Under the pieces are notes generated by a model. It was given only the letters and a program-made list of their open reading frames with translations, ran no database searches and was not told where the DNA came from. Positions 1-64,000 of a stretch of 64,000 bases of DNA are shown here, piece after piece. Source of the stretch: Pseudovirgaria hyperparasitica (lineage: Eukaryota); assembly GCA_010093815.1 (NCBI GenBank), contig ML996568.1; one strand, given 5' to 3'. Numbering within the stretch: the stretch's first letter is position 1; the number at the start of each line of letters is the position of its first letter. Position numbers and translations under genes: made by a program.

Positions 1-968
1 ATCAGGTTATAGGTACTAGAATTCTCAGCAGACTATAGAACCCGACATGTGCAGAGCGTAGTTATGCCTCGCTGCAAAGAACACCATTGAGTGATGATGG
101 ATGAACAGGTGCCAGAGCACAGGCAGCACGACCTCGTGGACGACGCGTGGAGAGTCTTGGCTACGTGACGGAGGTTATCTTTCTGATCTTGAAATGTCCG
201 AATATGGATGTCGCATGGCTTGACCGTCTTGGCGCGTTTAACCTGCAGGTCTCTTTGACACGGGCATTCAATGTTATTGAAGGCACTAAACATGGGCTGA
301 GGTAAAGACAACAACCGGAAAACAACACAAGCCATCACACAAAGGCACAGCAGCACAAGATAGATGCTCAGTGTCAATTGAAAAATCAGACTACTTTGTG
401 AGCAATCGAACAGCTACATACATACTTTCACATTCCATTCCACCACAACAAGATCCCGCGGCTCGGACTGGGGAATAAAAAATAAAAAGTGACCAAGCCG
501 CTCACCGTACAGGTATCCACCTCACCTCAAAATGCCAAATAAGGGATTGAAAGAGGATTGAAAGAGTTAAAAGGGGTAAAAGTGTGGTATCTCAACAAAC
601 GGCCATGACATGCGTGACGACGTGAATCGGCAACTCTGTGGAACTCCGGCGCTTAGATAGAAAGGGGGCGTGAAAAACGCGCGACGTGAAGAGACAAGAT
701 AGAAAGAAGAAGCCCTGACTACAATGTCCACCGCCGCGCAATCGTAAAAGTGGTTTAAAAAAAGAGAGAGAGAAATCCGTCCTAGTGAAACTCTTATCCA
801 CCGTAGATGGTTTTATGAGGACACCCAGGCCAATGCGCAAGTTGCGAGGTATGAGTTAGAGTTGTGTGTGTGTGAAGATGCTCTGCAACGTGTGGTGTAA
901 TATTGACGTTGAATGGTAGCGCGTAAAGTCCAGCTCGCTTTTCAGATGATTTGAAGCGCGGAGCAAGC

Positions 969-1331
969 CTATAGCGCGAGCATTGCCAGGACTACGGCAC
1001 CCACTGCAACAGCCGGAGCTTGTAGTGCGACAGCGGCACCCTGTGAACCAGTTGGCGCAGGAGCTGATGAACCATTTGGCTCGCCGGAAGTAGGGGTGTG
1101 CATTGTTGAGTTGCTGCCGTGCGAGGGAATGATGGTCTCGATGGTGGTAACGGGAGTGGTGATTGGAGTGGCTGGAGGAGTGCCAGTCATGGTCTGCGTG
1201 ACGACGCGGAAGACGGTCTTGGTGACATAGTAAGTGGAGTAGTCGTCAGCGGGAGGGGTGTTGTTGGCAGCGACAAAGGCGGAGAGGAAGAGGAGGAGGG
1301 ATGCGACGATCTGGCTGAAGGAGGAGCGCAT
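969..1331 (-). CDS. Small secreted Ser/Thr/Pro-rich, probably GPI-anchored cell-wall protein (120 aa)
   Basis: N-terminal signal peptide (MRSSFSQIVASLLLFLSAFVAA), Thr/Pro-rich middle and a C-terminal GPI-type signal (small residues SQGAA then hydrophobic tail VAVGAVVLAMLAL); single exon. Confidence 0.8.
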   Translation of the reverse strand: MRSSFSQIVASLLLFLSAFVAANNTPPADDYSTYYVTKTVFRVVTQTMTGTPPATPITTPVTTIETIIPSHGSNSTMHTPTSGEPNGSSAPAPTGSQGAAVALQAPAVAVGAVVLAMLAL

Positions 1332-4130
1332 TTTGAGTTTTTGGTTATCCGGAGATTTGATTCTTGATAGGAGAGATCGGAGGAAGCTGAAAAGCTGGAG
1401 ATGCGACTACTGCGACGTTGCAAGTGGTGCTTTGGTGCAGAGAATGCGACGATAGGATGTCTTGTAGTGATATCGATGCGCGCGATCGTGCGAATGCTTG
1501 AAGAGCAGATCTAGCGATTTTCTAGAAGGACGACAGGGTATGTCTTTTGGGTCTTTGTTTGTATGGATGAATGAGCGAGACGGCGTAGGCCTTTGTAAGA
1601 ATAGAGAACGTTGGTTGGATTTAAAAAGAGTGACAAAGGCAGAGAGCCAGTGAGATATTTTGCGTGTAGCAGAAATGTGGGTTTTGATGAGGCACAGGGA
1701 AGAAACGAGAGCAAGAAGAAGCAGAAGAAGAAGAGGAAAAGGGCAGGCATCCGGGGGATAGGGAAAATAGTAGAGCGGCCAGTTTGATTGCGGTCGTGCT
1801 GCAGAGGAATTAGCGGAGACGCCTTGTTTGTGTTATTTGGGGGGGAACTAACCTACCGGGGGGCAATTGGTTGTCTCATTTCCGCGTTCCTGACTAGAGT
1901 GTTACTTTAGGGGGGGTGAATCTAGCCTTGGGGGGTCCACAAGGCCACGCGCTAGGCTGGAGAAGCTATCTGGATCCCCAGAAGTCTCTGCGCATCACCC
2001 GCTAAATGTTACGATGCAGCGCCCCGAGAGACACAGCCCAAGCAGCCTGATAAGCCCCCAAAAGAGGCCCCGACCAGCGCCCAACAAGCCCCCGACATCG
2101 CCGCCAAGCACGCAGTAACTTTATGTCTGTCACCCCGTCCCAGGATGTGGAGGATCGCGATTGTACCTTGCAGACTTGCACCTGCCCTGCAGCCAACGGA
2201 GCAACACATGGATGAGCGGATGAGGAAAGGACGACAAGTCACGCACCGCACATTGGCCCCCTTCTCCCTGAATGACATTCTTCTACTTCTGGTTAAACAC
2301 CTTGCCCCGTTGTTGCTCGAGAGACCTTTTCATGCTTCATACTGGGCCAGCCAGGTACAGTAAGTAGATGAGCGAGTCGCAACGACGCTATTGAAACCAA
2401 GACTTTTGACGTCTGGGGCTTGTTACCACTGTCCACTCACACCTCACCAGATGCCCCAAGATGACACGCGAAAGGAACACGCCCACCGCGTCCAGATCCT
2501 ACATGGTACACAGCGCGACAAATCACAAGAGAACACATTCGTGCGACGTGGAATGGAAATCTTAAGGGACAAAGAACTCATCGAACTCATCAATCTCATC
2601 ATCCATCATGGCTGTGCTCCAGATGCGCCAGTCAGTCTCGTCTATTCCAGGACCCAACTGATCTGGTGAGAGCAACGGCTCGAGCAGGGCGTGAAACACT
2701 CACAGACCCTGTCCAACCCCAGCTATCCAGGCCTGCCTGCCCTGTCGATGATGCAACCGGCGCCTCCACTCTGGTTGCCTCAGCTGCTGTTGTGCGTAGG
2801 TAATGATGACCTCCTTCTTCATGCTGCGCTGCTGCGGTCATCTCTTCGTGTTACTACGCCACCACCCACCACCCATCAATATTCGCGTCAACCCAAGCAA
2901 CTCTTCTTCATCATCTCGCCTAAGCCGGCCATCTGCCCAGTGCCGTCGCAAGAATCCAGCCTTCAAGCGCATACCAAGCCCACCCTCCCCTTCGGCCAGC
3001 ACGAGCACGAAATTGTCCAACGACTAGCCGCCTAAACCTAATCCTTTGGGAAGGACTCATGAAGCGATGGACATCCACGGTCCGTCTAATTTAATACGAT
3101 CATACTAATCCAAGACCAGTTAAGCGTCAGGTACAGCTCGACCTCACTCGATGCGGATTGGCTGCGCAGCGTTTGCAACATCAGAGTTTTAAAATGAGAG
3201 CTCTTGCTGGTCGTGTTGCGTTACGAGTTTCGATTGTTCATCGGCTGTATGCTATTGAGGTATGTATGTGCTGCTTTGCCGGGGTGAGTGGTGAAACGTG
3301 TGATTGCCGAGACACCGGCTTTCTTGCTAGTCTACGACGTGTGCCGTTTGGAAAGAGGTGTTGTCAAGCGGAGCAGTCGTCAGTGAACATGCATCCTTCG
3401 TGAGTCCAAGATATCGTCGTGTGTTGTCACCCTTCAAGTAAGTTCAATAGAGTCACTGCATCTGACGTCGTCATACACACAGTGGACAAGACACAGTGGC
3501 CCTCTAGACACTCGCAACAACAATACTGTACCACCTTTCTAGATCTACAGACTACACATCACTCGATCAGTAGAATCTCATAACCCAGAGACGAGACTTC
3601 TCATGCAGCCAGCGGGCAATTCCGCCACTCCTTCTACCTCGATGTCAATATCTGATACTCATTCTCGCATATACAAACAATACAATACACGCAGATCATT
3701 ATGCGTACAGAATATGGTTTCACGCGACGGTACCCATAACATGCCATGCATAATTCCACCGAGTGTGTGTGTGTGTATTGTGTCGTGTCGCGCACACTGT
3801 CAGATATCAATGATGCTCACCACCGCAGGTCAGCGGTCAGATTCTCGTAAGGTTACAATCCAGCAGGGCCAGAACCGATCCTGCATCATCATCATCTCAT
3901 TAAGTTTAGTAGGAAGACCCCAGGAGTACGTGAGATTCCCGCAATATCGCTATACGCCATAAGTTATTATCCTGCGTGCTATTTTATCACACGCAGTCAC
4001 CAAGTCACGTCTCGCGAGGGACCCTCGATCCAAGAAGTAGTATTCGCCCTGCCCATCACCCAAGAACCGCCCAACCGTCACATTACGTACCCTACCTTCC
4101 CTCCGTCCCTACTCTACTTCGCATAAGGCT

Positions 4131-5783
4131 TCAATCCTCCTCCACAACCTCCGTGCTCTCCCACATCCGCCGACATATCTCCTCTGCCTCACTCCTCACC
4201 GTGCCCCCATCACTCTCGAAGCTCCTTCTCCCATCTCCCTCTTCTTCCATCTCGTCCCGCTCCGTCCGTCCATTCATTCTACTCCGAGCACTACTAGTAC
4301 TTGTCAAGTTCTTCTTCGTTGCCGTAGGTAGCTTGTCCAGCCGACCGAGCGCGTCTGCGAGTGGGTTCCTGTACCGATGCACGACGGTGTACTCCTTTGC
4401 GATATTCTCAAACAGCTTCAGTAGTCGGGGATCGACCCGCCCTTCGCTGTACCCTGTCGAGAAGTTGACGCCTGCGGTGAGCAGTTGAGGGCCACCGGTA
4501 CGTGGTAGGATGACCGGTATGAGTTTCTGCGGCTCGACGTTTGAGGATGCGCGCTGGAGCCAGAGTTTCTGCTGTGTACGGCTGGGGTTGAGGTCGCTGG
4601 ACGGGGTGTTCGTGCCCGAGCGCCGTGAGGTGGCGCGGCTGGACATTGTGCTTGTTGGTGTGGTCTCTCGTGTGTGTCTGTGTGCCATGTTTGGCTGTGA
4701 CTTGTTGCGCCTCGGTGCGTGATGCTCTGCTTCTTGACTGTGTTCGGCGTCTTCTGCGGGTGTTAGGAAGTTGCTGTTGCGCGGAGTGCCTACGGAGCCA
4801 TCTCCGTCCATAAAACGCGACACAAGATCCCGACCTGGTGTCTCGGCGAGTGTAGACCCTTGGCTTTGACTTAGTGTACGTGCATCATGTGAATCAGATA
4901 GGCCCGTTGCGGATGCTGATGCGAGCGATGTTTCGACTTTCGCTGTATTTGAGGCGGTACGGCGGAGGAGGCGTGACGTTATCATATCAGCGTCTGGGGG
5001 TCTGCTAGGGGTATAGGAGCTTGCGCCGTTGATCTGCTGGGCATCTACGACTTTGCGAGTTGCTTGCGCAAGTCCTTGCTGCGACTGTTTCCGGCTTCCT
5101 GTGGTTGGACTTGTAAACCCCTCCTCCTTCTGTGTCGCATGGGGATCTAGTATCACAGAGTTCGATCTTGTGTTTGAGCGGGTTGTGTTTGGTGATTGAG
5201 ATGCGCTCTCTTCGGTCCAGGCATCCTCTTGTGTGTCGTCAGCGAGATCTGGATCATCGCCGATATCAAAGTGAACTGTCGGGTGGTCCGCCTCTCTAGA
5301 GGCGGGCCTCGACCTCCCTGGTTTCATGAGGGAACGCTTCGCCGGCGCGACCTCGCTCTTGCTAGGCTTGAGCATGTTCTTGCTAGATGAATTTCGCGGG
5401 AGATGGCCACTGGAATGATTCTTCCGTATCGGAGCTTGTGTTGTGTGTCGCACGATCCCCACCGTCGAAGCATTTCGCCTTACATTCGGTCGTTGTGATT
5501 CAGTCGGAGTCGAACCTCCTGAGAGGACACGTCTGTGACCCTTCGTAACCGCGCTCTCTGCTGCATGTGCCACTGCCTGCTTGCCCAGTTTGTTCAGATT
5601 CTTGCCGAAAGAGAGGTTACGCTGGCCCAGTCGAACGTGCTTCTGCGCTTTGTGAGATCGATGCTGGTGAGGAGTTTCGGTAGGAGACTGTAGGAGGGTT
5701 GCGGCCGATGAAGCTGAGGAGGTTCGAGTGGTCATGGACGGCCGCTTCGTATGCGGAGGTGAGCCTTGATGTGAGGAGGGCAT
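4131..5783 (-). CDS. TCO89: TORC1 subunit Tco89-like protein (550 aa)
   Basis: Long Ser/Thr/Arg-rich disordered ORF with C-terminal block SRTQQKLWLQR...FENIAKEYTVVHRYRNPL, which I recognise as the conserved Tco89-family segment. Confidence 0.7.
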   Translation of the reverse strand: MPSSHQGSPPHTKRPSMTTRTSSASSAATLLQSPTETPHQHRSHKAQKHVRLGQRNLSFGKNLNKLGKQAVAHAAESAVTKGHRRVLSGGSTPTESQRPNVRRNASTVGIVRHTTQAPIRKNHSSGHLPRNSSSKNMLKPSKSEVAPAKRSLMKPGRSRPASREADHPTVHFDIGDDPDLADDTQEDAWTEESASQSPNTTRSNTRSNSVILDPHATQKEEGFTSPTTGSRKQSQQGLAQATRKVVDAQQINGASSYTPSRPPDADMITSRLLRRTASNTAKVETSLASASATGLSDSHDARTLSQSQGSTLAETPGRDLVSRFMDGDGSVGTPRNSNFLTPAEDAEHSQEAEHHAPRRNKSQPNMAHRHTRETTPTSTMSSRATSRRSGTNTPSSDLNPSRTQQKLWLQRASSNVEPQKLIPVILPRTGGPQLLTAGVNFSTGYSEGRVDPRLLKLFENIAKEYTVVHRYRNPLADALGRLDKLPTATKKNLTSTSSARSRMNGRTERDEMEEEGDGRRSFESDGGTVRSEAEEICRRMWESTEVVEED

Positions 5784-7845
5784 TTTGCTTATTACTAGGG
5801 ATCCAGTAGGCCGGTCTATGCGAGATTGTGGCGCCTGCTCGGTGATCGCAAGAAACGTAACAGATCTCGTTGGGTGGGCTGGGTGCTTGGACTACCCTGC
5901 AGTGCGGCAAGCTGCAGATCCTTGGCTCCGGCCTATTCCTCTCTGAGGACGTGTCGGAGTCGGGGTGGTATGGGGTAGAGTGTAGGTTCGTGAAGCTGTA
6001 GCGAAATCGATTGCCAGCAGAAGGTCTTTCCGGTGACTGAGGGTGAGGATGCGGAGTGAAGTCGGAATCTGGGAGAGACTTTTAACCTTAGGGCGGACGG
6101 GAGCTGCGAGGACGGGAAGGTCATCGGTCGGTCGCCTTCCCCACCTTGCGCGCTGGCTGCTGCTACTCAGGTGGCTAGAGCCGGAAACTGACGATTTATT
6201 TACTACTGCCCTGATTGCAACACCAGAATTCCCGGAAGCGGGAGGAATGCCGGCCCTATCCGACTACGGTCCTGGCTCTGCTGGTCCAATATGCGTGGAA
6301 CATGGGGCATCTGCATCGCTTTCTTTCCTCGACCTTGTTCGCAGTATGCCGGCTGTTCAAAATCGCTCACTTGTCTTGGTAGCGGTCCTCTTCATGGGTT
6401 TCACTCTCCTGCTATTTCGCCCTTTCTCTTCACGCTGCATCGTGTTCCCGAGTTTTCCTCATCTCCTAAGATGCCGTGCCTATACAACGAGTAACCTACA
6501 TTCTCCTGTTGCGCTGACTGGACGGCCCTCTGCTTGACTCGATTCCCCTTGCCTCATGATCCCTTGTCTGTCTCCCAGGTATGTCGTTTTAGGGTCTGTA
6601 ACATGCGATTCCTGAGTCAATGATGAAGTAGCGTTCCTGTACGTCGCTTTCTGGAGTCGTAATGTCCTAGCATCTGTGTTAGCGTCCATTCAAGCACTTT
6701 ATAGAAGTCTATTCAGGTACATGATGTGGGTCATCTGAACATTCAACACTAGCCATATAGACCCGAATATGAGCTTGTTGATCACGGCAAAAACACCTTG
6801 TCGGACATTGTGTATCAGACTATTCTACCCTCTTAGGCAGTACGACTGTAACATCTTATAATGGGTAGCAAGACCTTAAGCCTGCTCAAGCAAAAGAATC
6901 GCAATATCACGTTAGTCATATGTGGGTGGTATGCCTTCCACTATCACAAGTTGCTATAGCCTGATTCAACACATGGATATTTGACTTGCTTACTATTGTA
7001 CGTGAGCTATTTAGTGAGAATCGCAATATAGAAAAGAATTTTTGGCAGGTTTCTAAAGACACAGAACAGCTAATACACAAAGATCGCAGTTGACAAGCGC
7101 CTTACAATGAGTCTTTTATCCAATTTTGCGGATACCACGCGGGAAATGTGCCAGACCTAGAGAACCTCTACTGCCCTGGCATCATGATAGTATCATATCA
7201 CGTTCTAAACGCTTTATCACCGATGATATCTTCTAGAAGTAGAACACCCGGAATCGCGAAGTCGTGTCATCATCGAGTACCTATGGTGTTTTCAACGACA
7301 TATCTCAGCAAGAACTACAATTTAGTGAAAAGTCTATCAAAATCGCGGTCTTCAATACAGCAAAGAACTACCAGATCATTGGCAGCCTACCATGAAACTG
7401 GCTGGATGACTAGCATCGAATAAGGATCCCTTACTGGTCACAGATAAACATCTATCCACCCAACGCAATCAGCTCTCGATTCCTCCATTAGACATCGAAA
7501 ACCCTCCTCCCCTGGCCCTCTCTATCATGTAATCACGGATCAGCCACTATGATTACCGCCATGTCAAACACATCGAGCAGCAGATACTCAAGGATCGATA
7601 AAACCAAGCCTGCCTCATCCATCGTTGTCAACATTCAACCCTTCTACTGGCTATCAAGAACATCGAACCCTGGCATGCTTAATATCACCATCTTGCCACC
7701 ACTGTATCACAGTCACGGACACGATGAACAGATCAAACTCGAAATCACTTTTGATTGGAAAATAAAAGCCGGCCAGATAGCAGCGGCCAGCCTCTAAGCC
7801 CTCTGATGGGCAATGAACAACCTCCACCCCCGCCCAACCGGGCCC

Positions 7846-9368
7846 TCACTCCTCCTCACTCTCCTCCCCCCTCGTCAACCGCACAAACGTGCGCACCCGC
7901 CGCAAAACCTTCTCCCCCCTTCCCCTCTCCCTCTCCTCCGCCCTCTCGGCCGCCTTCCTCGCCTCCTCCGCCTCCTTCTCCGGGTTCCGCATCCCATCGA
8001 CACACCCAAACGACTCGTCCGAGTCCACCTTCCTCAGCGCCCGACGGCCCGAGTTCGGCTTGCTGCTCGCAAGCGCCTCAGAGAGGTTCAGCTTGGAGGC
8101 GCCGAACTCGAGTCGTTGGAGCCTCGGTGTGGACTCCTCGCGCGTGAGAGCACGCCGGGTGGCAGGACGCGGGCCGGGCCCAGAAGCGGAGGCGGCGAGT
8201 TCGGCGGCAAAGTAGTCTGCCGAGATGCTGGCTGCTCCTGGGGAGCGGCGAGCGAGCGTCTTGAAGCGCAGGTTAGCAGGGCTTGCAACAGAGCGTAGGT
8301 CCGAGAGGACGGAGCGTGAGCGGGAGAGAATGCGGCCGATACTGCCTTTTCTGCTTACCTGGTGCGAGAGAACTTCGACGTTCTCTGGTCTGGCAGGAGC
8401 AGATGGTGTCTGGTGCGAGGGAATCTCCCAGGTGCCTTGTTGCTGGTAGGGGGATGGGGTGGTGAAGCTCAGCTGCGCTGGCTTCTGGTCGACGCTGCCT
8501 TGCTGGGGCTTGTTCGATTGCTCAGAGAAACTTCTCTGTTGCGAGATGGATGATGGTGGTGGTGCGTGCGACCCTGACCTTGGATTGGTCGAAGGGTATG
8601 GCTGAGGTCTGTTCAGAAGATCAATGGTAGGGTGAGCGTATGGCTTCTGCTGAGCCTTTGCGGAAGAGCTGAAGGGTGGAACATGAGGCTTGGACCGTGT
8701 CGTCCGTGGCGTGTCTGCTAAATGACTATACGGCTTCTGCTGAGTTTGCTGCGCTGATCGGAACGAGTGAGCATGAGGAGCTTGCTCGATGTAGGGAGAG
8801 TGCTTTTGCTGCTGCTTGAAGCTAGTCTGCTGATGGTAGGGGGAGCTGATAGGAGAACTCGGAAAGCTAGACTGTTGTGTCTGCGGTGACATGAAAGGCG
8901 ACGAGTAAGAGGAAGGACTCCATCCGGATTCGTTGGAGGTTGTACTGATAGGTGACTGCATAGATGATCCTATTGGACTACCATGAATTGGATCCAGATG
9001 CTCACGGGGACGTGAGATGCTGTCCTTCTTCACCGTTTTCGGTGTTGGTCTGACGGTCGAGTTCAGAAACTGGTGAACAGCCTCTATCTGAAGCGCATTT
9101 GGACGTTCTGGACGTGGTGGAGCTGGACCTGACCTCAACGGCAACGGCGGAGGAGAAGGCGATTTTTCGGTCTTGTCATCGTCGTCCTCTGAAGAATCTA
9201 ATCCGAGTTAACTGAATGCCACCTTTTCAACGAAAGGAACGTACTACTGTGACGTCGCTGCTGTCCACGCTTGCGATCATCCTCCTTCGACTTCGATTTC
9301 GAAGTCTTGTTGCCGCCAAATGCACTACGAAATGCAAGCGCTGCGTCCATAGCGTAGCTATCAGCCAT
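7846..9368 (-). CDS. Hypothetical Pro/Ser/Gln-rich protein, 2 exons (9368-9245, 9197-7846)
   Basis: ATG at 9368 (MADSYAMDAALAFRSAFGG...); a 47-nt GTACGT...TAG intron at 9244-9198 splices in frame into the 432-aa ORF; Pro-rich motifs (PPPLPLR, PPRPERP); charged C-terminal helix. Confidence 0.65.
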
Positions 9369-11609
9369 GTTGCAAAAATTTGCCGTTAGCTACACGGTTC
9401 TTGCTATCGAAGCTATCTGAACGTCTCAAAGGCAAATTGTTCGAGTCGTGATTGAGCTAGAACCTTGCGAACTGCAGTGAGCTTGTGGATACGACAGATC
9501 TGGGTGAAAAAGCTGAGAAGAAGTGACGTCCTGAGTGCGAGGAGCTTGAACAGCGATGCTGATCTGGGCTGGTTATCGATGGGTACAATGATGAAAATGA
9601 TGAGGGAAAGCAGCCACAAACACCAAAGGCAAGAGATCAAGTGAGGTGTTGCGGTGTAAGCAAGAAACGGCGAGAAGAGCTCCATTTATAAGGAAATGAC
9701 GCGACGTGAATCGGCGACTGAGCCCAGGGCAGCGCTCGAAGTGAATCTCAGGAAGCGGGGGAGTCATACGATAGCACGCATCCAAGTGATATGGAAGTGA
9801 TCGGTGGGTTGTGGTGGTTTCGCAAGTCAAATAAACAGACGTGGCGCGGGGGACCTAGCGGTGAACAGTGTTATTTGCGGTTCAAGTAACCCCCTGGACA
9901 GCCCAGTCACCTTGACAGATCTTGTGAGCGCACCAGCTCGACTCACAGGAGTAAGTAGGTCTGAACGGAGCAGATCTTGCGCATAGCCAAGTGGCATCTC
10001 AAGAAACTTTCTTATAGATCTGCATTTTCCATTAATCATCATCAGCAAGAGACATACAAAGGTACACTGGCACGATTTACTACGCCCTATGCTCTATATA
10101 GGGCGAAGATTAGAGAGCTTGTATCGCCGTCAAGCTCGCCAACTTTGAACTAAGGTAACATGATGCAGTCAACTCCGGTCGTAAACTGTGGTAGCATCAA
10201 GCAAGCAGACGTTGCGCCAGGTAAATCTAAAGTCCAAACTTGATTGTCCCCCTATGCGTTTGGATTTTGGGACAATAGTGATTCGATTGGTCTTTTCGGT
10301 GCTTGGTCAGTGTGTATGTACCCTGAGTCGATCTTCTGCTTAGAGGTTTGACTGGGGGCATAGGGAAGAATGAATATAATCTCAGGGGGATGCGATCACA
10401 GCACTGCCTCCTGTGAGTAGTTAGCACATCTCGACGCATACATGCATCTCATCTCTCAAATGTATTGAGTAACCTTCGAAATCCAGTATACAATCGCCAA
10501 TTCGTGTGTATTTCCAGCTCTCCACCCGTGTTACTTGAGACTAGCTTCTGCATAGTTGACCGAACAAATCAAAGACTGCTTCTTCTTGGGCACCTGTCAT
10601 ATGGTAGTGATGAGTTTATGATGTAAGCGCTCCTAGCTCACGTCCGAACATATATGTCCTTACCTATGTTTGGACGCAGAGCGCCCAATGATGTCAAATG
10701 GGTCAGCCTGTGGACACCCTGGATGATTTCGACCGAGAGATATATCGAATAGTTTGAAGTGTGCGAGACTTCAGTACTAACCTTCCTATTGCTTTCTTCC
10801 TGTCAAGGGTGGAAGACAAGGATTGAAGACACTTCTATACACGTGTGGGACATTGCGAACCATTGTTGATATATTGATCGCAGCTGTAGTTGATACCCCT
10901 ATTCCTACATACATGAGGAGCACTGCTCGAGTATTCCTATCCAAATTCTTCAGAACAGAGGAGTGAACGTGGCTCTGGATGTAAATGGCTTCAACACCTG
11001 TCGTCGGCAGTGTAAAGTCCGACCAACCCGGCACGCTTTTCCAAAATGATTTTAGTCTGCGTCCGGGCGAGGCCACACAACACATAAATTTTCCCACGCT
11101 TCACCTCTTCACTTCTTCACCTCAACGTTTCTCGCTCGCACCGTCGCACCCCTATCAGAAGCAGGTCTGGAGCATAGCTCCGATGCTCGCGGCTCTTTAT
11201 AATGTCTTTTATTTTTCCATCTTGAGCACGAGACACTTAGCAGCGTTCATCCTTGGCACAAGTAATGTACGTGTTCTTCAATCTCTTTCATTCTTGTCTT
11301 CCTGCAATGATGAATAGCCTCTTTCTATAAATTGTTTCAACCCCTTCTGATCTACCTTGATTAGAATTGTGCTTTTGACACACTGAAAATGACTTCCGCC
11401 TGATGTTCATACCTCTTAGCTCAGTACTGTCGCGCGCTAATAGCTATTTAGAACTAGGTGCGAATCCGCGAACGTAGAACTGCGAGCTCCTACGACGTCT
11501 ATTGCATACAAAGCTCGTACATACATAGTCTGTCAGATGTTCGATAGAAATTCATCGTTTATCTCATTTTCGTGTCACTCTCGTGCTTTGTCTACAAACT
11601 TCCATACCC

Positions 11610-13730
11610 CTAACCTTCCTCTTCTTCATCACTGTCCAACGGCGGAGGGGCAGGTAAGCTCCAGAGACCCAGACTGGCTGGTGCCATGGAACAACGTCGA
11701 CCCTTGTCAACTCCGAATTGTGAGTCCTCAACTAGCTCGATCGGAGGGGATGATAGTGGAGGTGGGAGTATTTGAATCGGAGATGAAGGTATGATCAGAT
11801 CGGGCGGACGTGCAAGAGACTCTCCACTGTTTGCTGCAGTGCTTAGAGGCGGGACTTGTTGGGAAGAGTTGCATGTCACAGTTGTAGTGACAAGAGACTG
11901 CGTTGCTTGAGTGATGTCGATAGTCGTGGCTTGTGATGGGTATCTCATCGCGCGCTGTTTGAGATGTCTGCCTGCTTTCCGTTGACTGTAAGTCTTCATC
12001 TCTTCGTGCAATTGCGCTTCTGCCTGCGAGCTTCCGCTACCTTGGGATTGCTCCTGAACACTTCTGTTTTCCGAAACGGGCATACCCTTTTTCTCCGCGA
12101 TGGGAAGCCGCGGTAAAGGATCTGGACCATGCCATGGGCAGGCAGGAGAATCTAGGTCAATGGAGTGAAGTTCTGACTCGTGGTGACAAGCAGCAGAAAT
12201 ATCTTGCACCTGTAATCCATACGTTGGTTTCGAACACGCAGTTGAAACACAGACCGGATTGGCCCTGGAACTTCCATTCTGTGACCCTTGCGTTTGTGCT
12301 AGCTTTGAGAGCCTGTCTCCGTCTTCCGATCCTACAATTGCATTACTATTGGAGCCCAGGTCTGCTTCAGAATCCTCATCCATCGTGACCAAGTTATGGC
12401 CTTGCGACTCATCTACAAGTTCTTCGTCTTGTGACGGTGGAATGACATTTCGGAACATGGTGCGCTTGTTGACTTGCGTACTGGTACTTGTTCGTTGGTT
12501 AGCCTTGGGAACCGCATCAACCATCTGCAGACTTTGCGGCGCAGGGGAAGAGACTGTGATATTGGCTGAGCTCAGAGGCTCATCTTTGATCTGAGTACTG
12601 CCACTAGAAGAGCCTGACGCAGAGTCCGCGAAGAGCACTCTTTGAGTTCTTCTGCTCTTTGAAGGAGTTTCCTGAACGATTTCTCGTACCCGTGCATTGA
12701 CCGGCGAGTCGTAGAATCGATCTGTTCCTAGCGTTGTGATCGCAGAAGATGCTGGTGACTGCGAAGACGGAATTTCTCGTCGTTTAGATTTCTGCGGAGT
12801 AGCAAGTACATGGCCGGTGGAGTGCATAGATCGTCGTTTTTCGGGTGACACAATATTGGGATTAATGTTATCTTGATTCTGAGTGATTTGGGTAGCCAGT
12901 AAAGCTCGCCTTCGGGCATGTCTAATATCATCTGGTACTCGAAGAGCATCTTTTGAGGCCGGACTCCAGTCGGAAGCCATAGGTATGGCATCAGAGGCGA
13001 CGCTGTGTGTATCGTCCTGAGTACCCAGCTCAACATCGGTGCCAGTGCCCTGTACGGCCCATTCATCCTGGTCCTCAGCGTCATTCATAGCCATTTCCTC
13101 ATCGTCCGATGCAGGGACTTCTAGCATCTGCGTCAACGTGCGCTGCTTATGCCGTTGTAAACTATCTTTCTTCTTCCTCCGTGTGGCGGCAGAGCCTGCT
13201 GGGGTCACTGAACGGGCTGAAAGGACAGTATCCTCAGTCAGAAAGTCTTCCAGTTGAGTCAGGGTGCTTTGACTCCTAGAGGTATGCCTTCTTTCCATAG
13301 CATTACGGGAGGTGTCGCCGTGTGCACTGAAATCGTCATCGTCAGATGGGGTGGCTATAAGTCTAACTCGTCTTCGTCTTGGTCCTCGATTATTGCCTGC
13401 CCTTTGTCCGTCGTACACGGTTGGGCCAACAGCCGGCGTGGGACCATCAGTATCACCGAACAGCAATGTTCCTTCTCCCTCCTTTTCTTCGTCCCCTTCT
13501 TCTTCTTCCCCTTCTTCTTCTTCAGATTGCACTTCACGTCCATTCTCGAGCCATTGCGCCTGTGTCAAGGTCTTCTGTCTCTTCTTCTCCGGCGTTTCTG
13601 GAATAACCCTGCGTATGCTCCTTCGTTTCGGACGGAAGCGTCGTTGTCTCTTTACGGTGCCAGATTGGTATACCGTAGATGAAGAATTAAGTCGACGACG
13701 TTTGGAAGATTGAAGCCCTGCTTCTGACAT
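11610..13730 (-). CDS. Hypothetical low-complexity nuclear protein (~706 aa), candidate DNA replication/repair scaffold
   Basis: Uninterrupted 2.1-kb ORF; first ATG at 13730 (MSEAGLQSSKRRRL); basic NLS-like clusters, acidic tracts, repeated QxTLTQ and many S/T-P and S/T-Q sites. Confidence 0.75.
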   Translation of the reverse strand: MSEAGLQSSKRRRLNSSSTVYQSGTVKRQRRFRPKRRSIRRVIPETPEKKRQKTLTQAQWLENGREVQSEEEEGEEEEGDEEKEGEGTLLFGDTDGPTPAVGPTVYDGQRAGNNRGPRRRRVRLIATPSDDDDFSAHGDTSRNAMERRHTSRSQSTLTQLEDFLTEDTVLSARSVTPAGSAATRRKKKDSLQRHKQRTLTQMLEVPASDDEEMAMNDAEDQDEWAVQGTGTDVELGTQDDTHSVASDAIPMASDWSPASKDALRVPDDIRHARRRALLATQITQNQDNINPNIVSPEKRRSMHSTGHVLATPQKSKRREIPSSQSPASSAITTLGTDRFYDSPVNARVREIVQETPSKSRRTQRVLFADSASGSSSGSTQIKDEPLSSANITVSSPAPQSLQMVDAVPKANQRTSTSTQVNKRTMFRNVIPPSQDEELVDESQGHNLVTMDEDSEADLGSNSNAIVGSEDGDRLSKLAQTQGSQNGSSRANPVCVSTACSKPTYGLQVQDISAACHHESELHSIDLDSPACPWHGPDPLPRLPIAEKKGMPVSENRSVQEQSQGSGSSQAEAQLHEEMKTYSQRKAGRHLKQRAMRYPSQATTIDITQATQSLVTTTVTCNSSQQVPPLSTAANSGESLARPPDLIIPSSPIQILPPPLSSPPIELVEDSQFGVDKGRRCSMAPASLGLWSLPAPPPLDSDEEEEG

Positions 13731-13905
13731 GGCGTGTTTGGTCAACTTGTCGTCAAGCGGAGAGCTCTTGAACAAAAGACTTCGGACGAACACAGCATTT
13801 TCTCAATCTATGAGATCATAAGAGCAATATGCTTGGGAAACGGATTGTATCCTTTGCCATGTAGGCCAAACTGCTATCGACAATTGGCGTGATTGATGAT
13901 TGAAG

Positions 13906-13911
13906 ACGCGT
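13906..13911. promoter_or_regulatory. MCB-like element (ACGCGT) upstream of the 706-aa gene
   Basis: Exact ACGCGT ~175 bp upstream of ATG 13730; a single 6-mer, so it may be chance. Confidence 0.3.
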
Positions 13912-14164
13912 TGTGTGTTTGGGCCACGCATTGGCGGTTGGACCAGGCCGGCCTAGGCGGCCCCAACGCACCGCCAGCTGTGACATCACTTCTCTGGCTC
14001 GTATAGTATAGTCCAGCACCCATTCATATAAGCTACTTATGTTCGACTTTGTACATTGATTTTCACATGATGGTTCTTAGGATTGAATGACGCGGACGAC
14101 ATGAGCTAAGTAACACTCTGCGCTGAACAAACTAGGTGGTGAGGCGTTCAACCCAGATATAAAG

Positions 14165-16989
14165 TCATCTTCCGTAGTTGAAGTACTTCATCGTGAACGC
14201 GATCACTATCACTGGGAGAACACTCGCAATCTCTCCTAAACCGGCAAACTCTGGTCTTATCCTTGCCTTGTCAAAAGCTGCAACAAATGCTCCCGCAGCC
14301 AGAAGAATAGCAAACACGTTATATACCGCCGACCACCCAAAATTGAAGAGAATGCGACGGAACGCACTGCGAGAAATGTCTATAGCAGTGATTACGCCTT
14401 GGAGATCAGGGCGCACAAGCACCACATCCGCTGCGGACTTAGCAACTTCAGTGGCTGATCCAGAGTTAATATGTATACCCAGAGTAGCTTGTGCCAAAGC
14501 AACTGCGTCGTTTGTGCCATCACCACAGAAAATCACCGTTGACCCAGGCTTTTTCTCCGTGAGCGAACGCACATAAGCCTGCTTATCGGCAGGCCCTGCG
14601 CCTGCCACAACATTTTCACTATCGATATTTAGAACAGTCGCTGTATGTCGAACAGCAATATCGTCATCTCCGCTAAGAATATGAACCATAATACCTCGCT
14701 CTTTCAGCTCTCGGACCACTCTGGGAGCTTCAGGACGAATAGTATCCCTCAGACCGAAGATTGCGACCAGATATTGATCATATTCGACGCAGAAGGTTGT
14801 CAATCCTTCACGGAGCATGGCTTGGACGTGAGTGTTGGTTTCAACATGAAGCCAGCGTGCGTTACCGGCACGTATCTGAGAGTCCTGGACACGACCTTCA
14901 ATGCCACACCCAGGTATGACATCGATGGAGTCCAGTCTGTTGGGCTTGACGCCGCTTGCTGCGAGAGCTTCCGCGATCGCAATCGAGACAGGATGCTTCG
15001 CGTCCTGGGTCATTCCCAGCAGGAAGCCCTCTGTCATGGACTTCTCAAAGCCAAGGTAGAACTGCCGAACAACGCTCATTCGTCCTTGAGTCAACGTGCC
15101 AGTCTTGTCGAAAACAACATCCGTAGTCTTACGCGCGATTTCGATCGTCTGCGGCGACTTAAATACCACTCCATACTTTGCAGCCACGCCACCTGCAATA
15201 ACGACAACCATGGGCACTGCAAGCCCAATCGCACAGGGACAAGAAATGATCAATGTAGCGATCGCATAGGTCAGCGCATTGACGGCAGCGCTCTTGTGAG
15301 ATATGTGCTGGATAAGGATACCGACTAGAACCCAGGTGACAAAGACAATCAACGTGATCGCAACTATTACTGGAACGAAGTATCCCGCGACAGTATCTGC
15401 AATAGCTTGGGATCTGGGCTTTGTAAGCTCGGCTGCATCTACCATGTCTGCTATTGCACTGATTGTGTTCTGTCCTGGTAGATTTACCAGCTTCACATCA
15501 AGGTTGCCCGTTCCATTCATCGAACCGGCAAGGACGTGGGAGTCTTTTGCCTTCGCCACTGGTATTGGCTCCCCTGTTACCATAGACTCATTGACTTCGG
15601 AACCGCCGTATACGACAATACCATCTGTCACGACACTAGAATGTGGCATAACCCGAAACGTATCACCGAATTGGAGTAGTCTTGCGTCAACAACTCGGAT
15701 GACGTTGCGGTTTCCATTGTCAATCAAAATGGCAGTCTGAGTCTGGAGTGATCTTATTGATATGGACTCGGTTGCTTTCTGCCGTGCAAGCTCACTGATG
15801 AAACGTCCGAGTAAGATGAGCGTAGCTAAAAGGGTACTTGTTTCGAAGAACGTTCCAGTCTCCAATGCATTCCCTGAGACCATGAAAGCGAAAGCAGTCA
15901 CCGAGAAAGCATAAGCTGCCGTGGTGCTCAACACTATCAAGAGATCCATCTCGATGACCCTTGACCGGAATAGGGATTTGAAGGCGCTTGGATAGAATTC
16001 GAAAGCCACACCAACTTGTATCAAGCTTGCTGCAACCAGTGAGACAACCTGATACACAACAGAGCCTTTATGAGGTATTGGCGCCCATGAGAATACAAGC
16101 ACTGGTAGGGTGAGGAAAGCCGAAATGAAGAACAGCCCGCCATCTCGGCGAACTTGTTTCTTTCCTGCTATTAGAGAGGGGTGAGCTTGAGGAGGAGCTA
16201 GCCTAGGCTTTATATCCGCCAGGCGGTGCTCTAAGAGGTCCCTTGCGCCGACCTCAGCAGCGTTATAGTAAATTCGCAGCAGTTGTGGATTATTATTGTC
16301 GGGTCGATCCACGAGCTGCACTCCTGGACACTGTCCGACTTTCATGAGCGCGTCGGGATGTCCAGACAAGATCTCCAAGGCTTGCCCAATGTCGTCGGCC
16401 AACTGCTCAAAACTGTAACTCGTGACCCGCTTCAATTGGGATATAGACTCATCGATCGAGATTACAGATATATCAATTTCGTACTCGGCTCTTGCCAAGA
16501 CCTGACTTGTCTTCTCATTGCGAATCGTAGGTATCCTTCGAAAGGCTTTGATGAGTTTCTTTTCGCATCCACTGCAAGTCATGCCCTGGACGCTAAGCAC
16601 AACCTTCTCGAAAGCACCAGATCCTCTTTCTGTGTCGACCCCGACAGGTCCAGAATCGAGTATGTCTTCTAGAAACATCGAGCTTTGCTTATCGCTGCAA
16701 CAGCTTTTCTTCGAACCGTGGCTGGAATGATGCGAGTGCACATCTTGCTGATCATTGTGTATATGAGGAGGTTTTCGCTTGCACGGACGCTCATTGCGTC
16801 GATACCAAAGGCCGAGACTGCGCATTTTGAGGTAACCTGGTTATGATTTAGCAGAGATGGAGGATTCTCAATCTGTTTACGTGGTACGAGAAGTCGGCGT
16901 GGGTCGTTATAAGGATACAGCGTATGAGTGATTTTCAAAAGCAATGTTGAAGGATATTGTTCGAACGCGTTAATACCGCTTGCGTACAT
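14165..16989 (-). CDS. PCA1: P1B-type heavy-metal (Cd/Cu) transporting ATPase, Pca1/PcaA-like; 5' end uncertain
   Basis: GMTCSGC metal-binding domain, TGE, CPC, DKTGT, HP, GDGTND and YN motifs. The last helix GLGEIASVLPVI resembles Pca1 rather than the MxxSS of Ccc2-type pumps. A probable 44-nt intron at 16880-16837 links to an upstream exon beginning at ATG 16989. Confidence 0.85.
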
Positions 16990-18049
16990 AGAGCGTCAGT
17001 AGGTCTTGCAGCGAGTAAGGAGTACTTTCATCCGAAGCGGACTTCAGAGTAAACATGTAGTAGCCTCCAACTGCCACTACCGGGCACCAGCATAGCACTT
17101 GGATCACCTATTCATCTTCCTAGCTCTTGTTGTGTGACCTACCTAGGCAGTCTCATGGTCCGCGCCTCCCCATAGTTGACCCAGGTATCCCCGTACTAAG
17201 ATATTATCCGCGCTGATACTTGCCATCTTATCATGTTCATGCACACGCTATCGGCAAGAAAGAATTTCGCAGGGTGGACGGGTGGTCACACTGTCGGAGA
17301 GGTAGTAGGCTTTCGGCGACATGAAGCACAGCAAACCATTTGGAATCCCGACGGTTACGCAGACGACACTTGTATGGGAGCATGAATTTGTATCATGACC
17401 TGCCCTATTTCCACAATCACACCAATTACTCTGGGCGAATCACTAGACGAAGCTTAGAGCCAGTGCAGTGCTTTTGTGAGTCTTGGTGGCACCCAGGTGT
17501 TCGACTCGACCTCAGAGTGCCGGTGTCGAACTCCAAGAACGCATCGTCACCAACCCTTTTTCTATCAAACAACAGCTATGGGGAGAGAGGCGGCTGTATC
17601 ACTGTAAGGGGTCCGACCCTGGCACATGATTGATGAGGGGCTGCGCCTGATTGGGATTATCATCCGATAGATGTTAATTATCTCGAGTCCGAGAGTTGAC
17701 GTTGAGTCTCTGGTGTTAATTAGTGCCTTAGGCAACATAATATCGGACCGACCTACCTAGACACGTGATAGTGTGCAACATAGACCGAAAACGTCATGGT
17801 CATTCTATTACCCGCGTTCATTCACCTTTCTACTTTCAGCGGCCCGTGCAGGGTTCTTCTCGTCCACCCGGTCCATCAGCACGTCGCGCTGTTCGAGACT
17901 TGATGTCCTCACCTCCAGCAGACCCCCGACGAGTCTATAACTACTGTGGGATGCGCTGATAATGCGGCACCGTGCCCACCTAAAAGCTACGCTTGATGCG
18001 GACAACTAGTCTTGGATACCTCATCGGCGCGCTGCGTTCGGCCGCATAG

Positions 18050-21000
18050 ATGGCACCTGGCAGACCTATGAAAGGCAATGCGAAAAGAGCACGTAGTATC
18101 GCTCGACACCTAAAAAGACCGAGAAATGAAGACGTCCCAGATGTGTATCAAGGACTTCTTGAGGAAGCGTCCATGTCTTCGACTTCACAGGCGTCGCTGG
18201 AAAGCGATAGGCCATTGAAGAAGCGCCGCTTTACGAAAAAGAAAGCCTCGAACTTCGCGACCCCTACTCTGCTCAAATCGCAACAGCTAGATGATCTCAT
18301 GTCTCCTGCTACGCATATCAAAGACAATTCTGATCTCCATGTAGATGGAAGGCGGTTGCAGACAGTGCTCGACGACTACAGTGACTCAAATGACAGTGAT
18401 ATGGAATGGGAAGATGTTGACCTACACCCACAAGCACAGTCAGATGAAGGAGCTCAAAATGAAGAGCCAAATGTTGTTGACATATCTATTGTTCTGGGTG
18501 CTGAACAGAATGCACTTGAACGAAGGAGACCTAAACGCAAAGGTATCACCGCAGCGGAACGTAGCTTGAGGCTCGATATCCATAAGATGCACGTATCGTG
18601 TCTCATCTACCATGCTTATCTGAGAAACTCATGGTGTAACGATTGCGAGGCCCAGGTACGTACTGCTCAGCCCCATACCCCTGTATACACTGACGCAAAT
18701 CTAGGCTGTGCTAAAGGCCCTTATACCTCCCAAGATCGTAACTTTGTTACTCCCTGATCCAGAATGGCCCCAAATGCGTATGTCGCAGTCTTTCCGCGAG
18801 GGCTTGAATACCTTGAAAATCTTCTGGAATTCTACATTTCGTATCAATGCGCAAGGGATGTACCGACCCCGTTGGTACACATCAGGGCAAGATACCCAGC
18901 CTGTCCGTCACATACTGCTTTATCCACAAGACAGGACTAATTGGGACTAGGTCATCTCTTCCCAGAGTGGCGATCCACCAATGGATCGTGGGCTCTTCCG
19001 CGATGCGGCCCTCAGACTCAACGGCTCGCAAGACATTGGTGCACAGCTCCTTTGCACGCTTCTACGCGCCATCGGTGTAGAAGCACGGCTAGTCTGCTCT
19101 CTGCAATGTCTTCCGATAACTGCAGGACTGCCTCAGACAGCAGCATCAAGTCCACTCAATGGCAAGGAGACCGTCTATCTCGACACTGCAACGGATATTA
19201 AAAGACCATCACAGGAAGATCAGGAGCTACAACCTACTCCTAACAAGTCACTATCGACATCAACACCTATTAAGAGAATCAGCAGGATAGGACGCCCAAC
19301 CCAGGCCGCCACTACGATCGACAAAGGGAAGGCCCCAAAAATCACTGCGAGTGAGTAGTTATACTTGGACCAATTACATTCCGCTTATAAATTCAGTACC
19401 AAAGTCGAAACCCCTTGTGAAACCACACTATCCCGTCTTCTGGGTTGAAGCATTCGACGCAGCACACCAAAGATGGATATCGGTCGATCCTTTGGCAACG
19501 TTCACGTTGGATAAACCAATGAGACTCGAACCTCCCCTCCAGTCGCATTCCAACGTGATGACTTATGTCATTGCCTACGAAGAAGATGGCACAGCTCGAG
19601 ATGTGACCAGGAGATATGCCAAAGCCTATAACGCTAAGACACGTAAGACCCGCGTGGAGAATACCGATGGTGGCATCGACTGGCTTAGGCAGGTTATGAA
19701 ACCATTCAAGAGGTCGAAACCCCTTGACCGAGACCAGTTAGAGGATGCGGCGTTAGCTCGACAAGAGGCGGCAGAAGGCCTCCCTAAAAACATACAAGAC
19801 TTCAAGGACCACCCGGTCTATGTTCTGGAGAGACATCTCAGACGAAATGAGGTCCTCTATCCAAAAAATGAAGTTGGAAAAGTTAACGTAGGCTCAGCCT
19901 TGTCAAAAAAGATAGAGAGTGTATTTCGAAGGACCAATGTGCATGTGGTCCGCAGTGCTGACAAGTGGTATCGTCTTGGAAGAGAGGTTATACCCGGAGA
20001 ACAACCCCTTAAACACGCGCTTCCTCGGCCCAAAGGAGGTATGGCCAGAGACGAGAATGATTCTGATGACAATCCAATTTCAGAGATTGGATTATATGCG
20101 GCCTACCAGACCAAATTATACGTTCCACCACCCGTTGTACGAGGCCGAATACCAAAGAACACTTTTGGCAACCTGGACATTTATACCCCTACAATGGTAC
20201 CGCCAGGAGGTATACATATACTGCATGCCGATGCAAGTAAAGCTGCTCGTATCGTGGGCGTCGATTACGCTGATGCTGTCACGGGGTTTTCTTTCCATGG
20301 GCGCGTCGGTACAGCGGTGATCCAAGGTTGTGTAATTGCCGCTGAATATCGTGAAGCCGTGGAAACCGTGATCGATGGGTTGGCCTATGCTCAAGAAAAG
20401 GTAGAGATGTCCAAGCGCGTCTCTCATGCTCTATATCTGTGGCGTCGCTTCCATCTAGGTTTGAAGATCGTCGAACGGGTCAAAGCATATGCGAGTGACG
20501 AAGAACATGTTGATGTGCAAGCTCAGATTGATGTCACAGAGCTGCAGCAGGCTGCACATGATGCAACAGAGGCTCGATATGTGGAGGCATATGAGGGTGG
20601 TGGATTTTTTCCCGGTGAGGCTGGAGATGAAGAGATGGCGTTGCCTACATCTCATCGAGCCTCCTCCAGACTCATAGATAATCACGAAGACAATATCGAA
20701 GAGGAGGCTGCCAATGACAACGTATTGAACGATGAGGATGAAGACATCGGTGGCGGGTTCTTACCTGATGAGATCCAACATGATAGTGGTGGATTCTTTC
20801 CTGACGTTAATGTTACCTATGATGGCGGCTCTATTCTCAAGGAGTCAGAAAGCGGCCCGGCACGTATGCACCTTACCAGTCGCATGGAAGAACCTGTGCG
20901 TTCCCATGAGCATAGCACAAATGACAGCTTGCGATCGCATACTCAGTACACAGATCCGAAGCCCAGCAAACCCGACGAGCATGCTGCGGACGCCTCCGTG

Positions 21001-21381
21001 ACTTCGACTTTGCCTTTACAAGATAATAGTGCGCTACAACCTGAGAAAACTGGAAACCCCATGGCCGACCAAGTTTTGACAGACCAGACACAAACCGGGA
21101 AAGATACATTGATGTCTGGGGCTCTTGACATATCATACCTCCACTTCGGTCCGAACGTTACCCTCTGCCGAGAAAATAACACTGAAGAACTCGGACCAGA
21201 AAGAAGTGACTTGCATAGTCCTGAGGCCAAAGAATACGAGGACAGCGGGTCTACTACTTTCCCCCGTTCCAACCCGAAGGAAGAGCATATGCCGGTTTCC
21301 AGCCCTCCAGATAGTGACCAAGGCTCACTACTTTCTCACGATCCAGAAGATGAAGATGCGGAGCCCGAGTGGCTCTATTAG
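18050..21381 (+). CDS. RAD4: DNA repair protein Rad4/XPC, 4 exons (introns 18656-18704, 18903-18950, 19351-19396)
   Basis: DMEWEDV acidic motif, HKMHV, LLRAIGVEARLVCSLQ, PVFWVEAF, DVTRRY, FKDHPVYVLERHL, IPKNTFGNLDIY and YADAVTGFSF (transglutaminase-like and BHD1-3 regions); GT-AG introns splice in frame. Confidence 0.93.
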
Positions 21382-22228
21382 GCAGAAAATCCAATGACGA
21401 TATCATAAAAGCCTATCCAATTGCTTCAATTCGTGATATTACGTGTTCTTGATCCTTCCTCGTATCGTATACGTGATCGACACACTCCCACTCGTCAGTG
21501 GCAATTTTTGAGCAAGGTGAATTTCGCAGCAGTCTTCATACAATGAATGCTATTTACACATACTCATGTCTTGTATAGCATAGATGTACAGTAATAACTC
21601 GAAGACGTAGCACCAATATTACAAATATTCAACGGTATACCTGCCTGTAGAGATAGCATAGCGAAACCTCGCTACCACCGTTACCCTCCATTGTCTCTCG
21701 TATTTGGCGTCTCAGAACCCGTTGGCAAGGCTACTTATGGCACTAATATGTATGACACAACGAAAAGCCTGCTACGTCAGCCACCACACAACTTGAGTGT
21801 AAGGGTGATTTTTTCCATCGCCCCACCGAGCTCGTGTAGTTGTGGCCAATGTGGTTAGATTTGACTATCATGAACTGTTCTATCTCGAGTTAGTCCCAAT
21901 AAGGAAGGTCAATCATACTTGCATAGCTGAGGTCGATAGAGTGATTCCCTGTGGTTTCGAAACGTGTCTCGCATGCTGAATGGATATTGGAGTGCCCACC
22001 CACTAATAGACTATTCATAGCACCATTGGCTCACATTACACAACGAGGGCAAGCGAGAAGGCGATGATGTCGGATCTCATCCCAATGGTCCTCAACACGG
22101 TCAAGTAACGGGTATTGGAAATGTAACTTCTCGTATTCTCTGGACATATAAGACCCCCTAATTTTTGAAGGACCTAGGTGCTATCCTCCACTTTCAGCTT
22201 CACATCATTCGTAAATATAGCACTCAAC

Positions 22229-23056
22229 ATGAGGTTCTCCACGGCCCTTTTCGGACTTTTGTCCGCCCTATCGGTGGCTTTGGCGTCGCCAGTTGGCTTC
22301 GAAAAGCGTGCAACCGTAGAAGGCTTTGACATCTCCCACTACCAAAGCTCAGTCGACTTCGCTGGAGCGTACAATGCCGGGCTTCGTTTTGTATTGATCA
22401 AGGCCACGGAGGGCACTACATACAAAGACCCTGCAGTATGGCAGCAACCTCCCCGTCTGTTGTAGTACATCTTGTACTTGTGCGTCTGTATCATCATTCT
22501 AACAAGCTAACAAGCTGTATAGTTCTCCTCGCATTACAATGGCGCGACTACAGCAGGCTTTATCCGTGGCGGTTATCATTTTGCCAGACCTAGCTCAAGC
22601 AGCGGTGCAGTTCAAGCCTCTTTCTTTGCTAAGAACGGGGGCGGCTGGAGTAACGACGGTCGGACTCTTCCTGGTATGCTCGACCTTGAGGGTGACTGCG
22701 CTGGCAAGTCTGCCTCAGCCATGGTATCCTGGATACAGGACTTCGTGGAAACTTATCTCAGTGAGACGGGTCGTCACTGCATAATATATACTAACCGCAG
22801 CTGGTGGCAATCCTGCACGGGTGACTCCACGGCCTTTAGCAACACGAGTCCATTGCATCTGGCGAGCTGGAACAACTCACCAGGAACGATTCCTGGAGGC
22901 TGGGGTGAGCTGATCCACTTGGACTGTAACCATAAACCTAACATCTGTATAGGCTACCAGACCATCTGGCAATATAATGACCACTCTTCCTGGGGAGGCG
23001 ACTCGGATAGGTTTAATGGCGATGCGACACAGCTTCGAAAGCTTGCTATGGGATAG
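22229..23056 (+). CDS. Secreted GH25 lysozyme (Chalaropsis-type N,O-diacetylmuramidase), 3 exons (introns 22436-22522, 22905-22952)
   Basis: Signal peptide plus KR propeptide; GFDISHYQ, IKATEG, RGGYHFARP, DGRTLPGMLDLE (DxE), IYT, TIWQY and GDSDRFNG motifs. Confidence 0.92.
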
Positions 23057-23793
23057 AAAATGCTGGCTGGAATATGACTATGTCAAGAAGAAGACCACTT
23101 CGTTCGCTATGTAGATCAGCTGAGATGTGTAGATTGCATAGACTAACTTGCAATACATACAATTGCAGACAGTCTGCGCACACAAAGATATCTTCTAGCA
23201 GCAAAGCACAAGTTGAGCTATCAAGGTACAGAGAACGTCAGTCATGGCATCGTCGAGGCCATTAATTAGACTACCAAACGATTCAATCATATTCCGATAT
23301 GCTTATGCTGAGCGTAATATCTCTTCGGCAGCTATCGAGACAGGAACAGATATTTCCCGACTGAAGGCTACATGCTAAATGCCTAAAACCGGCCGATAAG
23401 ACAGTGTTGGCCATTCCAGCCCAGAAGAATTCATACACGCTGCCATTTCCATCAGTGGCACAATACTAGCTTTATGATTGAGATCATGCCTGATGATAGT
23501 TGTTGATGTTTTGTGAAAGAGTGGATCTTTGTTTGTTGTGAGCATACTGCGAAAGGAAAGGGCTGCGGCCAATGGCGTTGCCAGAGAGGCGGGTGCGGCT
23601 AACAACATCGCGACTTTCGCCGGGAGCTCGGACGTTAATACCTGCCGCCTGTCAACAATCACAAAACACTTTGCTACTCCACTACTTGCAGACCTTTCAC
23701 ACAACGGTCGATTTATTCCCTCTCCTACATACGTCCGACAAGCTTAATTGCTCTCGACCTCCTCCCCGCCAACAATTGTCCCCGTTCACCAAC

Positions 23794-23814
23794 ATGGCGT
23801 ACTTCCTCTCCTAA
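23794..23814 (+). other. Possible upstream ORF (MAYFLS*) in the DBF4 leader
   Basis: AACATGG start context; stops 95 nt before the main ATG; transcription start unknown. Confidence 0.3.
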
Positions 23815-23909
23815 GTGTATTGGACGTGTCTCAAGTCGCGTGCAAGCTGTCTGAACCTGCCCCTCCGGTCTTCAGAGAAGAGCTTTACGCGCCATAGACA
23901 CGTATCCAT

Positions 23910-26006
23910 ATGGCAGCAGTCTCTATACCACCTTCACCCTCGGTACTCTCCAATATGACGAACCGAAGAGTACCTCTCGCCAACAACCCCAATGCTGCCA
24001 ACTCGCCATACCGCGCTGTCACGGCCGCTGCAGGCAAACGGCAACGAGCATTTGCCGCAGACGTGAGAGAAGCTGCGTATGGCCAACCACCCCCAGCAAA
24101 AAAACAGATTATAGAAGTCGAAGAGACAGATTCTCGTCGAGGTGCTTCCCGTCGGTCCGCTCAGAGCACTACGCCTCTGACGCGGAGGTTTGAAGCCGTA
24201 CGCGATAAAGCTGTTGCTCAACGTAATACGAAAAGTCAGGACGATGTTCGCATGTGGAGAGAGCACTACAGGAAGATATTCCCTACTTTCGTGTTCTACT
24301 TCGAAGGTATTCAAGATGATGTCCGCCGTAATACAGTAAGACAAGTTCGGAGCCTGGGATCGGTATGTGAACCTCCATCTCTCTGCGGCACACCAACAAG
24401 AGCATGACTGAATGTTACACAGCGAGATGAAAAGTTTTTCTCTAGAACCGTAACTCACGTTATCACAACGCGCGATATACCGAAGGCAAAGGACTTAGGC
24501 ACAACTGATGCACGGGTCACTCCTAACGAAGAGAGCCAAGGACAAGACGCGTCTGTCAAGACCATAAACCCGGTGTTGCTGAAGCCCGGAAATAGTTCGC
24601 GCAAGAATCTTTTTGATGATGCACTGCACAAGAAGGCTAACGCCCAGGGACAACCGTAAGTTAATCGCAATTGAAATGATCTACGTCAGCTAACCGAGCA
24701 CAGCATGCCCACAGATGTTGACACTAGGCGCCAGCAGAGTGGACAGGGTGACATCTTATCGAGGGCGAGAGATATGGGCATGAAGATATGGGCTCTGGAG
24801 AAACTCGAACGCATGCTTGAGACGTTATTTGCCGGTAATGAAAATGAGCGGCCTAGCAATCACAACCTGCGAGGAACCCGCATTACGGCTGTGCCTTCTC
24901 GTGGAGTAGTGTCACGCGAAGCTGACCTTTCGCAGCTGCTGAAGAAGGAAAAGATCCAAGGTCCGGCCGACCGTGACTTGACTGTGGCTACGCAAGAGAT
25001 GGTACCACTGCGAGGATGCTACGTTTATGTGCACGATATGCTCGGACAGACGAGGCCGGTCATGGTACGAGATTACGCCGTACCAACAGTGAAGGAAGAC
25101 GGGAAGTGGCCACAGTTCCGCAACACAGGCCCGGGAAAGTGTCCATTCATAGAAGACCCAAATCACGTCAGGAAACAACAACTGCAGCAACGTGTCCAAG
25201 CCAAAACGGAGACGACTGCTCCTAGAACGCGTGCTACCTCTAACATAGGAGTATCAAAGAGCATGGCTCTCGGCAACGTTGACGGGGCGAGGGCTCTTAC
25301 AGAACGCAACAGTAATCTACCACTTCGTCAGATGACTGTCGATTCAATGGAAGAAGACAGCCTTAATAAGCCCCTCGAGCCCCCCAAGGTCATTCCTGCT
25401 AAGCGCAGTAATACTGATGACTTGCCGCCAATGTACACCAGTGCACAGGCGAACCGAAGGCCCTTGCCAACATTCGCAGGAGGCCAGCCCATTGCGTCAG
25501 GGATGCAGCCTTCGAACATAACTTCAGCCATCAGGTCTAACTATATTTCCTCGATATCTTCGACAGCTCCAGTCCCTGGCGCCTCTCGAGCCGGAAGCAG
25601 CAAAGAGATCAACCAATTGAAGCGTAAAGTCTTTGAAAGGACAAGTGCCCCCTCGGCAAACAGTGCGGGTTCATATGCCAATGACGTGCGAGCTGCGATC
25701 AATGACGATCGGGCTGTACCCTCACGGGCTGCCAAACGCAAAGCACAAGAAAACCTTGCTGGCATCATAGAGGAAGAAAGCGCGTGTGGCCGAGGGCAGG
25801 CTCCTCGTCGTGCTGCTCTGCAACGCAAGCGGTCTGCTGACAGGGATCCAAAACCCGGCTATTGTGAGAATTGCCGTGAGAAATTTGATGACTTCGAGGT
25901 TCATGTCGCAACATCGAAACACCAGAAGTTTGGTCGAGTGAAAGAGAATTGGAGAGAACTCGATGACCTCTTGTCACAGCTCGTTCGCCCAATGTTGAAA
26001 CGCTGA
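23910..26006 (+). CDS. DBF4: Dbf4/Dfp1/NimO, regulatory subunit of the Cdc7 kinase, 3 exons (introns 24363-24422, 24656-24703)
   Basis: N-motif (FYFE...EKFFSRTVTHVITTR; MKIWALEKL), M-motif (YVYVHDM...RPVMVRDY...WPQFR..GPGKCPF) and DBF zinc finger KPGYCENC...H...H. Confidence 0.92.
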
Positions 26007-26775
26007 TACAAGATTTTCGGACGGACCGAATGTCAAACCCGAATCAAAAGTACTTTGACGCCCGATACCGTTGCAGATGACATTTGGCCGCAGTAGCTTA
26101 CATTCTTCCCGCTTCATAGCACTCCAGCATTTTGGCGTTTTCCAACCGGTTGCACATACCCATACGCGACCGCTGCATTGCTTGCATTTGAGGCGCTCTG
26201 GTGCTTTCTTTTCTTCATAGCTTTGAATTACTCTTGTATATTTCACGACTTATATTTATTACGTGGCTTCGGTGCGCGGCTTGGGCCTTTTTAAGGAATG
26301 CAAGGACATGACTCCGCATGAGCTTACGTCTAGACATTTACAGTCCATGGCGTCCAGCAGCAAACAGTATAGTTGCTTTAGAGAGAGGGTCCATGGCGGG
26401 AGCATGGAGTATGGCTGAATGCGAACATAGGATAAACACGGATATGACTTGAACTAAATATTGCTCCTAATAGTCCAAGATTGAAGTAACGATCATGGTC
26501 CATCTTGACTTCGCTCGTACTGACAAGGTCTCGACACGATGCATGTACGTATCCAGTACTGTTCCATTGAGTTAGGACCTTTTTCTTTGACCAAACGTGG
26601 GTTTCGGATTATTCATGCACGACGATTTGATATCTCCATGTTATTCTCCGCTGTGGCGCAGTGTTTGGCTTTGCCCCACTTAGTACTTTCCCACTAAGCG
26701 GCAGCTGTCATACATCGATACGTACAAGAACAACTCTCATATGATTCAAAGCAACTGGCAGCTGTATTGGTCACT

Positions 26776-27312
26776 ATGGCTTTACCACCCTCAATCACAT
26801 CTCCAGCTCCAGTAAACATGCTAGACGACGAAGCCGTCGACGCGGACGCGGATGCAGGCGACCTTCCCATGACGATGGCCGCATCAGTAGTCCTCACGAC
26901 ACTCCCCAAAGACGCGCATGCAGCACTAGAGAAGGCAGGAGATCTGGATGTTGAAAAGGGTACGTCGGTGACCTGGGACTACCTTCTCTCTTTCACTCCC
27001 TTACACTGTCTCTACAGAACCACGGAAACTAATACATCGATATGGTCGACAGTGACTGTGCGGTTCAAAGCACTCCCTTCCGCACCCGTATTACGGCAAA
27101 ACGCTTTCAAAGTCAAGAGCTCGCACAGATTCGATTTTGTGGTTCGTAGTCTGAGAAAAAAATTGGGTGTTAAGGATTCGGAGAGCGTGTTTTGCTATGT
27201 CAAGCAGGTGTTCGCGCCCGGGTTGGATGAAGGGGTGGGAAACTTGTGGAGGTGCTTCCGTACAGATGGTGAATTGATCGTCTGGTACAGTGTCACGCCT
27301 GCATTCGGATGA
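26776..27312 (+). CDS. ATG12: Ubiquitin-like autophagy protein Atg12, 2 exons (intron 26960-27052)
   Basis: [55 protein letters not shown] and C-terminal TPAFG. Confidence 0.93.
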
Positions 27313-27505
27313 GGCAATGAGAGGAATGAGAAGGCACGTTGGTCATGATAGGTGAGGCCCGCGATGAATATATGGTGTGACATATTTGATTGACTATGTG
27401 ATGCAGAATATGGCGGAGTTCGAGAACCTCCGATGACAAGAATGATTGGGGGTATATTTGACACGAAGCAAAATAATGAGATCATAAAAGGCCAGAGGAA
27501 GTCGT

Positions 27506-28590
27506 CTATGCGCTAGTGTCTGGTGGCGCGGCTTCCAAAGAGGCGATAAGTTGCTCGAACTCCTCCAGCGTCTCTTTGGGGATGGGATAGGTGTGCTCAG
27601 GCGCAGGATACGCCCTGGACTTGACCTCATCCCGGTATGCAGTGATGGCTTTCATGCTTTCACCCCACACGTCTCCGTATTGCTTCACAAACTTGGGAAT
27701 CTTACGACCTGGAGGAAAGTAACCGGACATATCGACTTGAACCAACACTTGCCCGGAGCAACCGTTACCTGCACCGATACCAATCGTCGGTATCCTCAAT
27801 TTCTTTGTGATCAGTGCGGCAACTTCCTGTGGCACAGCTTCCAGCACTACACCGAATGCACCGGCCTCTTGCACGGCCAAGGCATCTTCGAGCACCTTCA
27901 TGGCGCTAATGACAGACTTGCCTTGAACACGGAACCCTCCTAGAGAATTCTGGCGCTGTGGTGTAAGGCCGACATGACCAAGGACAGGAATTCCAGCGGT
28001 CGTGATACGTTTTATGGTTGATGCCATTTCAGCACCACCTTCGAGCTTCACGGCCTGGACTCGTCCAACCTTGACCATACGTATCGCAGATTCGAGGGCC
28101 TGTTGTGGATCGATCTCATAGCTTCCCAAAGGGAGATCACCGACCTGAATAGGTACGTCAGGTGGACTCTGAGATATCAAACCAGACCGGAACTCACTAT
28201 GAAGGCCGACTTTGCCGCCCGAGAGACCGAGCGGCAGTGCAACAGCATCTCTTCCATGATTATCTCACTGGTGTCCTCCATACCCAAAGCCACCATGGCA
28301 AGGCTGTCGCCGACCAATACCACATCCATGCCAGCATGATCCGCGACGTGAGCACTCGGGAAGTCATGCGCCGTAATCATTGTTATGGGCTCGTTCTTAT
28401 GGTATAGGGAACTGATGGTGTTGAGGGTGACTTTCTTTCTGGTCGTGGTAGCACCAAGGGGCGAGTGTGAGGACAGACGTGTTTGAATCGCTGGTACGGA
28501 AGCGCGCGACAGTAGTGAAGAGATGGGTGTCGCTTTGAATACATGGATAGACGTGCGGATCAGGTCCACACGACTCAAGGCACGCGACAT
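27506..28590 (-). CDS. panB: 3-methyl-2-oxobutanoate hydroxymethyltransferase (ketopantoate hydroxymethyltransferase), 2 exons (intron 28197-28145)
   Basis: Mitochondrial-type presequence; MITAHD, LVGDSLAMV, DLPLGSY, VKLEGG, GHVGLTPQ, IGIGAG and GQVLV motifs (PanB/Ecm31 family). Confidence 0.95.
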
Positions 28591-29672
28591 GATGGGTCGG
28601 CAACGGGTATTGATGGAGGCTTCAGTCTATAGATGAAGATTGATGGAATTCTTTGGTAAGAGATGAAAGTGACAAGATGAAAGGAGTCATTCTGGACTGG
28701 CGGCAAGCGTTTTTAAGCAAGTGAGGTTCGTGATGATTGATGCCGCGCACAAGTGAGAATGGGATTATTCTGGTGGTGAAAGTCGGGGTTTGAGTTTGAA
28801 TCTCGGCCTGACAGTCCTACGCTCTGACGTGTGGGGCGGACCCGCTCGCAGACGTTTGCCGTCAAAAATGATTGGCGCCTGAGGCCGAGGCTGTCACGGG
28901 CTCCGAATTGATGTTCCCCAGAAGTGGTGGATAGCCGATACACCGTGGGAAGGGTGTATGATGCGCAATAATCAGATTGGAGGTATCGAAACATCTTCTT
29001 GTATCTATATGACCACAAGAGATAGCGTATCCACGTGCTATTTCCTACTTGCAGGCCTATCTAGTCACACATGTGGTCGTCATTGAAAGCGTCAGCATCG
29101 ATGTTCTTTGAGCTCAACACCATGTAAGTGCGATATCGAGTACGGCCAGCCTTGTATGCAAACACATCTATGGTCTGGTAGCGCGGTCCAGCGGCCTACA
29201 GAGACGAAAATGACACCTCAAATGAACATCGAAGTGGCCCTGATGGCGCAGCGAGGTGAGGCTGTTGTGTTTTGCTAGCACCATGACTTTGCGAAGATAC
29301 TTGACAGAGGATCACTCATTATCCTCAGTTGGTGTAGGAGACGCAGCAGGATCCGCCAACCATACTTCGTTGTTAGCGAGACGCTGCTGCAAGCCACCGA
29401 TATTGGACCCTATCAAGATGCCGTGTGTGACGCCCGACTTACAAGTGAAGAGACAGCTGCCCCTCAACTCGTTCGCATGAAGGAGACGATCGTATAGAAC
29501 GGGGCTGGACATCTGAGCCACGGTGTGTTGAGCATTGAAACATTGATAAAGAGTGTGCGTCTCTGGTCTCTATCGCTTTCGCTCTCCTCTGCGACCAATA
29601 ACAATTTTCAGGTGCTTTATGATCAATCTTCATTTCTTTTACTGTGTCTGCTTTGGCGTCTTCACCATCAGC

Positions 29673-31030
29673 ATGCCGGCTGGTCTAAAGAATCCGTTCT
29701 CCCGCAAGTCCACACCGAGCGAGCCTTCGAAAGATGTGGATGTCGATATCATATCAAGTTGTTTGACTGGGCTCAGCGTACAAAGTCAGCTGGCAAAACT
29801 GATTCGGTTGACATGAGTCTGACCATTTAGAAGAGAAGCACCTTGACGATGACTTGCTTGAGTCGAACCTCTTGAGACAAGGCATGATACATTCATGAAC
29901 TTCACGAGACGAAGCTGACCAGTCGCGACAGACCCTCATCTATGGGCTGCTAAAGCGGTTCTGATGAATCTCCTGCTGCAGACTATGCAGCAACAGAGAC
30001 TTAGTCCAGTGACTGTGAACCCAGAGGTACGCAGAACCGTGTCTACTTGGACTTTAAAGACATGTCTAATATATCTTAGTCTATTCTTAACCAACTGGTC
30101 GTGGCATACCAAGGAAATGGCAGCGGCCAATCTGGAACAAAGGTCGCGTTCGTCAACTCTGCATTATACAAAGCCTTCCCATCTCCACGCGACGTCGACG
30201 ATGATCTTACAGCGCAGCTTGCAGCAATGCTAACAGACATCTGTGGAACTGAAAGTCGTGATCAGATTCCTGAGTTACACGCAGTCTCCTCGCAGAACTT
30301 GGACGTGTTCTCAACCCAATCGACAAACCAAAGCTCAAAGTCCAGCTTCTATCAACCATCTCAAAGCGTCAAAGTGGCGGCGTCCAGTAAGATGCCGCCC
30401 TCGACGCCCGAAATGAACGTCGTATGGGCCCACGAAGCGTATCGAACGACTGACGGAAGCGTCTTTTCGGCTGGTAGCGTTTCTGCATTTTCAGGGTACA
30501 ACACGCCTTCTCGAGGACCACCACCATCAGCACAGAGCAACGCTGCAGAACTAAGGACCATGTCGACGCCTTCAAGTCAGCCTCTTGTGAATAGTTTTCC
30601 CTCGAACCAAAGCTCGCCTTCTCCTTCCTACCCGTCTCCAGGCGTCAAAGACAGTCCATCACCGGTCACATATCCAGGTTTACATAACAGCTCTACCTCA
30701 GCTAGTAGATCTCCCCCAGCAACCGGTAGCATCAATAGTGGAAGCCCGCTTTGTCTCTGGTGTGAGCGCAAGACAATCAGAAGACCAACCCAGTCCAATG
30801 CCAATGGAAATGCGGGCAGGTTCCACTTCAAGTGCAGCAATCCGGATTGCATGAAATGGATGGGGTGGTCTGAAAGAGACGCCGGTCAAGATCAGGGGAA
30901 TATCTGTCGATGTGGTCATCAGGCACGCGGGCAGATCGCTCCCCACGACTCGGTCAATGCTGGAACTTTTCGTTACATATGTAAAAAGGGGCCATCGCCT
31001 AGGGGATGTGGGTTTGAATCTTATCCCTGA
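29673..31030 (+). CDS. Protein with two C-terminal GRF-type zinc fingers; exons 29673-29784, 29831-29881, 29932-30026, 30080-31030
   Basis: CLWC...NGNAGRFHFKC....C..WMGW and CRCG...NAGTFRYIC........CGF. The exon chain is frame-consistent if intron 2 (29882-29931) uses a GC donor. Confidence 0.65.
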
Positions 31031-31485
31031 TGGAGGCATGAAGGTAATGCATCTGATATAGCCTGGGGAGTTACGATGTGCCTGCGTTGATATCATTGTT
31101 GTTTATGTCCTGTAGTGTAGTCACGTTATTGTTTGTTTAATACACCAAGTATAGAGTTACTTTAAAACTGCTTCCGCATCTAGGACTGGTCAGTTGAACA
31201 TGAATGTAAGTAATCATGACGCAAGCATCCGTCGCACAGTGCTCGAGCGCGACGAAACCCAAATTCCAGCACGTGTTCGTCACGTATTCTGCTATTCATT
31301 CTATGTAACTTCTTCGATATTCAAATCTGCACAACTACTTCACATCTATCAGTCCAACAGCCGCTTCCACGCACTAATTTACTCCAGTCCTCTCTCTCAC
31401 AGTGCATCTCTGCTCCCCCTTCTGCTCCACACCCTATATATATATATATATATACATTCCACCATCTCCTATAACCCGACGGAAG

Positions 31486-31719
31486 ATGAGCACTCCTACC
31501 TACCTGACATTTCATCCAATCTCTAATCCCACTCCCATACCCCCAATCCACCAAAAGCCGTACAAAGAAGAGCTAGTTCCCGATCCACCGGGAGGAGGTG
31601 CGCGTCCGAAGGAAAACAGTCAACTTACTTACGAATCAGTCTGGAGGATGTACAAGAAAGCGACACGACAGATACGAGGGAAAAGGTACTACCTATACTC
31701 CGGCCAAAAAGCGTCATAG
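31486..31719 (+). CDS. Possible small hypothetical protein (77 aa)
   Basis: ATG in AAGATG context ~30 nt downstream of a (TA)n run; no recognisable motif. Confidence 0.25.
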   Translation: MSTPTYLTFHPISNPTPIPPIHQKPYKEELVPDPPGGGARPKENSQLTYESVWRMYKKATRQIRGKRYYLYSGQKAS

Positions 31720-32368
31720 TTGGTTGTGCTGTTGTAGACGGGATATACTGCATTGAAGGATAGGAGGATGGTATGTGGGAAATGATAATTGATAGGAGAC
31801 GGATTATATAAGTTTTTGTACGTATCAGAGAGACACATAGGAGCCGAATAAGTAACGATGGTAAGGCAATGATGTACACGTTCGTGCTCTCCAGTTGCGG
31901 TTTGATGTGATGTTCATTTCTGATTACCAATTCGGACAGTCTATAGGCTCAAGTGACTGGTCTGGACTGTTGTTACCATCTTATATACCCCTATTTAACT
32001 TCTAAGCGGTGCAACACAATGAAAGAAGGAGTACAAACTGCTCACTTCTCATCCTGATATCGATTTTTCGGTGCTACACAACTATTTGGCGCGATGTTCT
32101 TTATTTCTTGCAGCTCAAGGCTCGAATAACCAAGCTATTGGTATCTTGAGTTCTTAGAATCTGACGGGGGATGAGAGGCATGTAGTCAGGCTAGACGTTT
32201 GGCATTGCGTCCTCTGCGTTTGTTGTGTGAACGTGTAAGATGACTGCCTTAGAACATGTCTCATGCTTTCCTTGAATGGGAGATTGGTAGATAATGACGA
32301 TCTAGCTCTACGCAGTCGAGAGGATCATACGTGCTGAGCAGCGGACAATACTTCACTGTAAGAGAGAT

Positions 32369-32418
<50 letters not shown>
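32369..32418. repeat. (AGAC)n microsatellite
   Basis: About 12 tandem AGAC units with one variant unit. Confidence 0.9.
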
Positions 32419-32419
<1 letters not shown>

Positions 32420-32587
32420 AATAATCTTGAATGTCAGCGAAGAAAACATATTATACTATTCACTGTACTACCATGCTACACCACTAAGAAATCAACCTGG
32501 GTTTCCGAGGACAGAGAACGTATTATCATCTTTTGATACATGAAGAAATAGACAGTATTCTCGTAGTTGGCTGTCGAGCGAATACGA

Positions 32588-32625
32588 TACTACTACTACT
32601 ACTACTAACTACTACTACTACTACT
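32588..32625. repeat. (TAC)n microsatellite
   Basis: Tandem TAC units with a single-base interruption. Confidence 0.9.
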
Positions 32626-35600
32626 GCGCCTTCTCTCACCTACCAAAAGAGCACCCTCGTACAGTCCCCCATGCACGCGTCATATATATATATATATATA
32701 TCCATATCCACATACATACATCTCAGAACTCCTAGGACACACGCATCTACAACATCTCTCACGGATGAAAACCGGGTAGGTAGGTAGATAGGTAGGAAAG
32801 TAGGTATGCAACAACCACAAAGCTATTTCCGTCTCTAGCTACTAACCAACCACTCACTCCGGAACCAGCTTCCTATACCGTCATCCAAGACAACACAAGA
32901 CAAGCCAACACGACAAGGGAGCATAGGGGAAAAGTAAGGCAGAAAACACAGAGCTCTAACGCTATCATACGGCTGAACCTATGTGGGGATCTTAGTTCAC
33001 AGGCCCGTGTCTGTGTCTGGGGTATAGCAGTGAATCATTCATGGGTGTGATGGGTGTGTGCTGCTACTTCGCATCCCATACCAGGTATTCGAAAGGATCC
33101 CCCCCTTGACGGACGTCGTATCAATGTCAATATGCTGGACCCAGCCTCCAGAGCAAGCAAGGGGCGTGAGAGACGGGGTGCAGCTGCAAACATGACAAGA
33201 CGATGACAAGACAAAGACAAGACAAGGGCAAAACGCGACATTTCGGGCCAACGGGATGGAGAGGGAGGGAGGGAGGGACGGGATAGGAGGGAAGGGTTAA
33301 TTAGAGTGCAGGCCATCATGTTCAGATGACGAGTGATTATATTTAGGTTTTGGCAGGCTCATGCTTGCAACTCAGTATATATATATGTGTGTGTGTGTTT
33401 TGTTTGCCTTGCCTCGCGCTGCGCTGCGCTGTCGTAATCGTATCAGTCCGTCCGTCAGTCCGTCAGTCTAGCATCAATGCATCATTCCAGCTTGAATGCA
33501 AAAAAGATCAGGCGCGTACTTTGCGCCGCTACGACTTGCACTTTGCAGTGCGTGTGAAGAGGAAACAACAGGTCTCGGACAAGACATATGAGAGGAAGGG
33601 TGCGACGAGGGTCGGGCTTCTTCAAGCTAATAATGAGTGCGCACTACATGTCTATTGCGATTTTTGTTTCGATATAATGGTTGATCTGGAAGAGGAGCAT
33701 GGACTGACCAACTGACAGTGACGAACTGAAAAAACTGCTATTTTTGTTCTTTGGTAATAATTAATTAGCTTTGATGCCGACGTTGCGAGTGTAGGTGGTG
33801 TATTGCCCATGCATCCATTCATGCATCCATTGCTGCGCCTGCCCGCCTTGCCATACCTTACCTTACTAGCCGAATTCTGGGGGGCACGTGGACGCAAGAA
33901 TCGGGAAAGGGGAGGCGGAGGCTGAAGAGGCTGAGGCTGAGGCTGCTTGCTAATTAGTTAGCGATACAAGCATGCGAGACGAACCGCCATCTCTCGCTCC
34001 GAGTCCTTCCCTTCCCTTCCCTTCCCTTCCCTCCCATGGCAACGGCATGGGGGCTGACGAGAGATATCCCACGAACACCTAGATGATGTTGGACCGACTG
34101 GCCCCCTCCCTTAAGAAAATGGCGTCGATCGGAAACGTGTTCTGGGAGGGTTGTTTTTGCACAAATATATTGGCCTTTTTTGCTTTTTTGAAACCGCCTT
34201 TTGGCTTGGTTTTTTTTGGGGGGGCCTGAAGGGCGACGACACGATTGCCGGCCGACCGGCCGTCCGCTTCCGTTCAACGTTGCCAAACGATCGAAGCGGG
34301 CGGCTGGGCAAAGAAAGTTGGGGCGCTTCGCTTTCATGATAAACGTTGATTACGGCTGGCTAAATGATAAAATGATAACGGCCCGCCCAGGGGGGGTAAA
34401 GGGCAGGATGTCGGACAACGGAGAAGGCCGGAAATGGACATTCTAGACTGCTATGTAATTATACAGTATGTGATAGAGGCGGACGTATTAAGTCTTTGCC
34501 TCTGCACGTCTGTGATACTACGACCGACCACAGAGGATGTGTGCGTGTGTATACTGTTATTGCAGCAATGTCTGGAGGCAGGTGGGTAAGTCTGTGTATG
34601 TGCGCGGCCAAGTCGAGTCGAGTTCATTACTATAACACAACACAAATTCAACACCTAGATCACGCGACTGACTCTATTGCGTGTTACTCGGTCTATCCGA
34701 GCGATGTCAGCAACACTGACCCTTTTTTCACTGAGCCCGGTTCCTGGTAAAATAATGCTGTTGCTGCTGCTGCTGCGGCGACGTTGCCTCCAACTTTGTA
34801 CCGCATAGCTCTCTGATCCATTTCGATGCCGTGCCAAGGTAGCACGGAGCACGAGAATTTCAGATGACCTTAGCCACCAGAGGTGCCGTGGAACACGAGC
34901 GTATTCTGGCTGAAGAGCGTGATGGCATTGTAAGCGTGGGGCCCCGGACACTTTGCAATAAGGGTTAATCTCGGTGTCAGTGCCAGAAGAGTCCCGCGTC
35001 AGCTCGGCGCGGGCTGTGTGGGCTGTGGTAATAGTGGTGGTGATGGTGGCTGACTGTAGACGTTGGAGACCCGACGGCATGGATGATGCTGACCATACAC
35101 TATAATAACCATGTCCTCCAGCTTGGACGAGGGCTGCCATAAGCTCATCTACCACCCTCAGCGAGACAATATCGCTAGGGTTTCGTGGCAGGTCGGACGC
35201 CGACGCAGCAGAGTTGGTGACGATAAGAAACAAGACTCAGAATGTCTCACGATGAGGTGAGCGTTAGCACCGATGCTCAGCGTTGCAAGCGATTGCTGAG
35301 GAAGGGCAAGCGTGAAGGTACTTCGAAGTACATGACGTCCAAGGTCTTTGCTATGCTTTGCTAGGCTATAGTGATACGAAGGAGAACAAAGCGTTTTGGA
35401 CGCGCAAGGCAATGGGATGATATGTTAGCGATTACACGTCAATCTCTCTTTTACCTGCCGCTTCGAGCGTATACTTTTACTTCTGCTGTTGCCATGGTCT
35501 TTCGATCGCGAGGAAGCTCGGTTGTTTTTTTAAATTCATGGGCAAGTGTGATTCCGCGGCCGAATTGGATGATCAGATACCTCATGGAGAAAAGATGGAG

Positions 35601-38600
35601 TCGAGAGAGAGCCAACAAGAGGCGGGGGGAAGGGGGTGGAACGGCACGCGCCAGCACCGCTTTACCCCAAACGGGCGAGGGGTACCGTTCTGCCGGGTCC
35701 CGATACACAGGACTCAGCACGTGGGTGTGCAAGCGGAGGAGGGGGTTCCGAGACAAGGCCAATCACATAGATCAGAATGCTTGCGATGGCGTTGGAAAGT
35801 AAGAATCCTATAGGCGTGGGGGACCGACCATCCATCAAGTTTGTCGAGGCCACATGAGCAATGCTAACCTGACCTGCCCCTGACGTCGGCTTTGTGCACT
35901 CGACTTGTCGACGCGATCGATGCCCACGACACGACCCGCTGACATGCTTTTCTTTGATGCCATCTCGAAGCAGCACGCCCATGTCCATGTCTGTATCCAG
36001 GTCTCGCGTCGCTGCGTCTCCCAGTTTAGCTATTCCCCTCGAACTGGCATTCGCGCCGTATACCCTGCGGCGTCCTGGCGAGCTTCGCTTGCTAGGTCAG
36101 GAAGTCCTGGGGCACAGCCATAGGTCGGCCGAACGCATTGGATTTCCAGAAGCATTTTTTTATTATTAATCTGGAGAGATAGATAGAAAGACAGCTGGTT
36201 ACGAAATGAGATTAGGCCGCCATGGCCCACTCGTTAGGACTGAGATTAGCCCGGGTATCATTGGGATGCGACACGGTCAAGGGTACTTTAGAATGCTTTT
36301 GATGATGGAATAGTGTGGTGAGAAAGCATCCATGCCCCTTCCATAAGCCTACATAGTACAGTATGTATGATAGTTGGACTGGTTTGAGGGGTGGGTAGAA
36401 GTCGTGATTGGGTGTGCTGTATCGGACGGCTTTCCACCTTCCACCCGTCACTAAAAACCAGCCTTCCGGGATTCCGTTGACCGCTTGTCCGTGTCTGGTG
36501 ACTCGTATGCATTTTTTGTTCTTCACCACGCCTGCAGGGTCTGCGATTCACCATTGCGAACCTCGACGTGCAGGCTGCAAGACAATTCAAGAAAAGAAAG
36601 GGCTGCAGCGCCCCAGGAATAAGGGTACGTACGGTGCGCAAGCATCTGCATATACCGAACAAAGCGTCGGGGGCCAGGCGTACGGGAGCACAGTTCATAG
36701 CGTTTGAGCGATGGCTGGTGGGAGAGAGTCATTTGCCCTAGCAGTGCTTTTGGGAATTGGCCTCCAGTGCTAAATTACCAGGAGTCTGGAGATTGAAGTG
36801 CCCCGCGTAGGATCCTACGTGGGATCTTATGCTAATGCTGACGCTGATGTCGCAGCCTGTATAGCCGATAACTGTCCAGCCATCCACGATCGTTCGCTCA
36901 TAGATGAGACAATGCAGTCCCACGAATCAATATGAAAGTGTATTATTGCTAACGACTCAGCAGACCTTGCCTGCTACAAACATTGCGTATCCAAAGACTT
37001 CTGATTTGACGATAAAGCCGGCGACGCTGGGCTGAGCATTATTTAGTGTCGAAGCCATTTCTTTCGTATCGTCCAAAGTGGCCAAGTCGGGGCGCCGCTC
37101 CCGATCGGTCGGGCCGCTGGCGTTGAGCCTCCCACCTCCCCCGGCACTGGCGTTGGCGACTTAAGCCGGAAATGCCATGGTCTGAAGCATCCGTCTTGGT
37201 GTGCAACTCCTCAAATTAGTAATATCAGCGTTTTCTGAAGGGGTGTCCACTATCCGGCAAGGCGGACGCATGGCAATCTGGCCACACTCTCTCTTCAGGT
37301 ATAGAAGTAGTAGTTAGGGCTGCCAAGTGTACGCCCCCTGACCCAACGTAACGGTTTGTGAGGATCGTTGTTGATGAAACTGGGAGAAATAGTAATTAGC
37401 GACTTTAAAAGATGTGCGATCGGTAGCGTTGGAACAATCTCATCATAGTCTACGAAGGTGTATGGTGCGTACCCATCGTACGGGTAATGGAAGGGTTCGC
37501 CCCGGATATTCCATCATGAATCGTTTGTTGCACACGGTGTATACTTGGTGGACATACTCTATTTCCAGCACTTTAGTAGACTTATTAGATCTGGCCTGTA
37601 ATCTGCGAGCAAAATTTGGTGACAAGACGAGCCGGTGATTTGCTAGGAATTTCACCGCTTTTGTCTGGAGCTCAAAGTTCAATGCGTTCCACTACAGGGG
37701 AAGCGGTGATACGGTACCACCTGTGTGTTACGCGTACAGATGATTCCTTCCCAGTCATACCACCGCTCTTGTGCTCGAAAGACTATTACTCTGTACAGGC
37801 AGGATTCTCGAGAAGTGCACATATCTCGCACTCCGTAAGACGAGCATCCGTGCTTCTCCGACCAAGTGGACTTCTGTCCTTAACGTAGTGACCGTTAGCT
37901 GAGGATTTGCTAGTGATGGTTGGCTATACGATGACCTGATATGCGGTTACTATTCGTTGGTGTTTGGAATTCAGAAGCATTATATGCTTCCCTTCTAGGA
38001 TGAAACAAGCTAGCTCGAGCAATCGATGACAGTCCAAGCGCGTGTGAGCCCTCTCCTGGCTTTCTGCTTTGGTGCGCCAAGTGCTTAATTAAGGTTACTG
38101 GCAAGTGTAGCAAGTATCACTGTAAAAAATGTGTCTTGCGAAATGACAGAGTAAGAATGGTACATCCAAGTCACAAGGGGCACATCAGGTCGGTCGCAGC
38201 CTGGACAGACGGCTGGAGAGGTAAGGATTGGCACTAAGGAGGCGGGGGGTGTTGGACAGACGCGCGTGAAGTTCTGGCAAAAGAATGAGGATAAAGGCAA
38301 ACAGTAGGCAACTATGGGGGAGGATCCTAATCCGGCACTGTTTGGCGCGAAAAGGGTCATCTGCACGACAAAGTTTGGGAGCTCGCTGCATGACATGGTT
38401 GTGCCCCTTGCTGGTAGGTGGTGCAGTTGGACTTGCGGACCAGGTAACAAGGCAGCTGAGCATGGATAGACATGGAGAACAGCATCACTGGCATGAAACG
38501 GTTTGTACAACTCATGAAACAGAGCTGTGCCTTGCGATGGGCCATGTAGCACTTGATTTGGCGGAAGTCGGCGAAGCGATTGCAGATGACCTCGCGGACA

Positions 38601-40875
38601 TCATTCACTGCACAGATCCATGGTGGTGACTGTGAACGAGCATCGCTCATGACCCAACATACATTGCACATTCCACGTTCTATATTCACCATAATGATCT
38701 AGATACAATCAATGACTCAGTCATCATCGTTAATTACTGCACGTAAGAACGGAGTGTATCGGTGAGCAACGTTGCAGACGGCGGAGAAGAAGCTCGATCA
38801 TCTCCCACAGGGTCCCAGTTCGCCCGGCCGCGATAGGCCAAGACTGTTGCAATTGCAGACGCAGTGTTGGAAAAGGTGAGGATAGGCCAATAGGGAGCTA
38901 AGGTAGACATTGTTTTGTTGATATCCGCGATATGTTTTCTGCCTCATGTGACGATTGCGAAGTGCGTGCGTGCGTGCGTTTCATGTGGGGGAGAGAGCGT
39001 TGCAGTGCCCCCAATCGGAATGACAAGCCGTATCTCCGTTGCAGTCTCTGCAACGCTCACTCACTCTCTGTTGACTCCCTGATCGCCCTGGACTCCGGTT
39101 CCGGTTCCGGTTCCTACAGAAGCTCTGCAAAAGCAAAAAGCGAAAAGTAAAGTGGAGTTGTTGGCTGGAAGAGACATTGGGGGCATCGAACCAACAAGGA
39201 CTTCCTGGCCAGACCGCCTCACACAGGTCACGAGTCACCCGGAAGACAAGGGCGTGGAAGATGACTAAGGAGGGGAAAGAAAAAGGGTGACGGTATCAGA
39301 AGTGCGGTTACTGTTCAGATAGCTGCGCATGGGGTGGAGTGGATGAGCACGTGTGCATGGCAGCTGCTGGGTCTGGTTGTGCTAAACCAACAACAGTAAA
39401 CACTCGCCACTCACACCGTCACATGGTCTTGACTTGTTCTCGCCGCCAAAGCATCCTTCGTCCTTTGTCGTCGTCTTGTTCCGGCCATGCCATGCCATGC
39501 CATGACTACTGATTGCTATTCTGTCCTCGACTAGATGGATGCACATGCTTTACTTTGCTTGCTTGGCCTATAGGCATGAGTTGGCATGTCGACTTCTCAC
39601 AAATCATAGCTGACAGGTGTGACACTGTCACTTCCGCCTGTGAGTGAAGGATGCGCGCGGGTCATAGAGACGAGGCATGACCATGAGCCAGAACCATGTC
39701 GACGGAAGTTTCCTCCAGTCGATGAAGCATCTTCGTTCTCTCCGATCCTAGCTCTCTCATTCCCCACGCCGAGATGTGTTCGTGGCCAGTTAGTAGACAG
39801 TACTATGATATATATATATTATCAAGGTGTCAAGGGGGATCCGTCCAGTTCGGAGCCCAGGGCGGCCAATGTACTCTTGTCCCGTGAAGGTTTAATTGAC
39901 TATTGACTTTTGTCGTTCGTATTGACAAGTCTGATGAGACGATGCTGGTGGTCTCGATGACAACAGACGTGGCTTCGAGATGGCCCATCGCACGAGTAAG
40001 ATGAACGGTGAGGCTGTTCACGAGCAAGCGGTTTACCTGATCGTCAAAGCACCGGACCAGATGCTATGTTGCCAGCGCAAGAGACATGCATTCCAAAGTA
40101 GACGGAACTGGAGTAGTCAGTCTCAAAAGGCAGGGCCACGACCCAAGGCCCGAATGCCCAGAGGAGCGCCCTCCATTCCGGAGTGTTTCGAGACTGAGCG
40201 CGTGGCTCTCCCTCTCTCTCTCTGTCTCTCTCTATCTCTCCACGTCAAAGGGGGGGGACAAGGGAGAAGGTATTAGTTAGAGCTCGACCGAAGCACGGAA
40301 TGCTCTTTGGCGGAAAGTAGTAGTAAAGTAGTCTGTTGTACCTTTTGGCTGCCAACCGTGACCAGAACAGTGTCAGGACCCCCCTCCCCCCCCTAGCCCT
40401 CCATAGTCTGTCTTTCTCTTCTGGCGGGTCCTGTTCCCCCATTCGCGCGTCCGCTGTGCACAAGTTCCGGCTACCCCCTTTGCCCTTTTTGCCCATAAAC
40501 CATAAAGATCTAGCGACTTCACAGCCTGCAGCAGCCCAGCCGGCCCCCCAAGTCCAGCCCATTTGCGCCCAGCAAGCTTAAGCTCTACCCCCCCCTCTCC
40601 CCTCCATTCTTCCCCCAGTTCCACTAAACTTGGCGTGCACGCTTTGCTTCTGGCTGCCCAGGATTGCTTCCCTCCACCCCCCCTCCCCCAAAAAGAAGTG
40701 GCTCCAAGTGCTTTCTCTGCCAGTTTTACTGCCCATACCGACTCGCCCTCGCCCTCTTCTAGGCTTGGGGCTTGTCCCGCAGTCGTGGTGCTGCTGTCAG
40801 CCCTCCTCGCCATATTTACCTGTTCCCACCCCCATCCATTATCTCGCAAAGGCCGCCTCCCCCATCCACCACACT

Positions 40876-40876
<1 letters not shown>

Positions 40877-40922
<46 letters not shown>
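40877..40922. repeat. (CA)23 microsatellite upstream of the Mks1-like gene
   Basis: Perfect CA run following a C/T-rich tract. Confidence 0.95.
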
Positions 40923-40929
<7 letters not shown>

Positions 40930-41244
40930 CACCATCACACTGATCCAACTTTGACCTACACGACAACTACTCTCATACACTCTCACTGCTGTCGACAACA
41001 ACTTCAACTGCAAAACCTACACTTCGCACCTTCACAACGCAAAGTGAACTCGCCTGAGAACAAAGCATGCTTCGTCATTGACACTCAACTGCTCTTCTCA
41101 CTCGCATCTCGTCTCTTCCACCTCCACCTTGCTCGCTTCTGGCCCTGCCGATCCTGCAATCGCTTGACGCAACCCACCACCAGCACCAGACGACGTTAAC
41201 ATTGCAATTGCTACCTCTCGCAATCCCTTAGACACGAGGCCACG

Positions 41245-43020
41245 ATGCCATTCGCTTCAACAAATCCAATTGTGCGCGTGGAACCCGACTCCATGCGCAC
41301 AATCGACACATCTAACGTGGAGAATCTGTTTGGGCTGTGGTCAGGTTAGTTTTGACTTGGTGGACTGCGTGATGCGTTGGCTGACAGCATCCTTCTGGTA
41401 GTCTTCTCAAAGTGCGCCGGAACCATGGAAGACGGCAAACGCCTGGAGAACATGAGCTGGAGACTCTGGAACCGGGAGACGTTTTGCTGTGCACCTGACC
41501 TGTCACGCCCCAGACGAATTCCTCTCCCGCGGCAAGACACGGCTGACTCGTTCGGCCTGCCCGAACTGTCTTCCAGTGTCGATTCTCAGTCTTCTGTCAA
41601 CGACCAGCTCGCCACCTGCCCTACACGCTGCGCTCGTCCTGAGCTTGACCGCGTCACTACTTCCAAGGGTCGGTCCTGCAGGAGGGAAAAGCACATCACT
41701 CCTGGTGATTTGCAAGAACTGGTAATCTCCATCAAGGAGCAGCAAGATCTAGAGCCTCTAGCACCCCTGCCTCTCTCTCTTCAACCAGACACTCGCCCAC
41801 AATCGCGACGAGAAGACATCACTCCTCGACCATCTTCTCCTCCGCTACACACCATTCCCGAATCCTCGTCCTCTACCGTCGCCACTGTTTGCGACAGTGA
41901 GCTTGACAACATGTCTCCTCCCGTCGGTTCCGATGTGAGCACCTCGACCGATCTTAGCTCTCACAGCGTAGTCCGTGGCTTCTCTCTGGGTTGTGCTTCC
42001 TCGTCGCTCCGATCTAAGACCCAGCTTGCTCCTCCACCGTCCATCCTCAAGAACAGCCCACAGAAGGTCGAGCTTCGAAGAATGGAGTCAAAGGCAGCCT
42101 TGGCTGAGCAAAGCAAGAAGAAAGGTGCCATGTTTCAACTGGGTACATCGTCCGACGAAGATGCTACCAGTTCCGTCGAGACGTCTCACATGAACCACAG
42201 TTCCTTCGCAGAAGGCTTCAGGAGACCGGCTCCAACACGTAAGCGTGCTTCGTTCAAGATTGGCGCTGATATTGCCACTACACAATCCGAGGAGGACGAA
42301 GAAGAAGAAGAAGAAGAAGAAGAAGAGGAGGATAATGACGAGATTGACAGTGATGCCATTGATACGGACGACGATCCTTCTGAGAGCGCCATTGACGACG
42401 ATGACGATGACTGGCTAGATGAGGAGGACGAGAGTGGTCCTTCCAGTGTCAATCCGAGCGAGCTGTTCCAGCGAGTCGATTCTAGACCGAACCTCACTTC
42501 CCGCCGCTCTCTCATCACGTCCGCACTCCACGAGGGTGACCGTGTCAGAGCGCTACAGAACGACGCTTCAAGGTCCTCCCCCGCCATAAGGCGATCACGC
42601 ACTTCATCTCCCAATGGGCCCTCAATCGCAGCCTCCCCGAAAGAGAATACTACACCACATCATCCTCTAGAACAGCGTGGTATGCTTATTCCATCAAAGC
42701 CCATTATCATGACCACGTCCAACACGCATCCTCCCGCTCTATCACCGCGCACTACGCGACGCAACATGTTATCAACCGAGCTTACCGAGTCTCTTCGGAA
42801 GCATCTTCTATGGGAGCGCCAGCAGAAGAATGCGACGTCCAATGCAGCGCTAAAGCGACGACACACATCCACAGACATGAAGAATCTGAAACAGTATCCC
42901 GGCCAAGGCGAAGTTAAGGTGACACCACTGGCGCCGATTCGGGAGAACGCGAAAACGACAAACTCGTGGAACGCATACTTTGATCATGGCCTGCAAGAAT
43001 ACCACATCAAGGGCTGGTAG
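41245..43020 (+). CDS. DUF1752/DUF3295 protein (Mks1-like nutrient-signalling regulator), 2 exons (intron 41345-41401)
   Basis: N-terminal ENLFGLWSVFSKC...GKRLENMSWRLWNR (DUF1752/AreA-N-like); poly-E/D tract; C-terminal LSPRTTRRNMLSTELTESLRKHLLWERQ...EYHIKGW (DUF3295). The Mks1 relationship is from recall. Confidence 0.85.
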
Positions 43021-45066
43021 CATCTACCATCTCGTCCCAATTTTTCTCAATACTTTTAAGCTACTTTACACCACATAGCGGTACGGCGTTTACATTCGAC
43101 GGCATTCTGATTGGGACCCATTTCGGAACATACATCCTGGTCCGGCGTTGGGATCCCCACCATGACACATTTGATTCCTGCACTGAAGACTTATCCTTGC
43201 AACTATTGGTCGATACCACCCTTTGGCATTGCGCGGGCGGCATCAATGAAGCTTACGACTTTTCGATTCTATCTTTACATCAGCGACGGCCTTATCGACG
43301 ACGATCAATCATATCGTGGGCGGCATCTGCTCGGAATACGGTGGCGCATCTTGTTTTTAGGCATTCTAAAGATGGCACTACTGGCTCACGCCGAATGGGA
43401 CTACAACGCACTAATGAAGGGATGGGGCACAGGGATGCGTGGTCGCTGGACGGTTGAGATTTTCACATGCCCTCCTCTCCTCACCGCAACGCCACCCAAC
43501 AGCCTGTCTCTTCTTCTTCTTCGGCTTCGTCTTCTTCATCTTCTTCGTCGTCTTGATCATTGTACCATCATCTTTCAACACTTCAGGCGCGCCTCATTCT
43601 GTACTTGTATCCCGGATCGTGAGGCCGCCTTTCAGGGCATCGACCCCAGCAACATCCGCAAATACACATTTGGAAGCGAATGCGCTTGCATGATACGTTT
43701 TGGGCGGCGCGGCTCGCATGAAGAGTGAGCGCGCCCCGGTAGACATGATAACTACGTACTATTTAATTGAACAAAAAAGCGGCATTGAACTAGACAACTA
43801 TCGCTGTGCTGTACATGTGTACGTGTGACGAGAAAACGCTTTCTTGACGGGCCGTGTGTGTGTGTATGTGATATGCAACAAATGTGCGTTTTCCTATTTC
43901 ACCTGATTGGATGGTAGGTAATAATAGGTGGTGGCATCGCGGATAACCTTCTGGGGCAGTAGACGGGGACGGGACGTGGACGTGGTGGACGTGGTGGACG
44001 TGGCGGTGGGGGAGGGAACAACCTTACCTTTTCCCATCATTTCTAACCCCCAATTCCCGAGGAGAAGAAAAAAATGCTGTTTGGTACTACTATTACTACT
44101 CTATCTAGATTAAGAGATGGCCTATAACCACACACCATCATTCATTCACCGTTCATCAGGCATTCTTTGATTCTACTGCTAATTACTTTACTTACGCTTG
44201 CTTGGCTAGCCATTGGTGTGTTGGTGTGTGTGTGTGTGGGGTGCCGAGGAAAGTGGGCCGCGCCGCGGGGTGTGTGAGTAATTAGGGTAGGTAGAGTAGG
44301 TGAGAGGGTGTGTGTGTGTGTGTGTTTGGTTCGGTTTGAAAAGGCGGTCTGACAGGAGGGAAATGGATGGATGGATGGATAGGCGATAGGTGGTAGGTAG
44401 GTAATTAGATAGTCAGTCTTGAAGCTTGCTCGCTTTATCGGGGTGTTTTTTTAAGAAACTGTTTGAGTCGGGGTTGGTTGGTCGGTCGGGTAGGGTGTTT
44501 TCCGGGTTGTGTTGGTTGTGTGTATATGTGTATATGTGTGTATGGATATTGATAGAATGGAAGAAGTGTACGATGGTATGTATGGTATATGGTAATTAAT
44601 ACTTCGGTATGTCTTGCTCGTTTCGTTGGCACATACGCAATAACATCGTCAAGCTTGCTCTTCTGCTATGCTATGCTATGCCATATGCTCCAGCTATGCT
44701 ATGCTACATCATAATTACACCCGCTATCGAAAACTCTCAACTCAAAGTCCGTACAATAGCTAGACAGACGATATCGACATTCAGTTTAGTAATTATCGAT
44801 TTACAAGACATTTCATTCCTCCTTCCGCTGCATTTCCTACCTTTCTTTCCCACTCAAGCCTCCTCTATGTCCTACCACCCCAAAAGCTCCCCACCCCCGG
44901 CTCCCTATTAGCTCGGAGCTTTCTAGCACAAAACAACCCATGGATGTTCCACGACCCTACACACACACGCACACACGCGCATCCATACATACGAAACAAA
45001 TGTCGCACTGATGGGGTACATGGGTACATGGGTACATACGTGAGGAAGGAGAATTATGTACAGTGC

Positions 45067-45104
45067 TTCTTCTTCTTCGCCTTCGCCTTCGCCTTCGCCT
45101 TCGC
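45067..45104. repeat. (CTT)n followed by (CTTCGC)n simple repeat
   Basis: Seen directly; one of many simple repeats between 43.8 and 47.5 kb. Confidence 0.85.
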
Positions 45105-48100
45105 TTTTCTTGTCCGTCCTATTCGTTCTTATTCAGTCTCCCTGCGCGGATCTTTACTATTGCACTAATTACTGTACGTACATACATACCCCTAATTCTC
45201 CATACATATATACATACATACATGCAAACACACCCGCCCTTCCGCGGCATGCAACATACCCCCAAAGAAAACATCCCTCCCCAAAGAAAAAGTGCTTTCC
45301 AAGGTACTACTGTGTAGAGATGAAGGTAACATACAGTAAGGTATATCCCAGCGGACAGCCCGGGGTTTTGGGGGGGGGGAGGAGCAGGAGCAGGTGGCAG
45401 CGTGTTCGCCGCGGAACCGGGCTTCCGTCTTCCACCCGGAGGGCGGGGCGGCGCATGCACATGACATGACTCCTTTTTTTTCTCTTTTTTTCTTCTTTTC
45501 TTCTCTTTTTGGGTAGTTTTCTGCGCGCTGCTAATTTATCTTTTGCTTTCTTTCTTCCGTGGGCGCTTTCTTTGGGGGGGGAGAGGAGGGGAGTCTTATG
45601 ATTATAATTATAATTATAGTAATTATGTATTTTCTTCTTGTGGGCTCGTGCGCTCATGTATGCGTCCTGAACATTCTTGCGGAGGCTGGGTCGCGGGGAG
45701 AAAAGAGAGAGAGAGAGTCCCTCATGTCTTGCTTGAATGGGCACGGTATGTAAAGATCGATGACATCCTGGACGTCCGTCCTTCCGTTTGTTTTAGATGA
45801 TATCCCCCGGTGTCAGAGAGATCCTCCGAGGGGGGTAGATAGTAGATGGGATCGCTGTCTATGTCTTGCATTGTGACCGGGCATTTTTTCCCTATCTATC
45901 TATCTAACTATCTATCTATCTATACCTTGGTGGAGCACTGGACTGTTAGTAGCAGACAGGACACGGAGACCACTGCATGTGCGGAAAGTCGGAGGAGAAA
46001 CAAACGGTCGGGATGGGATGGGTGGATGTAGCTAGCCCTCGTCTCGCAACACGCAGTCAGTCATCAATATCGTGATTATCAGCAAGCATTAGCATCATCA
46101 TTATGCTCGCGACTCGCGGCCGGTGTGCAAAGTTTGTATGTCATCGTTTCAGACTCTTCTTTGCTAAACTGCTATACAGCCAGCTAGCCAGCTAGCCAGA
46201 CTCCAGGCAACGTGTTTCTTTTTAAGGTTCGAGAGACACAGGGACGAGCCCGCTTGCAAACGCGTCACGCGCGAGAATGATACTTTTTGCTCGTTTTGAT
46301 GTTATAGATGGGCTATCCATTACTTGGCCGTCGGATATGACCACCTCACTCACACCGACGTCCTACGTATTTGGCAAGTACATAGATAGTGCGAGGTAAT
46401 CAGGTAGGAGGTTTAAATCCAGTAATTAGCGCGGCCGTTTTGACACTTGACAGACACACAACGATAGCGTGCTTGCTGGATCACATCACATCACACATCC
46501 CGCAGAAGTCTATCTTGTAGGTAGGTAGGTAGATAATTAGGTAGCAGAAACCAGTCAGCAGTTTTCCAAATGATTGTATGGTATCATCCACCCCATCCCA
46601 TCCCATCTCATCGCTTTTTACGCGGCCGCACTTCCCTCCGTCTGTTCACTGATCACACGGCCAATTTTCCCCCTTCTCTCATCCTCAAACTGTTTATTTA
46701 CCCTATCATCATTCCTCCCTCCAACTTAGTCACTAACAACAACGCTCCGATCTCGCGCTCCCCAGATGATCTGTGCCAGGGCCTAGGGCCTAGGCATCGC
46801 CTCGCCTTGCCTCGCCTTGTTTGGTCGCGCGCCTCCCCACGTCCTGTAAACGTCGTTTCCATCCCCAATCCCCATCCCCATCACCCCTCCCCCGCCCCCG
46901 CCATGCAGGTCGAAAATGTTGGGGAGGCGAGCGACGACGCATGCAGCCGGGGGGCGTGACACACACACACACACACACAAGCATACACACACTTTGTATA
47001 TAGATGCTGTTGATTTGCCAACTACCACACACGGTACAGAACAAGGCAGCTTTCTCTGCCGTTTGGCGCGCAAATTCGCTGCATGGTAAGGTAGGTAGGT
47101 AGGTAGTGTTGGCAGCCTAGCCGCGCCCCGCGCAGCGTCTGTCTCCCAATGAGCGCGGAGCGGCTATGGGGATAGATCAATGGGAGCAAGTGATGATGGG
47201 GCATTTAGGGCATGTGTTGTGTGCTGTGCTGTGCGAGTGATCTATTGATCGATGCGCTGGCAGTCGTGGGGCTGGCTGGCTGGCTGGCTGGCTATGAAAT
47301 GGGGGGATTCCCCAGGGATGGGGCGCATCTCGCGGGGTCATGCGGTGTGGTGAGCCTTGCCGTCGTTGGGCAGATATGATGTTTCGGCTCGCGTTTGGCC
47401 CCTTGCGGAGAGACGGGTGACCCCCCCCCTCTCTCGCTCTCAGCCTCATTGCTGCGTTGTTGATCGGCTTTGTTTTGTGTATGTATGTATGTATGTATGT
47501 GTTGTGTTTGGGTTAGACCTTGTGGGTGGTCTTAAGGCGATTGTTTTAGGACCAGGTTGGTAGGTGTATGCGCATTCTGATCACGCTGCCTCGTGAGGCT
47601 GCGCGCGTAGCGCTTACCTTGCTAGGACATGGTATGGTAGGTGTTGTTTGACCTTTCAAGAACGAAGCTGAAGAAGCAAAAATAGGCTTGTGGTGGTCAG
47701 TCTTACGAAAAGCTGTTGGGTGTGTGCGTGGGGGGGAGCATGCTTGTTGTGCGTTGTGTGATGAAGAATGCTCGATTCTACCTATCCCCATGCCTGCGTC
47801 CTGATCTGAATCCTGTTTGGGCGATGATAACAATGAATCACTTCCTTGGGAGAGTCACGCTGGTCAAGGGACCTCGAGCGGAGGCATGTATTGGATAACG
47901 GTAATGGATAAGAGCGGTTCCTTTGATCGCAACGACATTCTGAGTCACTCGTAGCGCGAGGTAAGGATCTAGGATGATGCTGTGTTTGTTCGCCGACCGA
48001 CCATACATACCATCATCCTTCATTGTCGAGCTCTCGATTCGCCCTGCATGCACAGAACGCTAAGGCTTCCAATACGGAGTGCAGAACAAAACAACTGATT

Positions 48101-51100
48101 ATCATTCGAACACTCGTATGTAGTAGACGCCGTGCAGCTCACATCACGCGGCAACAGCATCATCAACCTGTCTTACTCTTCCATATCCAGACACAGCACG
48201 AATATAGATGGATAGGTCAATCGTGCAGATGCTCAGTTCTTGGCTTCAACATCCATTCAGCAAACCGCATCCCTCGATAGGCCCTCCTGGGTAGGTCACA
48301 GTCAGATCGGGAACCAGGCGGGCCGTCACGCTCACCGCCTACGGATACGCTCGCCATAGTCAGATCAGGACAATAATAGTCTCACTATCATGATGTTGGA
48401 GGGGGGCCAGCACTCTGTTCAAGCAGTGATGACGACTGCGATTCGATCGCGAAGCGCCTCACCCAGACGCCACTACGAGAGATCCTGCAAGAGCCTGCGA
48501 ATCAGGGCCGTGTGATTGCGGGGGACCTATCGCACACACCGATAGAACTTCGTGCGACGGTGATGATACATACATAATGATGGAAACCGAGAATATGATA
48601 GGGCTCACTCATGTGTGCGTATATGTGCGAATGGGAAGCTGAGGAGGTTTTTCCTGCCAATCTGCTGACTTCATCACGTCGACTACCTAGGTATGCAGTG
48701 TGCTATGTGTATGTATATATACACATGTGAAAACTACGCGTCATTTGCTCCCGACGCGCCTGCGATTGTGACAGCTCCTCGATATGGGTGTCAATCTCAG
48801 ACATAGCACGAGCAGGAGCTTAATGTCTGATTCATCAAACAATGCTGCGCCATTCACAACTGGTCGTGTCTGTTCTTTCTAGGAAAGGAAACCAAGCAAG
48901 GAGCTCCTATTGGCCCGCCAGCCAATAAGATCGCCTGACCGTTACCTGCGCGTATTTATCAGAACTTATATTGCCAAAAGTGTATATTTCAGACCGGCTC
49001 TTTTAGCAGCTGCTTGGCCTTTCCAGCCTTTCAACGTTCCCAGTTTGGTGCTGCAGAAGACTCCAGAAGCAACACATGATTGACAGATGTTGTGTTTGCC
49101 TTCTTCTTACGCATTCCAAATGTAGTTTTAACCAGTCCATCTTCGGCCCTCATGCTACCTCGGCTAGTCGAACCATTCTACAACGGACGGTACGCTTGAC
49201 AATCGTGTCCCAACGCCAGTCCACGTGGACAGCTCTATTGATCGGCACCTGTACAGCCCTAGACGGTCGCATATTAGGCCTCAGCTGAGGCAGCAGTAGC
49301 TAGTATTTGAAAACCCTTTTTCCCAGTACCCCGGATTAAGGCCAAGAGAAATGAAAGGTCTAGCGCCGTGTGGGGTAATAGCCGAATCGGGGGCGCGCGT
49401 GCCAATATCATGCATCTGACTGCATTTGACGCCCCCAGAATGGGCATCCCAAGGTTCATGTATGCCGAAGTTTGGTTCCCGTTAATAAGCAGGGACTTTG
49501 TCGCGTGCCTTGCAGAGACTTTTGCTGCTGCGAGAGCGAATTGTGCAAGAAACCTCGGAATCGGCATATGTCGTGAATGTATCATGAGCAGGCACGCGCA
49601 GCTGAGACAGACAGCAGCGATGAATTATCCGAGGGTGATTTCTTTGGAGGCTGTCATCACGCTCACGCCGTTGATGCTGCTTGTGACGAGCAAAACTTTG
49701 GCTCAATTGCCATGCGCTCAGCGATGGCTCAACGCCCAAGCACGGAATGGGATATATCATATGCAACAAACCAACGTTAGAAGAGTATCTCAAATCCAGC
49801 CCTGTGCATGCGTGGTGTGATGTCTCCACTTCTACCATCCGTCATGGGTTTTTTATCTCCGTCAGACGCTAGACACCCTCTCAGTCATTCGAAGTTCGGG
49901 TCACCCCATCAGCCCGTCTCGAGAACGCGATAATTAGCGCGAACGGCATATTTCACCGCAGCGGAGCTGTCCATGCTCTGTTCTGTCGTCCAGAATATCA
50001 CCATAGAACAAGAGTGGGAAGGGGATTAGAGACGCGTCGATGCAGCCCTGTGGATATCAAACGTGCATCTTCCGCGTTACAAGAAAGAAAAGAAAAAAAA
50101 CACTGGATCCTCGGGGCATCTCTCCCCTGCATCGCGCATAAACTTACACGCGTCGCGATCCATTCATTCTTTCGTTTTTCTGTTGCTGCTTCGCCACGGC
50201 TGGTCAAAACGGCGCTGCTCGATACCTCATAGTGTCAAGTGTAATGTGTGTCGTCGCGCCATGGCCTGGACTTTCACGTGTGACGGCGCGCTCGAACTCT
50301 CTCCTGAAATTATGACTCTTTGCTCTCCGTGCGTTCTGTCGCTGAATCGTTCTCTTGCCCCTCCCTCCCTTTTCCAGCCGACCGTTCTTCACACTATACC
50401 GACTGTCCGCTCATCCCCGTCACCGGCGCGATGAACGAGTCGATGCCCAAAACGTCAAACACCAGAGAGAGGCCCCCCCCTCCTGTCTCCTTAAAATGAT
50501 CTAATGTCGTGGCTAGATGGGCTTGTCTCCTTATAGAAGCGCCGGGTTGCCGATTGACTGGTCCGTGGTAAAGAGCTATTGTGCATTGGGCTGTCATGTT
50601 CCGGTTCCCCGCTGAGCTAACCGTTTTGGGAGAATCCGGATGGAAGCCCCCGTGGTGGAGTACTGAGATCTATGCTGCGGTGCTCGTGATGGAAAATGCG
50701 CACGTTGGCCTCATATCGCTGAGCTGCCGTCGCGTGTTGCCGTGGCGGTCAGCTGTCGTGAGACGGGCCTTCTGGCCAAAGTATATTCATACTTTTGCTC
50801 CCTTGATGCTGGCTCTGATACTCGGTCTTCTGTCCTTGAATAAAGAGGTCACTGGATTCATTCATTATATTGTGTAAACAGTAGTAATTACTGGCAAAGT
50901 TACGGAATATGCCCGTATGTATGTCTAGTATCTCGGTCCTCTTGTCCTCTTGTCCTCCCCCTCCTCCCCCCTTCACATCGTCCGATCGCCACCCACGCCT
51001 CATCCCAGCGGACCGGCCTAGCCTTGCGCTAAGACGCCCTGTCTAACGGTTCCTGAGACTGAAGAAGGGGGTCCCCATGCTGTGCTCTACGCTAGGTAGG

Positions 51101-54100
51101 ACGCATGCGTGTAGTGTATCTTCAAGGGCGGGCTTCTAAAATATCCTGACACAGATCGTGATGCACTCTTGCTCTATCTCATAACATCTCAACCTCAACA
51201 AAGCGGGTACTAAGACGGGCCTAGCACGTGAACAGCAGACTGCTGGACACGAACAGCGTCTCTGTGGCCGCTGATGCGACCTCGTGGCCGTTGGAAGGAT
51301 CAACTAACGCGCGGCGTACGGCGGGAAGGATGGAGAGGCTCGAGAGGATGAAACTGGGCACGGAGGAGAGAATGAATTATTGCCCAGGCATGGCATGGTG
51401 CGGGGGGCACGCTTTCAAGCTTGAGATGAACGGTAATTATCTGTAACTTGTAATTCGACGCGAGAGGCGTAATACCGCTGGAGAATCTACTCCAATGGTA
51501 TAGAGGAGGTTGGTTGGTGTTTGTGGTGAGAGGAGAGAGGCACCAGGCGTTTGTGGCTGTAGTGTGCGCCACGTTTGCTCCAGCATTCTCAGTCTGGACG
51601 AGCGAGTGTGGACTTTGACTCGAGGCTTATTTGGATTGAAGCATCCACTTCCATCATCCATGGTCGATTCTTCGTGGTCTCTGTCCGAGCTATGGATAGG
51701 CCAAGGTGCAAGGATGAGGACTCCAGATGGCTGCAAGTACAGTACCCCACGCACGTGGAGGCGCAGATGTGGATGGTCGTCGGATATCCATTCTCCAATA
51801 GGCATTACACTGTTTGTTGACCGTGGCCCAGCATTTGTTTTTGCTGATGGATCCGTTGCCTCATATCTGTGATCGAAAAAGTAACATTCTCTGCGCACAA
51901 TGACGAAACATTCACTCCGTACGCCTTCCCCGCTCTCACAGGACAGACCTCTCCGGACAGGCGTCGGTAAAGTTCACATCATCATGCGGCTCGATGACGT
52001 CGGAGGCCTCACTTTTACAACCCCGTTAAGGATGGACCTGCTTGTCCAGGACTAAGATTGGCTCTGATGATGTGCAGAACGAGCCTCCCCCGGTGAAAGT
52101 AATGCAGGAACATCGTTGGAGGGACCCCCGGCTTGATGCATCATTTACTTGATCGGACGCTTTTGCTAGCATGTTTTGTTTTGAATGTGTGAGTTACGCA
52201 GAGACTTGACGATGATGGCCGAGGTGCAGAGCCTGAGGTGGTACGTACCTACGACCTTCAACATGATGTCATCAAACATCAACAGCTCCTGCATTACATT
52301 GCATGTGCAATGGTGTACATGCAATGCGCTGCGACAACTTCATCGCGTCGAGTATGCAGCTGAGTAGCAGTAAGCAGTATGGATATGAGGGGAAGTGCGT
52401 GAAACAGGGGTTGCAATGTTGCCAGAGCACTTGACATGTCTTGTCTTACTTGGAGCGCCATTATTGGGACAACAAACACACCCTCTCCACAGGCTTACCA
52501 CTCCGTCTCTCCATCCATGTTCCATGTCATATTCTCTTCACGTTTGTCAACTCCAAGACAATATGTCTTGTCTCATGGCGTAACAATTCTTGGACTGACC
52601 ACCTATCGCCTCACCCTTCACCACCAAGCTCTCCTCCTTTTGGCCGACGTATCCCCATCAATCCTCAAGGCTCATCCCGAACCGCATGCCATCGATCCCC
52701 GCACACAAATTAATTGCAAGTTCGGCCTAATGGTCACACGATGAACACTCCTTCCAACTTCCTTAATATCAAGATGCTTTAGCATAATTCACTCACCGAG
52801 TTCAAGCCATTCACCACTGTCCTCGTATGCTATCTCCAGCCTGCAGTATTCTAGAACGCCTCGCACGTTCCTGTCAATGCCCGTGCGACGCGCGGGAAGA
52901 TGGTGTGCACCTTTCAGCTTCCTCTTTTAACACCGAAAGCCGTGATAGATTAACGTCAGGTATAGGTTAGGGAGCACCCACGGTTCACGCCATTTACGCA
53001 TGTAATCAACCTCTGTACTTATTGCTAGCGTGTCCTTGATGTCACGTACATTAAACTTTATACTCGACGCCATGACTAGCTATGATATATGCTGCAAGTC
53101 AAGTATGCTGCAAAAGGCTGACAGCACCCGCTAAGACGCTACCAATATCAAACGTCTCCACCGTATGCATGTCTATCTCTGACAGCAGGTCCTAAGAATA
53201 ATCAATCGGTCCTAGCCGCAAGGACTTGTTATCAGAACGTCCCAAGATAACTATGCAACGAAGCGTACCGCGCGCATGCGAGTGTGAGACGGCTATGCCG
53301 AGAGCGAATGTCGCTGATGCAGTACCATAGCACGGAGGGACACAATTCTGTCTCGTGCGGGGCGGTTATTGCGGCCGCGACGGTGCTATCGCAGGCGGCG
53401 CGTGAGACTTGCAGGTTTTTAAAATCGGTCCGGAATGGACCTCTTGATTGAGGTAGAACGGCGCGAGGAGCGCGGCCTTGTCGATGCGTAAGCTTTGAAC
53501 CATCTCATCTATGCCGGTATAGCCTGAACTCTCGACAACTACAGCCCCCTCCATCGGATGCGCTACCTTTGATGTGCAACAGCTGGCCAAGAGGAATGGT
53601 ATTGCTACCCTGGGTGTGCGAGTCGTCGAAGAAAGACTGCCAAGCACTTGGAACTCGCGGCAAGAAAGTCTCCGCTCCTTGCCCGTCCCGCAATCCATCT
53701 GGAAGAAACACCTGCCAAGCGTCGTCGTAAGCACCGAAAGAACCTTTCGGCTTTGCTTATCATCAACCCTGTTCGCTCCGTCGCGCTCCGGCTTCCAGGG
53801 CAAAGGAGCATCTCGTGGCTCTTGGCTGAATGATTTGACGTCCAAGTCTCACGGTACTGGTTGTTCCGGACCTGGTTAAGAAGACATGTTGTTATCTCTT
53901 GACGTGGAGAAGCTCGAAATTATACGCTGTTGCAGCGTCATATATAACGGTCTCGATGTAAATGCCCAATAAAGCTTGCTAATATCAAGCACACATGTAA
54001 CGTGAAGTCCATCGAGTATTGAACCACCGAAACTGCCAATCTTAAGACTGCCAAACGGACCTACGAGTCCCCGATACGAAAATACAACAGTGTAACGACG

Positions 54101-54516
54101 TACTCCCATGATGACCTCAGGTTCGACTGGGTACGTTCGATGTTGGCTCTCGATCCGTCGGATCATCTACTTATGACGGCGTAAGGGCTAATAATAAATA
54201 ATGTTGTGGTGTAAAGCCTTCCTCTTCAATCCTTCAGGCACACTCTTAGAAACCTATTTGGTTTGTACCCGCGGATGTACATTGTAGAGCACAACATTAT
54301 AAGGATGATTCTATGTGTAAGTAGGCTGTCGATCAAATGTTTTGTCCATTATATATACGCTAGATCTCGTCTTCCAATAGCTCGATACTCAGCAGAACAC
54401 TGTCGACTCCATTACTCCTCCTTGCCATTAAAATAATTGGATATAAACAGACAAAACACGCCATCGCAACGGCATCGCACAACTTGAACCCAAGTCCAAC
54501 CATTCCAATTTCCAAA

Positions 54517-54885
54517 ATGTACGCTATCACTCCTATCCTCCTCCTCGCCAGTCTCTTCAGCACCTCGCTGGCTGCCGACATCTACATCCAAGGCAGGCAT
54601 TTCGGCGGCGACGACCGGATCCAGATCGGCAATACCAACTGCGGGCAGGATGTCTACCACTACTCCGACATCACCTGCGATGGCAACGCCAGAATGCATC
54701 TCGGCAGCGTCGTACCCCATGACTGCAAGGCCGATGCTCCAGGCAACACATACACAAACATTGTAGCGTCGGGCAAGTGTAAGGCACACCTTGGAAACTT
54801 TTATCAGCAGGATGACGATGCGGATGATAACGAGGAGGATTATGAAGACTTTCTTGAGAGTGATGATGACACCAATGAGGACTGA
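54517..54885 (+). CDS. Small secreted protein (122 aa) with three HET-s-like amyloid repeats and an acidic tail
   Basis: CAAAATG start, TATAAA ~70 nt upstream, signal peptide MYAITPILLLASLFSTSLA, three ~21-aa repeats ending [IL]G[NS], four Cys, D/E-rich C-terminus; C/G-ending codon bias. Confidence 0.8.
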   Translation: MYAITPILLLASLFSTSLAADIYIQGRHFGGDDRIQIGNTNCGQDVYHYSDITCDGNARMHLGSVVPHDCKADAPGNTYTNIVASGKCKAHLGNFYQQDDDADDNEEDYEDFLESDDDTNED

Positions 54886-55840
54886 GTTATGGTTAAAGGT
54901 ACCGAAGATGATAAGTGGTGTTCAGGCAGTACCGGGTAGTTTGGTTCCTACGCGGTAGCAAAAACTCCTTTTTAGTCGAAAACATACTCTCTTACTCGAT
55001 CCAACGTAAAGTATCTCTGTGACTGTAACAATGGGTTTATAAAGCTCACTCGCACGTAACATTTCAGGGCTTGTTGAGAAGTACAGCACAGACAGTCCTG
55101 TGAGCATCCAATATCAATACGACGTAGTACCGAACTCGATATATGAGAACGCACTCGGGTCCCAATACCTATGTATATCTTCCACGGCTAGATTCCGGGA
55201 TCAACTCCGATTCGAATGGCTTTGAAAACCTGCAGCGTGCGAAGGCTTCTTCTGGCGTCTAGTATCCATTTGTCACCAGATCGCCAGCATCGCTCCAACT
55301 CTACCGCTGGCATATTGAATGGTCAATTCCTTGCGATGCCGTGAAATTGCGTGTGGAGTGCTGTAATATGGAGGACAGGAGGTTTTATGATCGCCTGTGC
55401 AGCGTATGACGCGTTGTGGTACGACATACTTCTAATGTCCAGTATACGAAGTCTGGTGTCACTGTAATAAGCGCCTGAATATGTACTAAGGTAAGGCATT
55501 ATTCAAGGACGACAGAGTATAGACGTTTTATTGACGACGAGTTACGTAAGTCTACGGTGATCATTCGCCTAACTCTCGTACAAAACGTTTGCGGCTGTCC
55601 AGCTCCCAGGGGATGACAATCAAAGCCCTTGTCAAAATAGGCGAGTCGATACATGTGGCACTCCACAAATTACCAAGCGCGTCGTATACTCATGTAGAGC
55701 CCCCAAAGTGGTTCTTTGTGGCTTCTTTTCGATAAACAGTTATTTGTTCATGGGACTACAAAAGCTGCATGTTGGGTCGGACCCAGAGGCAGGTTTTTTT
55801 CAAAAGCCCTGATAGAGTATTACGAGCAGTCTACAGCACA

Positions 55841-56298
55841 ATGCTCTACTCTACCCTTATTTCCCTGCTACTACTGGGTGTAAGCACTACAGAGGCCCGA
55901 CCTCCTACACTGGTGCAGCTATCACGCCGCGAACACGAGACGTGCTACTCGGAAACAGACATCTGGTGCTGTACCAAGAACAAACCTCTTAATAGCCTGA
56001 CAGACTGCTATACCGATGATGACGAGGATTGGGTAAAAAGGCGATGTAGTTCGTGGGTCGAGTGGTATCTAGTATGTTGTACGGAGGATGAAGATGAAGT
56101 GAGTTCTCCAACTATTGCGTAAAACTGCGAGAATACGAGCTGACTATGAGGTAGAATGCGACCCCTGGTGCTTTGATCTGTTCAGATGTGGATTATGATC
56201 ACGACGATGACGACGACGATGATGATGATGATGATGATGATGGCGACGATGATGACGATGATGACGACGACGACGACGATGACGATGATAAGGCTTAG
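55841..56298 (+). CDS. Secreted 8-Cys hydrophobin-pattern protein with poly-Asp tail, 2 exons (intron 56099-56154)
   Basis: Signal peptide and RR site. After splicing GTGAGT...CTGAC...TAG the Cys spacing is C-x7-CC-x11-C-x12-C-x9-CC-x14-C, ending D13-G-D15-KA*. Confidence 0.75.
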
Positions 56299-56569
56299 AA
56301 GGAGCTGCAGCAGCACTGATGTCAAGATGCAGAAAGAGTATGTATGATGTTAAGCAAACTCATCCTTACAATTTCGCTTGACTGTCTGTCCAACTCAAGA
56401 TGTATTCATTGGAAAAGCCATCAGTAGCACAAAGAAAACTCTCGTATTCTCTAACACGTCCCTTCCGATGGCGCCTTTCTCGGTTCTTATATCGCATAAT
56501 TGCCCAAATATGCATACACCAAGACTTACACACCCATTTCCCACACCATAACCTTCAAGATCTACAGCC

Positions 56570-56952
56570 ATGTACTTCGTCCCTTTTGTTGTCTTGTTGC
56601 AGATCGTCGTATGCACCTGCACCACATCCCTCCTGAACAATCGAGCCTCAAAACCAAGATGTCCTACCCACGACAGCACCTCACTGTGGTGCTGCGTGGA
56701 AGAAAGAGACAGTGATAGAACATACTACTGCTGGACACAGCCAGATCCACATGCTCTGGAGCGACTTTGCGCAACTTCGGATGCGTGGGAGTTGCAATGC
56801 TGTAGTCGACCTGATGTATGTGATCTCGAGACTACTACTGCAACAATATATACTGATAGCTATATCATCAGCCTACGGACAGCGTCCTTGACTGCTCGAG
56901 TGTATGTGATGATGACGATACCGAATATTCTAAGGATGGGGACAAAGAGTAA
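56570..56952 (+). CDS. Second secreted 8-Cys hydrophobin-pattern protein, paralog of the preceding gene, 2 exons (intron 56816-56871)
   Basis: Hydrophobic N-terminus. After splicing GTATGT...CTGAT...CAG the Cys spacing is C-x9-CC-x11-C-x12-C-x9-CC-x11-C plus one extra Cys, with tail DDDDTEYSKDGDKE*. Confidence 0.72.
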
Positions 56953-57330
56953 GAGAGAAGAGCTTTCAAGACATAATACCATCGGAGAGACAGATTATCT
57001 ACCTAGACCGCCCTGCTATCAGACTTGAAATTCATTATAATGTATAGGAAGACTCACATTATACCCACAATCTAGCTCAAAACCAAAAAGACTCTATGAG
57101 GGTCCTCAGCATACCCAGCAACAAGAGTAGTGATTGGTCGATAATACGCTACTAACCCAATCAGGAAAGCTACCCTAATCATCCAGCGTCATCGATCCAT
57201 GCCAATGTTGCGAGATAACCACCAAGCTACCCAGTCTGCCATTTTAGTGGCTGTGCAAATACCGAATTCTTCCGTTTTTACAGTCCTCTGATGGGCTATG
57301 CTTCCGTATACTGCCTTCACCTTCGACAAT

Positions 57331-59341
57331 ATGGTCGCGCTCTCGAATTTATCTCTGTGGCTAGGCCTCGGAGCGGCCGTGGAAGCGGCAGGGAAAGGAG
57401 ATACCCATATGCCTATAGTTGCGCAGAGTAGGGGTCAGACGGTAATGGTGGGGAACGATGCATATTACATTCCTGCTGCGCCGGAGGTGTGTTGTTTTCT
57501 TCGAGATGAGGGTCACTGAGTGGGTTGGACTGATGGATACGAAGTTAGTGTTTCCAGCTCCTGACGCACTCGGGGTTGACTTTGAGGACGCATATGTTCC
57601 TGTTACATTGATTCATGAGGAGCATGTACAGAATTACCAAAAGACGATTGAGCGGTTTGGGAATGAAGATGATGTGTGGACGACAGCGTTTGCGGACTTG
57701 ACGATTGTTCACTCGCCAGATTTGTGTCACCAGAACGGGTCTGCGGGGATCGATTCCTTTCTCGTTCCGCTGAATGTACAGCAACTGAGTGATCTTTCGG
57801 AAGGGCCATATTTCCTCATGGCAGGAGCAAGGAACTGGAAGATATACAAAGCGTTCCGGCTGTACAACGACCACAATTTCTCATTCTATTACGGCGTCAT
57901 AGATGAAGGAAGCGGGAAATTTAGCACCCTGCCCGCAACACACCCATTCACAGACGGTTCCGCCACCATCGCGGTACCATCTCGACTATACTATGCAGCT
58001 CCATCATCCGAGAAGCCCCTTAACGGCGTCCGCATCGGCCTGAAAGACATCTACGACCTCGCCGGTCTCAAGACGAGCATGGGCAACAAAGCCTGGTTCC
58101 ACCTGTATCCACCTGTCAACACCATCGCATACTCAGTCCAACGCCTCATCGACCTGGGCGGTATCATCGTCGGCAAAACACGCACCAGTCAGTTCGCAAA
58201 CGGCGAAGCCCCAACGATCGACTGGGTCGACTACCACGACGCCTTCAACCCTCGTGGTGATGGCTACCTGGACCCCAGCTCTTCATCCGCAGGCGCTGGA
58301 TCCGCAGAGGCATCGTACCCCTGGATTGACATGAACATCGGCTCCGACACCGGCGGCTCTGTGCGAGCGCCCGCGGGTGTCAGCGGTGTATACGGGAACC
58401 GTCCAAGCCAGGACGCACTGGATACATCAGGCGTCGTGATACTCTCGCCTGAAATGGACACACTGGCATTCGTCGCGCGTTCTGCCTCTCAGTTCGCTGC
58501 TTGGGGCAAGGCATGGTATGCCGCAAACCCGCTCTTCAAATCCTACCCTGCCCTCCCATCAACACTGCTATACCCACTCGACACACCTGATATAAACACA
58601 ACGGCCTATCCCAGCCCAGGTTTCTTTCCCTCAACTAACATCTCTGCCCCCCTATACGAAGCCTTCGTCGTCGCGCTCGAGCGCCTCCTAAACACCACCC
58701 GCACTCCAATCGACATCTACACCTCCTATAAACAGACCTCCGGCACAAACCTCTACCCGCCCGACCACGTCGGTGAGGTATGGAGCAAACTGACCACATA
58801 CGCCCAATCACGCCTCGTCTTCCCGGCCTTCTTCCGTGACTACGCCGCCGCACACGACGGCGACAGACCCCATCTTGACCCACCAGTCGCACGCAACTAT
58901 GCGTTCGGACTGAACCAGACCGACGCCGACGCTGCGCGGATCCGCGCGTCAAAGGCTGTGTTCCAGGACTGGGTGCGCACGCGTCTGCTCAAGTCTGACT
59001 TCTCGTCTGCTTCGTGCTCGGATGCTGTCTTGGTGAGTCCACTCGTGCAGGGCGTGCCGTCGAGTCGCGAGACGTATGGCGTGGAACGGCCAAGTGGCGA
59101 GGATGTTTACTTGGGATGGAACAAATACGGTATTGCGCAGTTGGCCGGGGTGCCGGAGGTAGTGATACCACTTGGGAGTGTGGATTTTGAGAGTCCGGTG
59201 ACGGGAACGGTCAAGAAAGCGCCGGTCGCGGTGAGTTTGTTAGCAGGATACGGGTGTGACTTCATGCTGTTTGATTTGGTGGAAAGGTTGGCGCAGGAAG
59301 GGGCCGTGGTGGCGGAAGTGAGGACTGGAGAAGACTTGTAA
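57331..59341 (+). CDS. Secreted amidase-signature family protein, 2 exons (intron 57487-57544)
   Basis: Signal-peptide-like N-terminus; VPSRLY, GLKDIYDLAG (Lys), NPRGDGY.DPSSSSAGAG and GSDTGGSVRAPA (Ser-cisSer-Lys triad); substrate unknown. Confidence 0.88.
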
Positions 59342-60279
59342 GCGATACGACGCTGATTACTTGGGTAATTGAAAGTGACAATGGTCAGATGTCGTTTCTG
59401 ATCTATATAGATACGCTATGTGGGTAAGAAGACGGCCGAGTGTGACGGGTTGTGAACCTCATATATATATGATATCTGAAAATAAGTGATTTCTCGGGAT
59501 TGAAAGCAGGAGGCATCACGGGGGGTAATGAGCCGGAGCAAGAAATGTGATAGAGATACCTGTCAAGTGACACTGGAGGCCCAACAGGAGCAAGTCCTCG
59601 TTTAAGGCGGGCAAATTGATAATCACGGGCAGATGTTCTCACCACATTGGGTGCTGATAATACTTACGATATTGTTAGTCGTCCTATAGTTCTGTACTGA
59701 CATCGATTTAGACATCTCTAGGTGTTCTATTACGTTCCCTGTTTTAACGAGCTTCTTCAAATCTTTACTTAGGCTACACAAAAGGCCGCAGTGACTCGAA
59801 ACGTCCTATTCTTCCGTGCTAGAGGTTCTGTTGATTTCAAAAAATTCCCGATAGGTGTACATGAGTGTTGCTGTATTCGATGAACCTCTGGTCGTATGAT
59901 TGAATTGTATCTAAGCCCAGATAGGCCCAGCACTGTGAACTGCTGTGCTAACGAGCTCACAGATACTAGTCGAGCTTTATAGAACTTTAAAGTTTTCGTG
60001 AGATGTCCGGAATCGCGATCATATAAGGATGAAGAGACATTGGAGCAGCATCAAACTTCTTAGTATAATAATTCCGACTTTGTAAAGACGTCAGTCAAAG
60101 ACGTCGTTTATGGCTTGAAGGTTCGCATTTTTCTATTCGCGTACAGTGATTCACTATCTTTGTACCTGCTCAAGGGCGCATAATCCGTGGATCTGGCCAT
60201 TATACTTAACAATTCGTTGCGAATACTTGGGATTTCATCAATCCGGTGTCAGATACTACCCAAGGTTCTATTTGTGGGC

Positions 60280-63023
<2,744 letters not shown>

Positions 63024-63629
63024 GATTGTTAGTCGATTAAGGAGTCAGGAATTCTGATCTCGAGAGGTATTTGACTTGCGACAACTGACTAACTCATACT
63101 ACCTTCGAGTCATCACAATAGCACCCGCACAAAATTGTTCGGCACCCGGAGAAACCTAGCTGCCGTGCCCCTCCTAAGGCCCCTCACCAGGAGATGACGG
63201 CTAGCCTCATATATACTGCGGCTGGGATGCAGATTACGTAGTTGCGTGCGGGTAATTAGTGGAGTCTGCCCGCCACAGAGCGTCAATCGTGTTCTAGTTG
63301 GCTGCCTGAGGCTCCTCACCCGGAAAGGGATGGTTATTTATATGAAGTTGAACCACGCATGGATATATATACGTGGAGCTCTTATCACTTACGTCTCATA
63401 AATTGGAACATTATCCATCTCAACTCTCCCGGCATATATTCACTCCTATGTACCATACGTATTGACGCTATCGTATTCTGTCCATGATCCATCACATATT
63501 CGTCACATGTTTGTCAGACAGCCTACCTCCACACATATCCATCGGTGTCACACTCCTCCCTGACTGACCACTCATGTCGATACAATGAGCGATTTCGATA
63601 ATTAGGATGCGACGAACAACCACGGCGCC

Positions 63630-64000
63630 ATGATGGAGATTCACCACGGCACAGCACGAGACCTTGACGCCCAATGCGACCACGAATACGTCCACACCCT
63701 GTTCAGAGGCCCCAGAGCACCGCCGTCTCAGACTTCCCTTCATACATCTAATCCCAGCGACGACCCTCCAAGTTACGTGGGTGACTTGAAGGAACACCGC
63801 GATTTCCTAATTGACTTTGATGCTCCTGGCCCTGCTTCTGCTCCGCCGCATTCGCCCACGACCACGGGCAGCACCTCCCTGTCAGCATCATGGGATGAGT
63901 ATGCGGCCTTTTCACTCTTTCAACTACCACGAGAACTTCGAGATTTTATCTACGGGCACGCTCTAACCCCATCGAACCATCGTGTTCTGGTTGAGATCGA
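63630..64000 (+). CDS. 5' part of a hypothetical protein with an F-box-like motif (truncated by window end)
   Basis: Frame open from ATG 63630 to the window end (absent from the ORF track); contains FSLFQLPRELRDFIYGHAL; an upstream exon is possible. Confidence 0.6.
   Translation, partial: MMEIHHGTARDLDAQCDHEYVHTLFRGPRAPPSQTSLHTSNPSDDPPSYVGDLKEHRDFLIDFDAPGPASAPPHSPTTTGSTSLSASWDEYAAFSLFQLPRELRDFIYGHALTPSNHRVLVEI

Follow-up and report, generated by a model that had tools for sequence, protein, structure and literature searches.

HRAM-like repeats in what seems to be an unannotated family of probably secreted and disulfide-locked fungal proteins predicted to form mini-solenoids

The locus studied here raises the question of what HET-s-type repeats would be doing in a protein that leaves the cell. 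To our knowledge, motifs of the HET-s type have been described only inside the cell, where they are natively unfolded switches relaying a cell-death signal from an NLR to a pore-forming effector. In a stretch of 64,000 nucleotides of Pseudovirgaria hyperparasitica DNA (contig ML996568.1), which in its whole length is called the window below, an open reading frame had been predicted to encode a secreted protein made of three HET-s-like amyloid repeats (R0, R1 and R2), acting either as an extracellular functional amyloid or as a secreted seed or decoy. We have analyzed this ORF, its relatives, its predicted fold and its surroundings.

The ORF 54517..54885 is a stand-alone gene. Its coding status is supported by the GC3 value of the leader and core (0.72), which is higher than that of the flanks read in the same frame (0.37-0.44); neighbouring genes show values of 0.47-0.64. 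The layout of the original prediction, i.e., a signal peptide, the three repeats and an acidic tail, was found complete on the plus strand, and it can be described as follows.

54350..54357, + strand: TATATATA box, ~160 bp upstream of the ATG; a candidate core promoter, on a reading of the sequence only
54517..54885, + strand: whole ORF, with an ATG start, 122 codons and a TGA stop; an intron is unnecessary
54517..54573, + strand: putative signal peptide, residues 1-19, with putative cleavage after S-L-A (Ala19) and before Ala20 according to the -3/-1 rule
54577..54639, + strand: repeat R0, residues 21-41, predicted coil 1; terminates in the invariant G38-N39; predicted strands 21-25, 28-29 and 34-37
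54640..54651, + strand: linker C42-G-Q-D45, 4 residues; C42 is present in 9/9 members, Q44 in 8/9 and D45 in 8/9
54652..54714, + strand: repeat R1, residues 46-66, predicted coil 2; contains C54, N57, A58, L62 and G63; predicted strands 46-54, 59-62 and 65-67
54715..54741, + strand: linker, residues 67-75, 9 residues; contains the invariant Cys70 and a Pro-Pro mostly conserved in homologues; lowest model confidence (pLDDT 74 for the block containing it)
54742..54804, + strand: repeat R2, residues 76-96, predicted coil 3; contains the invariant C88, H91, G93-N94 and the terminal aromatic Y96; predicted strands 78-84, 89-92 and 95-97
54805..54882, + strand: C-terminal tail, residues 97-122; two Gln followed by 24 residues, 16 of them Asp or Glu and none Lys or Arg

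The original prediction did not mention four conserved cysteines, C42, C54, C70 and C88.

An exhaustive phmmer search of 1.84 billion representative sequences returned 12 proteins at E<=0.001, including the query itself (P0001). Seven of them are small relatives (P0003-P0008 and P0011, E-values from 9.8e-26 to 2.8e-8), and the remaining four (P0009, P0010, P0012 and P0013), long proteins with repeats, are unrelated. Word-indexed searches added P0002 and P0014 to the family. One of the relatives, P0005, is the hypothetical protein KAK3368465.1 from Podospora didyma, a member of the Sordariales. The family members are small, consisting of the leader and a domain of ~75 residues, and several of them end within a few residues of R2 without a cap. 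Longer or fused relatives were found neither in the exhaustive phmmer search nor among proteins of 332-2000 aa scanned with a profile, the latter being weak evidence. The claim that the repeats are accompanied by no effector domain or NLR was thus upheld, and the search for homologues of the same architecture, proposed together with the prediction, yielded a stand-alone family with a leader and conserved cysteines. The family tree consists mostly of weak forks. A metagenome scan gave a single locus (L001), whose match falls in another frame of a bacterial gene and was judged spurious.

The start Met is common to the nine aligned members, and the extensions found in some database entries precede this conserved residue. 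All nine carry a hydrophobic leader of 18-20 residues that ends in a small-x-small motif, making export likely, as had been predicted for this protein; in P0001, the most hydrophobic 9-residue stretch of residues 1-19 reaches 2.52 on the Kyte-Doolittle scale. Seven positions, i.e., G38, N39, C42, L62, G63, C70 and C88, are invariant in the nine non-redundant members, and C54 is present in eight of them. The acidic tail is absent from the homologues and was found in this protein alone, and P0006 and P0014 have instead a short tail with two further cysteines.

The three 21-residue in-register repeats exceed chance. R1 and R2 constitute the best off-diagonal, non-overlapping pair of 21-mers in the mature core (BLOSUM62 score 34), a score matched in only 1 of 1000 shuffles. 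When repeat blocks cut from the nine non-redundant members were compared by profile-profile alignment, all of them aligned in the register originally proposed, with P=1.1e-5 for R1:R2, P=9.5e-4 for R0:R1 and P=0.011 for R0:R2. Column-shuffled controls equalled the real scores in 0/150 cases for R1:R2, 0/150 for R0:R1 and 6/150 for R0:R2. R0 is the weakest repeat, and its register is the same as that of R1 and R2. In addition, a loose pattern made of three copies of hydrophobic-x-hydrophobic-G-[DNSH], with a spacing of 16-28 residues, occurs in a single one of the 460 six-frame ORFs of at least 60 aa in the window, which is this ORF; of 200 shuffled ORF sets, 2 contain it.

The repeats display hallmarks of the HRAM motif. 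According to the available text of PMC4055769, this motif has a positive residue at position 13, hydrophobic residues at positions 14 and 16, Gly at 17, Asn or Asp at 18 and an aromatic residue ending rung 2, which in HET-s is Y281. PMC9815663, in its available part, counts the G[DN] bigram among the hallmarks of HRAM motifs, for which PMC4518210 was a further source. All three repeats have the basic residue, the alternating hydrophobics and the Gly-Asn/Asp end, and they form tandem 21-residue pseudo-repeats that are alike in register. Position 13 is occupied by R34, R59 and K89, and is mostly basic across the members. The hydrophobic residues preceding the Gly are I37/L62/L92 and I35/M60/A90. 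The Gly itself is conserved in 9/9 members at positions 38 and 63 and in 8/9 at position 93, and the residue that follows is Asn in 9/9 at position 39, Asp in 8/9 at position 64 (Ser in this protein) and Asn or Asp in 8/9 at position 94. Y96 closes the last rung in the place of HET-s Y281, and a large hydrophobic residue is found at repeat position 6 in R1 and R2.

Other HRAM features are missing. The first Asn ladder is absent, its equivalents being I22, Y47 and N77, with position 47 aromatic in 9/9 members and position 77 Asn in only one of nine. The C-terminal Gly/aromatic loop is also absent. No flexible inter-repeat loop is present, since the linkers have 4 residues (conserved) and 9-10 residues; the inter-repeat loop of HET-s has ~15 residues (available text of PMC6027354). 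None of the members forms the C-terminal end of a HeLo, HeLo-like, sesA or PNP_UDP effector or the N-terminal end of an NLR. The family therefore resembles HET-s and HELLF (HRAM1-5, PF11558) in its 21-residue in-register pseudo-repeats, in their basic-hydrophobics-Gly-Asn/Asp ends and in the closing aromatic residue, and both kinds of motif are found in Sordariales. Unlike HET-s and HELLF, it has a signal peptide, three repeats (HET-s has two), four conserved cysteines, and linkers of 4 and 9-10 residues in place of a flexible one of ~15, without a HeLo, HeLo-like or NLR partner.

The prediction had aligned R1 and R2 with HET-s repeats as it gave them, and indirect evidence obtained here is in line with a resemblance. 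R1 is the most HET-s-like repeat, and the alignment to the Pfam model PF11558 (HET-s_218-289) starts within it: residues 51-96, covering R1 and R2 in order, match profile positions 13-64 of 65. The score of this protein is 13.4 bits (E 0.077), less than half of the gathering cutoff of 32.2. PF11558 matches at E<=10 were obtained in 4 of the 10 members, i.e., P0001 (0.077), P0002 (0.034), P0005 (0.036) and P0006 (0.0077, 16.6 bits), the E-values being calculated per protein against 24,736 models. For the one family that had been specified beforehand, these values are far from chance, and they still lie well below the curated cutoff. A structure-based alignment to HET-s (2KJ3) gave 24-27% identity across 55-68 residues. 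A sequence search of the PDB at E<=10 produced five matches with the family profile and nine with P0001, with HET-s and HELLF in neither set. In the available text of PMC4518210, only ~25% of the HRAM-bearing HeLo proteins respond to the PF11558 signature, and thus, a sub-cutoff score does not exclude an HRAM. We consider it somewhat less likely than not that the repeats of this family descend from HET-s-type motifs, as opposed to having converged on the same solenoid grammar.

AF2 modelled the whole protein (9 sequences) with a pLDDT of ~90 over residues 21-100; the leader and the tail scored low (44-50 for the tail). The mature core of 79 residues, modelled from a shallow alignment of 16 rows, 13 of them different, gave a mean pLDDT of 90.9 and a pTM of 0.79, and the five models ranged from 89.1 to 90.9. 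This model contains three strand sets, one per repeat. The MSA-free model of the same protein in the ESM Atlas has a pTM of 0.56, and all its family-named neighbours are beta-helix or beta-solenoid proteins, such as pectate lyase (TM 0.67), GH28 (0.64) and NosD/Beta_helix (0.62). A feature search of the ESM Atlas gave no usable match for residues 20-98 of P0001 or residues 94-172 of P0006. The structure prediction of the monomer, suggested as a check of the amyloid-repeat hypothesis, yielded a beta-solenoid with both the AF2 and ESM models, and we predict that the mature core is a three-coil parallel beta-solenoid.

When the core model was compared exhaustively with 48,161 PDB representatives, the HELLF fibril (6EKA) ranked first by Z and HET-s fifth, and with the full-length model HELLF and HET-s ranked first and second. 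Nearly every PDB match that could be placed is a beta-solenoid. Foldseek searches of the PDB with two models gave 107 and 104 matches at E<=10, none of them at E<=0.001; those that could be placed were mostly solenoids, and their order carried no information.

The hand of the predicted solenoid is relevant to its relationship with HET-s. The core model superposes on right-handed helices (pectate lyases, polygalacturonases, PL6 lyase, autotransporter passengers, TPS domains, the CAP C-terminal domain, pentapeptide repeats and bactofilin) with an rmsd of 2.3-4.5 Å, often over 57-76 of its 79 residues. On the left-handed hexapeptide helices (LpxA-type 3t57, NeuO 3jqy, GlmU 1fxj and CcmM 7d6c), the rmsd is 7.7-8.4 Å over 53-67 residues, and on the HET-s-type fibrils it is 4.7 Å for HELLF (50 residues) and 5.5 Å for HET-s (55 residues). 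Because of its close fit to right-handed helices and its poor fit to left-handed ones, we take the AF2 model to be right-handed, its rung outline resembling that of HELLF, with the proviso that AF2 may favour the commoner hand. The available texts of PMC6027354 and bioRxiv 10.1101/2020.07.06.188508 describe HET-s as a left-handed solenoid of two rungs and pectate lyase C as right-handed. The model thus appears to be right-handed, unlike HET-s.

The stacked coils of the model are superposable on known right-handed helices, and the right-handed parallel beta-helix proteins provide the best geometric fit (rmsd 2.3-3.3 Å over 57-76 of 79 residues). These proteins are extracellular and have coils of ~25-30 residues, but they contain at least seven coils, caps and catalytic or adhesive decorations, whereas three coils and no cap are predicted here. 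None of the 10 members matched Beta_helix, Pectate_lyase, Glyco_hydro_28 or similar Pfam families at E<=10, and their sequences are likewise unrelated to those of the beta-helix proteins.

With these data, the reading we prefer, although we hold it to be about evenly balanced, is that the gene encodes a secreted, probably disulfide-locked, stably folded extracellular mini-solenoid with HRAM-like repeats and not a soluble-to-amyloid switch. The leader would direct the protein into the ER, with the putative cleavage after Ala19, and the 79-residue core would fold in the oxidising secretory pathway into three coils of one 21-residue repeat each, connected by short conserved linkers. Four ladders would keep the coils in register. 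The first is the Gly followed by Asn/Asp (G38-N39, G63-S64 and G93-N94, with Ser in R1), the second is the aliphatic core formed by I37/L62/L92, and the two remaining ladders would be polar or aromatic. Most simply, four cysteines in an exported protein would form two disulfides, which probably staple neighbouring coils. The repeat register suggests the pairs C42-C70 and C54-C88, since C42 and C70 are both located just past the fourth strand of adjacent rungs, and C54 and C88 are inward-facing positions that flank the same arc in adjacent rungs; the alternative would be C42-C54 with C70-C88. We infer export, the disulfides, monomeric stability and any binding role.

This chain would be stably folded and would not switch because it supplies all three rungs itself, has short conserved linkers and probably carries a covalent lock. 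The rigid mini-solenoid is also favoured because such a unit would lack the disorder or loop freedom that keeps HET-s soluble. Several features speak against a HET-s-type switch: the conserved cysteines in an exported protein, the short conserved linkers, the right-handed fit and a PF11558 score that does not reach half of the cutoff. The rigid flat sheets could be a candidate binding surface, including the conserved outward ladder of Gln36/His61/His91, and the uncapped ends of the solenoid could permit a limited end-to-end self-association. The species-specific acidic tail probably serves to maintain solubility or to mask one of the ends.

Small disulfide-stapled beta-helical repeat solenoids, rigid and exported, are known in the insect antifreeze proteins. 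The family described here would be analogous to these and to the fungal small secreted cysteine-rich proteins in being small, exported and cysteine-rich. Repeat length and sequence differ from those of the insect antifreeze proteins, and the likeness is by analogy alone.

An open-ended three-coil helix may associate end to end, and for this reason the main rival of the mini-solenoid is an extracellular functional amyloid or polymer, in which, by analogy, three-rung units would stack by their open ends into cross-beta fibres at the hyphal surface. A three-coil open-ended solenoid may lack stability as a monomer, and this possible instability, together with the absence of a cap and the fact that most homologues end right after R2, favours the polymer. 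However, a unit that is folded beforehand is more in keeping with the conserved cysteines and the short, structured linkers than a templated conversion is, and in this protein one end would be hindered from stacking by the tail, with its 16 acidic residues out of 24. The family is also rare, with few sequences, unlike abundant matrix proteins, and we consider the polymer unlikely. Precedents for such a design are the bacterial proteins CsgA (curli) and FapC, which also have a signal peptide followed by imperfect repeats making a beta-solenoid and are both among the structural matches (CsgA with an rmsd of 8.0 Å). In contrast to the present protein, to which they show no sequence relation, they are bacterial, lack cysteines, stay unfolded until nucleated and depend on dedicated nucleator and secretion genes. 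Pfam gave no match to the Curlin_rpt or Fap repeat signatures and there are no nucleator or secretion neighbours, the resemblance being one of fold class alone. Likewise, we think it rather improbable that a HET-s-type motif was recruited to the secretory pathway and, once triplicated, became a cysteine-stapled solenoid that polymerises or templates outside the cell.

The HET-s likeness might instead be convergent or due to chance, and the protein might be one of the ordinary small cysteine-rich proteins that fungi secrete and have a different fold, e.g., an IPT/TIG Ig-like sandwich. All the HET-s matches are below threshold, and the best Pfam match of P0001 is in fact TIG (PF01833; E 0.013), a sub-threshold match at residues 20-54 that spans R0 and the first half of R1 with two of the cysteines. 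A TIG-repeat protein also aligns to residues 12-58, and many of its repeats match both Cys42 and Cys54. Against this, only 1 of the 10 members matches TIG versus 4 of 10 for HET-s_218-289, and the TIG score is 15.9 bits versus a cutoff of 20.9. The predicted fold differs as well, since AF2 and ESMFold give a solenoid and no sandwich, and no Ig-like chain appears among the structural matches. Moreover, the three repeats align with one another in register, which is not expected of an Ig domain. The TIG/Ig assignment was judged unlikely because of its sub-cutoff score, its restriction to one member and the predicted solenoid, and we regard the whole alternative of a chance or convergent likeness in an ordinary secreted protein as improbable. 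The fact that the unrelated TIG outscores HET-s in P0001 shows that beta-rich motifs easily yield sub-threshold Pfam matches.

It is very improbable that the ORF is unexpressed or is a piece of another gene model. A search of sequencing runs located this DNA in only 2 runs, both from one study, and in no RNA run. It does sit within a 13.7-kb stretch without recognisable domains, but the start Met, the leader, the cysteines and the stop position are kept in divergent homologues with 31-55% identity, which have been called as genes by several independent sources, and the GC3 signal is that of a coding sequence. Finally, the idea of a secreted seed or decoy that would template or cap the HRAM prion domains of HeLo/NLR proteins in competitors draws only on the motif resemblance and on the fact that the family occurs in Sordariales, where HRAM systems are abundant according to the available text of PMC4518210. 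It is barely credible, given that the targets are cytoplasmic with no evident uptake route, that conservation is lacking for the Asn ladder at repeat position 1, that a model that appears right-handed has a lower chance of cross-seeding with the left-handed HET-s, and that even HET-s and HELLF, with near-identical folds and 17% identity, do not cross-seed (available text of bioRxiv 10.1101/2020.07.06.188508).

On the preferred reading, this family, which is unannotated, combines repeats of HRAM-like character with a secreted mini-solenoid that is probably locked by disulfides, an architecture that seems undescribed. Full-text literature searches found no description of a secreted or cysteine-bearing HET-s-like protein, and the novelty originally supposed for the architecture holds as far as these searches reach. 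The terms 'signal peptide', 'secreted' and 'extracellular' are absent from the main texts of PMC12261475 and PMC9815663, and 'signal peptide' and 'secreted' from that of PMC4518210. The HRAM surveys, to judge from the available text of PMC4518210, covered effector C-termini and NLR N-termini alone, and thus, they would have missed this family.

If the family is related to HET-s, the same rung grammar would have been reused as an exported, disulfide-locked folded domain, functional amyloids and globular beta-solenoids would be linked in evolution, and the 79-residue core would offer a natural model for solenoid handedness, capping and polymerisation. If the extracellular templating or polymer reading were true, the fungal HRAM fold would have its first extracellular representative here, as well as a natural minimal solenoid showing the passage from an amyloid rung to a folded domain or the reverse. 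If the likeness is convergent, what is left is a group of secreted proteins in fungi, unannotated and with a predicted beta-helix of unusually small size, of modest practical interest.

Regarding the genomic surroundings, no second copy of the motif was found in the 64 kb: the family HMM run on 1691 six-frame ORFs recovered only the ORF itself (next E 1.3), as did tblastn across the window. No NACHT, NB-ARC, HeLo or HeLo-like domain was detected in the 21 ORFs scanned out of 40 of at least 150 aa in the window, which include 10 of the 11 of at least 250 aa, nor in 26 of the 44 ORFs of at least 90 aa between 43.7 and 57.4 kb, where 16 of those left out are overlapping frames. The window is fungal. 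Upstream of the gene it encodes a DUF3295/AreA-GATA protein, Rad4, Dbf4, Atg12 and a P-type ATPase, and downstream an amidase and a class II aminoacyl-tRNA synthetase. A small ORF located ~1 kb downstream of the gene has a leader-like start and seven cysteines.

The three predicted solenoid coils of the main protein (repeats R0, R1 and R2) each carry a Gln or His residue at the equivalent repeat position:

Window 54622-54624, plus strand: Q36
Window 54697-54699, plus strand: H61
Window 54787-54789, plus strand: H91

Among the nine aligned non-redundant family members, Q or H is kept at position 36 in all nine, at position 61 in eight and at position 91 in seven. The side chains of these residues probably face outward, and they could constitute a ligand- or metal-binding ladder.

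The homologues P0006, P0014, P0021 and P0024 carry a short C-terminal extension instead of the acidic tail, and in the alignment a C-x-W-C motif within these short tails contributes two additional cysteines. The C-terminal decoration of the predicted solenoid thus differs between lineages.

A part of the main protein shows similarity to the start of IPT/TIG domains:

Window 54574-54678, plus strand: residues 20-54, comprising R0 together with the N-terminal half of R1

This similarity was detected in Pfam with an E-value of 0.013, and the spacing of the conserved cysteines C42 and C54 also matches. Moreover, a TIG-repeat protein of 1207 aa matches the main protein with an E-value of 8.2e-9 summed over 6 stretches. 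We judge this likeness to be a probable motif-level coincidence.

A match to the most conserved nine-residue stretch of the family, found at positions 10001-10114 of the metagenome locus L001 in a scan with the family alignment, was dismissed as due to chance. It overlaps a bacterial gene of the metagenome but is read in a different frame from that gene. This case illustrates that scanning large collections with short motifs yields spurious loci.

Further features of the window are the following:

7846-9207, minus strand: long ORF, 453 aa
11610-13802, minus strand: long ORF, 730 aa
43700-57400 (13.7 kb): stretch without recognisable protein domain
55841-56122, plus strand, inside ORF 55769-56122: second small ORF, about 1 kb downstream of the main gene

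Neither long ORF matched any Pfam family at E<=0.001. The 13.7-kb stretch is an orphan-gene region, flanked by a DUF3295/AreA-type gene and an amidase, where none of the 26 ORFs scanned (out of 44 of at least 90 aa) gave a Pfam match. The second small ORF, also devoid of matches in the Pfam scan, has a hydrophobic leader-like N-terminus when read from an internal Met, followed by about 70 residues that contain seven cysteines and acidic runs. This ORF and the main gene may be paired, both encoding small, secreted, cysteine-rich proteins.
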